A stretch of DNA of 64,000 nt. Source: Bacteroidales bacterium UBA5762 (lineage in GTDB: Bacteria; Bacteroidota; Bacteroidia; Bacteroidales; TTA-H9). Position numbers and translations under genes: made by a program. The stretch spans positions 51,881 to 115,880 of the forward strand of contig DIEY01000072.1 in the NCBI GenBank assembly GCA_002418865.1. Direction: 5' to 3'. The notes below the pieces were generated by a model. It was not told the origin of the DNA. It saw only the letters and a list, made by a program, of their open reading frames with translations, and ran no database searches. This document shows positions 1 through 64,000 of this stretch, piece after piece. How positions within the stretch are numbered: position 1 is the stretch's first letter; each line of letters starts with the position of its first letter.

Positions 1-1085
1 AAGTTTTAAGTTCACAATTTTCAAGAACATACCGCTACCTAAAGGTTGTTTTGCTTATTGTAGTAAACATTCTATCGGCCAATTTGCTGAAATCTCAACC
101 TCCAGTGGGATATTACGATGGTACAGAAAATCTTACAGGCATTGCCCTACAAGCCAAGCTGCACGATATTATCGATGATCACACCTCCGTAAGCTATGGT
201 TCTATTTTATTGCATTTCCAAACCACCGATAAAAAACCTAATAACACGGTTTGGGATATGTATTCAGATGTCCCGGGCGGAAATCCTCCTTATATTTACT
301 ATTTCAATGAAGATGAGTGTGGAAACTACAATTCGGAAGGCGATTGTTTCAACCGGGAACATTCATGGCCTGCAAGCTGGTTTAACGATCAAATGCCCAT
401 GTACACTGATCTCTTTCATATTTATCCTACCGATGGTTATGTAAATGGTAAACGCAGCAATTACCCCTATGGTGAAGTAGGCAGTGCTTCATGGACTTCT
501 ATGAATGGAGGTAAATTAGGAAACTGTAATTACCCTGGATATACCCAAATAGTTTTCGAACCTATAGATGAATACAAAGGCGATTTGGCAAGAAGCTATT
601 TTTATGTGGCAACGCGTTACTACAATGAAGACAATGGCTGGCAAAGCAATGGCATGGTAACTGGCTCTCAGCTAAAACCCTGGGCAGTTAATATGCTGCT
701 GGAATGGCATCATCAGGATCTTGTAAGCCAAAAAGAAATCGACAGAAACAATGCCATATTCAACATCCAAAACAATAGAAATCCTTACATCGACCAACCC
801 GATTTTGCCGATAAAATCTGGGGAAATGGAGCTGGTTTCCCACACGAAATTGCTGTGGTGTATCAACTCTATCCCAACCCTTGCCGTAACTTCCTAAAAA
901 TCGTACTGTATGACGGACAGAGACATTCCCATGTTTTTGTTCTTTCAGATATTTCTGGGCGCAAAATCTTTTCATCTTCTTTATATAGTGAAAAAGAAAA
1001 TCTCATCGATATTTCTCATTTAAAGGCTGGAATATACATTGGGCAAATCGACAAGTATCCACCAATTAGAATTATCAAGCAATAA
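1..1085 (+). CDS. Secreted endonuclease I family nuclease (EndA/NucM-like) with T9SS type A C-terminal domain; 5' end probably lies outside the window
   Basis: Motifs NREHSW, DLFHIYPTDGYVNGKRSNYPYG, EPIDEYKGDLAR and RNPYID. The C-terminus LYPNP...IIKQ is typical of a T9SS CTD. The frame is open from position 3 to the TTG at 51. Confidence 0.85.
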   Translation, partial: VLSSQFSRTYRYLKVVLLIVVNILSANLLKSQPPVGYYDGTENLTGIALQAKLHDIIDDHTSVSYGSILLHFQTTDKKPNNTVWDMYSDVPGGNPPYIYYFNEDECGNYNSEGDCFNREHSWPASWFNDQMPMYTDLFHIYPTDGYVNGKRSNYPYGEVGSASWTSMNGGKLGNCNYPGYTQIVFEPIDEYKGDLARSYFYVATRYYNEDNGWQSNGMVTGSQLKPWAVNMLLEWHHQDLVSQKEIDRNNAIFNIQNNRNPYIDQPDFADKIWGNGAGFPHEIAVVYQLYPNPCRNFLKIVLYDGQRHSHVFVLSDISGRKIFSSSLYSEKENLIDISHLKAGIYIGQIDKYPPIRIIKQ

Positions 1086-1541
1086 ATGCATTACATACGC
1101 ATTACGAAGAAATTCAAGTTCGAAATGGCTCATGCGCTGGTAGGTCATGATGGCCCATGTCGTCATATTCATGGACATTCATATGAATTGTCCATCACAC
1201 TGAAGGGTCAGCCAGTAAATGATTCTCTTTCACCCAAAAACGGTATGGTTATGGATTTTGGAGAGCTTAACCGCATTGTAAAATCTACCCTCATCGATCG
1301 TTTCGACCACGCCCTTGTATTGAATGATACCGTTAGAGATGAAATTCCCAACAGCAGTCATGAATTGTTTGCCAGAACAATATGGGTAAAGTTTCAGCCT
1401 ACCACAGAAAATCTTTTGCTTTATTTCGTCGAAATTTTGCAGCCCCTTCTTCCTTCAGACATAGAACTCTATTGCATAAAACTGAGTGAAACTGCCACTT
1501 CATTTGCAGAGTGGTATGCACCCGACCAAAGCGCCTATTGA
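1086..1541 (+). CDS. queD: 6-carboxy-5,6,7,8-tetrahydropterin synthase (QueD/PTPS family)
   Basis: FEMAHAL, C-x3-HGHSY, MVMDFGEL, DHA, PTTENL and LSET motifs. Confidence 0.9.
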   Translation: MHYIRITKKFKFEMAHALVGHDGPCRHIHGHSYELSITLKGQPVNDSLSPKNGMVMDFGELNRIVKSTLIDRFDHALVLNDTVRDEIPNSSHELFARTIWVKFQPTTENLLLYFVEILQPLLPSDIELYCIKLSETATSFAEWYAPDQSAY

Positions 1542-1545
1542 TTTT

Positions 1546-2541
1546 TTATTGTGGCTTGTATATCAGCCTTACCAGAACATCTCCCACCATTTGCAATGAT
1601 TGTGGATCGACATGCTCGAGATTATCCTGTAGAGTATGCCAATGTTCGAAAAAAGAACTTCCTTGTGGGTCATTCTCGAGATGAATGATATCTATCATGG
1701 GAATTCCGGCGTATTTATTCACATAGTAATGGTCATCGGTAATAAAGCCTCCTTTTTGCTTGGGGAAATATTTGCCATAGCCCAGAGATGCTGCAATATC
1801 CCAGATTTTTTTTACCACATCGGGAGCATAATACATGGAGAATCCTTCCATGAGAAAGGATGGTTGTGGCACTCCTACCATATCAAGCAACACACCGTAT
1901 CTGGCATTATAGGAGGGAATATGTTTATTTCGGCTCCAATATTGAGATCCCAGGCCCCACCAGTCCTCACCCTGCTGGGTTTGCAAATCTTCGGGAGGTC
2001 CATAATCTTCGGCATCGAATAAAATAATATCTACACCAATGTTTGGTGGATAAGTATGCATGATTCTGGCCAATTCTAAAAGAACACCCACACCACTGGC
2101 CCCGTCATTGGCTCCGTCTATGGGTTTATTACGATTGGCAGGATTGGGGTCATGGTCGGCAAAAGGACGTGAATCCCAATGCGAAGCTAAAAGTATACGA
2201 GAAGAAGCTTCAGGATGAAATGAGGCAATAATATTCCGACCATGTATTACTTGGCCATTATAGGCTCTTGCCTGAAATGCTTGCACTGTAACATCGGAAG
2301 TATAGGTACGCAATTTTTCGATAAGCCAGTCACCACAACGCTTATTGGCTTCAGAATTCGATACACGGGGACCGTAACTGATTTGCTTAGCCACAAAACT
2401 GAAGGCAGTATCGCCAGAAAAAGAAGGATAAAACGTCGTATCAATAGTAATTTTTGGTTTCTTCTCTGGTTGGGGCCCTTTACAAGAATACATCAACAGC
2501 AGAACCATGCAAAACAACCCAAGATATTTAACGGCTTTCAT
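1546..2541 (-). CDS. M28-fold lipoprotein, probable Bacteroidota glutaminyl cyclase
   Basis: Lipobox MYSC; SHWDSRP, GANDGASGVGVLLE, FDAEDYG, LLDMVG, TDDH and HWHT motifs. Confidence 0.8.
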   Translation of the reverse strand: MKAVKYLGLFCMVLLLMYSCKGPQPEKKPKITIDTTFYPSFSGDTAFSFVAKQISYGPRVSNSEANKRCGDWLIEKLRTYTSDVTVQAFQARAYNGQVIHGRNIIASFHPEASSRILLASHWDSRPFADHDPNPANRNKPIDGANDGASGVGVLLELARIMHTYPPNIGVDIILFDAEDYGPPEDLQTQQGEDWWGLGSQYWSRNKHIPSYNARYGVLLDMVGVPQPSFLMEGFSMYYAPDVVKKIWDIAASLGYGKYFPKQKGGFITDDHYYVNKYAGIPMIDIIHLENDPQGSSFFEHWHTLQDNLEHVDPQSLQMVGDVLVRLIYKPQ

Positions 2542-2595
2542 CTGTTTATGACTTTGGTTTTTATTTAGAACTTCTTGTCAGCTCAAAATCCGAAC

Positions 2596-2603
2596 CAAAG
2601 ATA
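2596..2603 (-). promoter_or_regulatory. Bacteroidota -7 box (TATCTTTG) for the M28 gene
   Basis: CAAAGATA on + strand, 55 nt upstream of the start codon. Confidence 0.65.
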
Positions 2604-2866
2604 TAACTTTCGAGGGGTTTGAGTGCTTTTGGTCCTATCTCTATGATCCTGAGAAAATCAAGAAGTGTTTCGGTATTGTTCATATATTCCACAGCAATAA
2701 CAACTTCGGGAGCTTCATCTTAACTCAACGGCTTTGTTTTCACAACAGCGAGGACACCACCTGCGTCCTACAATCTCAAGTTTGCTCATATCTTAGGTAT
2801 TGAACTCTACAAACTACTTAAAAAAGTATTTTTCTTCCCATAAAACATTTGAAACAATAAAATTCA

Positions 2867-2874
2867 TATATTTG
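2867..2874 (+). promoter_or_regulatory. -7 box TATATTTG for the outer-membrane protein gene
   Basis: Matches TAnnTTTG; TTTG at 2848-2851 upstream. Confidence 0.65.
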
Positions 2875-2931
2875 CCTAAATAATAAGCTATTTTTTAGCT
2901 TCTAATTGTTAAATTTTAAAAACTAAAAAAA

Positions 2932-3381
2932 ATGAAAAAGGCAATTTGCTTGGTACTAATCATTGTGGCGGGATTTATGCATGTTGAGTTACTGCAAGCC
3001 CAAAAAAATTACGGAAGATATGAACTCGGGTTACGGCTTGGAGATACTTACGGAGGCTCGGCTGCGGTTGATGCTATGTTTCCATTGGCAGGCAATCGGC
3101 TTCATGCAAATCTTTCTTTTCACCACGATGGCCTCATTTTGGCAGGGTTATATGATTGGGGCTTCCCTATTGCTCCTAATTTCATCTTTTACCCTGGCGT
3201 AGGCGGTATAGTATATATTGGTGACGATTTCCGACTCGGAGTTACAGGAGAATTGGGATTCGAATATGCTTTCAATATTCCTTTAAGCATTGGACTGGAC
3301 TGGCGGCCAGTTATAACCATCATCGATGAAGGAGGTTTTTCGGGAGATGGCTTTGGTTTAAACATCCGATACCGATTCTAA
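2932..3381 (+). CDS. Small outer-membrane beta-barrel protein
   Basis: Signal peptide ending LLQA|Q, alternating hydrophobic strands, C-terminal IRYRF aromatic signature. Confidence 0.75.
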   Translation: MKKAICLVLIIVAGFMHVELLQAQKNYGRYELGLRLGDTYGGSAAVDAMFPLAGNRLHANLSFHHDGLILAGLYDWGFPIAPNFIFYPGVGGIVYIGDDFRLGVTGELGFEYAFNIPLSIGLDWRPVITIIDEGGFSGDGFGLNIRYRF

Positions 3382-3831
3382 ATCCTCGCTCGAGCGCCGA
3401 AATATGATATAATAAAATTTGTTAAATTGCAATCCATTCGATTTTTCATAAAGGATTGAAAGAAAAGGCTAGCGAACCAAAAAGAGAAAGCTAATTTAAG
3501 CTTCTCTTAAAAAACTAATACTCATCATCCTTATTTAAAGATTATTCTGGCATTTACTGGGCTCACTACTTACGAAGAAGATATTATCTGAGACAGCAAA
3601 GGATTTGTTCCGTCTTTACTTTCAAGATAATTTCATGCTATGATATGTGGAAAATAAAAAAACAGATTCCTATCATATTCAAGTAAAATACAGAGTGTTC
3701 GGCGGAAAATAATCAAAAATCTGCAATGATTTCAAATAAAATCCTCGTGATAAGATAAGGGGAAATATCAAGCCTTAGTGAACATTTCCGAAGATGATTT
3801 ATCTTAGTGAAAACTTAATGAAAAGCAAGCT

Positions 3832-3839
3832 TAATTTTG
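3832..3839 (+). promoter_or_regulatory. -7 box TAATTTTG for meaB
   Basis: Consensus match 18 nt upstream of the ATG. Confidence 0.65.
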
Positions 3840-3857
3840 CAAAACAAATTCTAACGA

Positions 3858-4964
3858 ATGGATAGCAAGAAGAAAAAATCAGCTACTGCATTGAAGGTGA
3901 ATGAGGGTATAGAACCGCCGCCACCTATCAATGAAGAATTGTTAAAAAGACCATTAAAACAAAAAGATATCCATCCAGCTGAGTATTATGTAGAAGGAAT
4001 TATTGAGGGGAATCGTTCTATTTTATCTCAAGCCATTACTTTGGTCGAAAGCTCGTTAACGACGCATCAGAAACTGGCACAAAAGATTATTGAGAGTTGT
4101 TTGAAAAAATCAGGAAACTCGGTAAGAATAGGAATTACGGGTATTCCTGGAGTAGGAAAGAGTACATTTATAGAAGCATTTGGGAAACAGTTAACTCAAA
4201 TGGGGCATAAGGTGGCTGTTTTGGCCATAGATCCAAGCAGTCAGCGTTCGAAAGGAAGTATCTTGGGTGATAAGACCCGAATGATGAAGTTATCGGCTGA
4301 TCCCAATGCCTATATTAGGCCTTCTCCTTCGGCAGGTTCGCTTGGAGGCGTTGCCCGTAAAACCCGAGAAACGGTTACCTTGTGTGAAGCAGCAGGATTT
4401 GACATTATCATTATCGAAACTGTAGGAGTTGGGCAGTCGGAAACTACAGTTCATTCTATGGTCGATTTTTTCTTGCTATTAATGCTGGCCGGGGCTGGCG
4501 ATGAGCTTCAGGGCATCAAGAGAGGAATAATGGAAATGGCTGATGCTATCGTTATCAACAAGGCAGATGGGGATAATCTCCCGAAAGCTCAACAGGCTAA
4601 AAGTCAATACGAAAGTGCCTTGCATCTTTTCCCACCTAAAACTTCGGGCTGGTCACCCAAAGTCTTACTCTGTTCCTCTATCTATCAAACAGGCATAAGC
4701 CAAATATGGGATATAATGAATGAATATATAGAAATAGTCAAAAATAATGGGTATTTCTGGGAAAACAGAAAACGTCAATCTATTCAACTTATGAACGACA
4801 CACTTCATGAATACTTGCTCGAGTCGTTTTTTTCGAATCCTACTATAGAGAATAAATATCAACAATTACAGAAAAAGGTAATGAATAGTGAGCTTAATCC
4901 TTATAAAGCAGCCCATGAGCTTTTCGATCTTTACTTACACATAATGAGCACTCTGAAAGCATAA
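3858..4964 (+). CDS. meaB: Methylmalonyl-CoA mutase-associated GTPase MeaB/ArgK
   Basis: GIPGVGKST P-loop, AIDPSS, ILGDKTRM, IETVGVGQSE, GDELQGIKRG, INKADG. Confidence 0.95.
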   Translation: MDSKKKKSATALKVNEGIEPPPPINEELLKRPLKQKDIHPAEYYVEGIIEGNRSILSQAITLVESSLTTHQKLAQKIIESCLKKSGNSVRIGITGIPGVGKSTFIEAFGKQLTQMGHKVAVLAIDPSSQRSKGSILGDKTRMMKLSADPNAYIRPSPSAGSLGGVARKTRETVTLCEAAGFDIIIIETVGVGQSETTVHSMVDFFLLLMLAGAGDELQGIKRGIMEMADAIVINKADGDNLPKAQQAKSQYESALHLFPPKTSGWSPKVLLCSSIYQTGISQIWDIMNEYIEIVKNNGYFWENRKRQSIQLMNDTLHEYLLESFFSNPTIENKYQQLQKKVMNSELNPYKAAHELFDLYLHIMSTLKA

Positions 4965-4995
4965 GGTAGTTGATGGATGTTGATATAGAAAATTG

Positions 4996-5026
4996 GAAAG
5001 TTCATAAAGTTGAGAAATTGAAAAGT
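4996..5026 (+). repeat. Dispersed 31-bp repeat, copy 1
   Basis: GAAAGTTCATAAAGTTGAGAAATTGAAAAGT; 28/31 identical to the reverse complement of 16572-16602. Confidence 0.75.
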
Positions 5027-5286
5027 AATAAGTGTTTGGTAGATAGAATTTGGAGAAATGAATTCATGAATATATAGGGCTAAAACTAAATACAGAAGAT
5101 TGAGCTTGGTGAAACGGGGAATGGAGATTAAAGGATGTAAGAATGAGAAATGGCGATAAGGGCACAAAAAACAGGGAAAGGAGATGAGGGAAAAAAGCTT
5201 AAAAGGAGCAATCTTCTTTTAACAAAAATAATGCTCTAGTGGCAGAGCGATAATAAAGGGATTGAATGAAGGACGAATCTCTCAGA

Positions 5287-5330
5287 ATGAAAAAACCGAC
5301 TCAATGAGAAAGCTGAGTCGGTTTTTTCAT
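5287..5330. terminator. Bidirectional intrinsic terminator between convergent meaB and tonB
   Basis: Perfect 17-bp inverted repeat ATGAAAAAACCGACTCA / TGAGTCGGTTTTTTCAT with a 10-nt loop; gives a 6-U run on both strands. Confidence 0.9.
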
Positions 5331-5350
5331 AATATAAAGGATATATTATT

Positions 5351-6037
5351 TTATTGTAAGGTAAATTTAATAGGCATATTAAATTGTACACGAACGGGTT
5401 TACCTCTTTGGTTACCAGGAATCCATTTTGGCATCATTTTTACGACGCGCACTGCTTCTTCGTCGCATCCTCCGCCTATGCCTCTTATAACTTTTACATT
5501 TGTAATGCTTCCATCGGGTTCTACCACAAAGGTTACATAAACTACACCTTGAATCCCTGATTCGCGGGCTATTTGCGGATACTTAATGTTTTGGAGTAAA
5601 AATTTCATACGTGCCTCTTCACCTCCTGGAAATTCAGGCATTGATTCTACTATTGTAAATATTTCCTGTTCTTCGATTTGTTCATCATCCTTAGAAATGT
5701 TTTGAACTGGAACATATTCTTGAATTACAGTGCTTTGTGTAGCTTCGGCATCAATGGTAAAATCTGTTTCAATGTCAGCATTGTCTTCAACTATATTGAG
5801 AACAGTTACTTGTTGAGGGGGTGGAGGCGGAGTTGGTGGAGTTTCCTGTTTTGTAATTTCTACCATTTCTTCAGGAATATCTAAGGCTTGCCGTTGAAAT
5901 ACTTCAACCGTCTTCTTTTCGTAAGTTTTCCATTCGAAGGCAACCAAAACTAAGGCTAAAGATATTACCAGGCCTATTTCTACAAAGATACCTCTTTTAC
6001 TTTCGAGATCGGCTTTGGATGATTTTTTCTCAATCAT
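5351..6037 (-). CDS. tonB: Energy transducer TonB
   Basis: N-terminal TM anchor, Pro-rich PPTPPPPP linker, TonB_C domain (MPEFPGG, YPQIARESGIQGVVYVTFVVEPDG). Confidence 0.93.
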   Translation of the reverse strand: MIEKKSSKADLESKRGIFVEIGLVISLALVLVAFEWKTYEKKTVEVFQRQALDIPEEMVEITKQETPPTPPPPPQQVTVLNIVEDNADIETDFTIDAEATQSTVIQEYVPVQNISKDDEQIEEQEIFTIVESMPEFPGGEEARMKFLLQNIKYPQIARESGIQGVVYVTFVVEPDGSITNVKVIRGIGGGCDEEAVRVVKMMPKWIPGNQRGKPVRVQFNMPIKFTLQ

Positions 6038-6195
6038 AGGTCAAAATTTTTTATCTTGTTTTTATCAAATAACGTGCTAAATTATAAACTATTTCGTAAA
6101 TTATACCATCTCCATTAAATATTTTCCTCTTTTGGCTTGCATCTAATGAGATATTTATGATAGATGTTTTGAGCAATGGAATCGATTCAAAAAGT

Positions 6196-6579
6196 TTAGA
6201 GTGATTCTATAAATGTTCGATAGGATTGAGCATCGAGTAAATCATTTATCTCAAGAGGGTCGGTAAGACTGATTTTTACAATCCAACCTTCTCCATAAGG
6301 GTCTTTATTAAGTAAATCAGCATTTTCGGAAAGTTTTTCATTAAACTCGACAATTTTGCCCGAAACGGGCATATAGATTTCTTCGACTGTTTTTACAGCT
6401 TCTATGCTTCCAAGGCTTTCTCCTTTTTCAAGCATTTCACCTACGGTTTGAACATCTACAAACACAATGTCACCCATTTGACTTTGTGCATAATCGGTGA
6501 TGCCTACCTTGGCCAAATCGCCTTCTACCCTAATCCATTCGTGTTCACGGGTGTACTTTAAATCGTCCAATATGTTCAT
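6196..6579 (-). CDS. gcvH: Glycine cleavage system H protein
   Basis: YTREHEW, GITDYAQ, EAVKT lipoyl-lysine motif, NKDPYGEGW. Confidence 0.97.
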   Translation of the reverse strand: MNILDDLKYTREHEWIRVEGDLAKVGITDYAQSQMGDIVFVDVQTVGEMLEKGESLGSIEAVKTVEEIYMPVSGKIVEFNEKLSENADLLNKDPYGEGWIVKISLTDPLEINDLLDAQSYRTFIESL

Positions 6580-6611
6580 TTTTCGTTCTTTTATATTTTT
6601 ATTGTTGACGG

Positions 6612-6619
6612 CAAATATA
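6612..6619 (-). promoter_or_regulatory. -7 box TATATTTG for gcvH
   Basis: CAAATATA on + strand. Confidence 0.65.
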
Positions 6620-6741
6620 TGATTTTCTTTTAAGTTATAGCCAATTGATAAAATTCAGGAAAGATTTCGAAAAATTGCTCGAGATTACCAAAACATAGTT
6701 TTGAGCGAAAAAATAGATGCAATAGAAGTAAATAACGAGAT

Positions 6742-7311
6742 TCAGTGTGAAAGTAAAAAATCATCCACTACATGAATAGCTTCATTAATGGCTCGTTCTA
6801 AGTCATCGTTAATAATAATAACATCGAATGAAGGGGCAAAGGTTAGTTCAAAAGCGGCTTTGTTCAGTCGTTGGCTAAGAGATTCTTCAGTTTCGGTGCC
6901 TCTAAGGCGTAGCCGTTGTTCTAAAATCTGTAACGAAGGAGGTTGAATAAAAATGGTTAGAGCTTCAGATTGGAAGATATTTTTTAAATTGAGTGCTCCC
7001 TTCACATCAACGTCAAAAACTGGATTTTTCCCTTGTGTTAAGATTCTATCCAATTCGCTTTTTTGAGTTCCGTAAAAAATTCCTGGATACACTTCTTGCC
7101 ATTCAATAAATTCATCACTCTCGATTTTTCGCCGAAATTCTTCTGAGCTAATAAAGTAATAATCCTTTGCATTGATTTCGCCAGGCCGCTGAGATCGACT
7201 AGTAGTAGAGACCGAAAATGCCAGTTGGGGAAAATGTTTTAAAACTGCTTTTACGATTGTGGTTTTCCCCCCACCCGAAGGAGCCGAAAAGATCAACATT
7301 TTCCTGTTCAT
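6742..7311 (-). CDS. gmk: Guanylate kinase
   Basis: SAPSGGGKTT, SVSTTSR, FYGT, DVDVKGA, LRLRGTE. Confidence 0.97.
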   Translation of the reverse strand: MNRKMLIFSAPSGGGKTTIVKAVLKHFPQLAFSVSTTSRSQRPGEINAKDYYFISSEEFRRKIESDEFIEWQEVYPGIFYGTQKSELDRILTQGKNPVFDVDVKGALNLKNIFQSEALTIFIQPPSLQILEQRLRLRGTETEESLSQRLNKAAFELTFAPSFDVIIINDDLERAINEAIHVVDDFLLSH

Positions 7312-7315
7312 TACT

Positions 7316-8194
7316 TTAGAGAATATTCAAAAGCTGTTCTTTTATTTTTTCGAGTTCGTCTTTCATGGAAACCACAATTTGCTGTATGCCCGCATGATTG
7401 GCTTTCGATCCTAAAGTGTTGATTTCACGGCCAATTTCCTGAGCTATGAAACCAAGTTTTTTCCCCTGAGCGCTTTCTTCTTCCATAGTGCGCAAAAAAT
7501 GATGCAAGTGTTTGGTAAGTCGAATCTTCTCTTCAGTGAAATCAATTTTCTCAAGCCAATAAATCATTTCCTGTTCGAATCGGTTCTTATCGTAAACCGG
7601 TTGATTGGGTAAGTTCATCAACTCTTTTATGATTTTATTTCGCAACGATTCTATGCGTTCCTCCTCAAAAGGCTGAATACTTTGAAGCATACTCTCAATC
7701 TCTTTAATTCTGTTTTCCATATCTTTTGCTAAAATGAGACCTTCTTCTTTTCTGAATGCAATCACTTTACTCAAAGCCTCATTCAAACCCTTCAGCAACA
7801 GATTCCACACTTCTTCAGCTATTTCTGACTCAGGGTTTTTGAAAACCTCAGGCAAACGTGCAATGATTTCTAAATAATCAGTTAGTGAATTTTCAATGCC
7901 AAGTTGCTTTTCTAAGATTTTGAGTTGATCGTAATAATTTACAGCAACAGGAAGATTCAAAGTAGCTACATGCGAGCCGTCAGTATAATCGATATTAATG
8001 ACGGTATCAATCTTCCCTCTCTCAAGAGCAGCAATAATCAAATTTCGAATTTCATATTCTTTTTCACGGTATAGAGTAGGCAGTTTTAAATTTAAATCGG
8101 CTTGGCGGCTATTGAGGGAACGGATTTCTATGGTGATGGTCTTGCCATTGGTCATCAATTGAGCCTTCCCAAAACCAGTCATGGATTGAATCAT
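7316..8194 (-). CDS. yicC: YicC/YloC family endoribonuclease
   Basis: MIQSMTGFG, EIRSLN, ERGKID, GKKLGFIAQEIGREINTLGSKAN; canonical linkage to gmk. Confidence 0.95.
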   Translation of the reverse strand: MIQSMTGFGKAQLMTNGKTITIEIRSLNSRQADLNLKLPTLYREKEYEIRNLIIAALERGKIDTVINIDYTDGSHVATLNLPVAVNYYDQLKILEKQLGIENSLTDYLEIIARLPEVFKNPESEIAEEVWNLLLKGLNEALSKVIAFRKEEGLILAKDMENRIKEIESMLQSIQPFEEERIESLRNKIIKELMNLPNQPVYDKNRFEQEMIYWLEKIDFTEEKIRLTKHLHHFLRTMEEESAQGKKLGFIAQEIGREINTLGSKANHAGIQQIVVSMKDELEKIKEQLLNIL

Positions 8195-8212
8195 CTTTTA
8201 CAGCTTTAAATG

Positions 8213-8220
8213 CAAATTTA
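8213..8220 (-). promoter_or_regulatory. -7 box TAAATTTG for yicC-gmk
   Basis: CAAATTTA on + strand. Confidence 0.65.
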
Positions 8221-8662
8221 CTGGATAATTTTCACTAAGCAGGCAGATGGATAAAAATCTTTCCTTGTTTTGCAATGTAACATAGCTTTTTAGGGGGAAA
8301 AATAAGTATGTAATATGTAATAAGTGAGAAAAAGATCGCATAGATTTTCACGCAGATAAGACTGAATAATCATTAGTTTCACTAAGCAAGAAAAAATTTA
8401 AAAAGTTCTCCCAGATGTTAGCCAATATTCTTGTAAATCTTCGAAGATAATAATGGGCGTCTATCAGAGTAAAAGATAAATTGGCATTCATCGTCGAGAG
8501 GGGGAAAATTAAAGAATATATAGATGTGTACAAGTATTTCTCTCCATTCGACAAATGTAGTCTTGGTAAAGATGAGGAAGAAAGATAAAGGAATTTCAAA
8601 AAAGGAATGGCTTTCAGATTAATTGCAAATTTTTTTCATTTTTTTTGGTTTGATAAAATTTT

Positions 8663-8670
8663 TATCTTTG
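8663..8670 (+). promoter_or_regulatory. -7 box TATCTTTG for the two-component operon
   Basis: Consensus match inside the 5' extension of the ORF-track call, implying a later start codon. Confidence 0.55.
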
Positions 8671-8735
8671 AAGAGTTTCTTTTAGATTTGGGTGCCAATG
8701 ATTTCAATAGAAAATTATTTTATAATTTTTCGCAA

Positions 8736-10799
8736 TTGAAGAAGCTTTTCTATAGTGTTGGTATTGTTTTACTCTTGTTTATTCTTAAGCCATTGAAAGC
8801 TGAAGATGTAAGAGGTAACTTTTTATATCGTCAAAATATAGATGATTTAAAACAAAGTCTTTCTCGGGCTAAAAGTCCTGAATCAAAAATCAGAGCTTAT
8901 TTGTCACTTTCGAAGATGTATCAGATTATTTCTGCCAAGGAGGCCTCAGCCTATGCCGATTCGGCTATAATTTTAAGTCATTCAGCTAAATTACCTTCAC
9001 TTAAAGCCGATGCTTTTTTACTTAAGGCAAGAGTATATATGATTGGTTATGTTACCGACTCGGCGAATCTTTTTTTGGATAGCGCCTATAATGAGGCCTT
9101 AAAATATAAGGCTCATTCGTCACTGGGATATATTTTGACCACACAAGCCATTAAAAGTATGTACGAGAATGATAAAGGTATATTTCTCGATGAAATTAAT
9201 CAGGCTGAAGAATATTTTAAACTTGCTAAAGATTACGAAGGGCTAATATATGCCTATTTAGCAAGAGCAGGATTATTTATTAATTTGGACCTATTCGATG
9301 AGGCCCGGCATGATCTGGATTTAGCCAACGAATTAGCCAATAAGCTAAAGGATCCTTCTTTAAAAATATTCTTATTGCTCAAAGAAGCCGATTTGCTTTC
9401 TGCCCTTGGGAATCATCAACAAGCCATTAGTCTCATCTTGTTAAACATGCCTAATATTCGTAAAGATAGTCTCGTTTACTTAGAAAGCACTTGTTTACGT
9501 TCTATTTCTATGCTTTACATTAAATTAGGAGAATACAATAAGGCTCTTGAATGTGCCTATGAAGCTTACGACAAATGTAAGCCACTGAATTTTAATCTTA
9601 TGGCCTCAGACCTGCTTACTTTAATCGCAAATATTTTTCATCGGACAAATAATTTTGATCTTAGCATAAGATTGAATCATCAGGCAAGAGCACTTCGTTA
9701 TTACAATCATTTCCCGTTGTCCTATTTCAACTCTTGTTATAATCTTGCTGCTTTATATGGGGCTTTAAATCAAATTGACAGTTCCCTTTATTGGCTAAAC
9801 CAAGCCGATATAATAGCTGATCGATACAATAATATAGAGACAAAGGCTTTGACCGCCGAACTGTATTATCAAATCTTTGAGCAGGCTGGACTTTACGAAT
9901 CCGCTATTCATTATTTTCAACTCTGGTCAACATTTAAAGCTCAACGAGACCAAATAGTTACTAAAAATGCTTTTCGTGCCTTAAAAGCTACCCTCGATGT
10001 TCAAAGACAAAAAGAGCAATACCAATTGAATGAAAACCGGGTAAGAAACCGATTAATTTTTTCATATTTACTGGCAGGCCTTACTCTTTTGGCCATCATC
10101 ATTGCCTTTCTTCTTGTCCGATCTTATAAAAATAAGATAAGATTGCAGTATAATCAAATGCGTGAAAGGCTCTTGCGTATGCAAATGAACCCCCATTTCA
10201 TTTTTAATGCTCTAATAGCTATTCAAAGCTACATCTATAAAAATGATTCTTCAAAGGCCATCAATCTACTCGACAATTTTTCGGCTCTTATTCGCTTGTT
10301 CTTAACGTCTTCGTCCAAAGACTTTATACCTCTTTCAGAAGAATTGGACATTATACGATATTATCTCGAAATACAACAAATTCGTTTTGATGATAAATTT
10401 GAATATGAGATAGAAGTGTCACCAAAACTTGAACCCGAAAAAATTGCGATCCCACCATTACTTATTCAACCTTTTATCGAAAACAGTATAGAACATGGGT
10501 TTAATGGAATTAAGATAAAAGGTCAGCTAAAGATTATTTACACCAAGCAAGGGAAAAACTTAATGATTTATGTTTTGGATAACGGTATTGGTTATTGTAG
10601 GAGCATACGTCAGAATCCTAATATGAAAAATCATAAATCTATGGCAATTCCAATAACTAAGCAACGACTCGAGATTTTAAATCGTCGATTTCGCATGGAG
10701 CAGATACAGTTTAGAGTAACTGATAATTCGGCCCCAGGTTCGGTTTATCCAGGCACAAGGATAGAATTTTCAATTCCTCTCATTGATATGAAGATATGA
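8736..10799 (+). CDS. TPR-sensor LytS-type histidine kinase (active-site motifs intact); probable TTG start at 8736 rather than 8607
   Basis: Signal peptide MKKLFYSVGIVLLLFILKPLKA, TPR-like helices, one TM, QMNPHFIFN H-box, QPFIENSIEHG N-box, DNGIG G1 box. Confidence 0.88.
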   Translation: MKKLFYSVGIVLLLFILKPLKAEDVRGNFLYRQNIDDLKQSLSRAKSPESKIRAYLSLSKMYQIISAKEASAYADSAIILSHSAKLPSLKADAFLLKARVYMIGYVTDSANLFLDSAYNEALKYKAHSSLGYILTTQAIKSMYENDKGIFLDEINQAEEYFKLAKDYEGLIYAYLARAGLFINLDLFDEARHDLDLANELANKLKDPSLKIFLLLKEADLLSALGNHQQAISLILLNMPNIRKDSLVYLESTCLRSISMLYIKLGEYNKALECAYEAYDKCKPLNFNLMASDLLTLIANIFHRTNNFDLSIRLNHQARALRYYNHFPLSYFNSCYNLAALYGALNQIDSSLYWLNQADIIADRYNNIETKALTAELYYQIFEQAGLYESAIHYFQLWSTFKAQRDQIVTKNAFRALKATLDVQRQKEQYQLNENRVRNRLIFSYLLAGLTLLAIIIAFLLVRSYKNKIRLQYNQMRERLLRMQMNPHFIFNALIAIQSYIYKNDSSKAINLLDNFSALIRLFLTSSSKDFIPLSEELDIIRYYLEIQQIRFDDKFEYEIEVSPKLEPEKIAIPPLLIQPFIENSIEHGFNGIKIKGQLKIIYTKQGKNLMIYVLDNGIGYCRSIRQNPNMKNHKSMAIPITKQRLEILNRRFRMEQIQFRVTDNSAPGSVYPGTRIEFSIPLIDMKI

Positions 10800-12850
10800 A
10801 CAAAAGCAACATTATCTTATTGGTTGTGTTTTTTTGTTTTTTTTCTTCAGAGCTTTTAGCTCAGCATCTCAGCATGAAGACAGATAGCTTGCAAAATGCT
10901 TTGCCAAGATTAAGAGGAGCTGAGCGCTGGCAAGCTATGATGCAAATTATTGATTATTCTGAAGAATTTAGTAAAAATATTTCCCAAGAATATTCGCATC
11001 TATTGTTCGAAGAAGCAAAAATAGCGAGTGATACCTTATACATGATTGAAGGTTTGTACAACTTGGGAATGGTTGAATATATGGATGGGAATTTTAGTCA
11101 GGCGAATCAGTATTTTGACCAATTGATATTTTTAGCAAAAAAAATGAAAGATCCTGAGTTGTTGGCCAAAAATTATATGAGAATATCGAGAATACTTTCG
11201 CATATGGGCATGACAGATCTGGCCTTCAATTATCTTGAACAATCTATCGTTCTATTAAGAAATTCGTCTGATATATACCTAATAATCAGTTTAATGCAAA
11301 ACATTGCCCAGGAATATTACCGCTTGGGACTCTATCAAGAAGCTATAGAAATTTATAGAATGTCGAAAATCTTCTTAATACCTCAACTTCCAGCAGAAGA
11401 CATATCAAGGGCTGACTTTTACAGGAATTATGCCTATGCATTATGTATGAATGATTATCTTACCGATGCATTATATTATGCAGATAAGTCTCGCGAAATA
11501 GTCAAGAAAAATAATTCCAAAGAAGACCTCTTTAATTTAGATAGATTGTATGGCCTCATTTATAGTAAAATGCAAAAAATTGAGCATGTTGTTCAATATC
11601 TTGATCCGGTTTCTGTACAAACCGAAAAATATAGTTACTTGTTGAAGAGCTCTTATATCCATAATGAACTCGCTCACTACTTGCAGCAAGCAGGCGAATA
11701 TTCCCATGCCTTAGAGCATCAATTGAAATCGTTGCGCTTGCGGCAAAAAGTTGGTTTCAATTCGGTAATATGCATTGCCTATATCAATTATGGCGATGCC
11801 TTGATGAAAGCTAACAAGATGGATTCTGCTTTTTTGTATCTCTCGATGGGCAAAGATATGGCTTCATCAATGGATTTTAAATCAGAATTAAAAAGAGCTT
11901 ATGAAAAATTGGGAAGTTACTATGTGCAAACTCAGCAGTTCGGGAAGGCTTTATACTTTATTAAAGAGGCTAGAGAATTTGAAAATATAGAAGCCAACAT
12001 TCAATCGGAACAACAACGTAAACTTCTGGCCTTAAATACAGAAGTTCAATCCTATAACGAAAAAAATCTCAGTCTAAAAGACATAGAATCGAAACAAAAC
12101 ATCTTCTTTGTTTTGATTGGGGGGATTATTTTGTTATTGATTATTACACTTTGGCTGTATTTTTTTAATCATAGACGCGAAGACTTTCTAAAAAGTACTG
12201 AAATAAAACAGAAGATATTGGCTTTACAACTTAACCCAGCTTTTATTTTCAATATGTTAGTTGGAATTCGTGGAATTATCGAGCATGGAAGAACTGAGGA
12301 AGCCTCGCAATATTTAACGGGTTTCGCCAAACTGATTAGAGTAATTTTGGTAAGCCCGCAATATAATTATCAATTTATTGATAAAGAGATAGATGTGTTG
12401 AACAATTATCTCGAACTACAAAAAATACGTTTTGCCGACCTCTTAACGTATGACATTCAGGTTGATACTTCTTTCGACTCGTCACGTATAGGAATGCCAT
12501 CGTTTTTATGCCATCCCCTACTCGAAAACTTTTTCAACTCTATTGCTTCCAAAAACGATAAACCCCTTCACGTATCTGTCAATTTTCAACAAGGGAATGG
12601 TAATATGTTGGCTTCTATAAAAATATCACTTGACAAAGAGATTTATGACAAAAATCCGGGCTCTCCATGGCTCGAAGAGCTTAAACCTGTTCTTGAGCTC
12701 ATCAAGGAAAAAATAATCATTATCCAAAAGTCGAAGAAGACTTCTAAAACGATATATAAGACAGAAGAAATTGTAGAGAATGGAAATTATAACCTGATAA
12801 TGCACATTTATGCTCCTGTTTCTACTGAAATGAAATCAGAAGCATCTTAA
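10796..12850 (+). CDS. TPR-sensor LytS-like kinase paralogue with degenerate catalytic motifs (probable pseudokinase)
   Basis: Same architecture and size as the upstream kinase, but H-box reads QLNPAFIFN, N-box reads ENFFNS, and there is no DxGxG; ATGA overlap with the upstream gene. Confidence 0.8.
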   Translation: MNKSNIILLVVFFCFFSSELLAQHLSMKTDSLQNALPRLRGAERWQAMMQIIDYSEEFSKNISQEYSHLLFEEAKIASDTLYMIEGLYNLGMVEYMDGNFSQANQYFDQLIFLAKKMKDPELLAKNYMRISRILSHMGMTDLAFNYLEQSIVLLRNSSDIYLIISLMQNIAQEYYRLGLYQEAIEIYRMSKIFLIPQLPAEDISRADFYRNYAYALCMNDYLTDALYYADKSREIVKKNNSKEDLFNLDRLYGLIYSKMQKIEHVVQYLDPVSVQTEKYSYLLKSSYIHNELAHYLQQAGEYSHALEHQLKSLRLRQKVGFNSVICIAYINYGDALMKANKMDSAFLYLSMGKDMASSMDFKSELKRAYEKLGSYYVQTQQFGKALYFIKEAREFENIEANIQSEQQRKLLALNTEVQSYNEKNLSLKDIESKQNIFFVLIGGIILLLIITLWLYFFNHRREDFLKSTEIKQKILALQLNPAFIFNMLVGIRGIIEHGRTEEASQYLTGFAKLIRVILVSPQYNYQFIDKEIDVLNNYLELQKIRFADLLTYDIQVDTSFDSSRIGMPSFLCHPLLENFFNSIASKNDKPLHVSVNFQQGNGNMLASIKISLDKEIYDKNPGSPWLEELKPVLELIKEKIIIIQKSKKTSKTIYKTEEIVENGNYNLIMHIYAPVSTEMKSEAS

Positions 12851-13018
12851 GACGAATTTTGAGGTTATGGCGATTATATGACGATTTCCTTATTAAGGAA
12901 GCCGAATTCGTATTTCTGAATTTATGGGTTAAGGTTATTCGAATTTTCAGAGAAATAATTTGTTATTGTTAGAATATATTTCTAATTTTATCCATTCATT
13001 TAAAACCACTTAAGAGCC

Positions 13019-13777
13019 ATGCGAATCATCGTTGTGGATGATGAAAAATTAGCCAGAGATGCGATAATAAAGATTGGTAATCAGAGAATTGCGGATTTCG
13101 AAGTAGTAGCTCAGGCAGGCAGTATACATGAAGCTCAGCAAGCTATTTTACAACATCAACCCGATCTGCTTCTGCTCGATATTCAGCTTCTCGATGGTAG
13201 TGGTTTCGATTTATTAGCCTTATTTCCCTCGCCTCTAAAATTTAAAGTTATCTTTATCACGGCTTACGAAGAATATGCCATCAAGGCTTTTAAGGCGAGT
13301 GCCCTGGATTATTTATTGAAACCTATTGATGCCGATGAATTTGTAAAAAGCATCAATAAAGTAAAATATCAGCTCAACCTCGAAACTTTCAACAAAAGCT
13401 TTCAAACTTTCATTCATCTATACCATGCCAATATTGGTGAACAAAATCAGCCTATAATTATTCATTCCCATTCATCCCTTATCCGCCTTCTCCCAAGTGA
13501 GATTTCCCGAATAGAAGAAGAGGGCAATTATGCCAATATTTTTTTATTATCGGGTGAAGTTGTAAAAGTAACACGAACTCTTAACAGTTTAGAGGAAGAA
13601 TTAAAATCGAGGGGTTTTTTACGGACCCATAAATCGCATCTTGTGAATATTCAATATATTAAAACTTTCCATTCCAAAGAATTAAATATTGTGATGGTTG
13701 ATGGTATAAAAGTTCCTGTTTCGTTTCGAAAGCGTTCTCAGGTTTCTATGTCCATTACCCAATGGTGTAAGATGTAA
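13019..13777 (+). CDS. LytTR family response regulator
   Basis: Receiver domain (VVDDE, LLLDIQ, FITAY, LKP) plus LytTR domain (FLRTHKSHLVNI, VPVS). Confidence 0.95.
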   Translation: MRIIVVDDEKLARDAIIKIGNQRIADFEVVAQAGSIHEAQQAILQHQPDLLLLDIQLLDGSGFDLLALFPSPLKFKVIFITAYEEYAIKAFKASALDYLLKPIDADEFVKSINKVKYQLNLETFNKSFQTFIHLYHANIGEQNQPIIIHSHSSLIRLLPSEISRIEEEGNYANIFLLSGEVVKVTRTLNSLEEELKSRGFLRTHKSHLVNIQYIKTFHSKELNIVMVDGIKVPVSFRKRSQVSMSITQWCKM

Positions 13778-13780
13778 CTT

Positions 13781-14860
13781 ATGGAAGATTATTCGGCTGT
13801 AGCAAAATATTCTGTATTCGATGATACATTGCGATTCTACAATGCTTTGCTTTCTGATATTGAAAATGCCACGAGGTATATTTACATTGAGATTTATCGG
13901 TTTACTTATCATAGTTTGGGGAAAAAGTTCAGAGATACCTTATTAAAGAAAGTCCATCAGGGTGTTAAGGTGAGAATGCTTTTAGACTCATGGGGAACTT
14001 CACCAAATCAAGAATTTTTTTCACCCCTAACAAGGGCTGGTGCTGAGGTTAGATTTTTCGAGAAAATTCGTTTCAATTTAGATTATTTTACACGCAGTCA
14101 CAGGCGTAATCATCGTAAAATTATTGTCGTAGACGATCAAATTCTTTATCTTGGTTCCGCTAACATCACCGATTATAACGTGGTTTGGCGCGAACTCATC
14201 GTGAGAATGGAAGGGGAACTTGCAAGCGTTTTTAAGGACATCTTCAATTCCATGTTTGATATTTATAATCGTTATTTAATTTACTCACCCGAGCTTACTG
14301 CGCCCATCACATATAAAGGATTCGACATCATTCGCGATGTACCTTCTCAGCGTCATCAAAATATCAAAAAACATTTCATAAAATTGATTCATTCGGCTCA
14401 TAAAAGCATTTTCATCGAAACACCTTATTTCTTGCCCTCTTTCCTTTTGCGTTCCGCCCTTATTAAAGCCGCTAAAAAGGGCGTAAAGGTTTTTGTTTTA
14501 CTACCAAAACATTCCGATGTTCGGCTTGTTGACTTGCTTCGGAACAAGTATCTTGGCCCTTTAACCGAAAAAGGAATTAAATTTTTTATGTATATCCCTC
14601 AAAATCTTCATTCAAAACTTTTATTGGTCGATGATAATTCCTTTGCCTTTGGTTCACCTAATTTTGATTACCGTAGCTTTAGCTTTCAGCACGAAATTGT
14701 TTTGAGCGGCCATGACCCACGATTGATAAAACTTTTGAAGGAACATGTAAATGAAACCCTTCAGGATTCTGAACCTTTCGATTATTTACGCTGGAAAAGA
14801 CGTCCTTATATAGAAAAAATTTTTGAATGGCTCATCGTTCCATTCAGGCAGCTTCTTTAA
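13781..14860 (+). CDS. Phospholipase D superfamily protein, cardiolipin synthase-like, lacking N-terminal TM helices
   Basis: Two HKD motifs (NHRKIIVVD...GSANI; LHSKLLLVD...GSPNF) and ETPYF. Confidence 0.88.
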   Translation: MEDYSAVAKYSVFDDTLRFYNALLSDIENATRYIYIEIYRFTYHSLGKKFRDTLLKKVHQGVKVRMLLDSWGTSPNQEFFSPLTRAGAEVRFFEKIRFNLDYFTRSHRRNHRKIIVVDDQILYLGSANITDYNVVWRELIVRMEGELASVFKDIFNSMFDIYNRYLIYSPELTAPITYKGFDIIRDVPSQRHQNIKKHFIKLIHSAHKSIFIETPYFLPSFLLRSALIKAAKKGVKVFVLLPKHSDVRLVDLLRNKYLGPLTEKGIKFFMYIPQNLHSKLLLVDDNSFAFGSPNFDYRSFSFQHEIVLSGHDPRLIKLLKEHVNETLQDSEPFDYLRWKRRPYIEKIFEWLIVPFRQLL

Positions 14861-14965
14861 AATGAAAATGAATAAATGCTATCTCTGATCTTATCGCCGA
14901 TTGTACTTTCTCAATAATCGTATTCATCTCCAAACTCTAAAAAAGATGAGAGAATTTCTATCTTG

Positions 14966-15529
14966 CTATTTTAGCAATGTGTTTTTAATTTTTCCGGCTT
15001 TATAGAATCTTTGCCTGAAGTAAGCTTCTTCCATATTGCTAATCATTACTCCTTTAATGGAGGATGCGTGCACGAATTTGCCATTCCCTAAATAAATACC
15101 TACATGAAATTCTTTTTCCTTTTCTATTTCATAAAAAACCAGATCACCCGGTTGCAAACTATTTTCTTCAATGACCTGAATAATGGAGAGAAGTTCTGTG
15201 GTAGATCGAGGCAAGTTAATTTGAAAGGCTTCTTTGTAAATAGCACTTACCAATCCCGAACAGTCCACACCAGATTTGCTGGTACCACCATACCGATAGG
15301 GCACACCTATCCATGATTTCACAACACTATCCAGAACTTGAGATTTTGTATCGAAACTCCCCAGTTTTTCAGATGGTTCAATCCTATTTTTGGGTGCGTT
15401 AACCCTTTTTGCAATAGAACAACCCGAGACCAAACCCCCAAATAATAAAACTGATAGGATTAGTCGTATAGCACTGACTATTATTTTGTTAAAATCATTA
15501 TTCGATTTTATGTAATGCTTATTTTGCAT
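14966..15529 (-). CDS. NlpC/P60 (C40) lipoprotein; start probably 15529
   Basis: Lipobox VSGC; WIGVPYRYGG, DCSG, HVGIY and FVHAS catalytic motifs. The ORF-track start at 15580 lies inside the hsp20 terminator. Confidence 0.88.
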   Translation of the reverse strand: MQNKHYIKSNNDFNKIIVSAIRLILSVLLFGGLVSGCSIAKRVNAPKNRIEPSEKLGSFDTKSQVLDSVVKSWIGVPYRYGGTSKSGVDCSGLVSAIYKEAFQINLPRSTTELLSIIQVIEENSLQPGDLVFYEIEKEKEFHVGIYLGNGKFVHASSIKGVMISNMEEAYFRQRFYKAGKIKNTLLK

Positions 15530-15550
15530 GGCAATATTCGTCATGCAATA

Positions 15551-15584
15551 ATAAAAAAATGGGATGTTCCTTTGAAACACCCCA
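15551..15584 (-). terminator. Intrinsic terminator of hsp20
   Basis: mRNA UGGGGUGUU-UCAAAGG-AACAUCCCA followed by UUUUUUUAU, 20 nt after the hsp20 stop. Confidence 0.85.
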
Positions 15585-15604
15585 GTTATTAAAGTTTCTT
15601 AAAT

Positions 15605-16036
15605 TTACTGTATAGCAATTTGTTTGCTAATGGTTAATTCTTCACGTTTAGGAAGAATTACATGCAAAATGCCGTCCTTGTAATCAGCAGAGATCTTTTC
15701 GGTATCTATGCTGTTTGGAAGACTGAATGAACGAGTGAATTTTCCAAAAGCAAATTCCTGTCTCAGGCATTCCATTTTCTTTTCTTCTTTTTCTTTAGCT
15801 TTCGAAACATCAGACGAAATCCTTAATACATTGTTTTCTACCGTAATCTTAAAATCATTTTTCGAGAAACCTGGCGCAGCTAACTCAATTTCAAAAGTTT
15901 TGTCAGTTTCGATGATGTTTACAGCAGGGACATTGTAATAATAATTTGTTCCTTCACTTTCTCCTTTTTCGCTTTCGAAAAGATTATCAACTAAATCGAA
16001 GAGATTCGGAAAATTTTTCCAACGCATCATAGCCAT
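15605..16036 (-). CDS. Hsp20/alpha-crystallin small heat-shock protein
   Basis: PAVNIIE, ELAAPGF, FTRSFSLP, SADYKDGILHVILPK. Confidence 0.95.
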   Translation of the reverse strand: MAMMRWKNFPNLFDLVDNLFESEKGESEGTNYYYNVPAVNIIETDKTFEIELAAPGFSKNDFKITVENNVLRISSDVSKAKEKEEKKMECLRQEFAFGKFTRSFSLPNSIDTEKISADYKDGILHVILPKREELTISKQIAIQ

Positions 16037-16093
16037 AATTTTTCCTCCCTTATTTTAATGTTAGACAATCTATTAATTTGTAAGAATAATAGG

Positions 16094-16108
16094 TCAATTC
16101 CTATGCCA
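16094..16108 (-). promoter_or_regulatory. Sigma54-like -24/-12 element upstream of hsp20
   Basis: Minus strand TGGCATAGGAATTGA (GG-N10-GA); no TAnnTTTG box found near this start. Confidence 0.45.
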
Positions 16109-16571
16109 TGAGGAAAAGTGAAAAAATATACGTCATTATGGCATAATGCTCTCTAATATTTACTGCCGTAATGTCTTACTGCTGAATCATACTAAGCTAA
16201 ACAATTGAAAATCAGCAAAAATTATTCTCAAACAAAAAATGAGAAGATGAGAGACAAATTAACGAAGAGAATGAGAAATTTGGAGGTTGGAGGTTAGAAG
16301 TTTGAGTTTGTGAAGAAAAACGAATGAATTGCGACCTAATGGTTTTAAAAACCCCTTACGGCTTTGAAATTAACACCGATTTCTCTGTTGCCTCAAAAAT
16401 CTGTAAGCTCTATTCAGAAATGTAGCACCGATACCTTTGTAGCCACTGAAAATAAGCTATATACATTCTTATAGTTCTCTATTTAGGGTAAAAATAAGGC
16501 TAAAATCGGCCAACTATATTTAGGAATCCATAACTCATCATTCTCGATACTCGATCCACGTGGCTCCAGCC

Positions 16572-16602
16572 ACTTTTCAAAATTTCAACTTTATGAACTT
16601 TC
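16572..16602 (-). repeat. Dispersed 31-bp repeat, copy 2
   Basis: Minus strand GAAAGTTCATAAAGTTGAAATTTTGAAAAGT. Confidence 0.75.
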
Positions 16603-16679
16603 TACTCGCCAATCTCCGGCCACCATACACCAAGAGAGACAATTCGAAAAAGATCCAGTCTACGCATTTTACTGGGCGC

Positions 16680-18845
16680 TTATCTTTCGTATTTGATACT
16701 TAATTCACGCATAATATGATGGCTATGTGCATACTTATCGATGAGAAACAATACATAACGAATATCGACATTGATAGTACGTTGTAACTCGGGTTCATAG
16801 GCAATATCACCACTCATGGCCTCCCAGTTTCCATCGAAAGCCAACCCGATTAATTCTCCATCCCCATTCAAAACCGGACTACCACTGTTCCCACCCGTTA
16901 TATCATTATTTGTCAAGAAACAAGTTACCACAGTATCATTTTTATAATAAGGCGAAAAATATTTTTGGTTAAAAACCTCTTTTAAGCGTGATGGAACTTG
17001 AAAATCGGGATTAGATGGGTCTTCTTTTTCTAGAATACCAAAATGGGTTGTAAAGTAATTGTATTCTATTGCATCAGCAGCCTGATAATCCTGAATAGTC
17101 CCATAAGTTAATCTCAAAGTTTGGTTGGCATCGGGATAAAATGATCTATTGGGATACATCAGTTGGACTGCCTCAACATACAATCTTTTGTTTCTTTTTA
17201 GTTGATCTCTGGCTTCAACATTCATAGTTTCGATTTTCCTGCTCATCTCTTTGAAAGCCACAGCCAACTGGTAGATAGGATCATCTTTGACGATGTTAAT
17301 GGAAGGATTGTTCAGAAATTTAGTGAAGGATTCCATACTCGAGAAGATTGACTTTTGATAGACTTCATCGGCATATTTATCCCATTGGCCTTTGTATTTC
17401 TTATTGGCCGACAAAAGAACTTGAGGTACAAATTGAGGATCCATATCATTATAATACATACTCATCATGGCAGCAAAAAGCCTTTTATCCGTTGATTGAT
17501 CAAAATTTCTGAAAAAAGAATCGCCCATTTCTTTTGCACTGAGAAGTAAGTTTTCGAGTAGATTATTCCTGTTTTTGTTAACACTTTGATTGATAAGTGA
17601 TTCGGAACGAGAAGCGAATGAAATAATTTCAGGCCCAAAGGCAGCTTCTCGAATATAAACCAGAGGTTTTGCCGTTTGATTGAGCAGCTGATAAGCTTGT
17701 TCGAAACCTGTAAGAACCCCTCCATACTTTTCATGTCGTTGAGGATCGGCGCTTACCCAATCGGCAAATTCTTTTTCCTGCTGTTTTTTCTTTTCATAGA
17801 CCTTTAATCGTTTCAATTGCTTGTTCTGGCCGATATAATATTTCCAGTAATTAGAGATTCCGGCATATTTGGCAGCATACTTTATCCTTATTTCATCATT
17901 TGCTGCCATACTGTTTCGAAGTATTTCGAGTTTCTTATCGCGTATTTTTATTATGGAAGGATTAGTAAGATTCATTGCTTGAGCGACTCCCCAAGAGGTA
18001 GCATAGCGGTCGGTGCGACCAGGATAACCCATAATCATAGCAAAATCGCCTTTTTTGATACCTCCTGCATTAATTGTCAAGTATCGTTTAGCTTTGAGCG
18101 GTATATTATTTACTTGATAAGTTGCAGGTTTCCCACTGGGGCTTGTATAAATTCGAAAAACCGAGAAATCGCCAGTATGCCTTGGCCACATCCAGTTATC
18201 GGTATCCCCGCCAAATTTTCCTATAGCAGTAGGAGGTGCACCTACCAGTCGAATATCTTTATAGGTTTGATAAACAAATAAATAATATTGATTCCCAGCA
18301 TAAAATTCTTTGATTACTCCTGCCATTCCATCCTGAGCGGGGATGGCTTCAAGAAGACGTTTTTCATTGAATTTCAAAATAGAATCGAATTGATTTTCGG
18401 GCATTTGAAAGTTTACACCCTCAAGCATTTCATTTGTAACATCTGTAACATTTATAAGAAATTGGACAGTGAGGCCAGCTATAGGAATTTCTTCCTTTAA
18501 ATTTCTTGCCCAAAATCCTTCTTTTAAATAATCATTTTCAATGGAGCTTGAACTCTGGATAGCTCCAAATCCACAATGATGATTCGTAAAAATAAGACCA
18601 TCGGCCGAAACGACTTCTCCCGTACATCCACGGCCAAAAATTACAATCGCATCCTTCAGGCTCGAATGATTGATATTGTATATATCCTCGGCCGAAAGCT
18701 TCAAACCCATGGACTGCATATTCTCAATCTGAATCTGATCAAGCAGATAGGGAAGCCACATTCCTTCATCTGCATAAAGGTTTAGGCTAAAAACTAAGCC
18801 TAATAAAAAAGTGAAAATATTACGTTTAATGTGATTCATTTTCAA
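16680..18845 (-). CDS. dpp7: S46 family dipeptidyl peptidase, DPP7-type
   Basis: Mature N-terminus DEGMW, TNHHCG, DITGGNSGSPV; GLAFDGNWE has Gly at the S1 position (Arg in DPP11). Confidence 0.9.
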   Translation of the reverse strand: MKMNHIKRNIFTFLLGLVFSLNLYADEGMWLPYLLDQIQIENMQSMGLKLSAEDIYNINHSSLKDAIVIFGRGCTGEVVSADGLIFTNHHCGFGAIQSSSSIENDYLKEGFWARNLKEEIPIAGLTVQFLINVTDVTNEMLEGVNFQMPENQFDSILKFNEKRLLEAIPAQDGMAGVIKEFYAGNQYYLFVYQTYKDIRLVGAPPTAIGKFGGDTDNWMWPRHTGDFSVFRIYTSPSGKPATYQVNNIPLKAKRYLTINAGGIKKGDFAMIMGYPGRTDRYATSWGVAQAMNLTNPSIIKIRDKKLEILRNSMAANDEIRIKYAAKYAGISNYWKYYIGQNKQLKRLKVYEKKKQQEKEFADWVSADPQRHEKYGGVLTGFEQAYQLLNQTAKPLVYIREAAFGPEIISFASRSESLINQSVNKNRNNLLENLLLSAKEMGDSFFRNFDQSTDKRLFAAMMSMYYNDMDPQFVPQVLLSANKKYKGQWDKYADEVYQKSIFSSMESFTKFLNNPSINIVKDDPIYQLAVAFKEMSRKIETMNVEARDQLKRNKRLYVEAVQLMYPNRSFYPDANQTLRLTYGTIQDYQAADAIEYNYFTTHFGILEKEDPSNPDFQVPSRLKEVFNQKYFSPYYKNDTVVTCFLTNNDITGGNSGSPVLNGDGELIGLAFDGNWEAMSGDIAYEPELQRTINVDIRYVLFLIDKYAHSHHIMRELSIKYER

Positions 18846-18870
18846 TATTATATTTATTCTAAATGGATCT

Positions 18871-19959
18871 TTATTTCTTTCTTATTTTTAAATCATTTAC
18901 GATGCTTCGAATCTGCTGTTCGTCATTTTTATTGCATATTAGTAACATACCTTCATCTTCTACCACAATAAGATTATCTAATCCTTGAAGCACGACAATT
19001 TTTTCATGAGGCACATGCACGATACAATTATGAGTATCGTAAGCCATAACTTGATTACCAATGATGGAGTTGCTATTTGAATCTTTTTGACGAATTTCGT
19101 ATAAAGAAGCCCATGTACCCAAATCGGACCAACCAAAATCTGACATGAGTGTATAAACATTGTCGGCTTTTTCCATCACGCCGTAATCAATGGAAATACT
19201 TTTGCAGTGGGTATAAACATGTTCGATAAAGGCTTTCTCGTCGGGTGTATTGAAAAGCTCTTTACCCTCGTTGAATAAAGAAAAAATATCAGGTAAATAA
19301 GCTTCGAGAGCGTGAAGTATAGTTTGCAAATTCCAAATAAAAATACCCGCATTCCATAAAAAATCGCCACTAGCAAGAAAAGCCCTTGCAAGCTCAAGAT
19401 TGGGTTTTTCGGTGAAGGTTTTTACTTTTTTGATGCGTGAATCAACGCCAGGGGTAATTTCATCAATAAATTGTATATAACCATAACCTGTATCGGGCCT
19501 ACTGGGTTGAATACCCAAAGTTAGCAGCCAGTTATGTTCTCTTGCTGTTCTAAGGGCGGTAGCAATTACTTCATGAAATCTTGCCTCATTTTGAATAATA
19601 TGATCCGAAGGAGTCACAACAATGTTGGCCGATGGATTACTGTTGGCAATACGATAACTGGCGAAAGCAATGCATGGAGCAGTATTACGACCTGAAGGCT
19701 CACATAGTATATTTTCGGGCGGAAGCTCGGGAATTTGTTCTCTCACTAATGAAAAATATTTTTCGTTGGTAACCACAAAAATATTTTCAATCAAGCAAAT
19801 AGGTTTAAACCTCTGAAAAGTTTGTTGTATCAGGGTTTGCCCAGTTCCAAGAAAGTCGATGAACTGTTTGGGGTGGTCTTCACGGCTCATAGGCCAAAAA
19901 CGCGTCCCAACACCTCCTGCCATTATAACACAATAATCGTTTGGATTCATTTCTTTCAA
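18871..19959 (-). CDS. manC: Mannose-1-phosphate guanylyltransferase
   Basis: IMAGGVGTRFWPMSR..PKQF, EPSGRNTAP, PSDH, PDTGYGYI, FTEKP, SIDYGVMEK, WSDLGTW. Confidence 0.95.
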   Translation of the reverse strand: MKEMNPNDYCVIMAGGVGTRFWPMSREDHPKQFIDFLGTGQTLIQQTFQRFKPICLIENIFVVTNEKYFSLVREQIPELPPENILCEPSGRNTAPCIAFASYRIANSNPSANIVVTPSDHIIQNEARFHEVIATALRTAREHNWLLTLGIQPSRPDTGYGYIQFIDEITPGVDSRIKKVKTFTEKPNLELARAFLASGDFLWNAGIFIWNLQTILHALEAYLPDIFSLFNEGKELFNTPDEKAFIEHVYTHCKSISIDYGVMEKADNVYTLMSDFGWSDLGTWASLYEIRQKDSNSNSIIGNQVMAYDTHNCIVHVPHEKIVVLQGLDNLIVVEDEGMLLICNKNDEQQIRSIVNDLKIRKK

Positions 19960-19983
19960 ATTTTTTTATTTTGGCTCTTTATG

Positions 19984-19991
19984 CAAATGTA
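19984..19991 (-). promoter_or_regulatory. -7 box TACATTTG for manC-dpp7
   Basis: CAAATGTA on + strand. Confidence 0.65.
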
Positions 19992-20005
19992 AAGATTTCA
20001 TATTT

Positions 20006-20635
20006 CTACAAAAAAGGTTTTACAAAAATTGAAGGGTCCATTTTAAATATGGCCCCAGTGGTGAGCTCCTTACAAAGAATAACATCTCCCTGTCGACCAA
20101 TACTTTGAAATGAGTCCTTAGATAGAAAAAATTTACTCTCGATGGGTAATCTCCCCAACTGAACCGAATAGGGACTTCTTTCCTTACTATTATAGTTTTC
20201 GAGAACCTTACCTAACCTCTTGTCGGAGGAAGTAGAGCCATATCGACTCCTTAGATGAGCCTCGAAAGCCTCCTGGATATCAGCAGGAAAAACATTATCA
20301 TTTATAAAAGGTTTAGAAATTTCAATGAAAGCGGAATGCCATTCCTTTCCATGAGGCCTTACTTCGGTTTTAAATCTTTCCTGAACCAGCAGATGGGCAA
20401 ATTCATGCAATAGGGTGATTAAGAACTGATAACGATTAAGATTGATATTGATGCTGATACGATGTCTATTGTTGGTAGTATTGAATAAATAATCTCCCAT
20501 TCGCCCTCGACGTGGATAAGTAACCACCAAATCAACCTGAAAACGAAACAATAGGTCGACCACACGCTTAAGAGCAGCTTCAGGCAATAAAGAGGCTAAA
20601 TTTCTCTCTATTAAACTCCTTTCCTTTATTGTCAT
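20006..20635 (-). CDS. SprT-like zinc metalloprotease domain protein; start probably 20635
   Basis: PRRGRMGDY, ITLLHEFAH (HExxH), PHGKEW. Confidence 0.85.
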   Translation of the reverse strand: MTIKERSLIERNLASLLPEAALKRVVDLLFRFQVDLVVTYPRRGRMGDYLFNTTNNRHRISININLNRYQFLITLLHEFAHLLVQERFKTEVRPHGKEWHSAFIEISKPFINDNVFPADIQEAFEAHLRSRYGSTSSDKRLGKVLENYNSKERSPYSVQLGRLPIESKFFLSKDSFQSIGRQGDVILCKELTTGAIFKMDPSIFVKPFL

Positions 20636-20828
20636 ATACTTTATCCACTTTGAATTGAGTAAATGAGGGGCAATCACAATCTTTCGACTTATTTCGCTGA
20701 TTTCTGTGTTGTGCTTTGCGCGAACTTTGACATGATAGCATGAGTATACACATACACAACAAAATAAAAAGATTTAACCATTTATTTCTAAAATGAACTT
20801 TTGCAAGATTTCGTATGGGTTTAGTCAT
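20580..20828 (-). CDS. Small basic lipoprotein with CDCP motif, function unknown
   Basis: Hydrophobic stretch ending in lipobox MLSC, basic linker, CDCP; 3' end overlaps the SprT-like gene. Confidence 0.5.
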   Translation of the reverse strand: MTKPIRNLAKVHFRNKWLNLFILLCMCILMLSCQSSRKAQHRNQRNKSKDCDCPSFTQFKVDKVYDNKGKEFNREKFSLFIA

Positions 20829-20891
20829 ATAACAATTCCCCTTTCATCAAATTCATTTTCTTGTTATTAACCCATGAAGCCTACAAATATT

Positions 20892-21731
20892 TTATGATGA
20901 AGATTCATTAGAAGAAATTTTATTTTCTGTTGGGTGATCGGAAAAATGCTGTTTTGGATTTCCCATTCCTGAGCTTTGAATATAGGATTTCACTTGTAGA
21001 TTTTCTTCGGGTAATAAGGGTGGGCCGATAGGCTCGATTAGGTCGGCACCATCTGCCTTGGGTGATTTGATGAGCGGACTAATTGGATAAGCATTCATTA
21101 AAGAAGCATCAAAAGGTTTTAATAAGGCAGTAATATCGGAAAGAGGAAGCCTCAAATCGAGCCACTTTCTTTCATCTGAAGGACTAAGGATAACAGGCAT
21201 TCGTTGATGAGGGAGTTTCAACAGCAGTTCGTTGGCCACTGTCGTTATAATGGCAAACGACCGTATTTTTTCACCTGTCTGCGGATTTATCCATTCATCC
21301 CAAATACCCGCCATGGCAAAAGGTCTTATTTTGTTTCTGAGATATATTACAAAAGGTTTGTTCAATCTTTCTTCAGTAGTTCCTTCGATAAAAGCATCGG
21401 CGATAACCAGACAACGTTGTGAGCGTATAGGTTTGCGAAAGGCAGGCTTCTCGATAATTCCTTTAGCTCCTTTATAATTTGGAGAATTGTCGAGGTTATG
21501 CTCTCCCTCGGCTCTGGCATTAATAAAAAACTTATCTGTTTTCGACCAATAAGGAGTCATACCAAATCGCAACAGCTGCAACTGATGAGGATTATTGCTA
21601 GCAATAACTGGAGCTAACCTACCAGGGGCAATATTATATTGAGGTTTTAAAGGAGCATCGAATGCAGCTCTCACATTAAACCTTTTTTCTATATTTTCGA
21701 GTTTCTGTACTAAAATATATCTTCCGCACAT
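20892..21731 (-). CDS. SRAP family abasic-site processing protein (YedK/HMCES-like)
   Basis: N-terminal MCGRY (catalytic Cys2), YNIAPG, INARAE, RCLVIADAFIE, MAGIWDEW, HQRMPVIL. Confidence 0.93.
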   Translation of the reverse strand: MCGRYILVQKLENIEKRFNVRAAFDAPLKPQYNIAPGRLAPVIASNNPHQLQLLRFGMTPYWSKTDKFFINARAEGEHNLDNSPNYKGAKGIIEKPAFRKPIRSQRCLVIADAFIEGTTEERLNKPFVIYLRNKIRPFAMAGIWDEWINPQTGEKIRSFAIITTVANELLLKLPHQRMPVILSPSDERKWLDLRLPLSDITALLKPFDASLMNAYPISPLIKSPKADGADLIEPIGPPLLPEENLQVKSYIQSSGMGNPKQHFSDHPTENKISSNESSS

Positions 21732-21823
21732 CTTATTCTATGAATCAATTTGAAAAGTAAAGTTAATCCAAAAAGCATTATTTTAAATTAAGTTGTATTT
21801 TTACTGAAAAATATACACAGAAA

Positions 21824-22372
21824 ATGATGAGTTTTTTAGATCTTGTTAAGACAAGACATAGTACCCGGCACTTCGAAGATCGCCCTGTTGAATATGAAAA
21901 ACTCGAAAATTGTTTGGAGGCTGCAAGGCTTGCTCCTTCGGCCAGTAATTCACAGCCGTGGACTTTTATTGTTGTTGACGATCCCAAATTGAAGGAAGAG
22001 GTTGCCAGAGAAACTTATAGTCCCTTGGTTTCATTCAATAAGTTCGTACTTAAAGCTGGTGCTATTGTAGTTATCGTTATCGAGAAATCCAAAATGATTA
22101 CCCAAATTGGAGAAACTATAAAAAAGAAGGAATTTCCTTTGATCGATATTGGAATAGCTGCAGAACATTTTTGCTTGCAAGCGCAGGAGGAGGGGCTTGG
22201 AACTTGTATTTTGGGATGGTTTAACGAAGCTCCCATTAAGAACCTTTTACATATTCCTCAATCCAAAACCATTGGCTTATTGATTGCCGTAGGTTATCCT
22301 GCAAATGAGACTCCCAAAGAAAAGAAAAGAAAACCTATGGATGAATTTCGTAAATACAACACATATCGCTAA
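21824..22372 (+). CDS. Nitroreductase family protein
   Basis: RHSTRHF, AARLAPSASNSQPW, GLGTCILG. Confidence 0.93.
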   Translation: MMSFLDLVKTRHSTRHFEDRPVEYEKLENCLEAARLAPSASNSQPWTFIVVDDPKLKEEVARETYSPLVSFNKFVLKAGAIVVIVIEKSKMITQIGETIKKKEFPLIDIGIAAEHFCLQAQEEGLGTCILGWFNEAPIKNLLHIPQSKTIGLLIAVGYPANETPKEKKRKPMDEFRKYNTYR

Positions 22373-22386
22373 ATCGATAAAACATT

Positions 22387-23325
22387 CTACCTCTGAATTC
22401 CTTCGAGAATGCTTTGGGCTTGTATTTTATCTTTTTTCAACTGATTTTTAAGCTGCTCAAGAGAATCGAATTTTATCTCATCTCTTAGTCTATCAATAAA
22501 ACTTATATTAATCACTTCGTCATAAATTTCATCGTTGAAATCGAATATATGAACTTCGATAGCAAACGAGCTATGGGCAATAGTAGGTCGTACGCCTATA
22601 TTGCTCATACCTCCATAAATTTTACCTTTATATTCAACCTTAGAAATATACACTCCATTAGCAGCAATAAGGGCGAGTCTGTCATCGGCCAAAATGTTGG
22701 CAGTAGGAAAACCGAGCTGATGCCCTAACCGATTTCCATGAATTACTTTACCAGAGATAGTATATGCATATCCTAAAAGTGAATTAGCCAAGCGAATATT
22801 GCCCGCATGAAGAGCATTGCGTATGCGAGTAGAACTTACTTCCTCTCCATCTATTAATAAAGGAGGAACTTCCTCAACTTTTAGTCCTAATTCATGAGCA
22901 AAAGATTGAAGTTTCAAATGGTCTCCTTCTCTGTCATGACCAAAACGGTGATCATAGCCAACCACAAGACAGAAAGTATGAAGCTGATTAACAATAAATT
23001 CACGTATAAAGACTTCCCAAGGCGTCATCGAAAATTCGATCGTAAATGGTAAAACGATTAAATGATCAATGCCTAATTCCGATAAAAGCTGATATTTGCG
23101 ATGAGTTGAAGTAATTAACTTTACGGGTACGCCATATTGTGGCAAGACTAAACGAGGATGTGGTTCGAAAGTTATAATGATGGTTTCTCCCTGAATTTTT
23201 CGGGCTATTTCTTTTAAATGATTGATGATTTGCCGATGTCCCAAATGAACTCCATCAAAAGTTCCGACAGTAACAATTGGTTTGTTAAAAACAGGCAAAT
23301 GATCAAGATCTCTGTGAATTTCCAA
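22387..23325 (-). CDS. ribF: Bifunctional riboflavin kinase/FAD synthetase (TTG start)
   Basis: GTFDGVHLGH, VGYDHRFG, VSSTRIR, LGFPTAN, GVRPT, EVHI. Confidence 0.97.
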   Translation of the reverse strand: MEIHRDLDHLPVFNKPIVTVGTFDGVHLGHRQIINHLKEIARKIQGETIIITFEPHPRLVLPQYGVPVKLITSTHRKYQLLSELGIDHLIVLPFTIEFSMTPWEVFIREFIVNQLHTFCLVVGYDHRFGHDREGDHLKLQSFAHELGLKVEEVPPLLIDGEEVSSTRIRNALHAGNIRLANSLLGYAYTISGKVIHGNRLGHQLGFPTANILADDRLALIAANGVYISKVEYKGKIYGGMSNIGVRPTIAHSSFAIEVHIFDFNDEIYDEVINISFIDRLRDEIKFDSLEQLKNQLKKDKIQAQSILEGIQR

Positions 23326-23327
23326 TT

Positions 23328-24326
23328 TTAAAGTATATAATTTTTGTTGACTATGTATTCAGCAATTTGGACTGCATTAGTGGCAGCTCCCTTCAGCAAA
23401 TTATCCGCAACTATCCACAAATTGAGAGCCTTAGGGCAAGATTCATCCCTGCGGATGCGACCTACAAACACTTCGTCTTTCCCTTCAGCAAACAGTGGCA
23501 TGGGGTAAATGTTCTTTGAAGGATCATCTTGTACTATAATTCCAGGTGTTTTTTTTAAGATTTCAATGACTTCTTCAATAATATAGTCTTTTGCAAACTC
23601 AACATTTACGGCTTCGCTATGCCCACCCTTGACAGGGACACGCACTACAGTAGCAGTAACCTGTATTTGGAAGTCATTTAAAATTTTCCGAGTTTCATTT
23701 ACAAGTTTCATTTCTTCAGTAGTATATCCATTAGGCAAAAAGCTGCCTCCATGAGGGAAAACATTGAGATCGATGGGATATGGATAAGCAGGCTCAGTTA
23801 TAGAAAGTCCAGCCCGTTCGTTCATTAGCTGGGTTAAAGCCTTTGCCCCAGTACCTGTAACCGACTGATAAGTGGCTACAACAATCCTCCGAATGCCAAA
23901 GGACTTATGAAGGCCAGATAAGGCTAAAACCATCTGTATGGTCGAACAATTGGGATTAGCAATCAATCGCGTTGCCGATGTAATAGTGTCAGCATTGATT
24001 TCAGGCACTACCAACGGAACATTGGCTTGCATTCTCCAATAGCTACTATTATCAATCACAAATGTGCCTTGTTTGGTAAATTGTACCGCATATTTTTCCG
24101 ATACTTGATTGCCGGCCGAAAATAATGCAATATGCGGCTCTGCTTCTAAAACTTCTTCTACAGCTTGAATTTTAAGAATCTTCCCTCTAACAGGCATCTC
24201 CTTTCTATACGATTTTTGGCTGGCTGCCAAAAATATTTCGGCATCATCTGAAATAAACGAAGACTCTATTTTTTCTATCATTTTACGTCCTACAAGTCCC
24301 GTCGCTCCAATAATTGCTATCTTCAT
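23328..24326 (-). CDS. asd: Aspartate-semialdehyde dehydrogenase
   Basis: GATGLVG, IDNSSYWR, ANPNCST, YQSVTG, GGHSE, DNLLKGAATNAVQ. Confidence 0.97.
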   Translation of the reverse strand: MKIAIIGATGLVGRKMIEKIESSFISDDAEIFLAASQKSYRKEMPVRGKILKIQAVEEVLEAEPHIALFSAGNQVSEKYAVQFTKQGTFVIDNSSYWRMQANVPLVVPEINADTITSATRLIANPNCSTIQMVLALSGLHKSFGIRRIVVATYQSVTGTGAKALTQLMNERAGLSITEPAYPYPIDLNVFPHGGSFLPNGYTTEEMKLVNETRKILNDFQIQVTATVVRVPVKGGHSEAVNVEFAKDYIIEEVIEILKKTPGIIVQDDPSKNIYPMPLFAEGKDEVFVGRIRRDESCPKALNLWIVADNLLKGAATNAVQIAEYIVNKNYIL

Positions 24327-24468
24327 CAGCTATTTCTATCTATTGAAAATATTTCAGCCTCCTTTAAAAAGAAACTTTATTTTTTCGAGGCAAATGTTAC
24401 AAAACGGCAAAATTACTATATTTACCGATGTAAAGAGATACTGAACCTTACCAAATTTTTCTTTAACA

Positions 24469-27400
24469 ATGAGACTATATAATACTTTAAAAAAGAAAGC
24501 AAATTTGCTTAAAAAACTTATGCTTTTGATGTCTTGTCTCGGATATTTTCAGATACTTCATGCACAATTTACGGATGACTTCAGTGATGGAGATTTTTTA
24601 GCCAATCCCCCATGGACGGGCACTTCTGAGGTATTTATCGTAAATGCAGCTAAACAATTACAGCTCAATGCGCCCATGGAAGGTATGGCTTATCTTACAA
24701 CGGCTTCATCTAGCATAGAGTCTACGGAATGGAGATTTTGGATTAAATTAGGATTTAGCCCCTCCGCTAACAATTTTGCAAGGATATATTTGATTTCCGA
24801 CCAGGAAGACCTCTCGGGCGACTTGAATGGATATTATTTGCAATTCGGAGAATCAGGTTCTATTGATGCTATCGAGCTTTTTAAACAACAAGGACAAAAC
24901 ACTACATCCATATGCAGAGGAACTGACGGAAGCATTGCATCATCCTTCGCTATTCGTATTAAAGTAGTACATCAATCCGATGGACAATGGCTAATTTATT
25001 CCGATCCTACAGGAAACGAGAATTTTCAGTTAGAGGCAGTCGGCATGGATTCCAGTATCACCACGGGAAACAGGTTTGGAATCTATGCAAAATTTACTTC
25101 GAGCAATATCACCAAAATGTATTTCGATGATTTTTATACTGGACCAATTATCGTCGATACCATACCTCCTGAGCTGCTATCGCTTACTGTCGCTTCCGAT
25201 TCCAGCCTCATACTCGAGTTCTCTGAACCATTAGAACCTACATCAGCTCAAAATACCAATAATTACTCAGTTACTCCGGGTGATCTTCATCCCTTAGAAG
25301 CGAGTTTGCTACCTAATATTGTAAGTTCTGTCAGGCTCATATTTTCAGATCCTTTTCAATCAGGAGTAAATTATACTCTATTCATCAATAACCTCATTGA
25401 TTTAGCAGGGAACAATACAGGACCTATTTTTCGCCAATTTTCTTTGCATTCTTTACAACCCTACGACGTCGTAATCAATGAAATAATGGCCGACCCCGAC
25501 CCCTCTGTAGGTTTGCCCCTATGGGAATATATCGAACTATACAATACTACAACAGCAGAAATCTCCTTAAACAACTGGAGATTGCAAATCGGAAGTACGC
25601 CAAAAATAATGAATGATGTTAGTATAGGTCCACAGGCCTATTTAATATTATGTCGTCCTGAAGCTCAAAGCGAATTATCGGCTTATGGTGCTACAGCACC
25701 CATCGCTTCATTGTCGCTTAACAATACAGGACAGGTTTTACAGCTTTTTGACGATAGAAACATTTTGATTTCGAGAGTAAGTTATACCGATAAGTGGTAT
25801 AGGGATGCCTCCAAAAGCAATGGTGGATGGTCGCTCGAGCAAATCGATCCCTTATCTCCCTGCCTGGGAAGTAAAAACTGGATGGCCTCCATAAATATTT
25901 CGGGAGGAACTCCGGGAGGAATAAATTCGGTTTATTCCACTAACCAGCTGATACCTTTACCCGAGATGGTCGTCCCAATCTCCAACCACCAAATCAAGGT
26001 GATTTTCAATCAGGATATGGACAGCCTTTCATTGATTGATAGAACCAATTACAGTATTTCACCCAATTTGGAAAATCCTGAAAGCGTTGAACTCTCAGGC
26101 CCAGATTTTACAACCATAATTCTTCATTTTATTACAAATTTCGATTCGGCAAGCTCTTACATACTCTATTTTTCGACTCAAATACATAACTGCATAGGGC
26201 AAGCCATCCCCGAAAATACCTTTTGGGAATTCAATATTTCACAACCCAGCCAGATTTTTGATGTCATCATCAGTGAAATTATGGCTGACCCCGATCCTCC
26301 TGTACATCTGCCTAATGCAGAATATGTCGAAATATTCAATCGTAGCAACCACTCCATCGATCTTTCAGGCTGGAATTTTTGCATTGGAAGCAGTGACCAC
26401 CTTTTCGATCTTTGTTATTTAGAGCCTAAAGAATATTTAATTCTATCCCATGAAAAATATGTTTCCGATTTCGAAACTTTCGGAAATTTCTATGGATTTA
26501 GCAGTTTTTCACTTCCCAATAGTGGAGAAGCAATTGTACTGAAAAATGAAAAAGGAGAAGTTATTCACTGGGTTGATTATCAACAAGAATTTTATGGCAA
26601 ATCCCCTAAGCAAGAAGGTGGGTGGTCACTCGAAATAGTGGATATAGAAAATCCTTGCACCACAGAAGGAAACTGGCTACCTTCTATTGCCCCAGATGGA
26701 GGAACCCCAGGGCAAAAAAATTCTGTTTCGGCTTTACTGATGGATACTACCTTACCACGACTTTCACGCGCATATCCAATAGATCCTCAAAAAATTTGGC
26801 TCTATTTTTCTGAATCCGTCAATCAAATTGAAGCAACTCGTACGGAAAATTACTCTTTGAGCGATGGCCTTACTTTTTTGAATATTCATGCAATTGATCA
26901 TAGAAATAACATTTTTGAAGCTGAACTTTCTTCCGAACTCACTATTGGAGTTATTCATACTGTTTCTGCCAAAAATACCATAACCGATTGTATGGGAAAT
27001 CTCCTTCGTGATAATGAAGTGAAATTTGGTTTGCCCTTGCGTCCTTCAATGGGAAAACTAATTATCAATGAAATTTTAACTAATCCTTTAGAAGGAGGGA
27101 GCGATTATTTGGAAATTTTCAATATTTCGGATACCGTAACTGATCTTGCAGAGCTGGCATTAAGTTATACTTCTCCTTCGGGAAATTCATCTACCATCTT
27201 TCTTCCTCCCTTTTTATTGTTGCCTTTTGAATATTATTGCCTAACGCGTTATCCTTCAGCAGTTGCCAGCCAATATCCTCTTCATAAGAAAGACAATTTT
27301 GTTCAAGTGAATGATTTTCAGGATATTTCGAGTTCAGGCGGGATACTCCTTCTTCATCTCAAGGAAGATAGTTCACAAATTATAGAAAAATTCAGTTATT

Positions 27401-27888
27401 CTGCTGACATGCATCTGCCCATTCTAAAGAATCTCGATGGAGTAGCCTTAGAACGCATCAATCCCTTACGACCTGCTAATGATCGTACCAATTGGACTTC
27501 AGCTTCGGAAGCCTCGGGCTTTGGTACGCCAGCTTATGAAAATTCCCAATACTCTGCTTTACCTCTTGCTAAAGGTACGCTTACAATTGAACCTGAAATA
27601 TTTTCACCCGATGGCGATGGCTTCGACGATATTGTAAATATCACCATCAAGGCTCCTGCCGAAGGTTATGTGGCTAATATCAATCTGTTCGACTCTAAAG
27701 GTAGAATGGTGAAACAGCTTGCCAGAAACCTCATTGTTGGCAGTCAATGTACAATATCTTGGGATGGCATTCGCGATGACCTTTCGAGAGCAGCTGTAGG
27801 ATTTTACATCGTTTACTGCGAATTATTCGATACTTTAGGCAATACTGAAAAATTAAAATCAACTATAGTGCTTGGCGCAAAATTGTAG
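24469..27888 (+). CDS. T9SS-secreted surface protein with three lamin-tail (LTD) modules, Ig-like spacers and a type B (CHU_C-like) C-terminal domain
   Basis: Signal ILHA|Q; three repeats of I[NS]EI[ML]...[ED]Y[ILV]E[LI][FY]N...[AS]LE...GTP; C-terminal FSPDGDGFDD...WDG. Confidence 0.8.
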   Translation: MRLYNTLKKKANLLKKLMLLMSCLGYFQILHAQFTDDFSDGDFLANPPWTGTSEVFIVNAAKQLQLNAPMEGMAYLTTASSSIESTEWRFWIKLGFSPSANNFARIYLISDQEDLSGDLNGYYLQFGESGSIDAIELFKQQGQNTTSICRGTDGSIASSFAIRIKVVHQSDGQWLIYSDPTGNENFQLEAVGMDSSITTGNRFGIYAKFTSSNITKMYFDDFYTGPIIVDTIPPELLSLTVASDSSLILEFSEPLEPTSAQNTNNYSVTPGDLHPLEASLLPNIVSSVRLIFSDPFQSGVNYTLFINNLIDLAGNNTGPIFRQFSLHSLQPYDVVINEIMADPDPSVGLPLWEYIELYNTTTAEISLNNWRLQIGSTPKIMNDVSIGPQAYLILCRPEAQSELSAYGATAPIASLSLNNTGQVLQLFDDRNILISRVSYTDKWYRDASKSNGGWSLEQIDPLSPCLGSKNWMASINISGGTPGGINSVYSTNQLIPLPEMVVPISNHQIKVIFNQDMDSLSLIDRTNYSISPNLENPESVELSGPDFTTIILHFITNFDSASSYILYFSTQIHNCIGQAIPENTFWEFNISQPSQIFDVIISEIMADPDPPVHLPNAEYVEIFNRSNHSIDLSGWNFCIGSSDHLFDLCYLEPKEYLILSHEKYVSDFETFGNFYGFSSFSLPNSGEAIVLKNEKGEVIHWVDYQQEFYGKSPKQEGGWSLEIVDIENPCTTEGNWLPSIAPDGGTPGQKNSVSALLMDTTLPRLSRAYPIDPQKIWLYFSESVNQIEATRTENYSLSDGLTFLNIHAIDHRNNIFEAELSSELTIGVIHTVSAKNTITDCMGNLLRDNEVKFGLPLRPSMGKLIINEILTNPLEGGSDYLEIFNISDTVTDLAELALSYTSPSGNSSTIFLPPFLLLPFEYYCLTRYPSAVASQYPLHKKDNFVQVNDFQDISSSGGILLLHLKEDSSQIIEKFSYSADMHLPILKNLDGVALERINPLRPANDRTNWTSASEASGFGTPAYENSQYSALPLAKGTLTIEPEIFSPDGDGFDDIVNITIKAPAEGYVANINLFDSKGRMVKQLARNLIVGSQCTISWDGIRDDLSRAAVGFYIVYCELFDTLGNTEKLKSTIVLGAKL

Positions 27889-27950
27889 AATTTTTTCTGA
27901 ATTAATTCAAAAAACCTCATTATAAGATTTTATCTGTTTGTATAAATAAC

Positions 27951-27974
27951 TTTCCCAATGTAATGATTGGGAAA
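27951..27974 (-). terminator. Hairpin, probable polA terminator
   Basis: Perfect 9-bp stem TTTCCCAAT/ATTGGGAAA with a 6-nt loop, followed by GUUAUUUAU on the minus strand; lies between convergent genes. Confidence 0.55.
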
Positions 27975-28118
27975 TGGGTAATTATAAAATTTGAAGCAAG
28001 AATTTTACTCTGTTCAAATCCTATCCATTTCATGTAATGGGTTTTTTAACGCTTTAGACTCTATATTTGATCCTTCATCAAACCATCATTGGCAATAAAA
28101 ACCCAAGGTCCTAAAGTA

Positions 28119-30890
28119 TCAATGAGCTTCGAGCCAGTTTTCCCCTGCATTGATGTCTACAACAACTGGAATAGAAAGAGGCATAGCATTTTGCATGATA
28201 TTTCTCACCATTATTTTTATTTCTTCTGCTTCTTCTTTTCTGGCATCGAATACCAATTCATCGTGAACCTGAAGAATCATATAAGAATGCGGGAATTTTT
28301 CCTTTAGAGCCTGATAAATATTAATCATGGCTATTTTGATCATATCGGCTGCCGAGCCTTGAATAGGAGCATTAATAGCGTTACGTTCAGCGAATCCACG
28401 CATATTGGCATTGGCGGAATTAATATCAGGCAAATAACGTTTGCGCCCCTTGATGGTTTCAACGTAACCATGCTCCCGAGCAAACACGATACTTTTTTCC
28501 ATATAGGCCTTTATACCGGGATATTGCTTAAAATACTCTTCTATAATAGCTGCGGCTTCCTTTTTAGGAATGTCAAGGTTTTGTGAAAGTCCATAGGCCG
28601 ATATTCCGTAAACGATTCCAAAGTTTACCGATTTAGCTGTTCTTCGTTGTTCTTTGGTAACTTGGTTAAGGGGAATATTAAAAATTCGAGAGGCAGTAGC
28701 TGCATGAATATCGAGGCCTTGTCTGAAGGCTTCTTTCATGGCTTCGTCTCCACTTAAATGGGCTATGATTCTCAGTTCTATCTGAGAATAATCGGCAGAA
28801 ATCAATATATAATCAGAGTTTCTGGGAATAAAAGCTTTTCGAATCTCACGTCCACGCTCAGTCCGTACGGGAATATTTTGCAAATTTGGATTGTTGCTAC
28901 TCAATCTTCCGGTAGCGGTAACCGCTTGATTGTAACTTGTATGTACTCTCTGAGTACGAGGATTAATCATCTGGGGAAGTGTATCTACATAAGTAGATTT
29001 AAGCTTGGTTAGTTCTCTGTAATCGAGAATTTTCTCTACAATAGGATGGCGATGCGCTAACTTTTCTAAAACATCTTCTCCCGTTGCATATTGTTTAGTA
29101 CTTGTTAACCGTGGGTTTTCAGCTATTTTTAATTTTTCGAATAAAATAACCCCTAATTGTTTAGGAGAGGAAATATTGAAAGATTCACCGGCCAAAGAAT
29201 ATATCTCTTCCACGATTTGATGGATTTCATTTTCGAGTTGTTCGCCAAAAGCATTGAGGGCCTCGGTGTCAATTTTTACTCCTTGGGTTTCCATGCTAAC
29301 TAAAACTGGCATTAAAGGCATTTCTATTTCCTGAAACAACTCGTATGTGCCTGTTTGGTGCAAAAGTGGTTCTATGGCATACTTCAACTGAAGGGTAATG
29401 TCGGCATCCTCGGCCGCATATTCTTTTATTTTTTCGATTTCCACCCCCCTCATATTTCCCTGATGGTTGCCTTTTTTCCCTATGAGAGATTCAATGGGAA
29501 CAGGATCATAATGAAGATAAGCTCGGGCAAGATAATCCATACTATGACGTTGCTCAGGTTCTATGACATAATGGGCTAACATAGTATCGAAAAATGGAGC
29601 GCTAGGCTGACAACCATACCAATGCAAAACCGTAAGGTCGAATTTCATGTTCTGACCAATTTTTAGTATGTCAGAATTCTGAAGAGGAGGTTTTAAAATT
29701 TCCAGTATTTCGATGGTTTTATCACGATTTTGGGGCAAAGGGATATACCAAGCTTCATGAGCCAATACTGCAAATGAAATACCTACCAAATCACAGTTAT
29801 TAGGATCGAGGCCTGTGGTTTCTGTGTCAAAACAAAATTCTTTGGTATATTGTAAAGTATAGGCAAGAGAACGAATCTCTTCTATAGAACTAAGAACAGA
29901 ATAATGATGCGGTGTATTGTGAATGTTCTTTAAGGAATCTGTTAAAGATGTACCTTCTGCGTTTTTCTCTAAAGGGAAGAAGGAAAGTTGTTCACTAGGT
30001 TTTTTCTTTTCAAGATCTTTGAATATTCTTTGAGAAAAAGTACGAAACTCGAGTGTATCCAATATTTTTCTCAAAGACTCTATATCTGGAGAATGCCGCT
30101 TAAAAAGTTCTTCGTCGAATTCTACAGGAGCATCCAATCGTAAGCTAGCTAATTGTTTTGAAAACAAGGCCTCTTCGGCATGGGCAAGAATTTTCTCTTT
30201 AATTTTTGGATTTTCTATCTTTTCGGCATTTTGAATCAGATTCTCTATTGTATCAAATTGTGCGATGAGTTTTTTAGCATAAGTTTCTCCTATACCAGGC
30301 ACACCAGGTATGTTATCGGAAGCATCGCCCCAAAGTCCAAGAATATCAGTAAGCTGTGCAGGATTTTTTATTCCATATTTCTGACATATTTCTTCAACAC
30401 CAAGAATCTCGGATTCATTACCAAAACGTGCGGGACGATAGAGTAATATGTTCTCGCTGACGAGTTGACCCAAATCTTTATCAGTACTCATGATATAAAC
30501 CTTGAAACCTTTTTGTGCTGCCTGAAGAGCTAAAGTTCCAAGTAAATCATCGGCTTCGTATCCTTCCTTTTCAAGAATAGGTATGTTAAAAGCTCTGATG
30601 AGATCTTTAATCCATGGAATTGAAGCGGCAAGATCTTCGGGCATAGCTTGGCGATTGGCCTTATATTCGGCAAAATCTTCATGACGCATGGTAGGAGCTT
30701 GCATGTCGAAAGCAACACCTATATGTGTTGGATCTTCATTTTTTAAAACATCCCATAAAGTATTGGCAAATCCCAAGATAGCACCGGTGTTCATACCTTT
30801 GCTATTTATACGAGGTGTTTTGGCCATAGCATAAAAAGCTCTATAAATTAAAGCCATGGCATCAAGAAGAAATAATTTATTTTCGGGCAT
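28119..30890 (-). CDS. polA: DNA polymerase I; start 30890 (MPENKLFLLD)
   Basis: 5'-3' exo (LLDAMALIYRAFY, EADD, GDASDNIPGV), intact 3'-5' exo (FDTETTG), polymerase motifs ADYSQIELR and QVHDEL; -7 box at 30913-30920 excludes the TTG at 30908. Confidence 0.98.
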   Translation of the reverse strand: MPENKLFLLDAMALIYRAFYAMAKTPRINSKGMNTGAILGFANTLWDVLKNEDPTHIGVAFDMQAPTMRHEDFAEYKANRQAMPEDLAASIPWIKDLIRAFNIPILEKEGYEADDLLGTLALQAAQKGFKVYIMSTDKDLGQLVSENILLYRPARFGNESEILGVEEICQKYGIKNPAQLTDILGLWGDASDNIPGVPGIGETYAKKLIAQFDTIENLIQNAEKIENPKIKEKILAHAEEALFSKQLASLRLDAPVEFDEELFKRHSPDIESLRKILDTLEFRTFSQRIFKDLEKKKPSEQLSFFPLEKNAEGTSLTDSLKNIHNTPHHYSVLSSIEEIRSLAYTLQYTKEFCFDTETTGLDPNNCDLVGISFAVLAHEAWYIPLPQNRDKTIEILEILKPPLQNSDILKIGQNMKFDLTVLHWYGCQPSAPFFDTMLAHYVIEPEQRHSMDYLARAYLHYDPVPIESLIGKKGNHQGNMRGVEIEKIKEYAAEDADITLQLKYAIEPLLHQTGTYELFQEIEMPLMPVLVSMETQGVKIDTEALNAFGEQLENEIHQIVEEIYSLAGESFNISSPKQLGVILFEKLKIAENPRLTSTKQYATGEDVLEKLAHRHPIVEKILDYRELTKLKSTYVDTLPQMINPRTQRVHTSYNQAVTATGRLSSNNPNLQNIPVRTERGREIRKAFIPRNSDYILISADYSQIELRIIAHLSGDEAMKEAFRQGLDIHAATASRIFNIPLNQVTKEQRRTAKSVNFGIVYGISAYGLSQNLDIPKKEAAAIIEEYFKQYPGIKAYMEKSIVFAREHGYVETIKGRKRYLPDINSANANMRGFAERNAINAPIQGSAADMIKIAMINIYQALKEKFPHSYMILQVHDELVFDARKEEAEEIKIMVRNIMQNAMPLSIPVVVDINAGENWLEAH

Positions 30891-30994
30891 CCTGTGTAAA
30901 AGTTTCAAAAAACAAATTTACACAAAGCTTTTGTAAAGGAATTGATGCCTAATGATTATATCATTGAGATAAAATAAAGTATAATTCCTTATGC

Positions 30995-31876
30995 TTAGGC
31001 CCTTAAGATAGCAATTAATTGGTCCATTCCTTCAACTTTCTCGCCATCACCCTCTATTTCGTACATCATACGCATTTCGGCTGCTAAACGTTGGAGTATC
31101 TGTACATTATTACAGGGAGTATAAAATTGAGGCTGAGGTTCAATTTTATTATCCTTCAGAAAACGGTCAATTTCTTTACGAATAAATACCATACCCTTAA
31201 AGAATGGATTAATATAAAAAAGCACAGGGTCATTTTCAGGATCCTGAATATAATGGCCAGGATTATTCTCGAGAAAGGCAATCACCATGTTATAAGGCAG
31301 ATTAACCCCGTATACAGGTAGTTTGAGACTTTGAGCAATGATAAGATAAAGAATACCCAGGGTAGTGGAACTGCCACGTTTTAAATCGATTACATTATGA
31401 ATAAAATAATCCTGTAGGGTATATTGAGGAGGCCTGGTTGGAACAAACTTATAAACCTCGAACAAAATATGATTAAGGACTTTGATTTTTTCCAGGGGGT
31501 TCATTCTATCGTTCATTTCAAGCCAAACGTCTTGCACAATTTGTCCTAAATCGTGTGTAATTCGCTTAATATCCAAGTAATGATAATGGTAACGCGAGAG
31601 AAGCAAAGCACCTTTAAGAAGATCATCTTGATTGGCATCTACCCATTCCCTTAATTGTTGCCGAATGCTTTCGAAATTAATAGTATTAATAAGTTCTTCT
31701 ATACGTTGTCGTGTAAATTCTTCAAAGGCATTTTCCCAAGCTTTCTCGAGCGAGGGCAAGGCTCCCTCTCCTAAATCAATAATGCGCTGACGAATTCTAT
31801 CATACACATTTTCATCAGGCTCGTCCATCATACTTATCAAAGCTGTTAATTCCTTTATGTTTTCCTCATTTCCCAT
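30995..31876 (-). CDS. SirB1/transglutaminase-like (Transglut_core2) protein
   Basis: LISMMDEPD N-terminus, LNHILFEVYKF, LGILYLIIAQSLKLPVYGVNLP, FYINPF. Confidence 0.75.
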   Translation of the reverse strand: MGNEENIKELTALISMMDEPDENVYDRIRQRIIDLGEGALPSLEKAWENAFEEFTRQRIEELINTINFESIRQQLREWVDANQDDLLKGALLLSRYHYHYLDIKRITHDLGQIVQDVWLEMNDRMNPLEKIKVLNHILFEVYKFVPTRPPQYTLQDYFIHNVIDLKRGSSTTLGILYLIIAQSLKLPVYGVNLPYNMVIAFLENNPGHYIQDPENDPVLFYINPFFKGMVFIRKEIDRFLKDNKIEPQPQFYTPCNNVQILQRLAAEMRMMYEIEGDGEKVEGMDQLIAILRA

Positions 31877-31915
31877 AAGTAAAAAAAGAAGTACAAAATG
31901 ATTTAAATGTTGATA

Positions 31916-33061
31916 TTATAGGTCCATTCTAAAGTTTGCGCTTAAGGTATCAAAAATTGTACCGTCGGTTCCTATCATTCTCTGAGCCGCACTAATCATT
32001 AAACAGGAGTGTACTGGAACGATATCCAGTAGATCGCCGGCATGAATCTTTTCGAGAAAATCTCTCCTGGCCTTTACAACTCCATGTTCCTGCGAAAGCG
32101 TACTTAATATGGCTATAGGATATTGCCCCTGCCATTGTATGAAATCTCCGTGAAAACATACTGCCCCATAATATGCCTTATTGTCAGGTCCAATTAAAAA
32201 ATCTTTCCCTAAATGTATGGCTCCACCATATATCACCGCTCTCTCCTGGTCAGGATATACAGCTACAACAGGACAAACCAAGCGAACGGCAATTTCATCC
32301 TGAGTACAAGAGCCCAAATAATATTGCATCAGATCGTAAAAAATGAAATTACCCGGCCTCATTTCATCTATACCTTCATAACGATTGTCAATACTGCATG
32401 AAGGAGTATCTCCGATCGAATATAGAAATTTCCTTCCCGGATAGTACATTTCAAGATCCCGGAGTAAATGGGCAGTCATGGTAAGAGTAGCCATTCGAAT
32501 TTTTCTGATTTCATCTCTGTTGTGCGTCTGATAGGTATGTCCGTCATGGAACAGGAACCCTTTGATAGAAATTTGATTTTCATCGGCTAACCGAATAATA
32601 GGTAAAATTTCCTCCGCCGAGCATCGAAACCCCGACCTGCCGTGTCCTGTGTCTAATTCGATAAAAAAATTCAGAGGATAGTTCCAAAAATCAAGTTCTG
32701 AGATTTTCCATAAAGATGTTTCGTCTGAAATAAGCAGGGATAAATGTGCTATAGAGGCAATACCCTTAATTTGTTCCCATTCGCGCAGATTTATTGGAAA
32801 TGCAATGGTGATGTCGTCCCAACCATCTTCAGCAAAATACCTAGCCATACTTACCGAAGAAACTGTAATAGCCTTCACTCCTGCTTGTCTGAAAAATCTT
32901 CCTACTCCTCTACTTTGATGCGTCTTGAAATGCGGACGAAATGTAATTCCCGCCTGACGGCTGATCTTCATCATCTTTTGGATATTAGCCTTACATTGAG
33001 CAATATCGAGCACAACTTCGGGTTGGCAAAATGCGAAAGAACTATTCAGAATCTGGCTCAT
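31916..33061 (-). CDS. PLP fold-type III enzyme, D-threonine aldolase/D-serine dehydratase (DSD1)-like
   Basis: RPHFKTH (PLP lysine), ELDTGHGRSG, HDGHTY, EMRPGNFIFYD, SQEHG, PVHSC. Confidence 0.85.
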   Translation of the reverse strand: MSQILNSSFAFCQPEVVLDIAQCKANIQKMMKISRQAGITFRPHFKTHQSRGVGRFFRQAGVKAITVSSVSMARYFAEDGWDDITIAFPINLREWEQIKGIASIAHLSLLISDETSLWKISELDFWNYPLNFFIELDTGHGRSGFRCSAEEILPIIRLADENQISIKGFLFHDGHTYQTHNRDEIRKIRMATLTMTAHLLRDLEMYYPGRKFLYSIGDTPSCSIDNRYEGIDEMRPGNFIFYDLMQYYLGSCTQDEIAVRLVCPVVAVYPDQERAVIYGGAIHLGKDFLIGPDNKAYYGAVCFHGDFIQWQGQYPIAILSTLSQEHGVVKARRDFLEKIHAGDLLDIVPVHSCLMISAAQRMIGTDGTIFDTLSANFRMDL

Positions 33062-33073
33062 ATGACTGAAATT

Positions 33074-33949
33074 CTATGAACAAGTGAGTTTTTCAAGGAC
33101 AAATTGAATAAGTTCATTCATGCGTGAATGATAATCAGAACTAAATGTTCCTGAAGCCCTATTGGCTATGGTAAGACAAATCGTGAGTGCCTGATGACCC
33201 ATCAGCGTTGATAAACCATATAGAGCCGAGGTTTCCATTTCGAAATTGGTAATACTTCGGCCGTGATACCGAAATTTCATCAATCTTTCATTCATATCAG
33301 ACATAACCAGTGGTAAACGCAATTTACGACCTTGGGGACCATAAAATCCAGGTGCAGTTGCAGTAATTCCATTGATGACTTCCTTGCCTACTAAATTCAA
33401 CAATTCGGGAGAAGCTTTAACTACATAAGGCCTTCCTAACTCAGGCTTCCATTCCGTCTGAATAATAAATTCATCGACCATTTCTTCTTCGAATGAATTC
33501 CCTTCGAAACGATAAAAACGTAGTAAGGTATCGAGACCTATAGCATATTCTGCCGCCACGAAAGCATTTACCGGAATATCGGGCTGTAGGCTTCCCGAAG
33601 TCCCAATTCTGATAAGTCGTAATGAAGTTTTATTGGGTTTTTCTTCTAAAGTTTTCAAATCGATATTTGCCAGGGCATCTAACTCATTTACAACAATATC
33701 AATATTATCTGGGCCCATCCCCGTAGATATAACCGTTATTCTTGATTTGCCTATCCAGCCTGTATGAACTAGCATCTCGCGATTTTGTCCTTGAAACTCT
33801 AAATGGTCAAAATGGCCCGAAACCATTGATACCCGACCAGGATCACCCACCAGAATTACCGTATCGGCAAGCTGCTCGGGCTTTATCCTTAAATGGTATA
33901 TACTTCCATCGGCACTGAGAACAAGTTCAGAAGCATTGGGTTTTAGCAT
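33074..33949 (-). CDS. Nucleoside phosphorylase (uridine phosphorylase-like, PNP_UDP_1); start 33949
   Basis: GSIYHL, LVGDPGRV, STGMGPDNIDIV, RIGTSG, GFYGPQGR, NFEMET. Confidence 0.88.
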   Translation of the reverse strand: MLKPNASELVLSADGSIYHLRIKPEQLADTVILVGDPGRVSMVSGHFDHLEFQGQNREMLVHTGWIGKSRITVISTGMGPDNIDIVVNELDALANIDLKTLEEKPNKTSLRLIRIGTSGSLQPDIPVNAFVAAEYAIGLDTLLRFYRFEGNSFEEEMVDEFIIQTEWKPELGRPYVVKASPELLNLVGKEVINGITATAPGFYGPQGRKLRLPLVMSDMNERLMKFRYHGRSITNFEMETSALYGLSTLMGHQALTICLTIANRASGTFSSDYHSRMNELIQFVLEKLTCS

Positions 33950-33965
33950 AATTGCAAATGATTTA

Positions 33966-33989
33966 TTGATAAACAAATTGATAAACAAA
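33966..33989. repeat. Perfect 12-bp tandem duplication TTGATAAACAAA x2
   Basis: Read directly; lies in the 5' leader of the nucleoside phosphorylase gene. Confidence 0.85.
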
Positions 33990-34235
33990 AAATAATATAG
34001 AAAATTTTAGAGTAACAAAACTAAAGAGAAAAAATCATCAAAGAAGAAAGCTTTTTATCCTCATCTGCTACTCAATGAAATATTATATGTTTGGAAGGCT
34101 TTCATGCCCCTAGCTCGACATATAAGGATATAGTGATAATTCGATATTTCTAATTTCTCAATCAATAGGTAGGTTTCATGGCGAATTTTTTATTGCCGTT
34201 AAGAATGATTTTAATTTTGCAGAAAATGTCTATCT

Positions 34236-35930
34236 GTGGAAAAATATCCATTTTATATTCAGAAAGAATATCAAAGAATAAAAACCATTGAAGTTCCTAT
34301 TGGAGATATACCCATTGGTGGAACAAATCCCATAAGGATTCAGAGCATGACTAATACTTCTACTTTAGATACTCAAGCCACTGTAGATCAGGCCATGCGA
34401 TTGTTCGATGCAGGTTGTGATTATGTGCGTATTACAGCCCAGGGGCCGAGAGAGGCTTCGAATTTGAAGGAAATAAAAGAAGAATTACATCGTAGAGGGT
34501 ATAAAAAACCCTTGATCGCCGATATTCATTACAGCCCTAAAGCCGCTGAAATTGCCGCTGCAATAGTTGAAAAAGTTAGAATTAATCCAGGAAATTACAT
34601 TGGCCCGCACTTAGGGAAAATGGAGTACACCGAAAAGGAATACCAGGAGGAATTAGAAATTATACGTGATAATATAAAACCTCTGTTAGGAATATGCCGT
34701 CAAAATGGAACTGCATTGCGTATTGGAAGTAATCATGGGTCCCTATCGAAGCGCGTCCTGTCTCGTTATGGAGATACAGCCGACGGAATGGTAGCTTCAG
34801 CATTGGAATTTATTGAGATTTGCGAGGACCTTGATTTCAATCGCATGGTTATATCGATGAAGGCAAGCAATCCTCGTGTAATGACTGATGCCAATCGTTT
34901 ATTGGCAATGAAAATGCTACAGAGAGGTAGAGTTTATCCCATACATTTGGGTGTAACAGAGGCAGGTGATGGAGAAGACGGAAGAATCAAGTCTGCTGCA
35001 GGGATAGGAGCTTTACTTGCCGAAGGAATTGGCGATACTATTCGAGTCTCTTTGACCGAGGAGCCTGAAGCTGAAATTCCTGTAGCTTCTTTCCTCAAGC
35101 AAATGACCACTGCTTTCCCTCTAAATCCTATAGCTTTCAGTCCAAAGAATTATTATTATGAGAGTTTTCTAAAAGAAAAATTTATTAGTCATGCAATAAA
35201 TGGATTAGGAGGTAAGAATTTTCCTTTAGTGATAGGCCAACAATCGCCTGCTGATATCATCATTGTATCCGATCTACCCTTTCGAACCCATCACATTCAC
35301 ACCCAATCGTTTCCATCTCCCAACGAGATTGCAAAAATTCCGAAAGAATTACCTCTTGTAATTCATTCCGACCATCCTCGTGAACTAATTGCCTTGAGGG
35401 CAGCAGTTATTTATTTGAGGAGTGAAGGCATGAATCAGCCCATTATTTTAAAAAGAAGCTCCAATGAGTCCAATTCTGAGAAATTTATTACTGAATCTGC
35501 TGCGGTAATGGGGCCTGCATTTCAGGAAGGATTGGGACAAGCCATCTGGCTCGAAAATCCAATGTTAAATCCAGACCATCTGGTGAGCATTTCTTTTGCT
35601 ATACTTCAAGCTGCTAAGGCACGCATCTCCCGAACCGAATACATTGCCTGCCCTTCGTGTGGACGAACACTTTTCAATATTCAACCCACTCTCCAAAAAA
35701 TTAAGGAGCGCACTTCTCATCTCAAAGGGCTTACTATTGCCGTAATGGGTTGCATAGTAAATGGGCCAGGCGAAATGGCCGGAGCCGATTACGGCTATGT
35801 TGGTGCCGGAAAAGGAAAGGTTACTCTCTACAAAGGCCATACTCCCGTTAAAAGAAATATTCCGGAGGAAATGGCCGTAGAAGAATTGATCGATTTAATT
35901 CGTCAGAACGGCGATTGGATTGAACCTTAA
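34236..35930 (+). CDS. ispG: (E)-4-hydroxy-3-methylbut-2-enyl-diphosphate synthase, long form with inserted domain (GTG start)
   Basis: IRIQSMT, LIADIHY, RINPGN, RIGSNHGSL, HLGVTEAG, DTIRVSL, CPSCGRT, MGCIVNGPGE; -7 box TAATTTTG at 34212-34219. Confidence 0.97.
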   Translation: MEKYPFYIQKEYQRIKTIEVPIGDIPIGGTNPIRIQSMTNTSTLDTQATVDQAMRLFDAGCDYVRITAQGPREASNLKEIKEELHRRGYKKPLIADIHYSPKAAEIAAAIVEKVRINPGNYIGPHLGKMEYTEKEYQEELEIIRDNIKPLLGICRQNGTALRIGSNHGSLSKRVLSRYGDTADGMVASALEFIEICEDLDFNRMVISMKASNPRVMTDANRLLAMKMLQRGRVYPIHLGVTEAGDGEDGRIKSAAGIGALLAEGIGDTIRVSLTEEPEAEIPVASFLKQMTTAFPLNPIAFSPKNYYYESFLKEKFISHAINGLGGKNFPLVIGQQSPADIIIVSDLPFRTHHIHTQSFPSPNEIAKIPKELPLVIHSDHPRELIALRAAVIYLRSEGMNQPIILKRSSNESNSEKFITESAAVMGPAFQEGLGQAIWLENPMLNPDHLVSISFAILQAAKARISRTEYIACPSCGRTLFNIQPTLQKIKERTSHLKGLTIAVMGCIVNGPGEMAGADYGYVGAGKGKVTLYKGHTPVKRNIPEEMAVEELIDLIRQNGDWIEP

Positions 35931-35941
35931 AATTTTATCTC

Positions 35942-36766
35942 ATGTATTGTTATCACACCCATACCCATTTCTGTGATGGAACTTCAGCTCCTGAACTCTA
36001 TGCTAAGAATGCCCTCCAGTTTCATTTTCATTCTTTAGGCTTTTCAGGACATGCACCCTTGCCGTTTACCAATAATTTTGCCATAACTCCCAGTAAACTT
36101 ACTCAATATTGCTACGAGATAAAATCACTTCAATTGAAGTATCAAGATAAATTGAATGTATTACTTGGTCTGGAAATGGATTATATTCCCGGAATTAGTA
36201 TACCCTTTGAAGAATTAATAAAAAAATGCCAGCTTAATTATACCATAGGTTCGGTCCACTTTGTAAGCAATTCTGCAAAGGAAAAGTTATGGTTTATTGA
36301 TGGCCCTAAAAGAGAAATATGGGACAAAGGGCTTGAGGAAGTAATGGAAGGCGATATAAAAGGCGGTGTGAATCTCTATTACCGACAGATACAAGAAATG
36401 ATTGAACGAGAAAAACCGGATATTGTAGGTCATCTCGATAAAATCATGATGTATAATGCTCATCGTTATTTTTCAGAAAACGAATCTTGGTATCGTTATT
36501 TAGTTATTGAAACACTTGAAAAGGTTCACCAAAGAGGGGCTATTCTCGAAATCAACACAAGAGGACTTTATAAGAAAAACTGCGAGCAGTTGTTCCCCTC
36601 CGAAACATTTCTGCCTATCATAAAAGAAATGGGCATTCCTGTAATTATTTCGGCCGATGCTCATGATCCATCCGAGATTGGATTATTATTTACGCAAACT
36701 CACCATCTTTTACTTTCGAAAGGCTTCGAGAAAATATACTATAAAGGGTTCGAATGCTATAATTGA
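35942..36766 (+). CDS. PHP-family histidinol-phosphatase (HisJ-like)
   Basis: YHTHT..CDG, GFSGHAP, GLEMDY, IGSVH, GHLD, LEINT, SADAH. Confidence 0.88.
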   Translation: MYCYHTHTHFCDGTSAPELYAKNALQFHFHSLGFSGHAPLPFTNNFAITPSKLTQYCYEIKSLQLKYQDKLNVLLGLEMDYIPGISIPFEELIKKCQLNYTIGSVHFVSNSAKEKLWFIDGPKREIWDKGLEEVMEGDIKGGVNLYYRQIQEMIEREKPDIVGHLDKIMMYNAHRYFSENESWYRYLVIETLEKVHQRGAILEINTRGLYKKNCEQLFPSETFLPIIKEMGIPVIISADAHDPSEIGLLFTQTHHLLLSKGFEKIYYKGFECYN

Positions 36767-36769
36767 TTT

Positions 36770-37570
36770 TCAGGGGAGAGCATTTTTAAATTCCTGATAA
36801 CGTTCGGCAAAAGTGCCGCCATGCACTCCACCCAAAGACAGAAAATGCTCATTAATTTTGTCCAATCTGTCCTCAGGCGAAGGATGAGTACTTAAAAATG
36901 TTGGCGGATGTGTCTCTCCTTCTAATTTTTTAAAGAAATCACCCAAGCTGGCAGCATCATATTCAGTAGCATATAGAAACTTTACGGCATACTCATCGGC
37001 CTCATATTCCTGACTACGGCTGAAGGCGAGCGTACCAAGACCTAAAGCCAGTTCGGCTGCAATTTGCTCTGCAACGTTTGGATTATTACCAAGTAAAACT
37101 CCCAGTAAAATCTCCAAACCATAAACTTTAGTGAGTTGGTCAGTAGAATGGCGTCTATCGGCATGAGCCATTTCATGCGCCATAACACCTGCAAACTGAG
37201 CCTCATTATCCAAAAACTTAATGATACCCGTATAAAAATACATGTCGCCCCCAGGTAAGCTAAAAGCATTGATCATAGTATCATTTTGAATAATCTTGCA
37301 GTTCCATTGAAACTTTGTGGCATATTTTACCTTACCTGAAGCAAGAATGGTATTGCGAATCCGATAAAGATGATCGTAAGCCGAGGAATACCTAACAGGA
37401 TCGAGAATGGGATACTCCTGAGGATTGGCGTCAATTTCGTCAGAAACTTGCTGCCCTAAAGCTATGTCATCTTCAATAGCAAATATATTGATAGAGGGGT
37501 CGTCTTTTGAACAACTGCTCAAAACAAGAATAAAAAAACAGGTTACTACTCCCAGCGTTAGTTTTTTCAT
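36770..37570 (-). CDS. M48 family zinc metalloprotease lipoprotein
   Basis: Lipobox LSSC, NAFSLPGG, HEMAH, FSRSQEYEAD, LSTHP; -7 box at 37605-37612. Confidence 0.92.
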   Translation of the reverse strand: MKKLTLGVVTCFFILVLSSCSKDDPSINIFAIEDDIALGQQVSDEIDANPQEYPILDPVRYSSAYDHLYRIRNTILASGKVKYATKFQWNCKIIQNDTMINAFSLPGGDMYFYTGIIKFLDNEAQFAGVMAHEMAHADRRHSTDQLTKVYGLEILLGVLLGNNPNVAEQIAAELALGLGTLAFSRSQEYEADEYAVKFLYATEYDAASLGDFFKKLEGETHPPTFLSTHPSPEDRLDKINEHFLSLGGVHGGTFAERYQEFKNALP

Positions 37571-37679
37571 AGCTTCAGGAATATTTTAAAGAAATTTGTG
37601 ATGACAAATTTAACAAAAGGAATGTTAGCAGAATGAAGATTGAGAAAGAGATATCTAAGCTTACGAAATGTCTTTGAGA

Positions 37680-38681
37680 TTACTTTGGATTATAGGCCCA
37701 TTTCAAATAAATAGCTCCCCAAGTAAACCCTGCACCAAAAGTGGTCAAAATAATGTTATCTCCTTTATGCATTTGATTTTCCCATTCATAGAGGCATAAA
37801 GGAAGTGTAGCAGATGTCGTATTTCCATATTTTTCGATGTTAATCATCACCTTTTCTTTTGGAAGTCCCATACGACGGGCAACAGCTTCTATAATCCTGT
37901 AGTTGGCCTGATGGGGTACTAACCAATGAATGTTTTCTGAGGTAAGTCCATTTCTTTCCATTATTTCTACTGCAACGTCGGCCATAGAAGCAACTGCAGC
38001 TTTAAAAACGGTTTGTCCTTCTTGATAGATATAATGTTCATGGGCTTCGACTGTTTTATGGGTTGGAGGATAAACCGAGCCTCCGGCTTTTTGATAGAGA
38101 TAAATACGACCATATCCATCAGTATGCAATATTTCGTCAATATAGCCAACTTCAGAATCCGTAGTTGGTTCAATAAGCACGGCACCAGCAGCATCTCCAA
38201 ATAAGGGACAAGTAGTGCGATTAGTATAATCATTAACTGACGACATCTTATCGGCACCTACCAAAATAACCTTCTTATATTTTCCAGATTCTACAAATTT
38301 TGCTGCACTGGAAAAACCAAAAAGAAAACTGGAACAGGCTGCATTCAAATCGAAGCAAAATGCATTCTTAATTCCAACCTTATCGGCAATGATTGCCGAG
38401 GTTGAAGGGAAAAGATGATCAGGGGTTACGGTGGAACATATTAATAAATCAACCTCTTCGGGCTTTGTTCCAGTTTTACGAAGTAATTCGTTTACAGCCG
38501 GTGCGCCCATATCAGAAGTGCCCTTTTCTTTCTCTCTTAAAATTCTTCGAGTCTTAATTCCAACCCTCGTCATTATCCATTCATCCGAGGTATCCACCAT
38601 TCTGCTAATTTCATCATTGGTTAAGATATAATCAGGTACATAAGCACCAACTCCCGTAATCGCAGCACGTATCTTTGTCAT
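37680..38681 (-). CDS. fabH: Beta-ketoacyl-ACP synthase III; start 38681
   Basis: NAACSS catalytic Cys, [28 protein letters not shown]. Confidence 0.97.
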
Positions 38682-38816
38682 TTTAAATACAATTAAAAAA
38701 GAATACAATATTTCTACCCTTCAATAATTTAACCCTGAGTTTAAAAGGGAAAATTTCTTTGAGAAATCTCTTGTGGAAGCATTTATTAAACAATGCCGTT
38801 TTACTGATTGAAAAAT

Positions 38817-39002
38817 TTATTTTACCTTTTCCACTTCCATAACCTGACGACCTCTGTAAAAACCACAGGAAGGGCATACTCTGTGGTAAAGTACTGGTGA
38901 GCCACAGTTAGGACATGCAAATGCAGCTGGCATCTCGACCTTGTAATGGGTTCTTCTTTTACGCGTTCTGGTCTTCGACCATCTTCTTTTGGGATTCGGC
39001 AT
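38817..39002 (-). CDS. rpmF: 50S ribosomal protein L32 (Zn-ribbon form), 61 aa
   Basis: MPNPKRRWSKTRTRKRRTH, CPNC...HRVCPSCGFYRG. Confidence 0.96.
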   Translation of the reverse strand: MPNPKRRWSKTRTRKRRTHYKVEMPAAFACPNCGSPVLYHRVCPSCGFYRGRQVMEVEKVK

Positions 39003-39034
39003 GGTATATAAAATTTTAAGTTTAAATAATTGAA

Positions 39035-39559
39035 TTAGTCGATTTTTAATTGATTCAAAACATCCCATCGCGGATCTACTGGAGTTTCCTTAGGTGAGAG
39101 TTCTTCCAAAATTTCGAGATTCTGTTTGTTGCACCCCAAGTTTCCTTGCTCATCGGGTAAGTGTAAACGATGATAAGGCACCAATAAATGGATAAAATCA
39201 TATAGCATTGACGATACATCAACTTCGTGGCTTCCCTGAGGTAAAATTAATACATCATCATCTTCTTCCAAGTATTCTGATCCAAACTTGATAAAAACAA
39301 CTTCTTTCCCAGAAATAGGCTGCATATATTCATAGGCGCAGCGATCACATACCACTTCAACTTCACCATGAATATCAAAACTTAATACAAGCATCTTTTC
39401 TTGTTTTTCTAAGTCCAAATCTACTTTCACTTGGCCAACATGAATTTCCGTTTCTTCGAAACATTCGAAAAAATCGGATCCAATGTCAAAATCGAAATGA
39501 TGATGACCCAATGATAAGCCTTTAAACCCCAGATGATATGGTTTTAATCTATTCGACAC
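39035..39559 (-). CDS. yceD: YceD/DUF177 23S rRNA accumulation protein; GTG start probably 39559
   Basis: FKGL..G.H.FDF, VVCDRC, DPRWDVL; upstream of rpmF; -7 box at 39580-39587. Confidence 0.9.
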   Translation of the reverse strand: MSNRLKPYHLGFKGLSLGHHHFDFDIGSDFFECFEETEIHVGQVKVDLDLEKQEKMLVLSFDIHGEVEVVCDRCAYEYMQPISGKEVVFIKFGSEYLEEDDDVLILPQGSHEVDVSSMLYDFIHLLVPYHRLHLPDEQGNLGCNKQNLEILEELSPKETPVDPRWDVLNQLKID

Positions 39560-39641
39560 CTTTTTCACAAATCGGGGGGCAAAATTACAAAATAAAATGA
39601 ATGAATATGAAAATAGAAATAAAAGGGAAGCATTAGAATGA

Positions 39642-42600
39642 TTACTTGAAGGCTTTTTCAGGCAAACCATCGCCCTGAATGCTTAAACGAGGAAAATATT
39701 CAGGTACTGATCTTCCCATAAGCTTATCAACATACATTTTAGCGAGATATTGACCCAACATAAAGCCTTGTCCACGAAGTCCTACAAATAATCCTAAATC
39801 GGGATCTATAATCATGCGAGGTTCAACATAATAACCTGCCCAAACAGCTTGAAAACCAACCGAAGATAATTCAGGCAACCAATCCACAAATACCTCCGAA
39901 ACGATTTCAAGAAATTCTTTTGTGTTGATTTTCAGATTTTTAGATGTTTCCGCGGGATCTACAGCAGGAGAAGCACATCCAATTACTTGTCCAGTTTCGG
40001 CAAGCTGTTGTCCATAAACTGCAACAAAACCCTTATATTTTCTTCTATCAATCAACATAGGAAGCGGAATATTGTCAACTCCCAGCATTGGCATACGACG
40101 TGTAATAAATGCCTGATGACGAACAGGATACAGGCCTGTCTCTATACCAAGACGACGGGCAAATTGTCCTGCTTCAGGTCCCAAGGCATTGATGAAGATT
40201 TCTGTGCTGTATTCAATGTATTGTTTGGTATGATCTTGCACCAAAACTTGAAATTCATTTCCATTCTTTTTTACATCTATCAATTTACAATCTTCCAAAA
40301 TTGTACCTCCATGCTGAATTCCAATTTGACGGATTAAATCGATGGTTTTGCCCGGAGTAGCTTGCCAACAATTATAAGTAATCTGAGCCGCTATATAGGT
40401 TTTTAAACTTGGATTGAAAAATGGGGAAATACGTTTTGTAAAATCCTTCGGACTGATCATTTCGGCTTTGCTCCATGCCATAGCAGCTTCTAAGGCCTTA
40501 TACATATCTTCATCATGCGCAAAATTTACGTATTGAATGGGATGATAATCAATGTTGCGTAATTGTTGTAATTCAATAAAAATCTGACGATTATGTTCCG
40601 CAATATCCGAAAGCTCAGGAACGCTGAAATTGGGTCGGCCTCCTGCGATATTTCTCCATGAAGAACCACGGCCAAAATTAACCAAAACAGGTTTCTTACT
40701 GGCTTCGGATAAATATCTAAAAAGAGCACTACCACCTATCCCTCCACCAGCTATGATGGCTTCGACCTTGATTTTTTTAATAGGCTTGTTGACGATATAG
40801 TTCTCCTGCACAGGCCTAGGATATAACTCACCCAGTACAAGCTGATTCGACATTGGCCCTCGAGGTGTGGCTTCGCCAACAATCTGAATTCCATAATCCT
40901 TTATTTTACTCTTTAATCGAGGTATGCAACGCTTGCCACGACATGCTCCCATCCCTAAACGAGTAGTATGTTTTATTTCATCAATGGAAATAAATTTCCT
41001 TTCACCTACCACTTCTAATATTTCCTCCATTTTTACGTCATCACAATGACAAATATAACTTTCAGCAGGGACTTGTTCATCATAAGGTTGAAGTTCGAAT
41101 GGTTCGGGATAATTTTCCTTTACTATAAAACTACGCACTTGAGTAAGATCTTCTCCATGCAAGCTAAATGACTTTACACGAGCAATATGGGTTTTATTGG
41201 GTTTTCGAAGAATTTTATCGATCACTCCTTCCCCTAAAACTTTCCCATTATTGTCAACAAGAAAAACCTCTGCATTCTCTTTTACTTCATATTCAATGGG
41301 TAAAAATACCCAGTCGCGTTTTAGATTGTAGCCAAAAATAGCCAAGCCCGGACATTGATACACACAGTCCATACAGCCAATACATTTATTGAAATCGATG
41401 GAAGGCACTGTACTGGTGGAGGATTTGGTTATGGCACCATGAGGACATGAAAAAGCACAAGGATTACAGGCGAATCCATAAAGACAATCGATTAAAACGA
41501 ATCCTTTTGCTTCCATTCGTTCGCGTTCAGGACGGTAAGGCTGATCGATAATTTTTATAGGATGTTGTTGCGAATCGATATATTCTTTCGAAAGTGAGAG
41601 ATATTCATCATAATTCAAGCGTATTCCCATATCCATCAAAATTTCGTAGGCAACCTGCTTTCCCCTCAAAACCGCGCTCGTACCTTCTCCTATACGAATG
41701 GCATCGCCGGCTCCATAACATTTTCGCCCAAAAATTTCATTGCCTTTAATTAGCAATTGATCATCCGAAACCAATCCCGTACAAATATTGATAGCATCGA
41801 TACCTTCTACCACGGTTTCCGTTCCCGGAATAGGATGGAAATTTTCGCAACGCGCTATTACAGCGCCTATAATTCCCGTTGAATCAGAATTGGGAATGGC
41901 TTTAAGAAGTATATGTGAAGTCAAAATAGGGATTCCTAACCTTCTTACTCTATTAGCCTGCACAGGAAACCCCCCTTCGAAAGGCTGAGCTTCCAAAATA
42001 GCCTTTACCCTTGCACCTGCTTGCATCAGCTGGTATGAAGTCAAATATCCTATATTGCCGGCTCCAACCGTTAAAACATTTTTACCCAAAAGGGTAAACT
42101 GCATATTCATCATTTTTTGAACCACAGCAGCCGTGTATACTCCCGGCAAATCATCATTTTCAAAGGTTGGCATAAAGGGTACGGCTCCAGTAGCTACAAC
42201 CAAATATTCTGTATCAATATAATAGATTCTATCGGTTGAAATTTCCTTAACTGCAATCCGCCCTCCCTCCAGAATATCCCATACCGTCGAATTCAGAAAT
42301 ATTCCTTCATGATTAGCTCCCGCAAGGGTTTGGGCAATATCGAAACCACGCATCCCTCCATATTTCTTTTCCTTCTCGAAAAAGAAAAACTGATGAGTTT
42401 GCATTAGAAATTGCCCACCTATCTTACTATTATTATCCACCACCAAATTATCTATTCCATATTCACGCAAAATCTCTCTGGCAGCTAAACCTGCTGGGCC
42501 TGCACCAATAATAACCACTTGTGTTTTATAAACATCAATGGGTTCATTCTTTGCATATTCTATAATATCAGGCCTATAATCATGCGGAATTTCCTTCACT

Positions 42601-42866
42601 TCCTTTACTTCATCCACCAGAGTAATACAAATACGCTTCACCTGGCCATCCACCAACATCTCACATGCACCGCATTTGCCTATACCACACTCCAAACTTC
42701 GCTTACGATTGCGTAAACTATGGCTGTGTACTGGAAATCCGGCCTGATGCAAGGCAGCTGCAATGGTAAAACCTTTTTCGGCTTCGATGATGTGCTCATC
42801 AAACTGAAAAGTTACCTTTTCAGCCTTGGGAATCTCAAGAATGGGATGAGTAGTAATTTTATACAT
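39642..42866 (-). CDS. Multidomain Fe-S flavoprotein: [2Fe-2S] + FAD/NAD oxidoreductase + 2x[4Fe-4S] + BFD-like [2Fe-2S] + DAO-family FAD dehydrogenase
   Basis: CGIGKCGAC..C; GAGPAG and GAGNIG; CLYGFACNPCAFSC and CIGCMDCVYQC; ICHC..GMGACRGKRC; AGGGIGG, PVRHQ, WAGYY, GQGFML. Confidence 0.88.
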   Translation of the reverse strand: MYKITTHPILEIPKAEKVTFQFDEHIIEAEKGFTIAAALHQAGFPVHSHSLRNRKRSLECGIGKCGACEMLVDGQVKRICITLVDEVKEVKEIPHDYRPDIIEYAKNEPIDVYKTQVVIIGAGPAGLAAREILREYGIDNLVVDNNSKIGGQFLMQTHQFFFFEKEKKYGGMRGFDIAQTLAGANHEGIFLNSTVWDILEGGRIAVKEISTDRIYYIDTEYLVVATGAVPFMPTFENDDLPGVYTAAVVQKMMNMQFTLLGKNVLTVGAGNIGYLTSYQLMQAGARVKAILEAQPFEGGFPVQANRVRRLGIPILTSHILLKAIPNSDSTGIIGAVIARCENFHPIPGTETVVEGIDAINICTGLVSDDQLLIKGNEIFGRKCYGAGDAIRIGEGTSAVLRGKQVAYEILMDMGIRLNYDEYLSLSKEYIDSQQHPIKIIDQPYRPERERMEAKGFVLIDCLYGFACNPCAFSCPHGAITKSSTSTVPSIDFNKCIGCMDCVYQCPGLAIFGYNLKRDWVFLPIEYEVKENAEVFLVDNNGKVLGEGVIDKILRKPNKTHIARVKSFSLHGEDLTQVRSFIVKENYPEPFELQPYDEQVPAESYICHCDDVKMEEILEVVGERKFISIDEIKHTTRLGMGACRGKRCIPRLKSKIKDYGIQIVGEATPRGPMSNQLVLGELYPRPVQENYIVNKPIKKIKVEAIIAGGGIGGSALFRYLSEASKKPVLVNFGRGSSWRNIAGGRPNFSVPELSDIAEHNRQIFIELQQLRNIDYHPIQYVNFAHDEDMYKALEAAMAWSKAEMISPKDFTKRISPFFNPSLKTYIAAQITYNCWQATPGKTIDLIRQIGIQHGGTILEDCKLIDVKKNGNEFQVLVQDHTKQYIEYSTEIFINALGPEAGQFARRLGIETGLYPVRHQAFITRRMPMLGVDNIPLPMLIDRRKYKGFVAVYGQQLAETGQVIGCASPAVDPAETSKNLKINTKEFLEIVSEVFVDWLPELSSVGFQAVWAGYYVEPRMIIDPDLGLFVGLRGQGFMLGQYLAKMYVDKLMGRSVPEYFPRLSIQGDGLPEKAFK

Positions 42867-42899
42867 AATATTTCTTTCCTTTATGTTAATGCAAAAACA

Positions 42900-42917
42900 T
42901 TGTGAATTATTTCACAG
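42900..42917. promoter_or_regulatory. Rex-like (or CRP/FNR-like) operator TTGTGAA-TTAT-TTCACAG
   Basis: 13/14 defined positions match TTGTGAA-N4-TTCACAA; abuts the -7 box CAAAATTA (42918-42925) of the Fe-S flavoprotein gene. Confidence 0.7.
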
Positions 42918-43098
42918 CAAAATTACTGGGATTATCTTTTATGATTGAATCTTATCTTTAAAAAGTTCCTATTCATAATTATTTCAAATAATAATTCAAA
43001 AAATTGATTTATATTGAATTTCGATAATTCACTACTTGGATATAAAACATTAGAGTCGAAAAAATTAAAAATAACCATAATAGATTTAAACCTCTTCT

Positions 43099-43106
43099 TA
43101 ACTTTG
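43099..43106 (+). promoter_or_regulatory. -7 box TAACTTTG for proline dehydrogenase
   Basis: Consensus match 34 nt upstream of the ATG. Confidence 0.65.
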
Positions 43107-43140
43107 AATTGTTATAAAGCAAAATATAAATACGAATTCC

Positions 43141-44310
43141 ATGTCACTAGATTTCAACGATACTTCAATAGCCTATGCTCGAATGAGTGATACAGATTTG
43201 AAAAAAGCCCAGTTTCTCTTTCGGCTCATTTCATCTCCAAAATTGGTAAATGCAGGCAAACAGCTTTTGAATGGACTTTTAAGAATTCATTTCCCTGTTG
43301 ATTGGGCCATCAAACCAACCGTTTATCATCAGTTTGTTGGTGGAGAAGAGCTTGAGCATTGTAGCCAGATTATAAACTTGTTAAGCCAATACAACGTTAA
43401 ATCCATATTAGACTATTCGGTCGAAGCCATCCAAGATGATGATGCCATAAATAAAGTATTAAACGAAACTCTTCGTTCTATTCGTTTTGCTGCAAAAAAT
43501 CCCGATATTCCTTTTGCCGTGTTTAAACCATCGGCTTTCATTCAACCTCAGATTCTCGACAAAATAGAACATCCCGAAACATTATCCCAGGATGAGCATG
43601 CACAGATTGAACAGTTTAAAAACAGAATCGATATACTTTGTCACGAATCGGCTTCACTTGGGCAACCCATCCTCATAGATGCCGAACATACTTGGTATCA
43701 AGGATTAATTGATGAGATTGCGGAAGAAATGATGTTACAATACAATAAAGAACACACTATTGTATATAATACTTTGCAAATGTATCGCATCGACAGAATT
43801 TCATTTCTTCAACAACAAATTCAAAAAGCCCATGAAAACGGATATTTACTTGGGTTAAAGTTTGTGAGGGGGGCTTATATGGAAAAAGAAAGAGACAGAG
43901 CTCGAAAGTATGGTTATGCATCACCTATACACCCTGATAAAGCCTCTACCGATAGAGCCTTTAATGAAGCACTGAAAATCTCCATAGAAAATATGGATGT
44001 GACTTCTATATTTTGTGGCACACATAACGAAGAAAGCTGCCTTTACCTAACACAACTTATGCAGGAAAGAGACATAAATAAGAATAATAACAACATTTGG
44101 TTTTCACAGTTATATGGCATGAGTGACCATATCAGTTTCAATCTTGCCATGAATGGCTATAATGTTGCTAAATACATACCTTATGGTCCTGTTAAAAATG
44201 TAATGCCTTATCTAATTCGTAGAGCTGAAGAAAACACTTCGGTTGCCGGGCAAACAAGCCGTGAGCTTCGACTCCTTCAAAAAGAAATCGAAAGAAGAAA
44301 ACTAAGATAA
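43141..44310 (+). CDS. Monofunctional proline dehydrogenase (PutB/PRODH)
   Basis: LIDAE, YNTLQMYR, KFVRGAYMEKE, GTHN, QLYGMSD, KYIPYGP, PYLIRRAEEN. Confidence 0.93.
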   Translation: MSLDFNDTSIAYARMSDTDLKKAQFLFRLISSPKLVNAGKQLLNGLLRIHFPVDWAIKPTVYHQFVGGEELEHCSQIINLLSQYNVKSILDYSVEAIQDDDAINKVLNETLRSIRFAAKNPDIPFAVFKPSAFIQPQILDKIEHPETLSQDEHAQIEQFKNRIDILCHESASLGQPILIDAEHTWYQGLIDEIAEEMMLQYNKEHTIVYNTLQMYRIDRISFLQQQIQKAHENGYLLGLKFVRGAYMEKERDRARKYGYASPIHPDKASTDRAFNEALKISIENMDVTSIFCGTHNEESCLYLTQLMQERDINKNNNNIWFSQLYGMSDHISFNLAMNGYNVAKYIPYGPVKNVMPYLIRRAEENTSVAGQTSRELRLLQKEIERRKLR

Positions 44311-44382
44311 TGAGGTAACCTTCTTTAGTAGAATCGGCCGCAGATTATCTGCCTCCACTTTTTGATTAAATATTGATAATTA

Positions 44383-44961
44383 TCATTTTTGAAGCCGGCC
44401 TAATTTCTCAACTTTGTCGAGCCAATGCTGCCTTGTTTTTTCATCAGATAGCTTAACCTTACTAAAGGTAGTCTTTTTTACAGGTCGAATCCCACAAAAT
44501 TCCAATAGTGCCCTTTTTATAGAATTATGTCCAGGACTTTTGTATATTATCGAATAATACCACTTTGGTGAATCCATAGTAACAATAAGGCGAGCCGATT
44601 TCCCAGTCAACAGTTTATCCCACCTCAATGAATTTTCATGGTATTTAAAACTAAATCCAGGAAGAAAAATTCTGTCGATAAATCCTTTGAAAAGAGCAGG
44701 ATAAGTTCCCCACCAGGTAGGGTAAACGAACACTAAATGGTCTGAGTCTATGATGCTTTGCTGAATGCTGATGAGATCGGGTTCTAATTCCATTCGTTTT
44801 CTATAACCATATTGCAAAATAGGATTAAAATGCAAATCAATAAGATGGATTAGCTTACAATTAGCACCAGTGGCTTCAGCTCCTCTTTTGTAACTTTGAG
44901 CCAAACCGCTGCATAGGCTTTCCTTATCAGGATGCCCATTCAAAATGAGAATATTTTTCAT
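44383..44961 (-). CDS. Flavodoxin-like fold NAD(P)H:quinone oxidoreductase (Flavodoxin_2 family); start 44961
   Basis: ILILNGHP, VFVYPTWWGTYPALFKGFIDR, LLTGKSARLIVT, LLEFCG. Confidence 0.88.
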   Translation of the reverse strand: MKNILILNGHPDKESLCSGLAQSYKRGAEATGANCKLIHLIDLHFNPILQYGYRKRMELEPDLISIQQSIIDSDHLVFVYPTWWGTYPALFKGFIDRIFLPGFSFKYHENSLRWDKLLTGKSARLIVTMDSPKWYYSIIYKSPGHNSIKRALLEFCGIRPVKKTTFSKVKLSDEKTRQHWLDKVEKLGRLQK

Positions 44962-45199
44962 AGTAACTTTACATATTGCATTCAAACTGCAATCAATAAG
45001 CTATCAAATTCTTATTTTTCCCCATTAATTATATCGTATAAACCACCATGACTTGAATAATTAGGATTAGTGGAGTATAAAACACTTCTTGAGGAATTTC
45101 AAAAACAAATGCAGCTTATTTTTTAAGGATAGATGGTTTTGCATAAGAACCAAGGGGATAGCGAAGGCAACAAATTCATTTCAAATATGCTACTAAGGA

Positions 45200-46582
45200 T
45201 CAATGCTCAACCTTTTCGAGTTCAACCGTAAAATGACGCATAATAGGAGCTTCCCATGAAATTCGATATCCATGTTGGATATTCAAACGACGGTCCCAAA
45301 TATTTTTGATTGCAACGGCCACGACGTCCATGTGATTATTAGTGTAAACTCTTCTAGGAATAGCCAATCGAACCGTTTCGAGAGCCGGATAACGGTCCTC
45401 ACGTGTAATAGGATCTCTGTCGGCTAATAAAGTTCCAATTTCTACGGCACGGATTCCGGCTTCAAGGTAGATTTCGATAGCAAGTGTTTGAGCCACATAT
45501 TCTTTACGCGGAACATTAGGCAGAAACTTCAGTGCATCCACAAAAACTGCATGTCCGCCAACAGGTTGTTGTATAGGAATTCCAAAATCGGTGAGTCGTT
45601 TCCCGAGATATTCTACTTGACGTATACGTGTCTCTAAATATTCGAAAGTAGTACTCTCGCGCAGACCTTCTGCCATTGCATTCATATCTCGTCCCGCCAT
45701 GCCTCCATAAGTAATATATCCTTCGAACATGATGTTGAAAGTAGTGGCTTGCCTAAAAATTTCTTCAGAACGAAATCCTATGAATCCACCAATGTTGACA
45801 ATTCCATCTTTTTTACCACTCATAGTAGATAAATCGGCATAAGAATACATTTCGGTAACAATTTCTCGAATCGATTTTTCTTTATATTCTGGCTCACGTA
45901 GTTTGATGAAATAAGCATTTTCTGCAAAACGAGCCGAATCGTAACAAACGGGAATGCCATATTTATTAGCTAAAGCTTTTACTTCACGCAGATTCTGCAT
46001 CGAAACAGGTTGTCCCCCTGAAGTGTTGCAAGTAATAGTCATCAAAATAAAAGGAATATTCTCTTTTGGATTGGATTTTAGCACATCTTCGAGTTTCTGC
46101 AAATCCACATTCCCTTTGAAAGGATGAGAAATACTGGTATCGAAAGCTTCATTTATGCTACAGTCAATAGCTACTGCATGTCGAAACTCAATATGACCTT
46201 TAGTAGTATCGAAAGGCGAATTGCCCGGGATAACGTCACCAGGTTTAACCAGGGCCGAAAATAAAACGTTCTCTGCAGCGCGCCCTTGATGTGTTGGCAG
46301 AAAATATGGGAAACCAAATATTTCATAAATGGCCTGTTTCAGCTTGTAATATGAAGTTGCTCCGGCATAACTTTCATCGCCAAGCATCAGCTCACTCCAC
46401 TGACGGTCACTCATGGCTCCTGTACCAGAATCAGTGATTAAATCAATATACACTTGCTCGCTTTTGAGATTGAATAAATTGTATCTGGCTTGTTTTATCC
46501 ATTCCTCCCTTTGAACCCGCGAGCTCCGATAGATGGGCTCTACCATCTTTATCCGGTAATATTCAGCAAATGGTAATTCCAT
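45200..46582 (-). CDS. tnaA: Tryptophanase (beta-eliminating lyase)
   Basis: IDLITDSGT, PTHQGRAAE, FDTT, SGKKD PLP lysine; C-terminal RHFT has His (tyrosine phenol-lyase has RFFT). Confidence 0.9.
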   Translation of the reverse strand: MELPFAEYYRIKMVEPIYRSSRVQREEWIKQARYNLFNLKSEQVYIDLITDSGTGAMSDRQWSELMLGDESYAGATSYYKLKQAIYEIFGFPYFLPTHQGRAAENVLFSALVKPGDVIPGNSPFDTTKGHIEFRHAVAIDCSINEAFDTSISHPFKGNVDLQKLEDVLKSNPKENIPFILMTITCNTSGGQPVSMQNLREVKALANKYGIPVCYDSARFAENAYFIKLREPEYKEKSIREIVTEMYSYADLSTMSGKKDGIVNIGGFIGFRSEEIFRQATTFNIMFEGYITYGGMAGRDMNAMAEGLRESTTFEYLETRIRQVEYLGKRLTDFGIPIQQPVGGHAVFVDALKFLPNVPRKEYVAQTLAIEIYLEAGIRAVEIGTLLADRDPITREDRYPALETVRLAIPRRVYTNNHMDVVAVAIKNIWDRRLNIQHGYRISWEAPIMRHFTVELEKVEH

Positions 46583-46674
46583 AAAATTAAATTTTAATGA
46601 TGAATTATATTCAATAAGATAGGGATTGAAAATCTATAGAAGTAAGGGGAGGGCAAATTATCTGCCCTAATTAA

Positions 46675-46755
46675 CTAAAGCGAGTAATCGTCGCGGCGCT
46701 TTATATGGCAATATCTGCAAAGTGCTAATAATGAAATCAGCTCAAACCACATCAT
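46675..46755 (-). CDS. Candidate tnaA leader peptide MMWFELISLLALCRYCHIKRRDDYSL (26 aa)
   Basis: Complete ATG..TAG ORF in the tnaA 5' region, one Trp codon, followed by a hairpin; not in the ORF track because of its length. Confidence 0.45.
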   Translation of the reverse strand: MMWFELISLLALCRYCHIKRRDDYSL

Positions 46756-46861
46756 TCAAATTTTCTGTGTAAAATTAAAAGAATTTATATTTTACAGCGC
46801 AAAATTCGAAAAAGAAAATTTTATAACCAACATTCATTTATTTTTCTTATAATTCCCTCTA

Positions 46862-46881
46862 TTTGTTAAATAATTAACAAA
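46862..46881. promoter_or_regulatory. Rex-like operator TTTGTTAA-ATAA-TTAACAAA
   Basis: Perfect 8-bp arms with a 4-nt spacer, overlapping the -33/spacer region of the promoter whose -7 box TACCTTTG is at 46889-46896. Confidence 0.65.
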
Positions 46882-46966
46882 AGCTCATTACCTTTGCTTT
46901 CGGCGGTATTGATCAACCTACTAAATATAGAATATTATAGATTAACATTTTACATTTTTCAAAATA

Positions 46967-48262
46967 ATGCATTCGCGATTTTATAAGATCCTGCCATTTT
47001 TCTTTTTTTTGTTGAGTAGTTTACTATATCCCAATGTCATTTCTGCTCAGTTTGACTCTCTTTTCCTCAATAAGACTCTCCGTTTCGACTATATTCACAT
47101 GGGTGATGCCAATAGTGAATTTTTTGCCATGGATGAATTTCTCGAAGAACCCTATTGGGCAGGCTCACACCTCAACCTAATCGATACCTTAGGTTATGGC
47201 AAATTTCAGTATCGAGTTTATGATCTATCTACTGGTCGTTTGATCTATTCGAGAGGTTATTCTACCTTGTTCTCTGAATGGCAAACTACCCTTGAAGCAC
47301 AAGATGTTTTCAGAGCATTCGAAGAATCCATTGTCATGCCTTTCCCACGTCATGACATCCTCATCGAAATATACAGCTACAATAAAAAGGGGCAATTCGA
47401 AAAAAAAATTTCTTATCCTTTTCGCGTCAACAATTATTTTGTCAATCGAAAGCAGAGAATGGTTTTCCCTGTCATAGAGGTTAGAGAAGTTGCTCCCACA
47501 GAAAAAGCCCTCGATATTGTGATTTTGCCCGAGGGATATACTTCTCAGCAGATGGAAATTTTCAAGCAAGACTGTCAGAAATTTGCGGAAATACTCATAG
47601 GATACGCTCCATACAACGAATACAGCGATAAGATCAACATCAGAGCGGTTTTAGCTCCTTCTCAAGAAGAAGGAAGTGATTTTCCAGCTACCGGTATTTG
47701 GAAAAATACTCTGCTACATTCAAAATTCTATACCTTCGATCTGGATCGTTACTGCATGACCGAAGCCTTTCAAACGGTAAGAGATGTTGCTGCTAATGCC
47801 CCTTACGACCAGATTTATATTCTGGTCAATTCCTCCAGTTACGGCGGTGGTGCAATCTTCAATTATTATGCTCTTTCGGTGAATAGCAACATGTTGGCTG
47901 GAAAAGTCTTTATCCATGAGTTTGGGCATAGTTTTGCCGGATTAGCCGATGAATATTATGATTCTCAGGTGGCTTACAATGAATTTTATCCTTTAGACGT
48001 AGAGCCTCAGGAACCGAATATCACTACTTTAGTAAAGTTCGATAGAAAATGGGCTGATATGGTAGAAGAAGGCGTTCCCATCCCTACCCCAGCCGAAGAA
48101 GATTACAGAAATAAAATTGGAGTTTTCGAAGGAGGTGGCTATGCTGCCAAAGGCATTTATCGCCCAGCCATGGATTGCCTGATGAATACTTTTCATCAGA
48201 ACACCTTTTGCCCGGTTTGCATACGTGCTATCCGACAAATGCTCAATTTTTATACTCAATGA
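46967..48262 (+). CDS. M64 family metallopeptidase (IgA peptidase-like), secreted
   Basis: Signal VISA|Q, KTLRFDY, DIVILPEGYT, HEFGHSFAGLADEY, EGGGY, YRPAMDCLM, FCPVC. Confidence 0.92.
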   Translation: MHSRFYKILPFFFFLLSSLLYPNVISAQFDSLFLNKTLRFDYIHMGDANSEFFAMDEFLEEPYWAGSHLNLIDTLGYGKFQYRVYDLSTGRLIYSRGYSTLFSEWQTTLEAQDVFRAFEESIVMPFPRHDILIEIYSYNKKGQFEKKISYPFRVNNYFVNRKQRMVFPVIEVREVAPTEKALDIVILPEGYTSQQMEIFKQDCQKFAEILIGYAPYNEYSDKINIRAVLAPSQEEGSDFPATGIWKNTLLHSKFYTFDLDRYCMTEAFQTVRDVAANAPYDQIYILVNSSSYGGGAIFNYYALSVNSNMLAGKVFIHEFGHSFAGLADEYYDSQVAYNEFYPLDVEPQEPNITTLVKFDRKWADMVEEGVPIPTPAEEDYRNKIGVFEGGGYAAKGIYRPAMDCLMNTFHQNTFCPVCIRAIRQMLNFYTQ

Positions 48263-48289
48263 ACCATATTAATAATTTTAAATACGACC

Positions 48290-49192
48290 ATGATTACTCA
48301 TTTAGAACAAATGATCGAAGCTGCAAAGGCTAAAGCCCGTAAAAGAATCGTTGTGGCTTACGCCAACGACATCCATTCCATAGAAGCCGTACACCATACT
48401 ATGGAATTAGGAATTGTAGATGCTACGCTTGTAGGTGACAAAGCTACTATTGTAAAGGTTTGTGAGGATTTGAATATTCAATCCCAGAAATTTCGTATTG
48501 TTCACGAGTCGGATGAGCAAAAAGCAGCTCACAAAGCCGTTGAACTGATCATAAAGGGTGAAGGTGATATTCTGATGAAAGGCCTTGTGAGCTCCGATAA
48601 ATATATGAGAGCCATTCTCAATAAAGATGCAGGTTTATTGCCCCCAAAGGCCATCTTGAGTCATGTAACGGTAATTGAAAACCCAAATTACGACAAACTA
48701 CTAATAGTTGGTGATGTAGCCATTATACCTTCTCCAGACTTAGACCAGAAGATCGCCATCACGAATTACCTGATACAAACCGCTCATCGGCTGGGAAATG
48801 AAAAGCCTAAAGTGGCGATTATTGCCGCAACCGAACAAATGTTACCGAATATGCCCGCATGTGTTGATGCAGCCATCATTTCAAAAATGGGTGAACGCGG
48901 ACAGATTAAAGGAGCCATTATTGACGGCCCTCTTGGACTTGATTCAGCTATCGACAAAGAGAGTGCCACTATAAAAAAAGTAAAGAGTGAAGTGGCCGGT
49001 GATGCCGATTGTCTGCTTTTCCCCAACATCGAAACGGGTAATGTTTTTTATAAATTCAATACTAAACTCGCCAAAGGTGAATTGGGAGCAATCGTTATAG
49101 GAGCCAAATGCCCAGCTATCCTCACCTCAAGAGGCGATAGCGCTCTCTCAAAAACATATTCCATTGCTTTGGCTGCCCTTTCAGCCGACTAA
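48290..49192 (+). CDS. ptb: Phosphate acyl/butyryltransferase, copy 1
   Basis: ILMKG, LSHV, IDGPLGLDSAI, LLFPNIETGNVFYK, LTSRGDS. Confidence 0.9.
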   Translation: MITHLEQMIEAAKAKARKRIVVAYANDIHSIEAVHHTMELGIVDATLVGDKATIVKVCEDLNIQSQKFRIVHESDEQKAAHKAVELIIKGEGDILMKGLVSSDKYMRAILNKDAGLLPPKAILSHVTVIENPNYDKLLIVGDVAIIPSPDLDQKIAITNYLIQTAHRLGNEKPKVAIIAATEQMLPNMPACVDAAIISKMGERGQIKGAIIDGPLGLDSAIDKESATIKKVKSEVAGDADCLLFPNIETGNVFYKFNTKLAKGELGAIVIGAKCPAILTSRGDSALSKTYSIALAALSAD

Positions 49193-49221
49193 TAACAAAC
49201 CACCCTTTAACCTTTTGCTCT

Positions 49222-50133
49222 ATGATCACTAATTTTACACAATTAGTGGATAAAGTAAAAACAGTAACTCCTCAAACCATTGCTGTGGTTGCTGCCGAAG
49301 ATCATGCCACCCTTGGAGCTATTCATCGCGCTATTTCTACGGGTTTCGCAAAGGCTATCCTCTTTGGCAATCAATTAATTATTGAATCTTTGCTTGCTCA
49401 TTATGAAATTCCTGATCATTCCTATACAATTATTCATCAACCCAATGAACAAATAGCGGTAAGTGAAGCCGTTACTATGGTTAATCAAGGTAAAGCTGAT
49501 ATTTTGATGAAAGGCATTATTGGCACTGATATTTTTTTGAAAGCAGTGCTGGATAAAACATCAGGACTATTAAATCAAGGTGAAGTAATGACTTATGTAG
49601 CTGCTATGCAAATACCTACTTATCATAAATTACTCTTCATTTCCGATACGGCGGTCATCCCTTATCCTGACCTCAATCAAAAAGTTGCCATGTTGAAGTA
49701 TTCAGTTGAGATGGCTAAAAGATTTGGCATTTCTAAACCTAAAGTTGCTTTCATTGGAGCCTCTGAAAAAGCTGGGAATCAATCACAAACAGCAATTGAT
49801 GCCAGTATTATAAGCAAAATGGCTCAACGTGGACAACTTGGGGAAGTTATTGTAGATGGCCCACTCGATATTTTTCTGGCTACCCAACCCGAAAGTCTGA
49901 GTATTAAACGAATTAATACCCCCATCGAGGGAGACGCCGATATTTTAATCTTTCCTTCTCTTGAAAGTTGTAATGCCTTTTATAAAGGTTTAGTGAGATT
50001 TGCTGGGGCAGAATTGGCGGGCTTAATACAAGGTACTCGCAAACCTGTAGTTCTGATGTCGAGAAGTGAAAGTGAAAATTCAAAATTTTATTGTCTGGCT
50101 CTCGCATGCCTTATGTCGAATAAAAACCTCTAG
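49222..50133 (+). CDS. ptb: Phosphate acyl/butyryltransferase, copy 2 (divergent)
   Basis: ILMKG, VDGPLDIF, LIFPSLESCNAFYK, LMSRSES. Confidence 0.85.
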   Translation: MITNFTQLVDKVKTVTPQTIAVVAAEDHATLGAIHRAISTGFAKAILFGNQLIIESLLAHYEIPDHSYTIIHQPNEQIAVSEAVTMVNQGKADILMKGIIGTDIFLKAVLDKTSGLLNQGEVMTYVAAMQIPTYHKLLFISDTAVIPYPDLNQKVAMLKYSVEMAKRFGISKPKVAFIGASEKAGNQSQTAIDASIISKMAQRGQLGEVIVDGPLDIFLATQPESLSIKRINTPIEGDADILIFPSLESCNAFYKGLVRFAGAELAGLIQGTRKPVVLMSRSESENSKFYCLALACLMSNKNL

Positions 50134-50137
50134 TATA

Positions 50138-51214
50138 ATGAACAATGAACGTATTCTTGCCATCAATCCAGGCTCAACTTCGACCAAAATAGCCGTATAT
50201 GAAGGAAACAAAAACATCTTTCTGAAAACCATACGTCACACGCCTGAACAATTGCAATGCTGTCGGAAAATTACCGATCAATTTTCTTTTAGAAAAGAAA
50301 TCATTTTGAAAGAATTGAAAGCTGCTGGGATAGATCTAAACAGTATAAAAGTGGTAGTTGGGCGTGGAGGTCTGGTAAAACCTATCCCCAGCGGAGTATA
50401 TGAAGTTAACGCCCGTTTGATAGAAGATTTGAAGGCAGGAGTAATGGGTGAACATGCCAGCAATTTAGGTGGACTTATAGCCGATGAAATTGCTCGATCC
50501 TTAAACAATGCCAAAGCCTATATAGCCGATCCGGTTGTAGTAGATGAATTACAGGATGTTGCACGAATTGCAGGGCATCCTCTCTTCAAAAGATTGTCTA
50601 TTTTTCATGCCTTGAACCAAAAAGCTATAGCTCGATTATATGCTCGATCGCAAAACAAGAATTACGAAGACCTTAACCTTGTGATAGCGCACTTAGGAGG
50701 TGGCATATCAGTTGGAGCTCATCAAAAAGGGAAGGTTATTGATGTAAATAATGCTTTAGATGGAGAAGGGCCTTTTTCCCCTGAACGTAGCGGGACTTTA
50801 CCTGCAGGACAATTGGCAACTTTGTGTTTTAGTGGGCAATATACACTTGAAGAAGTAAAAAAGATGATTACGGGCAATGGTGGGTATATGGCCTATCTGA
50901 ATACCAATAATGCTTATGAAGTTGAAATGGCGGCACGCGAAGGCGATCAAAAGGCTAGTCTTATTCAAGACGCATTGGCTTATCAAGTTGCTAAGGAAAT
51001 TGGAGCTATGGCCACCGTTTTAAAAGGGAATGTCGATGCTATTATTCTTACAGGAGGAATAGCCCACAATACTTACGTGGTTAACTATATCAAAGAAATG
51101 ACAAGCTTTATAGCACCTATTATAGTTTATCCAGGAGAAGACGAAATGAGTGCTTTGGCCATGAATGGACTAATGGTTCTTAGAGGCGAAGGCAAGGTGG
51201 GTATTTATGAATAA
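50138..51214 (+). CDS. buk: Butyrate (branched-chain carboxylate) kinase; start 50138
   Basis: ILAINPGSTSTK, VGRGG, EHASNLG, DPVVVDE, HALNQKA, HLGGGISV, GPFSPER, LTGGIA, YPGEDEM. Confidence 0.96.
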   Translation: MNNERILAINPGSTSTKIAVYEGNKNIFLKTIRHTPEQLQCCRKITDQFSFRKEIILKELKAAGIDLNSIKVVVGRGGLVKPIPSGVYEVNARLIEDLKAGVMGEHASNLGGLIADEIARSLNNAKAYIADPVVVDELQDVARIAGHPLFKRLSIFHALNQKAIARLYARSQNKNYEDLNLVIAHLGGGISVGAHQKGKVIDVNNALDGEGPFSPERSGTLPAGQLATLCFSGQYTLEEVKKMITGNGGYMAYLNTNNAYEVEMAAREGDQKASLIQDALAYQVAKEIGAMATVLKGNVDAIILTGGIAHNTYVVNYIKEMTSFIAPIIVYPGEDEMSALAMNGLMVLRGEGKVGIYE

Positions 51215-51358
51215 AACACTTCGAAACCATTTCTATCTTCCTTACAATGCTATCTTGCTTTTTTGGGTAGAAAAAACCTCTTATCTTTTTATATTTATAT
51301 AAGCCCTCAAAAAGCTAATTTTGCTTTATAGATTTAAATTTTCCCTGTTATCCCAAAT

Positions 51359-52087
51359 ATCATTCATACACGGGCAATTCTGCTGCATTATATTCATTAT
51401 AGCGATCACAGCATCATTGCAAAGTTATATACTCGAGAGAGTGGCTTAAAGTCGTTCATGGTCAAAGGTATGAGCAGAAAGAATTCTATATTGAAACCTT
51501 CTCAGCTTCAGCCATTGACCCTTCTCGAAATCATATATGAAGAAAAACCACATCGCCAACTTTACTTCTTAAAAGAAGCAAGAAATTATTTTCTGAGCTA
51601 TAAAGCCCAAAATAATGTGATTATATCAGGAATTATCCTTTTTATAACCGAAGTGCTCAATCATAGCATAAAGGAAGAAGAAGCCAATCCCCAGCTTTTC
51701 GATTTTATAGAAAAAATCATCATTAAGCTCGAAACAATAGAAGAGAATATAGCTTTTTTACCTATCTGGTTTCTTATCAGATTGTCGAGTTTTTTAGGGA
51801 TTACCCCTTTAAATAATTACACTTCGGAAACTATTACTTTCAACATGGAGGAAGGAAAGTTCCAGGAAAGTTTCCCAGAACGAAATGTTTATATTACTGG
51901 TGAGAATGTCGAAATTCTCTCACTTCTCATCAAAGCATTTAGCGCCTCCGACTATTTTGTACCTAACATTCAAATTAGTGACAAATCTGTCATAATAGAT
52001 ATTCTACTTCAATATTATCATCAACATTTACCTGGTTTTTCAGAGATTCATACTCATAAAATCTTGAAAGAAATACTATATTCTTGA
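51359..52087 (+). CDS. recO: DNA repair protein RecO; N-terminus extends 33 codons above the first ATG (51458)
   Basis: xIHTRAILLH...YSDHSIIAKLYTRESG..SFMVKG OB-fold start, QPLTLLEI, FLIRLSSFLGITP, FNMEEGKF; -7 box at 51316-51323. Confidence 0.88.
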   Translation: MIHTRAILLHYIHYSDHSIIAKLYTRESGLKSFMVKGMSRKNSILKPSQLQPLTLLEIIYEEKPHRQLYFLKEARNYFLSYKAQNNVIISGIILFITEVLNHSIKEEEANPQLFDFIEKIIIKLETIEENIAFLPIWFLIRLSSFLGITPLNNYTSETITFNMEEGKFQESFPERNVYITGENVEILSLLIKAFSASDYFVPNIQISDKSVIIDILLQYYHQHLPGFSEIHTHKILKEILYS

Positions 52088-52367
52088 TATTCATAAGATT
52101 GCAATAATTTGCTGAAGAGTTCAAATTGATGAAACACATCTGTGTGGTTATTTTACTCGATGCGAAACTTTTTTTCAATAGAACCTTTTATATTACTTCT
52201 TTTAAAACTTACACCATCAGTCTTTTTGTTTTTCTCATTCTTATGAAAAATGAACTTAGATAAGAATAGTTTTATATAGAATTAGTAATCAATGAATTTT
52301 TTCTATATCTGAGTAAAAAATCGTATTTTTGCAAAGAAAAGACGACGATTTATATAACTTTTTTATA

Positions 52368-53186
52368 ATGACTAAAGCTCGTGTGCTCTTTGTATCTCAA
52401 GAAATAGTTCCTTATTTGAAGGACAGCCCTATGGGACGTATCTCGAGATACCTTCCTCAAGGGATTCAGGAAAAGGGAAAAGAAATCAGAACATTTATGC
52501 CAAGATATGGGCATATCAATGAAAGGCGAAATCAGCTACATGAAGTAATTAGATTATCGGGTATAAATATTATTATTGATAATACTGATCGCCCACTCAT
52601 TATCAAAGTGGCTTCCATACAGCAAGCACGAATGCAGGTATATTTTATTGATAATGATGATTATTTTGCCCGAAAGTTTCAGTTTTACGACAAGAACGAT
52701 AAGTTCTTCAAGGATAATGACGAAAGAGCCGTATTTTTTGCAAGAGGAGTACTAGAAACTGTTAAAAAGTTAGGCTGGAATCCCGATATTATCCACTGTC
52801 ATGGATGGTTTACAAGTTTACTCCCACTTTATGTAAAAACAGCCTACAAAGACAATCCTATTTTTAGTGATGCAAAAATTATTGTTTCACTGTATGATGA
52901 TGAATTTGAGGGTGAACTTGGGAAAACAATCAAATCGAAAATAAAGCTTCCTGGCATCAAGGAAAAACATCTCACTAATTATAAAAAAGGAACTTTTGTA
53001 GGGATAATGCAAGGAGCCCTCGATTTTGCCGATGGAGCAATTATTGCAAGCGAAAACGTAAACCCCGAGATATTAAACTATCTTAGTCAAAAAAATATGC
53101 CTATTCTTCCTCTCCAAGATGAAGAAACCTATATTGACGCTTATAATGATTTTTATGAGAAAATTCTCAAAAATGAGAAGACTTAG
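52368..53186 (+). CDS. Stand-alone glycogen/starch synthase N-terminal (Glyco_transf_5) domain protein; start 52368
   Basis: EIRTFMPRYG, VYFIDNDDYF, DNDERAVFF, PDIIHCHGW; no C-terminal GT-B half; -7 box at 52324-52331. Confidence 0.85.
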   Translation: MTKARVLFVSQEIVPYLKDSPMGRISRYLPQGIQEKGKEIRTFMPRYGHINERRNQLHEVIRLSGINIIIDNTDRPLIIKVASIQQARMQVYFIDNDDYFARKFQFYDKNDKFFKDNDERAVFFARGVLETVKKLGWNPDIIHCHGWFTSLLPLYVKTAYKDNPIFSDAKIIVSLYDDEFEGELGKTIKSKIKLPGIKEKHLTNYKKGTFVGIMQGALDFADGAIIASENVNPEILNYLSQKNMPILPLQDEETYIDAYNDFYEKILKNEKT

Positions 53187-53254
53187 GTTATATTTGCAAA
53201 AATAATCCTGCACATTATAAGTATTTCCTTTGAGTTAGTTAAAATATCAATACT

Positions 53255-54598
53255 TTGAAAGAATTAATCCGAAATTTGTTTATCATCGCCTTATTGGCTA
53301 CAGCTTTTATAGTTGATTCGTGTACTAAAGAACCCGATCAAATAGGAACTAGCATCATTCCTCCTACCGATAAACTTCAATATGGTAGAGATACAACTAT
53401 AGTCATCGAAGCTTACTCGGTTTTGGAAGACTCTGTCCGTACGGATGAGACCAGTCAAAATATCATTGGAAGTTATTGGGATCCAATTTTTGGTATTACT
53501 ACAGCAGGAATTTATACTCAACTTTCCTTACCTTTTGTTGGACATAGCTTTGGGACTAATCCTACCATTGATTCGGCCATTCTTAAATTAGCACTTAAAG
53601 GGGCCTATGGTGATTCTACCTCTTATCTTACTATCAATGTTTACGAACTTCTCGATACAATAAGTTACGGTGGCACATATTACTCCACAAATAGCATTGC
53701 TCATTCCGCTGTGCCACTCGCCTCAAAAAGCCTCATTGCTCGGCCTTACGACAGTGTATATATAGATTCGGTAAAATATGCCCCTCATCTTCGTATCCGC
53801 CTCGACCAATCTGCTCCAAATTTTATTCAAAAACTGTTTTCAACCCCTACTGAGGCCCTGGGCGAAAATGCTGAATTCATTCAGTATATGAAAGGATTGT
53901 ATATTACCGCAGAAGATGCCAATATGCCGGGTAAAGGTTCTCTTTTATATGTTAACCTCGAATCTACACTTACTGAGTTAATCTTGTATTATAAGAACGA
54001 TGAGAGTGATTCCTTGTCTTTTAGTTTGGTTGTTAATGCAGCAACGGCTCGATTCAATCATTTCGATCATTATGGCTATGCACATGCAGATCCTGTTTTC
54101 AAGCAACAAGTTATTTATCACGACAAATCTCTTGGAAAAGACAAACTCTATTTGCAGACTATGGGCGGTGTAAAAACAGTAATCACTATCCCAAGCCTAA
54201 AAGGACTGGTTCCTGAGGGGACGAAAGTCGCTATTACAGAAGCCAGCCTTATTATCTCCAATATTGATGCTTCATCTATTTATACTGCCCCTGACAATCT
54301 CGTTCTTTTTGAAGAAGACACAACGGGAAAAGTATATTTTCTTGCAGAACAAAGCATAGGAAGTGAATATTTTGGAGGTATTTACAACCCTACACAGCAA
54401 AATTACTATTTCCGTATTCCACGTTATATCCAGAATATATTCGATGGAACAGCCGATACTACTCGTCATTTAACACTTATTGCTTCAAGCCCTTCAGTAA
54501 GAGGCAACCGACTTATTTTTGGAGGTACTAATCCAATTCTTCCATCTTTATCTCCAAAACGTTTACGTTTACATCTCATTTATACTTTTTTACCTTAA
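53255..54598 (+). CDS. DUF4270-like lipoprotein (TTG start)
   Basis: Lipobox VDSC, GSYWDPIFG, YMKGLYI, LYLQTMGG; lies between the GT5-domain gene and glmS; -7 box at 53189-53196. Confidence 0.75.
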   Translation: MKELIRNLFIIALLATAFIVDSCTKEPDQIGTSIIPPTDKLQYGRDTTIVIEAYSVLEDSVRTDETSQNIIGSYWDPIFGITTAGIYTQLSLPFVGHSFGTNPTIDSAILKLALKGAYGDSTSYLTINVYELLDTISYGGTYYSTNSIAHSAVPLASKSLIARPYDSVYIDSVKYAPHLRIRLDQSAPNFIQKLFSTPTEALGENAEFIQYMKGLYITAEDANMPGKGSLLYVNLESTLTELILYYKNDESDSLSFSLVVNAATARFNHFDHYGYAHADPVFKQQVIYHDKSLGKDKLYLQTMGGVKTVITIPSLKGLVPEGTKVAITEASLIISNIDASSIYTAPDNLVLFEEDTTGKVYFLAEQSIGSEYFGGIYNPTQQNYYFRIPRYIQNIFDGTADTTRHLTLIASSPSVRGNRLIFGGTNPILPSLSPKRLRLHLIYTFLP

Positions 54599-54636
54599 AT
54601 TTGTTATGTTTTTTCCTCAACAAAAACTTTTTAAAA

Positions 54637-56475
54637 ATGTGTGGTATAGTAGGTTATATTGGTTACCGAGATGCTGAACCCATTTTAATTAATGGACTCA
54701 AGCGCCTCGAGTATAGAGGATACGACAGCGCAGGTATTGCTATCCTCAATGAAAAGCTTCATGTATACAAAACAAAAGGCAAAGTAGCCGATTTGGAAAA
54801 ATTGATTAATGGGAAAGATCTTCATGGCACTATTGGTATGGCTCATACACGTTGGGCTACTCATGGAGAACCCAATGAAGTGAATGCTCATCCGCATTTT
54901 TCCCAAAACGACGAACTAGCCCTTATTCACAATGGCATTATTGAAAATTATGCCGTTATTCGTGATTCTCTCATTCAACATGGTTATCAGTTTCGTAGTA
55001 ATACCGATACTGAAGTCCTCGTCCAACTCATTCATTATATTAAAACCTCTTCGGGTTTTCCCTTGATAAAAGCAGTTCAGGCAGCTCTTAATAACGTAAT
55101 TGGAGCTTGGGCAATAGTGGTTATGGATAAGAATGACCCTGATACACTGATTGCTGCACGTAAAGGAAGCCCTTTAGTCATTGGCATAGGCAATAATGAA
55201 TTTTTTCTGGCCTCCGATGCGTCTCCTATAGTTGAATTTACTAAAGATGTTGTTTATCTTAACGATGAAGAAATAGCTATTCTCAAACGAGGCGAAAATC
55301 TTAGGATAAAAACGATTAAAGATGTGGAAAAAAATCCTGTAATACAAAAATTAGAACTTAATATCAGTCAGTTGGAAAAGGGGGGATTTGAACATTTCAT
55401 GCTCAAAGAAATATTCGAACAGCCCGAAACCATTAAAGACTGCATGAGAGGAAGAATAAGCGAGGATAAGACCACTATTGCTATGGCGGGTATTATCGAT
55501 CATCTTGAGAAATTTATGCAGGCGCGCCGCATCATCATTACTGCAGCCGGAACTTCATGGCATGCAGGATTGGTCGGAGAACACCTGTTAGAAGATTTAG
55601 CCCGTATTCCTGTCGAAGTTGAGTATTCCTCGGAATTTCGTTATCGTAATCCTGTCATTTTCCCTGACGACATTGTGATTGCCATCAGCCAGTCGGGCGA
55701 AACGGCCGATACCATGGCGGCTATTCAAATGGCAAGACAAAAAGGAGCATTCCTCTATGGAATTTGTAACGTTGTAGGTAGTTCTATCGCTCGTTATGTA
55801 GATGCAGGATCCTACACTCATGCAGGACCTGAAATAGGCGTGGCTTCAACTAAAGCTTTTACAGCTCAAGTAACCGTTCTGGCACTTATGGCTCTAGCCT
55901 TGGGTCAAAAGAAGGGAACTATTACTAACCAGAGAGTTAAAGAAATACTGACCGAAATGGAAACCATTCCTGATAAAGTCAGTCAAATACTCGACAAAGC
56001 AGAAAAAATTAAGGACTTTTCAAAAATCTTCACTTATTCACGCAATTTCCTTTATCTGGGTCGAGGTTACAATTTCCCCGTTGCCTTAGAAGGAGCCTTA
56101 AAACTCAAAGAAATTTCATATATTCATGCCGAAGGTTACCCCGCCGCCGAAATGAAACATGGACCCATTGCTTTAATCGACCAGGAAATGCCTGTTGTTG
56201 TTATTGCAACCAATAGAGGTACTTACGAAAAAGTGATCTCTAACATAGAAGAAGTAAAATCTCGTAAAGGTCGTATTATCTCTATCATAACTGAAGGAGA
56301 TACAAGAGTAAAAAATCTTTCAGATTATTATATCGAAATACCTGAAACTGAAGAAATGTTAGTTCCTATACTGGCAACTATTCCCTTGCAGTTGATGGCA
56401 TACTATATTGCCGTTCTTCGCGGATGCAACGTCGACCAACCTCGCAACCTCGCTAAATCGGTTACCGTAGAATAA
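54637..56475 (+). CDS. glmS: Glutamine-fructose-6-phosphate aminotransferase; start 54637
   Basis: MCGIVG, LEYRGYDSAG, HTRWATHG, HNGIIEN, SQSGETADT, VASTKAFT, EMKHGP, NLAKSVTVE. Confidence 0.98.
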   Translation: MCGIVGYIGYRDAEPILINGLKRLEYRGYDSAGIAILNEKLHVYKTKGKVADLEKLINGKDLHGTIGMAHTRWATHGEPNEVNAHPHFSQNDELALIHNGIIENYAVIRDSLIQHGYQFRSNTDTEVLVQLIHYIKTSSGFPLIKAVQAALNNVIGAWAIVVMDKNDPDTLIAARKGSPLVIGIGNNEFFLASDASPIVEFTKDVVYLNDEEIAILKRGENLRIKTIKDVEKNPVIQKLELNISQLEKGGFEHFMLKEIFEQPETIKDCMRGRISEDKTTIAMAGIIDHLEKFMQARRIIITAAGTSWHAGLVGEHLLEDLARIPVEVEYSSEFRYRNPVIFPDDIVIAISQSGETADTMAAIQMARQKGAFLYGICNVVGSSIARYVDAGSYTHAGPEIGVASTKAFTAQVTVLALMALALGQKKGTITNQRVKEILTEMETIPDKVSQILDKAEKIKDFSKIFTYSRNFLYLGRGYNFPVALEGALKLKEISYIHAEGYPAAEMKHGPIALIDQEMPVVVIATNRGTYEKVISNIEEVKSRKGRIISIITEGDTRVKNLSDYYIEIPETEEMLVPILATIPLQLMAYYIAVLRGCNVDQPRNLAKSVTVE

Positions 56476-56495
56476 ACTTCTTTTATTCATAAGAA

Positions 56496-56537
56496 AAATC
56501 TCTCTCCCTTATTTGTCAATAAAGATGAGAGAGATTT
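56496..56537. terminator. Long imperfect hairpin between convergent glmS and sod
   Basis: 11-bp outer stem AAATCTCTCTC/GAGAGAGATTT plus inner TTATT/AATAA. Confidence 0.55.
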
Positions 56538-56692
56538 ATTTTGTACACATTTGCAATGCTAATCGAATTTGAATGGCGGGTTTTTAAGTTCCACCATAGT
56601 ACATCTCTTTTCTATCTCGATAAAATTTACATTATTCCTCAAAATTCCCAGAATAAAAAACCACAAAACTTTACCTCAAACTATTCATACCA

Positions 56693-57268
56693 TCAGAATC
56701 TTGCTTCGACAGCCTCCCAGTTGATCATTTTCCAAAAATCAGCCACATAATCGGCTCTACGATTTTGTTTGTCGAGATAGTAGGCATGTTCCCACACATC
56801 ACAAGTCAAAAGAGGTGTTTTACCCTTACGAAGAGGATTTCCTGCATTGCTTTCTTGAATAATCTCCAAATGACCATCTGGATTTTTGACTAACCATGCC
56901 CAACCTGAACCAAAAAGAGATACAGCCGCAGCTGAGAATTTTTCTTTAAAAGCTTCGAACGAGCCAAATTCTCTTTGAATAGCTTTGGCAAGCTCCCCTT
57001 GAGGTTCACTTCTACCATTGGGCATTAAGCAATTCCAATAAAACGTATGATTCCAGACTTGAGCACCATTGTTAAAAATTCCCCCTTCAGCCTTCAAAAT
57101 GATATCTTCGAGACTGGAATTTTCGAAAGGAGTTCCTACAATAAGATTATTCAGATTGTTTACATACGTTTGATGGTGTTTCCCATAGTGAAACTCAATG
57201 GTTTGTTGGCTAATATATGGCTCAAGAGCATTCTTAGCCCATGGCAATGGCGGTAATTCATGTTTCAT
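56693..57268 (-). CDS. sod: Fe/Mn superoxide dismutase
   Basis: FHYGKHH, WNHTFYW, FGSGWAWL, DVWEHAYY; -7 box at 57321-57328. Confidence 0.97.
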   Translation of the reverse strand: MKHELPPLPWAKNALEPYISQQTIEFHYGKHHQTYVNNLNNLIVGTPFENSSLEDIILKAEGGIFNNGAQVWNHTFYWNCLMPNGRSEPQGELAKAIQREFGSFEAFKEKFSAAAVSLFGSGWAWLVKNPDGHLEIIQESNAGNPLRKGKTPLLTCDVWEHAYYLDKQNRRADYVADFWKMINWEAVEARF

Positions 57269-57355
57269 AACTTATTGCTTTTATAGTTGAAAAATTTAAA
57301 AACTATTCAAAATCTATTCTCAAAGATAGATATTTTTCTTTAAATATCCTTCAAA

Positions 57356-58858
57356 TTATCCACAATGATAATATTTTTCGACAAGATGTAAAATGGCTTC
57401 AGAATTATTTTCTACCTCTTGTCTGAGATTTTTATCATTATACGATTTTAATTGCTGAATTAATCCTTCAATAAAAGAAGAGGAAAATACCCCAAAGCGA
57501 GTATAAATATTAGCTTGAGCCTGAAGTTGCTCGGCCGACTCCCAACATGAAGCAGGAAGATGCTGTAATCCTTTGAGTTTTTCCTTATGGGCTTCGTCGA
57601 AGATATTTACGTCGACATAAGTGCGTTCAGCATATTCCAAAGCATTGGACATTTCAAGGCCATGTTGGGCTGCTACGACCAAACCAGCCAATAAATAATA
57701 CACATTAGCTGAACCATCGGGACTGCGAAATTCAACTGTTTGTTTTTGCGAAAAATCATATTCTCCAGATGGCTCAAGAGGATTGGCATCTTTAGCCATA
57801 TTAGCCTTGCCTAACCATCCGAGAGGTACACGCACTAATACAGAACGGTTCCTATCACCCCAGCAAATATTAGTTGGAGCTTCTTGGTATGGCACTAAAC
57901 GAAAATAAGAAGTAGGAATCTGATTGCCAAAAGCCGTAAGTGAGGGTGCTAAATCTAAAAAACCAGCTATGGCACGTTTTGCAATATTGCTTAACCCACC
58001 ATTTTCAATCATCATATTCTCGTCTTTCTTCATCAAACGTGTATGAATATGAAACCCACTACCAGCTTTTCCTGTAGTGATTTTGGGTGCAAAGGTCAAA
58101 TTAATATGTTGTCTATAAGCCAGATTGCGTAAAATCCATTTGGAAATCACAATTTGATCTGCGGCATCTTCAACAGCTACCGGCATAAATTCGAGCTCAT
58201 TCTGTTCGTAATCAAAATCTCCTAATGAAAAATTACCCACTTCGGAATGGCCATATTTTATAAAACCACCAAGTTGGGCAATATGAAGCATGGCTTGCCT
58301 GCGCAATTCAGCTCCCTTACAAAAAGGAGTCGATTCATGATATCCTCTCTGATCATCAGCATGAAATAGTTCGGTTCGTGGCTGAATAAGGTAATATTCC
58401 AATTCACCCATGGCTTCAAAATTTAAGCCTGTATGTTGCTTAAAAACTTCATGTGCCTTATGAAGAACATTCTCCGGAGCATCTTCAAATGGAATACCTT
58501 CTTTAGTATAATATGAACACAAAATATCCAATGTAGGGATTTCAGCAAATGGATTGATAAAGGCCGTACGATATCTTGGTATAACATACAAATCACTCGA
58601 ACCAGCTTCAATATTTCGAAACAAACTCGAGCCATCTACTCTTTCACCTGCACTTAACAAAGTATCTAAATGCTGGTAATCGTGAATAACAAAATTCAAG
58701 GTCTTGAGTCTTCCATCTCCCCCAACATACCTGAAATTTAACATACTAATATTATTATCCTCAACGTATCGTATGATATCCGCCTTTGTAAATTCGCTAC
58801 AGGGCTTATTTAAATATTGCACCAGAGGGTTGGGATTTAAATTTGTGTTTGTACTCAT
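57356..58858 (-). CDS. glnA: Glutamine synthetase type I family protein; start 58858
   Basis: VDGSS, GELEYY, HSEVG, FAPK, GSGFHIH, SYFRLVPYQEAP, NRSVLVRVP, EFRSPDG; -7 box at 58895-58902. Confidence 0.88.
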   Translation of the reverse strand: MSTNTNLNPNPLVQYLNKPCSEFTKADIIRYVEDNNISMLNFRYVGGDGRLKTLNFVIHDYQHLDTLLSAGERVDGSSLFRNIEAGSSDLYVIPRYRTAFINPFAEIPTLDILCSYYTKEGIPFEDAPENVLHKAHEVFKQHTGLNFEAMGELEYYLIQPRTELFHADDQRGYHESTPFCKGAELRRQAMLHIAQLGGFIKYGHSEVGNFSLGDFDYEQNELEFMPVAVEDAADQIVISKWILRNLAYRQHINLTFAPKITTGKAGSGFHIHTRLMKKDENMMIENGGLSNIAKRAIAGFLDLAPSLTAFGNQIPTSYFRLVPYQEAPTNICWGDRNRSVLVRVPLGWLGKANMAKDANPLEPSGEYDFSQKQTVEFRSPDGSANVYYLLAGLVVAAQHGLEMSNALEYAERTYVDVNIFDEAHKEKLKGLQHLPASCWESAEQLQAQANIYTRFGVFSSSFIEGLIQQLKSYNDKNLRQEVENNSEAILHLVEKYYHCG

Positions 58859-59006
58859 GACTTTAAAATATGTTAAAATTTTTAGATTAATGAGCAAAAT
58901 TATGACTTTCCCATCGATATTATCTGAATCTACTGCATAAGGTGAATAATTCTAAAATATTACCTCATTTCAACTCATATATTTACATTTGTAAAAATTA
59001 TATTGT

Positions 59007-60248
59007 ATGCGTATTGGAATTTTTGAAGACGAATTTTGCCATTATTTCCACCCTTTGACGCAGCTGAGGCCATTATTTGATTTGCGATGTGGTATATACT
59101 TATTGAGGGAAAAAACCAGCATGAGATATCCTGGTATTCCGGTCGATTATTTTGTAAGGGATATTTTAAAACCTCTCATGAACCAAACTTATGCTTCTGC
59201 AAGAATAAACGAACTGGCTTCTTCATCTTACCTTTTTATTAATGCTCGTTTGTTAGCCGATTCCACGTTTTACGCTTTTATTAATTCAGCAGTAGAGGGC
59301 CAATATTTCCTCATAGAAGGAGAGCTTGCTGCAGCCAAGTTAAATGCATCACAATTAAGCCTTCTGGCTTTTGATGAAGAAGGCTTGCTGGTTTTCCCGA
59401 ATGATAATAAGATAAAAATTACCAATTACCCTAAAGCGGGTTCTAAAATGGCTCATTATTTATGGGATTTAATTTATGAAAATGGTAATCAAATCATCAA
59501 TGATTTTCAACTGAGCCCAGGAAACGGTTATTGCGGTAGTAAATTACCCGAAGGGGTCTATCTAATAGAAGAGGGAAAAATCTTCATCGGCAATAATTCG
59601 AAAATATACCCTGGGGTTGCCATTTCAGCCGAAAATGGCCCTGTTTATATCGGGAATGAAGTAACTATTATGCCTAATAGCTTTATTGAAGGACCTTGCG
59701 CAATTGAAGATAAAACATTGATAAAAGCAGGCGCAAAAATTTATGGCAATACCAGTATTGGCCCCTATTGTAAAATTGGCGGTGAAGTGGAAGGCAGTAT
59801 TATTCACTCTTTGAGCAACAAACAGCATGATGGATTTCTTGGACATGCTTACCTAGGTCAATGGGTAAACCTTGGAGCCAATACCAATAACTCTGATTTA
59901 AAGAATAATTATTCCTCAATTAAGGCTTATTCCAATGGTCATTTTATCGATACGGGCCTTCTTTTCCTTGGCCTCATTATGGGTGATCATTCAAAAAGCG
60001 GCATCAACACCATGTTTAATACCGGAACTATAGTGGGCATAATGTGTAATGTGTTTGGAGCCGATTTCCCACCCAAATACATCTCCGATTTTTCATGGGG
60101 AGGAAAAAATGGAATAGAACGCTATAAAATTGAAAATGCCATAGAGACAGCACGTATTGTGATGCAAAGAAGGAAACAAACACTCACACCAGAAATGGAA
60201 GATCTTATAAAGTATTGGTACGATAAGGCTATTAATAATTATTCCTGA
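59007..60248 (+). CDS. Bacteroidota alternative GlmU-like sugar nucleotidyltransferase with hexapeptide repeats
   Basis: FHPLT..RP..DLRCGI..LREK, hexapeptide region, KIGGEV, NKQHDGFLGH, GANTNNSDLKN, GDHSKSGINTMFNTG; -7 box at 58984-58991. Confidence 0.85.
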   Translation: MRIGIFEDEFCHYFHPLTQLRPLFDLRCGIYLLREKTSMRYPGIPVDYFVRDILKPLMNQTYASARINELASSSYLFINARLLADSTFYAFINSAVEGQYFLIEGELAAAKLNASQLSLLAFDEEGLLVFPNDNKIKITNYPKAGSKMAHYLWDLIYENGNQIINDFQLSPGNGYCGSKLPEGVYLIEEGKIFIGNNSKIYPGVAISAENGPVYIGNEVTIMPNSFIEGPCAIEDKTLIKAGAKIYGNTSIGPYCKIGGEVEGSIIHSLSNKQHDGFLGHAYLGQWVNLGANTNNSDLKNNYSSIKAYSNGHFIDTGLLFLGLIMGDHSKSGINTMFNTGTIVGIMCNVFGADFPPKYISDFSWGGKNGIERYKIENAIETARIVMQRRKQTLTPEMEDLIKYWYDKAINNYS

Positions 60249-62686
60249 TTAGGTTGAGGAGTGATATTCAATTTTTTATTCTTGACGTATTTTTCGAGCC
60301 ATTGATCTGTTTCCCAAAGTGTATGTAGGATATTTTCTCTTGCAACATAACCATGGCTTTCAAAAGGCAAAATAACCAATCGGGCTGTTCCACCAAGGCC
60401 ATTGATAGCGGCAAACATACGTTCACTTTGCATTGTAAAGGTTCCGGAGTTATTATCGGCTTCACCATGAATAAGAAGCAAAGGCGATTTGATTCGATCG
60501 GCATATATAAAAGGAGACATCTTTAAATATACCTCTGGAGCCTCCCAAAATGTTCTTTCTTCTGATTGGAAACCAAATGGAGTGAGGGTTCGGTTATAAG
60601 CCCCGCTGCGAGCGATTCCAGCGGCAAACAAGTCGGAATGGGCCAAGAGATTAGCCACCATAAATGCTCCATAGGAATGGCCTCCTATAGCCACTCTTTC
60701 ACGATCGGCAATACCTCTTTCGGCAAGATATTCTATTGCTGCACGAGCATCTTCTACTAATTGCTCAATAAAAGTATCATTAGGTTCCTCATCATTTTCT
60801 CCAATTATGGGAAAACTAGCCTCATCGAGAACGGCATAACCTCTCAAGGCCCAAAATACCGGCGAACCATAATTAAAACTAACAAACTGATGTGGTGAAT
60901 CCTTTATTTGACCTGCTCTGTTGGCATCTTTATATTCTCGCGGATATGCCCACATGAGCAATGGCAACGGACCATCTTTATCAGGATCGTAAGCGGCAGG
61001 CAAATAAAGCGTGCCTGAAAGCTCAACCCCATCTTTCCTTTTATAAAATATTTTTTCTGATTTTATTCTTGACTGAAGGTCACCATAAGGACTGGTAAAA
61101 TAAGTGAGTTGACGCAATTTTTTCCCTGTTCGTACAAAAAGATTGGGTGTTTCATACTTGCTTTCTATTGAAGTAATCATAACAATTTTCTCTGGCTCAA
61201 TTACTCTTAATATGTTTTCATAATTCAATTTGCCTTCGGCTTGCCATAAACGACGTTTAGTTAAAGACGCCACATCGAGTTCATCTAAAAATGGACGATT
61301 ACCATCAGGGCTGTAGCCTTCGCCCTCCAAATAAAGATATTCCATATTTTTTGAAAACCTCAATATCCATTCATTGAATTCATTTCTTTGGGTTAGAAAA
61401 TCTCCTGGATCGGCGTAAAGATCTTCAAAAGATACATCGAATACAATTTTCTTAGTTGATGAAGGATTGGCAGGAGAGAAAAAACTAGTAAGGCTTCTTC
61501 TATTTTTATACCACAATTCGTTTAAAACAGCAATTTGGTCATTGCCCCAGATTATTCCAGAAAAACGATACTGAGTTGTAGCAATCTGTGTGGGTGGATT
61601 ATAGAGATGAGCATCTTGAATATAAATGGCATCTCTCTTATCGGTTTCAATTCTAGGGTCACCTTTATCGAGTGCTTCTACCCAGCAAAGTTCGGCTGGC
61701 TTATCACTGCGCCACCTTATAGCCCTTCTACCTTTTTCACAGGCATCAAACATGGGCAGAACATCTTCAACAACGGGCCGTAGATAAAAATCATGTAAAA
61801 ACTCACCACTTCCGCTATGGATTGCATATTTCATCGAAAAATCATAATAAGGGACATGGTAAGAAAATGGTTTTTGTATGGTGCTTACTAGAATGAATTT
61901 TCCATCAGGCGAATAATTTAAGCTTTGATATATTGCTGGGGGTAAAAATGGTTGTCGCGAGCCATCCAGACCAATTTTCAAAATAGCAGAAGTAGCATAG
62001 TGTTCAAATAAATTTTCATCATATGGATTTTTAAGCAAATCTTGATAGGTACGAAATGCCGACTTTTCACCTTTTGTTTCCTGAACTATAGGGCCTTCGG
62101 GTAAAGGCTTGTCTATCGGTAAGGAAGGCCAATTCTCAGGTACAACATTCACTAAAAGACTCTCAGAATCCGGTGCCCAATGATAAGGCGCCCCTAAACA
62201 TGCATTCATTCGTTGATGATATATCATCCTTGCTTGCTGAGTTTGAATATCTACAACCCATAAAGAAATATTCTTTCGGTAAGTATTGGTAAATGCAATT
62301 TTCTTATTATCGGGTGAAAAACTGAGATAAGCCATCTTTAAACTATCGGGAAGATTTTCAATGGGTAATTCTTTTCCTGTTGCAATTTCTATTAGCTGAA
62401 TTCCATAAAAATAATTTATCCGACTTTGGCTATAGGTCTCTGGATTTATTCTTAATCCGGCTAATCTCAATTCAGGTTGAGCCAATTCTTCTATATCTTT
62501 AAAAGCCTTACGCTCGCATAATATCATGTATTTATTATCATAATCAATAAATACGGCCGGTTGTGGCTTCACATCCACCAATTGAAGTATCTCAGGCGGT
62601 GGCAATTGATACTTTAAATTCTCCTGTGCATAATTCTCCATAATCATCAATAATAAATAAGGTAAAATAATCATCCACTTCTTCAT
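60239..62686 (-). CDS. S9 family serine peptidase (glutamyl peptidase/acylaminoacyl peptidase-like), secreted
   Basis: Signal NYA|Q, beta-propeller region, GGHSYG nucleophile, HGEADNN, ESHGY. Confidence 0.92.
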   Translation of the reverse strand: MKKWMIILPYLLLMIMENYAQENLKYQLPPPEILQLVDVKPQPAVFIDYDNKYMILCERKAFKDIEELAQPELRLAGLRINPETYSQSRINYFYGIQLIEIATGKELPIENLPDSLKMAYLSFSPDNKKIAFTNTYRKNISLWVVDIQTQQARMIYHQRMNACLGAPYHWAPDSESLLVNVVPENWPSLPIDKPLPEGPIVQETKGEKSAFRTYQDLLKNPYDENLFEHYATSAILKIGLDGSRQPFLPPAIYQSLNYSPDGKFILVSTIQKPFSYHVPYYDFSMKYAIHSGSGEFLHDFYLRPVVEDVLPMFDACEKGRRAIRWRSDKPAELCWVEALDKGDPRIETDKRDAIYIQDAHLYNPPTQIATTQYRFSGIIWGNDQIAVLNELWYKNRRSLTSFFSPANPSSTKKIVFDVSFEDLYADPGDFLTQRNEFNEWILRFSKNMEYLYLEGEGYSPDGNRPFLDELDVASLTKRRLWQAEGKLNYENILRVIEPEKIVMITSIESKYETPNLFVRTGKKLRQLTYFTSPYGDLQSRIKSEKIFYKRKDGVELSGTLYLPAAYDPDKDGPLPLLMWAYPREYKDANRAGQIKDSPHQFVSFNYGSPVFWALRGYAVLDEASFPIIGENDEEPNDTFIEQLVEDARAAIEYLAERGIADRERVAIGGHSYGAFMVANLLAHSDLFAAGIARSGAYNRTLTPFGFQSEERTFWEAPEVYLKMSPFIYADRIKSPLLLIHGEADNNSGTFTMQSERMFAAINGLGGTARLVILPFESHGYVARENILHTLWETDQWLEKYVKNKKLNITPQPNQE

Positions 62687-62753
62687 AGTACACTACTTTT
62701 ATAATTTAACCATGATTTATAGCATAGTTTCTGAATCTATTTTTTCTGTTGAG

Positions 62754-63923
62754 TTAAAAAACAATTTGAATGTTTTCCCATTTGTCTTTTAGGCGTTGAA
62801 TTTCTTCCTTTTTAATAGGATTTCCTTTTAAGTTGATATATTTTAATGAGGTACAATATTCTATTTCGTCGGGTAGGCTTTTGAGTTTGTTTGAAGACAA
62901 ATCGAGTAATTCGAGTTGTGATAGTTCTTTAATGCCGGCAGGTAAAGAGGTAATTTTATTGGATGCCAGATGCAATTCCTTCAATCCTTTCGGAAAAAAC
63001 AAAGAATCGGGAATTTGTTCCAAACGATTGTTGGAAACATCGAGATACACAAGCTTTTGAAGACTTTTTAATGTATTCGGGAGACTTGCCATCATATTGC
63101 CTTTTAAGACCAACACTTCAAGGTTTTCTAAATGTTGAATATCATCGGGCAGAAGACTAATATTGTTACTGGATAAATAAAGTTCCTGTAATTGAGATAG
63201 ATGAAATAAATATTGTGGTGGCTTGGATAGCTTATTGCTTGAGAGATTCAAATATTGCAAAGATTGTAAGTCGCTTATGTCAACAGGAAGTCGTTCGAGA
63301 TTGCATTCACTCAAATAAAGTTGACGCAGACTCTTGCATTGTTTTAAAATAGAAATAATCTGATCGAGCTGTAAAGAAGTATTCCCAGATAAATCGAGGG
63401 TTTGCAGACTATCGAGTGAGTTAAGGCATTCGGGCAGCGTTTGTATGTTATTGTGATGAAGCGATAATACCTGAAGATATTCGAAATTGCAGAAATAATC
63501 AGGAATTTCAATTATCTTATTTTTCCCAGCAAAAAACATGAAGAGATAAGGAAATTTTGATAAACCCGATGGAAGATATTGTATGTTATTTTCCTGAAGG
63601 TCGATAATCTGCAAATAAGGTAAACTTCCATAGTACTTACGCGTAAAAGCTTCTTCGAAGTCAATACCTGGATTGCCTGCTAAATGAAGCACTCTGAGAT
63701 TTTCTAAATTTCTCACACGTTCAGAATTGAACGTTAGATTCTGATAACTTAAATCGAGTACTACGCAATTCCATGGATCTTCAAAAGCTTCATCGTACGA
63801 AGTATAAACTTTTTCCCTCATCAATTCTTCGAGTGATAATGGCTGACTAAAGATCGAATCAGAAAAGCCATATATACATAGTAATGTAATTGTAATGCGA
63901 AAATAAAATCTTAAATTTTTCAT
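62754..63923 (-). CDS. Secreted leucine-rich repeat protein; start probably 63923
   Basis: Signal IFS|Q followed by about 12 LxxLxLxxNxLxxLP repeats of 23 aa. Confidence 0.92.
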   Translation of the reverse strand: MKNLRFYFRITITLLCIYGFSDSIFSQPLSLEELMREKVYTSYDEAFEDPWNCVVLDLSYQNLTFNSERVRNLENLRVLHLAGNPGIDFEEAFTRKYYGSLPYLQIIDLQENNIQYLPSGLSKFPYLFMFFAGKNKIIEIPDYFCNFEYLQVLSLHHNNIQTLPECLNSLDSLQTLDLSGNTSLQLDQIISILKQCKSLRQLYLSECNLERLPVDISDLQSLQYLNLSSNKLSKPPQYLFHLSQLQELYLSSNNISLLPDDIQHLENLEVLVLKGNMMASLPNTLKSLQKLVYLDVSNNRLEQIPDSLFFPKGLKELHLASNKITSLPAGIKELSQLELLDLSSNKLKSLPDEIEYCTSLKYINLKGNPIKKEEIQRLKDKWENIQIVF

Positions 63924-64000
63924 GAAGTGTATATTCTTAAACGCAGAGTTACCATTCATTTGTATAAAAGAGTCACAGATGAGTTTTTAGTTATTCCATT

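Follow-up and report, generated by a model that had tools for sequence, protein, structure and literature searches.

The closest described system to the locus studied here is the leader peptide TnaC of the enterobacterial tnaCAB operon, which is 24 aa long in Escherichia coli and the function of which is defined by the residues Trp12, Asp16 and Pro24 (PMC8429421, PMC10941005). By cryo-EM the residues W12, I15 and D16 were found to line the tryptophan pocket, and N14 forms a hydrogen bond with A2058 (PMC8429421). As cited in PMC10941005, the TnaC peptide of Proteus vulgaris is arrested during elongation, unlike the E. coli member of this pair. Metabolite-sensing arrest peptides are rare, and structures exist for only two bacterial amino-acid sensors among them, TnaC and SpeFL (PMC8429421). 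SpeFL is the ornithine-sensing arrest peptide of speF, and its arrest is proposed to block premature termination (PMC12360218). The same source, a review of Rho-dependent attenuators from 2025, lists E. coli tnaC as the sole tna case (PMC12360218). Our own literature search on leader or arrest peptides of Bacteroidota tryptophanase (tnaA) genes found no description of such a peptide. The papers found on Bacteroidota tnaA do not address the mode of induction, and a 2026 paper on tnaA expression in B. thetaiotaomicron mentions neither a promoter nor a leader. The family of leader peptides reported here, which is widespread in front of tnaA in Bacteroidota, is thus apparently undescribed. A second point of comparison is given by translational attenuation. 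In ermC-type systems a ribosome arrested within a short leader ORF opens a helix by which the downstream initiation region is sequestered, and in macrolide-sensing leaders +x+ elements stall ribosomes when the tunnel is obstructed.

The window, which is the whole stretch of 64,000 nucleotides from Bacteroidales bacterium UBA5762 that was analysed, carries on its minus strand a tnaA gene (45200..46582) encoding a tryptophanase of 460 aa. The assignment is based on the NCBIfam model NF053783, which the protein matches with 836 bits (cut-off 750); the tyrosine phenol-lyase model gives 583 and stays below its cut-off of 721. Downstream of tnaA follows a gene for a flavodoxin-like NAD(P)H oxidoreductase, and the divergent gene upstream of tnaA encodes an M64 peptidase (46967-48262). 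Two tandem paralogous phosphate acetyl/butyryl-transferase (PTA_PTB) genes (48290-49192 and 49222-50133, both on the plus strand) adjoin the peptidase gene, and a proline dehydrogenase-like gene is located at 43141-44310. The PTA_PTB pair, the M64 peptidase gene, tnaA and the proline dehydrogenase-like gene together suggest a peptide- and amino-acid-fermenting lifestyle.

The intergenic region upstream of tnaA is AT-rich and 384 nt long. It contains on the minus strand an upstream ORF (uORF) of 26 codons plus stop (46675..46755), which, read from 46755 to 46675, translates into MMWFELISLLALCRYCHIKRRDDYSL. The stop codon ends at 46675 and the ATG of tnaA lies at 46582, leaving a spacer of 92 nt. 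The initial annotation had reported a 26-codon ORF 92 nt above tnaA, and direct translation finds it exactly in this place. A second ATG of the uORF (46752) aligns with the sole start codon of the sister species L002, a member of the same genus with 92% TnaA identity to the window. Three further ORFs of 13-20 codons are found within the same 400 nt. An ATG-started ORF of 26 codons is per se unsurprising in an AT-rich region; what goes beyond chance is its conservation. The comparison with other tnaA loci and with metagenome contigs, presented in the following, identifies the uORF as a member of a family.

The tnaA loci for this comparison were taken from two sources. Sixty relatives of the window genome gave 30 loci, and a set with one genome per GTDB species gave 80 named loci, mostly from Bacteroidales and Marinilabiliales and including cultured Ancylomarina, Carboxylicivirga, Marinifilum, Prolixibacter, Saccharicrinis and Parabacteroides. 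At the 108 usable loci we scanned the 400-450 nt upstream of tnaA for ORFs with the minimal pattern [ILVM]-K-x-R-D. Such an ORF is present in the tnaA-sense strand of 82/108 loci, compared to 0/108 in the opposite strand and 1.4/108 in shuffled sequences. Comparing the tnaA leaders across Bacteroidota was the check that the initial annotation had proposed, and its outcome is that the uORF is conserved. The reading as a chance ORF of an AT-rich intergenic region, to which the other short ORFs of the same region might lend some colour, is refuted by these counts and their controls and also by the metagenome scan described below, so that we regard it as practically out of the question.

The encoded peptides, for example MSIFRASVLALVRYRNIKRRDNFVS, MIIKLVLSFLAKNVYRNIKNRDTFHF and MYKNLFLNIKERDSFIL, share a C-terminal core. 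The invariance of K, R and D in the 82 loci is by selection of the loci, since these residues are fixed by the search motif; beyond the pattern-fixed positions the family signature is [F/Y]-x-N-I-K-x-R-D-x-[F/Y]. Counted from the lysine, position -4 is aromatic (F 42, Y 39, H 1; n=82) and never W, position -2 is Asn in 75/82 and position -1 is Ile in 71/82 peptides, and the second aromatic residue stands at position +5 (F 56, Y 22; n=82). In the window the core is Y15-C-H-I-K19-R-R21-D22-D-Y24 (YCHIKRRDDY; 46684..46713, minus strand). It matches the family signature and is atypical in two residues, a Cys at -3 and a His at -2, the latter found in three loci including the window. The initial annotation had pointed to RRDDYSL as the C-terminus; this stretch does overlap the conserved element, but covers only a part of it, as the element extends from Y15 to Y24.

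Alignment, codon table and entropy agree that only the C-terminal ~10-12 residues are conserved, while the N-termini are unalignable. The N-terminal halves are often hydrophobic, and the peptides are 15 to 64 aa long, mostly 22-27 residues. The uORFs start with ATG (72), GTG (7) or TTG (3) and stop with TAA (45), TAG (19) or TGA (18), and in the 82 loci the distance from the uORF stop to tnaA is 39-234 nt with a median of 73. The end of the uORF also varies and is reached 1-11 residues after the Asp, with a mode of 4. Behind the second aromatic residue there is a tail of 0 residues in 17 loci, 1 in 7, 2 in 35, 3 in 11 and more in 11, and at one locus the stop precedes the second aromatic residue. 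The sequence of this tail is not conserved.

The uORF product could also be imagined as a trans-acting small protein, such as a membrane- or enzyme-associated micropeptide that goes with tryptophanase and is co-transcribed with it without having a regulatory role. The often hydrophobic N-terminal halves would suit such a protein, and selection at the peptide level alone does not separate cis from trans. However, the restriction of conservation to the C-terminal ~10 residues, in peptides of such different lengths and with unalignable N-termini, is a pattern typical of leader peptides acting in the tunnel and not of folded or membrane micropeptides. Because GTG and TTG occur among the start codons and the 3' end of the uORF is base-paired to the tnaA start in many lineages (see below), which likewise speaks against a function in trans, we consider this explanation quite improbable.

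At the nucleotide level the core varies freely. All six Arg codons are in use (CGC 34, AGA 18, CGG 11, AGG 9, CGT 7, CGA 3; n=82), i.e. CGN in 55 and AGR in 27 loci, and for N, I, K, D, F and Y every synonymous codon is used in roughly even proportions. The entropy per position is ~0 at the constrained codon positions 1 and 2 and amounts to 1-1.8 bits at third positions. The six Arg codons and the variation at third positions indicate selection on the translated product and not on a sequence-specific RNA or DNA site.

A metagenome scan blind to gene context, for which the motif was written as a narrow nucleotide pattern, returned 118 stretches. A tnaA homologue with 62-86% identity begins 32-273 nt past the uORF stop in 74 of these, and five more are typical uORFs that are cut by contig ends. 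The remaining stretches are redundant copies of a few sequences with in-frame stops or lie inside long ORFs; judged by their lack of uORF features they are chance matches to an A-rich pattern. A second gene class preceded by the peptide was not found among the 118 stretches.

The uORF is present on all major branches of the TnaA tree, and at least six losses are forced by well-supported branches. Going by this spread over the whole TnaA tree, the leader family is ancient in Bacteroidota. In total 26 of the 108 tnaA loci are without the uORF; it is absent, for instance, in Porphyromonas gulae, a Rikenella MAG and some Prolixibacteraceae. Divergent leader ORFs outside the motif were seen in L014 and L033 (-171..-91 from tnaA) and in L101 (-146..-69), namely MANLVLIYCIVLVFRKKIRTRNCVKT and MKNINCFKLNADVFLNIKRPDSFPS, the second of which has NIKRPD in place of NIKxRD. 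These ORFs may belong to the family as degenerate or variant forms.

A TnaA clade of seven loci (L051, L053, L056, L065, L069, L072, L093; 98% support) lacks the uORF altogether. Its members share a conserved DNA element of ~48 nt, caaacctacgtgaNttttagcaaacagacaagcagttacgaaaaaaa, located ~40-150 nt upstream of tnaA; behind it come a promoter box, TAcCTTTG, and a short 5' UTR. It would seem that tnaA has here passed from control by a leader peptide to control by an operator and a transcription factor. Bacteroidota-type tnaA genes were also found under other labels, with a leader peptide in L031 (MAG labelled Thiohalospira, Pseudomonadota) and L073 (MAG labelled Chlorobiota) and without a leader in L105 (Spirochaetes MAG). 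The three cases go back either to mis-binning of contigs or to horizontal transfer, in which case the gene of L105 would have moved without its leader.

Upstream of the uORF in the window a candidate Bacteroidota -7 box, GAATTTTG (46800..46807, minus strand), shows 7/8 matches to TAnnTTTG. This variant box had already been named in the initial annotation and can be read directly from the minus strand; in the same-genus relative L002 it is preserved as GATTTTTG. Its assignment is tentative, because the distance of 44 nt to the uORF ATG is longer than typical. In 59/82 loci a canonical TAnnTTTG precedes the uORF start by ≤150 nt, at a median distance of 20 nt and tightly clustered at 13-35 nt, and only 2/82 loci have it inside the uORF-tnaA spacer. 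This position upstream of the uORF and only rarely in the spacer indicates that the uORF comes first among the ORFs of the tnaA mRNA. Near the 5' end of the window leader, between the candidate -7 box and the uORF, the MFE fold predicts a hairpin GUAAAAU...AUUUUAC (46769..46795, minus strand), the sequence of which is conserved in L002 and which may be a 5'-end stabiliser or a part of the promoter or operator. A scan of the window leader for sigma-70 promoters and terminators found no terminator; the sigma-70 matches are irrelevant to Bacteroidota promoters. An Rfam scan of the intergenic region (E≤10) gave only sub-threshold snoRNA/miRNA noise.

In the search with the TnaC profiles (TIGR02616 / PF08053; E≤10) no match was obtained for six peptides run against Pfam and four run against NCBIfam. 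E. coli TnaC, used as a positive control, reaches 44.3 bits on TIGR02616 (E 1e-11). An alignment of 64 sequences compared with TnaC by hhalign gave no significant result (probability 0.4%, E 0.15), and its placement, equally not significant, puts fl-N-I-K on W-F-N-I-D within residues 12-17 of TnaC. Equivalents of the function-defining residues are absent. At the place of Trp12 the 82 peptides have F or Y (one H) and never W, instead of Asp16 a Lys is found four residues past the aromatic in 82/82 peptides (this K being fixed by the motif), and 0/82 peptides end in Pro as TnaC does with Pro24. By these profile and residue comparisons the Bacteroidota leader peptides are not members of the TnaC family. 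A PDB profile search with the peptide family returned no related nascent chain, the only hit being a chance match in yeast RNA polymerase I.

The likeness to TnaC lies in the design. Both are short uORFs which come first on a tryptophanase transcript and are conserved in the C-terminal part that resides in the tunnel, and both are followed by a pyrimidine-rich tract with more C than G after the stop. Both also contain an aromatic-x-N-I element (W-F-N-I-D in TnaC, [F/Y]-x-N-I-K here) with a basic residue two positions further on (K18 in TnaC, R here). In this respect the initial annotation misleads when it speaks of a geometry different from that of TnaC: Y15 of the window stands 11 residues before the last one, the same distance as in the modal family member, compared to 12 residues from Trp12 to Pro24 in TnaC. 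Unlike TnaC, the Bacteroidota core has an additional R-D and a second aromatic residue, the tail varies in length and UGA is not preferred among the stop codons. Many Bacteroidota lineages moreover have a helix masking the tnaA start rather than a Rho site, and the spacer with its median of 73 nt is shorter than the E. coli tnaC-tnaA spacer of roughly 220 nt. SpeFL is comparable as an amino-acid-sensing uORF in front of a gene for a catabolic/decarboxylating enzyme, but there is no sequence similarity, and phylum and ligand are different.

The initial annotation had drawn attention to the WF at positions 3-4 of the window peptide. W3 and F4 are not conserved; a Trp at any position occurs in only 8/82 homologous peptides and has no fixed place, and for this reason W3/F4 was rejected as a Trp sensor. 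One may therefore think of a cis-acting leader that senses indole, another aromatic compound or the status of translation or elongation, or of a constitutive pause that couples the uORF to tnaA initiation. Besides the missing conserved Trp, the K-x-R (+x+) triplet, which the core has in common with the macrolide arrest leaders, would agree with such a leader. The ligand is not readable from the sequence, and helices masking the tnaA start would answer to any ribosome occupancy. On the other hand, in the loci and metagenome stretches compared the motif is essentially confined to the front of tnaA, which points to a tnaA-specific signal, and the aromatic-x-N-I element matches the part of TnaC that touches the bound tryptophan. 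Substrate induction is, furthermore, the established logic of tna operons (PMC12360218). Weighing these points, we hold a leader responding to something other than tryptophan to be unlikely, with an appreciable chance all the same.

In a subset of lineages the tail of the uORF, its stop and the next nucleotides are complementary to the 25 nt before the AUG of tnaA. At 16 loci the cognate duplex of tail and tnaA start is within the best 5% of 82 alternative start regions, where ~4 loci are expected. The paired arms differ by lineage (GGGGAUAAC/GUUAUCCC, UGACAGUUUAUU/AAUAAAUUGUCA and AGGUAUUGAUAU/AUAUCAAUACCU), and the helix is present in all ten other members of the family to which the window organism belongs. 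Counted from the first base of the Asp codon, the 5' arm of the 13 strong cases sets in 0-10 nt downstream and spans tail and stop; a ribosome held near the end of the uORF would sit at this place. From this arrangement we infer an ermC-like translational attenuation which would operate on a start region without Shine-Dalgarno sequence. The helix in 13-16 lineages corresponds to that of the translational attenuators ermCL, ermBL and catA86L. Unlike in the Erm and Cat leaders, which regulate resistance genes, the regulated gene tnaA is catabolic, a metabolite is presumed as the ligand, and the masked start region is A/U-rich (85% A+T, 4% G). Bacteroidota mostly do without Shine-Dalgarno-led initiation. 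For the motif-coding region, pairing with the tnaA start is only weakly enriched (8/82 loci in the best 5%, ~4 expected), and with rank 43 for the window and rank 68 of 82 for L002 this pairing was rejected.

Local structure just 3' of the stop is enriched as well, with a mean z of -1.14 and p≤0.05 in 23/82 loci. Strict intrinsic terminators occur at 5/82 loci (1.2 expected), so few that a canonical intrinsic terminator was rejected as an output stage common to the family. The 40 nt directly following the stop are made up of 20.8% C, 11.6% G and 40.9% T in the family, and C exceeds G in 71/82 loci; over the 40 nt that precede the uORF, for comparison, C exceeds G in 43 and G exceeds C in 32 loci. 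By its composition this pyrimidine tract recalls a Rho-loading site, and a role in termination may be inferred. Marinifilaceae (L032, L037, L039; Ancylomarina, Marinifilum) have an unusually long leader-tnaA spacer of 228-234 nt with several hairpins; their output stage may be more elaborate and might involve transcription attenuation.

The hairpin after the stop in many loci could also be read as part of a trpL-type codon-starvation attenuator, or the whole element as a conserved RNA or DNA site which is open in one frame by chance. In contrast to the trpL, pheL and hisL attenuators, the uORF has no regulatory run of Trp or other codons, Trp being confined to the 8/82 peptides mentioned, and strict terminators are rare (5/82 loci). 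A sequence-specific RNA or DNA site is excluded by the free synonymous variation, including switches between CGN and AGR, and Rfam gave no match. The codon data largely refute this reading, which we consider highly improbable.

In the window itself the output elements are statistically weak and only partly kept in the sister species. The helix between tail and tnaA start is absent in the window (rank 69 of 82) and in the sister species (rank 40). A 19-nt hairpin AGGGCAGA-UAA-UUUGCCCU (46650..46668, minus strand; -10.5 kcal/mol) begins 7 nt past the stop. Compared with shuffled sequences it is marginal (p 0.07), it is not kept in L002 (p 0.43), and because there is no U-run it is not a canonical intrinsic terminator. 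Next to it lies a pyrimidine-rich tract with more C than G, CCCCUUACUUCUAUAGAUUUUCAAUCCCUAUC (CCCCUUACUUCU...; 46615..46649, minus strand), by composition a possible rut-like Rho-loading region. The MFE fold further predicts a long-range helix of 13 bp on the minus strand. Its 5' arm AAAUUU-G-AAUGAUG (46750..46763) contains both start codons of the uORF, and its 3' arm CAUCAUU-A-AAAUUU (46589..46602) ends 6 nt before the tnaA AUG. With -9.6 kcal/mol this helix of uORF start and tnaA start takes the 2nd place of 82 initiation regions tested with the same arm, and the equivalent in L002 (-11.1 kcal/mol) the 6th of 82. The fold of the whole window leader has a z-score of -0.93, and the predicted helix is suggestive only. 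The alternative pairings of the 3' codons proposed in the initial annotation, AAAGCG/CGCUUU and GCGA/UCGC, do appear in the MFE fold, but with z -0.68 they are no better than shuffles, and L002 has not kept them. They were accordingly rejected as a conserved feature.

On the whole, the comparative sequence data make it fairly probable that the product of the uORF is a regulatory leader peptide acting in cis, and that ribosome arrest by the nascent peptide, probably in response to L-tryptophan, relieves a block on tnaA. Points against this reading are the atypical core of the window copy, the weakness of its output elements, the lack of a significant similarity to TnaC, the rarity of strict terminators and the 26/108 tnaA loci that do without the uORF. 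The initial annotation had spoken of an independently evolved attenuator or arrest peptide. A regulatory tnaA leader which is distinct from TnaC and probably works by arrest is indeed strongly supported by the comparative data, whereas the details given there had to be changed as described above.

The comparative data show that the uORF stands first on the tnaA mRNA and that the amino-acid sequence of its last ~10-12 residues is under selection. When the inducer is present, the core in the exit tunnel would stop the ribosome from moving on, close to the uORF's 3' end. The inducer would most plausibly be free L-tryptophan, the substrate of tryptophanase, by analogy with the W12-F13-N14-I15-D16 helix of TnaC. 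The parked ribosome would then relieve the block on tnaA expression. The output stage appears to depend on the lineage: in at least 13-16 lineages the start site would be unmasked, and the window offers the hairpin, the C-over-G tract and the start-region helix. In the window the held lead ribosome together with one or two queued ones might cover the 78-nt uORF and keep the tnaA start open; alternatively, arrest might prevent termination in the spacer. We give start-site unmasking and termination control equal and rather low weight for the window, with nearly as much left for some other output.

The variable distance from core to stop argues against an arrest that takes place strictly at the stop codon. 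If a fixed spacing in the tunnel is needed as in TnaC, the core and the site of arrest would always be the same distance apart. It would then be a termination arrest where the stop directly follows the core and an elongation arrest elsewhere, and the TnaC peptides of E. coli and Proteus vulgaris could serve as a precedent. We can go one step further and regard the family as a second tryptophan-sensing nascent peptide, either independently evolved or diverged beyond recognition. Its core would form a tunnel pocket that converges on the aromatic-x-N-I helix of TnaC, and it would be combined with interchangeable outputs, including the unmasking of a start site without Shine-Dalgarno sequence. For this wider proposal we see a chance just short of even.

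The signature is simple enough for automatic annotation, and it is carried by several cultured strains, among them Marinifilum flexuosum DSM 21950, Prolixibacter bellariivorans ATCC BAA-1284, Carboxylicivirga taeanensis, Ancylomarina salipaludis and Parabacteroides sp. PFB2-10. If the proposed mechanism is true, Bacteroidota genetics would also gain a compact inducible part in this leader. The indole that tryptophanase produces is a major signal between species and towards the host as well as the precursor of the uraemic toxin indoxyl sulfate, and Bacteroidota are principal producers of it in guts and sediments. A second family of tna leaders would, if true, represent a natural experiment on ligand pockets built jointly by a nascent chain and the ribosome. 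It would likewise be a test of translational attenuation in Bacteroidota ribosomes, which initiate without Shine-Dalgarno pairing, and the unmasking of a start site without Shine-Dalgarno sequence would, if true, be a form of translational attenuation that has not been described in Bacteroidota.

Follow-up and report, generated by a model that had tools for sequence, protein, structure and literature searches.

Rex is the main sensor of the NADH/NAD+ ratio that sets the fermentation balance in Firmicutes. A 2012 survey by Ravcheev and colleagues is said to have given its general operator as TTGTGAANNNNTTCACAA in Gram-positive bacteria, Thermotogales, and Thermus, with Bacteroidota reportedly outside the survey. 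The operator of the Rex/RSP protein of Thermoanaerobacter ethanolicus (PDB entries 3wg9 and 3wgi) is ATTGTTA-N6-TAACAAT. Bacteroidota themselves dominate many guts, digesters, and sediments. No Rex regulon of Bacteroidota is described in the literature searched, where the role of Rex in these organisms is essentially uncharted. The closest described system is that of Clostridium acetobutylicum, in which the ptb promoter is a binding target of Rex and a rex mutant upregulates ptb-buk (PMC5050335), and the Rex motif of the Clostridiaceae is TTGTTAANNNNTTAACAA (PMC9600882). Promoters of Bacteroidetes, for their part, carry a -7 element of the form TAnnTTTG and a TTTG near -33 (PMC7366714).

The palindrome and its genomic setting

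The site considered here is a palindrome in the window, by which we mean the whole 64-kb stretch of DNA that was analyzed. It lies in a 384-nt gap between a tryptophanase gene on the minus strand and an M64 peptidase gene on the plus strand, and the features of the locus are as follows.

46862..46881: candidate Rex operator, a perfect 8-4-8 palindrome TTTGTTAA-ATAA-TTAACAAA (= TTTGTTAAATAATTAACAAA), with its 18-nt core at 46863-46880
46862..46865, plus strand: -33-like TTTG within the left half-site, assigned from the consensus in PMC7366714
46889..46896, plus strand: -7 box TACCTTTG (TAnnTTTG) of the M64-ptb-ptb-buk promoter, 8 nt past the end of the core repeat
46800..46807, minus strand: -7-like GAATTTTG, an imperfect, putative tnaA promoter box, 55 nt from the palindrome edge
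45200..46582, minus strand: tryptophanase (tnaA), the divergent neighbor (PF01212, 1.1e-84)
46967..48262, plus strand: M64 peptidase, first gene of the operon (PF09471, 1.6e-68; PF16217, 9.9e-41)
48290..49192, plus strand: ptb1, phosphate acyl(butyryl)transferase paralogue 1 (PF01515, 3.4e-48), 27 nt after the M64 gene
49222..50133, plus strand: ptb2, phosphate acyltransferase paralogue 2 (PF01515, 4.9e-40), 38% identical to ptb1
50138..51214, plus strand: butyrate kinase (buk) (TIGR02707, 9.7e-160)

The two 8-nt arms are perfectly complementary, the ATAA spacer between them is asymmetric, and the 18-nt core matches the clostridial Rex variant (TTGTTAA-N4-TTAACAA) with zero mismatches. The original prediction had described a perfect palindrome that overlaps the -33-like TTTG and the spacer of the promoter and lies 55 nt from a divergent tnaA promoter. 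The coordinates and arms of the palindrome are exact in the sequence and both geometries hold, the tnaA box being an imperfect, putative one. The TTTG stands 23 nt upstream of the -7 box, a longer spacing than is typical. All eight of the family intergenic regions inspected have a TAnnTTTG box at the equivalent position, and the -33-like TTTG occupies the same place in two relatives (G001 and G004) and sits 1 nt farther from the box in a third (G009). The distance from the start of the site to the -7 box is 26 nt. Because the left half of the site contains the -33-like TTTG, the operator would span approximately -38 to -20 relative to the transcription start, which is expected near 46902-46904. 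On the tnaA side, the -7-like box is conserved as GAnnTTTG in G001, which belongs to the same genus. The tnaA leader of ≈210 nt (46583-46800, minus strand) has a 5' part that is also conserved in G001, and it matches no Rfam family.

Downstream of the palindrome, the genes of the operon are separated by 27, 29, and 4 nt, with ATG 50138 as the buk start, so that M64-ptb-ptb-buk is very likely a single transcript. The longest buk reading frame, from GTG 50066, would share 68 nt with ptb2; ATG 50138, 4 nt past the ptb2 stop codon, is the likelier start because the TIGR02707 alignment begins from residue 29. Read by eye, the N terminus of the M64 peptidase looks like a signal peptide, suggesting that the protein is secreted.

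Perfect 8-4-8 palindromes of any sequence number four in the window against 2.2 expected. The other three are at 5365 (ATTTAATAGGCATATTAAAT), 37592 (AAATTTGTGATGACAAATTT), and 42804 (CTGAAAAGTTACCTTTTCAG), the last of which falls just within the 5' end of a gene for a 1074-aa oxidoreductase, 96 nt from a second Rex-type site at 42900. Searching the window by itself for the Rex motif with up to two mismatches is uninformative, with one match observed and 1.18 expected. We also considered an intrinsic terminator or structured RNA at the palindrome and rejected it, since the hairpin is weak (-4.2 kcal/mol, with A-U and G-U pairs except for one G-C), a T-run is absent, and the sole Rfam match, SNORD51 (E = 0.76), is far under the gathering score.

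The ptb-operon site in related genomes

We aligned the promoter regions of the ptb operon from relatives of the window's genome, all of them uncultured Bacteroidales MAGs. The site is present in the following genomes, each given with its genus, its half-sites and spacer, and the distance from the start of the site to the -7 box.

G000 (the window), g1: TTGTTAA-ATAA-TTAACAA, 26 nt
G004, g4: TTGTTAT-TCTA-TTAACAA, 26 nt
G008, g4: CTGTTAT-CAGA-TTAACAA, 26 nt
G009, g5: TTGTTAT-TGGA-ATAACAA, 27 nt
G011, g2: TTGTTAT-TAAT-TTCACAA, 25 nt
G002, g2: TAGTTAT-CCGT-TTCACAA, 25 nt

A fixed offset of 25 to 27 nt to the TAnnTTTG box is therefore found in six of the 12 family genomes and in four genera, with half-sites that are conserved, spacers that vary, and the same offset in operons led by M64 and in those led by ptb1. 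In all six the site lies over the -33 region. A broader search of the DNA that precedes 80 ptb1 loci in public genomes (≈220 kb in total) gave eight matches at no more than one mismatch, seven of them at the expected promoter position. Two distant MAGs, L118 and L119 (Tenuifilaceae BF4_52 and a 'Rikenellaceae' MAG), carry TTGTGA(A/T)TTTTCTAACAA ≈1370 nt upstream of ptb1; this site (around 1630) lies 29 nt before a TAGTTTTG box, an offset unlike that of the window's family.

The original prediction had held that a site not conserved in orthologues would count against it. Conservation stands for the six genomes listed and fails in six others. In five of these (G003, G005, G006, G007, and G010), the site is absent from the promoter regions compared, and Rex is kept in all five. 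The sixth is G001, in which an alignment by eye (L032, ≈4085-4110) places TTTGCCGAAAATCAACAAAAGC at the equivalent position, with the left half-site destroyed and the spacing shortened. G001 has a Rex protein 90% identical and a ptb1 product 92% identical to those of the window's genome, and it keeps the -33-like TTTG, the -7 box, and the whole tnaA<>M64-ptb-ptb-buk arrangement. Judged from these sequences, the operator looks ancestral to the family and dispensable, and its loss in a sister species implies rapid rewiring of the regulon. The right half-site and an adjoining AAAGC persist in regions that have lost the left half, and some of this conservation may therefore reflect the promoter.

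The gene order around the site differs among these relatives. G001, G004, and G008 share the divergent tnaA<>M64 arrangement with the window. In G009, a gene of ≈0.7 kb parts tnaA from the site, which remains 27 nt from the M64 -7 box, and in G002 and G011 the site is on the ptb promoter, with M64 and tnaA both unmatched within the 7-kb stretch. Some family members have an extra gene between tnaA and M64 (L035, 2654-3430; intergenic regions of L036, L039, and L040). By eye, this gene is pirin-like, ≈0.7 kb, and on the opposite strand in G005, G009, and G010, and in G003 it encodes a small SMR/SugE-like membrane protein.

These arrangements bear on whether the palindrome is a bidirectional Rex operator that also gates the divergent tnaA, and hence indole, promoter. 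Its position between tnaA and M64, with a -7-like box on the minus strand 55 nt away, would allow this, as would the retention of the divergent arrangement in three relatives. However, the center of the operator is at approximately -78 relative to the predicted tnaA start, outside the core promoter, and this distance, reckoned from the putative and imperfect -7 box at 46807-46800, makes regulation of tnaA from the site unlikely. Moreover, G009 retains the site at the M64 promoter, and G002 and G011 have it at the ptb promoter; because the site follows the M64/ptb promoter in relatives, any control of tnaA would be secondary. We consider such dual control unlikely, and continue with an operator that serves the M64-ptb-ptb-buk promoter.

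The motif across the genome and its co-occurrence with Rex

To place the palindrome in its genomic context, we scanned the 2.8-Mb genome (37.7% GC), of which 406 kb (32.8% GC) is intergenic according to crude ATG-ORF gene calls, and derived expectations analytically from order-0 to order-3 Markov models of the intergenic DNA. The strict motif TTGTTAA-N4-TTAACAA, set beforehand, has three matches, all three intergenic, against 0.016 to 0.024 expected, an over-representation in intergenic DNA of more than 100-fold. The degenerate consensus TTGT[TG]A[AT]N4[AT]T[AC]ACAA, which was set after viewing the data, has six matches, again all intergenic, against 0.17 to 0.20 expected, and in all six the site starts 71 to 129 nt from a start codon. 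Allowing two mismatches to the degenerate motif yields 311 matches (228 coding and 83 intergenic) that are mostly noise and were excluded from the regulon; two symmetric sites among them, C97:7744 and C97:28494, are both at hydrogenase-type clusters. The genome-wide count favors the original prediction, with three strict sites where ≈0.02 would be expected, and the second site that it had placed on a promoter in the same island is present at 42900-42917.

The intergenic matches with no mismatch or a single one precede NAD(H)-linked genes. Besides the ptb operon, the predicted targets are as follows.

42900..42917: second Rex-type site TTGTGAATTATTTCACAG, adjoining the -7 box TAATTTTG of the gene for the 1074-aa fused oxidoreductase (minus strand), a predicted target
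glutamate dehydrogenase (gdh)
nqrA (one mismatch), which opens the Na+-NADH:quinone reductase operon
two NuoE/NuoF-type clusters (hydrogenase-like, of the NuoE/F-HydA type), both preceded by tandem sites
a pyruvate carboxylase B/oxaloacetate decarboxylase alpha-like (PycB/OadA-like) gene
an SDR dehydrogenase

The NAD(H)-linked genes classically assigned to Rex, ptb among them, make up this set. The sites at gdh, nqrA, and the 42900 gene abut the 3' end of the -7 box or overlap it, a position that would cover the start site. These predicted operator positions, like that at the ptb operon, are compatible with a repressor that keeps RNA polymerase off the promoter. The tandem pairs before the two NuoE/NuoF-type clusters (C47:44915-44949 and C97:7744-7778) have starts 17 nt apart, and the symmetric variant at C97:28494, TTGTTAGCGTACTAACAA (TTGTTAG-CGTA-CTAACAA), precedes a third cluster, of a NuoE/NuoF/[FeFe]-hydrogenase-like type, by 76 nt.

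The genome encodes a single Rex of 209 aa, on another contig (G000 C97:15611-16240). In a profile search of the genome it scores 49.3 bits against PF06971, and it scores 206.7 bits against NCBIfam NF003995, 'redox-sensing transcriptional repressor Rex' (cut-off 126), with residues 4-207 aligned. Bacteroides thetaiotaomicron, which served as the control for the PF06971 search, gave a match as well. Comparison with Rex chains in the PDB gives values from 3e-34 to 2e-27, with the Bacillus subtilis protein (2vt2, 3.3e-34) as the best match, and the GxGxxG dinucleotide-binding motif is intact as GVGNLG. The rex gene (L001 326-2115, G000 C97) begins 18 nt after a 380-aa reading frame that, by eye, encodes a fused response-regulator receiver and histidine kinase, and the pair is probably cotranscribed given this short distance. 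A weak Rex-like site, TTAGGAATGAATTCACAA, is found 122 nt upstream of the 380-aa reading frame and could point to Rex autoregulation.

We then compared the distribution of the motif with that of Rex among 41 related genomes, scoring as a Rex orthologue a protein at least 50% identical and grouping the remaining genomes as lacking Rex or having a distant Rex. Strict matches number 32 across the 24 genomes with a Rex orthologue and one across the 16 without, whereas a reversed control pattern occurs four and five times, respectively. A site upstream of nqrA (no more than one mismatch, at -167 to -264) is present in 11 of 20 genomes with Rex and in none of nine without it. Every genome of the window's family (f1) has Rex, which confounds co-occurrence within the family with phylogeny. 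Outside the family, the site is found in eight of 12 genomes with Rex and in one of 16 others; each of these genomes is from a different family, and the comparison is therefore less confounded by phylogeny.

This distribution also weighs on the idea that the palindrome is the operator of some other dimeric factor recognizing a TGT(T/G)A-N6-T(A/C)ACA core, such as a member of the Crp/Fnr family. Crp/Fnr-family proteins bind a TGTGA-N6-TCACA or TTGAT-N4-ATCAA core. The Rex consensus does contain the CRP-like core TGTGA-N6-TCACA, from which the core of the palindrome, TGTTA-N6-TAACA, is two changes away, and Bacteroidota encode many Crp/Fnr-family regulators; co-occurrence inside f1, where all genomes have Rex, says little on the point for the reason given above. 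However, the motif tracks Rex outside f1, the extended TTGTTAA/TTAACAA half-sites and the N4 spacer match those of Rex exactly (PMC9600882), and the targets are the classic NAD(H)-linked ones, including ptb (PMC5050335). A Crp/Fnr-type factor is much less parsimonious than Rex, and we regard it as quite improbable.

That the palindrome arose by chance, or is a weak DNA or RNA hairpin with no regulatory role, is barely credible: bare 8-4-8 palindromes are indeed common in the window, the intergenic DNA has a low GC content, and the closest relative, G001, does without the site, but the specific motif is enriched more than 100-fold, the offset to the -7 box is kept in six genomes with constant half-sites and variable spacers, and the hairpin is weak, without a T-run or an Rfam match above noise, and upstream of both predicted start sites. 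The warning in the original prediction that AT-rich palindromes arise by chance accordingly applies to bare 8-4-8 palindromes (four observed against 2.2) and not to the Rex motif itself (three against 0.016-0.024).

Proposed control by Rex and comparison with known systems

Taken together, these data argue for the palindrome being the operator of the NADH/NAD+-sensing repressor Rex on the M64-ptb-ptb-buk promoter, within a small NAD(H)-linked regulon, a reading to which we assign a probability of roughly 0.8 from sequence evidence. The Rex operator put forward in the original prediction is backed by the presence of a Rex gene, the enrichment of the motif, the nature of the targets, the co-occurrence with Rex, the fixed promoter offset, and the precedent in Clostridium. 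At a low NADH/NAD+ ratio, a Rex dimer would occupy 46863-46880, block the -33 region, and exclude RNA polymerase from what appears to be a sigma-ABfr promoter. Accumulation of NADH would release Rex from the DNA, as expected from the established behavior of the Rex family, and the operon would be expressed. Its output would be a secreted peptidase and a branch that converts acyl-CoA through acyl-phosphate to acid and ATP, and M64-ptb-ptb-buk would be expressed jointly with other NADH-handling genes.

The wider proposal combines several elements: a previously undescribed Rex regulon with a clostridial-type operator in an uncultured Bacteroidales family, an M64 protease and ptb-ptb-buk tied to the NADH/NAD+ ratio, redox gating of proteolysis and amino-acid fermentation, and fast rewiring. 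To this combination as a whole we give even odds. If it is true, redox state would control both the breakdown of protein outside the cell and the fermentation of amino acids. The ptb-buk site and its companions at nqr, gdh, and the hydrogenase-type clusters point to redox control of both the formation of short- and branched-chain fatty acids and a secreted protease. They offer a testable candidate Rex regulon for a Bacteroidales family, and they would define an operator/promoter geometry for sigma-ABfr promoters.

Among characterized systems, the ptb(-buk) operator of C. acetobutylicum resembles the present site most directly: the 18-nt consensus is identical, with T/A rather than G/C at positions 5 and 14, the target is likewise an operon for phosphate butyryltransferase and butyrate kinase, and the regulons overlap in hydrogenase-type genes and NAD(H)-dependent dehydrogenases (PMC9600882, PMC5050335). 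In contrast to C. acetobutylicum, the host here is a Bacteroidales MAG, the promoter is of the sigma-ABfr type with a -7 TAnnTTTG, and the operon is led by a secreted M64 peptidase and contains two ptb paralogues. G and T are also interchangeable at position 5, with W at positions 7 and 12, unlike in Clostridium. The general Rex regulon is similar in its dimeric winged-helix/Rossmann repressor and in the 18-nt inverted repeat over promoters of NADH-reoxidizing and energy genes, and the site at 42900, TTGTGAATTATTTCACAG, is of the general type TTGTGAANNNNTTCACAA. The operator of T. ethanolicus shares the TTGTTA-N6-TAACAA core with free positions 7 and 12, comparable with TTGTTAT...ATAACAA in G009 and at C97:7761. 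That organism differs, however, in being a thermophilic Firmicute with alcohol dehydrogenase targets, and protein similarity is moderate, the Rex of this genome being no closer to Thermoanaerobacter Rex (3wg9, 3.7e-29) than to B. subtilis Rex (2vt2, 3.3e-34). The regulatory principle, Rex acting on ptb-buk through the same operator, is already known from Clostridium. What the present site would add is a Bacteroidota host, and the finding is a modest surprise.
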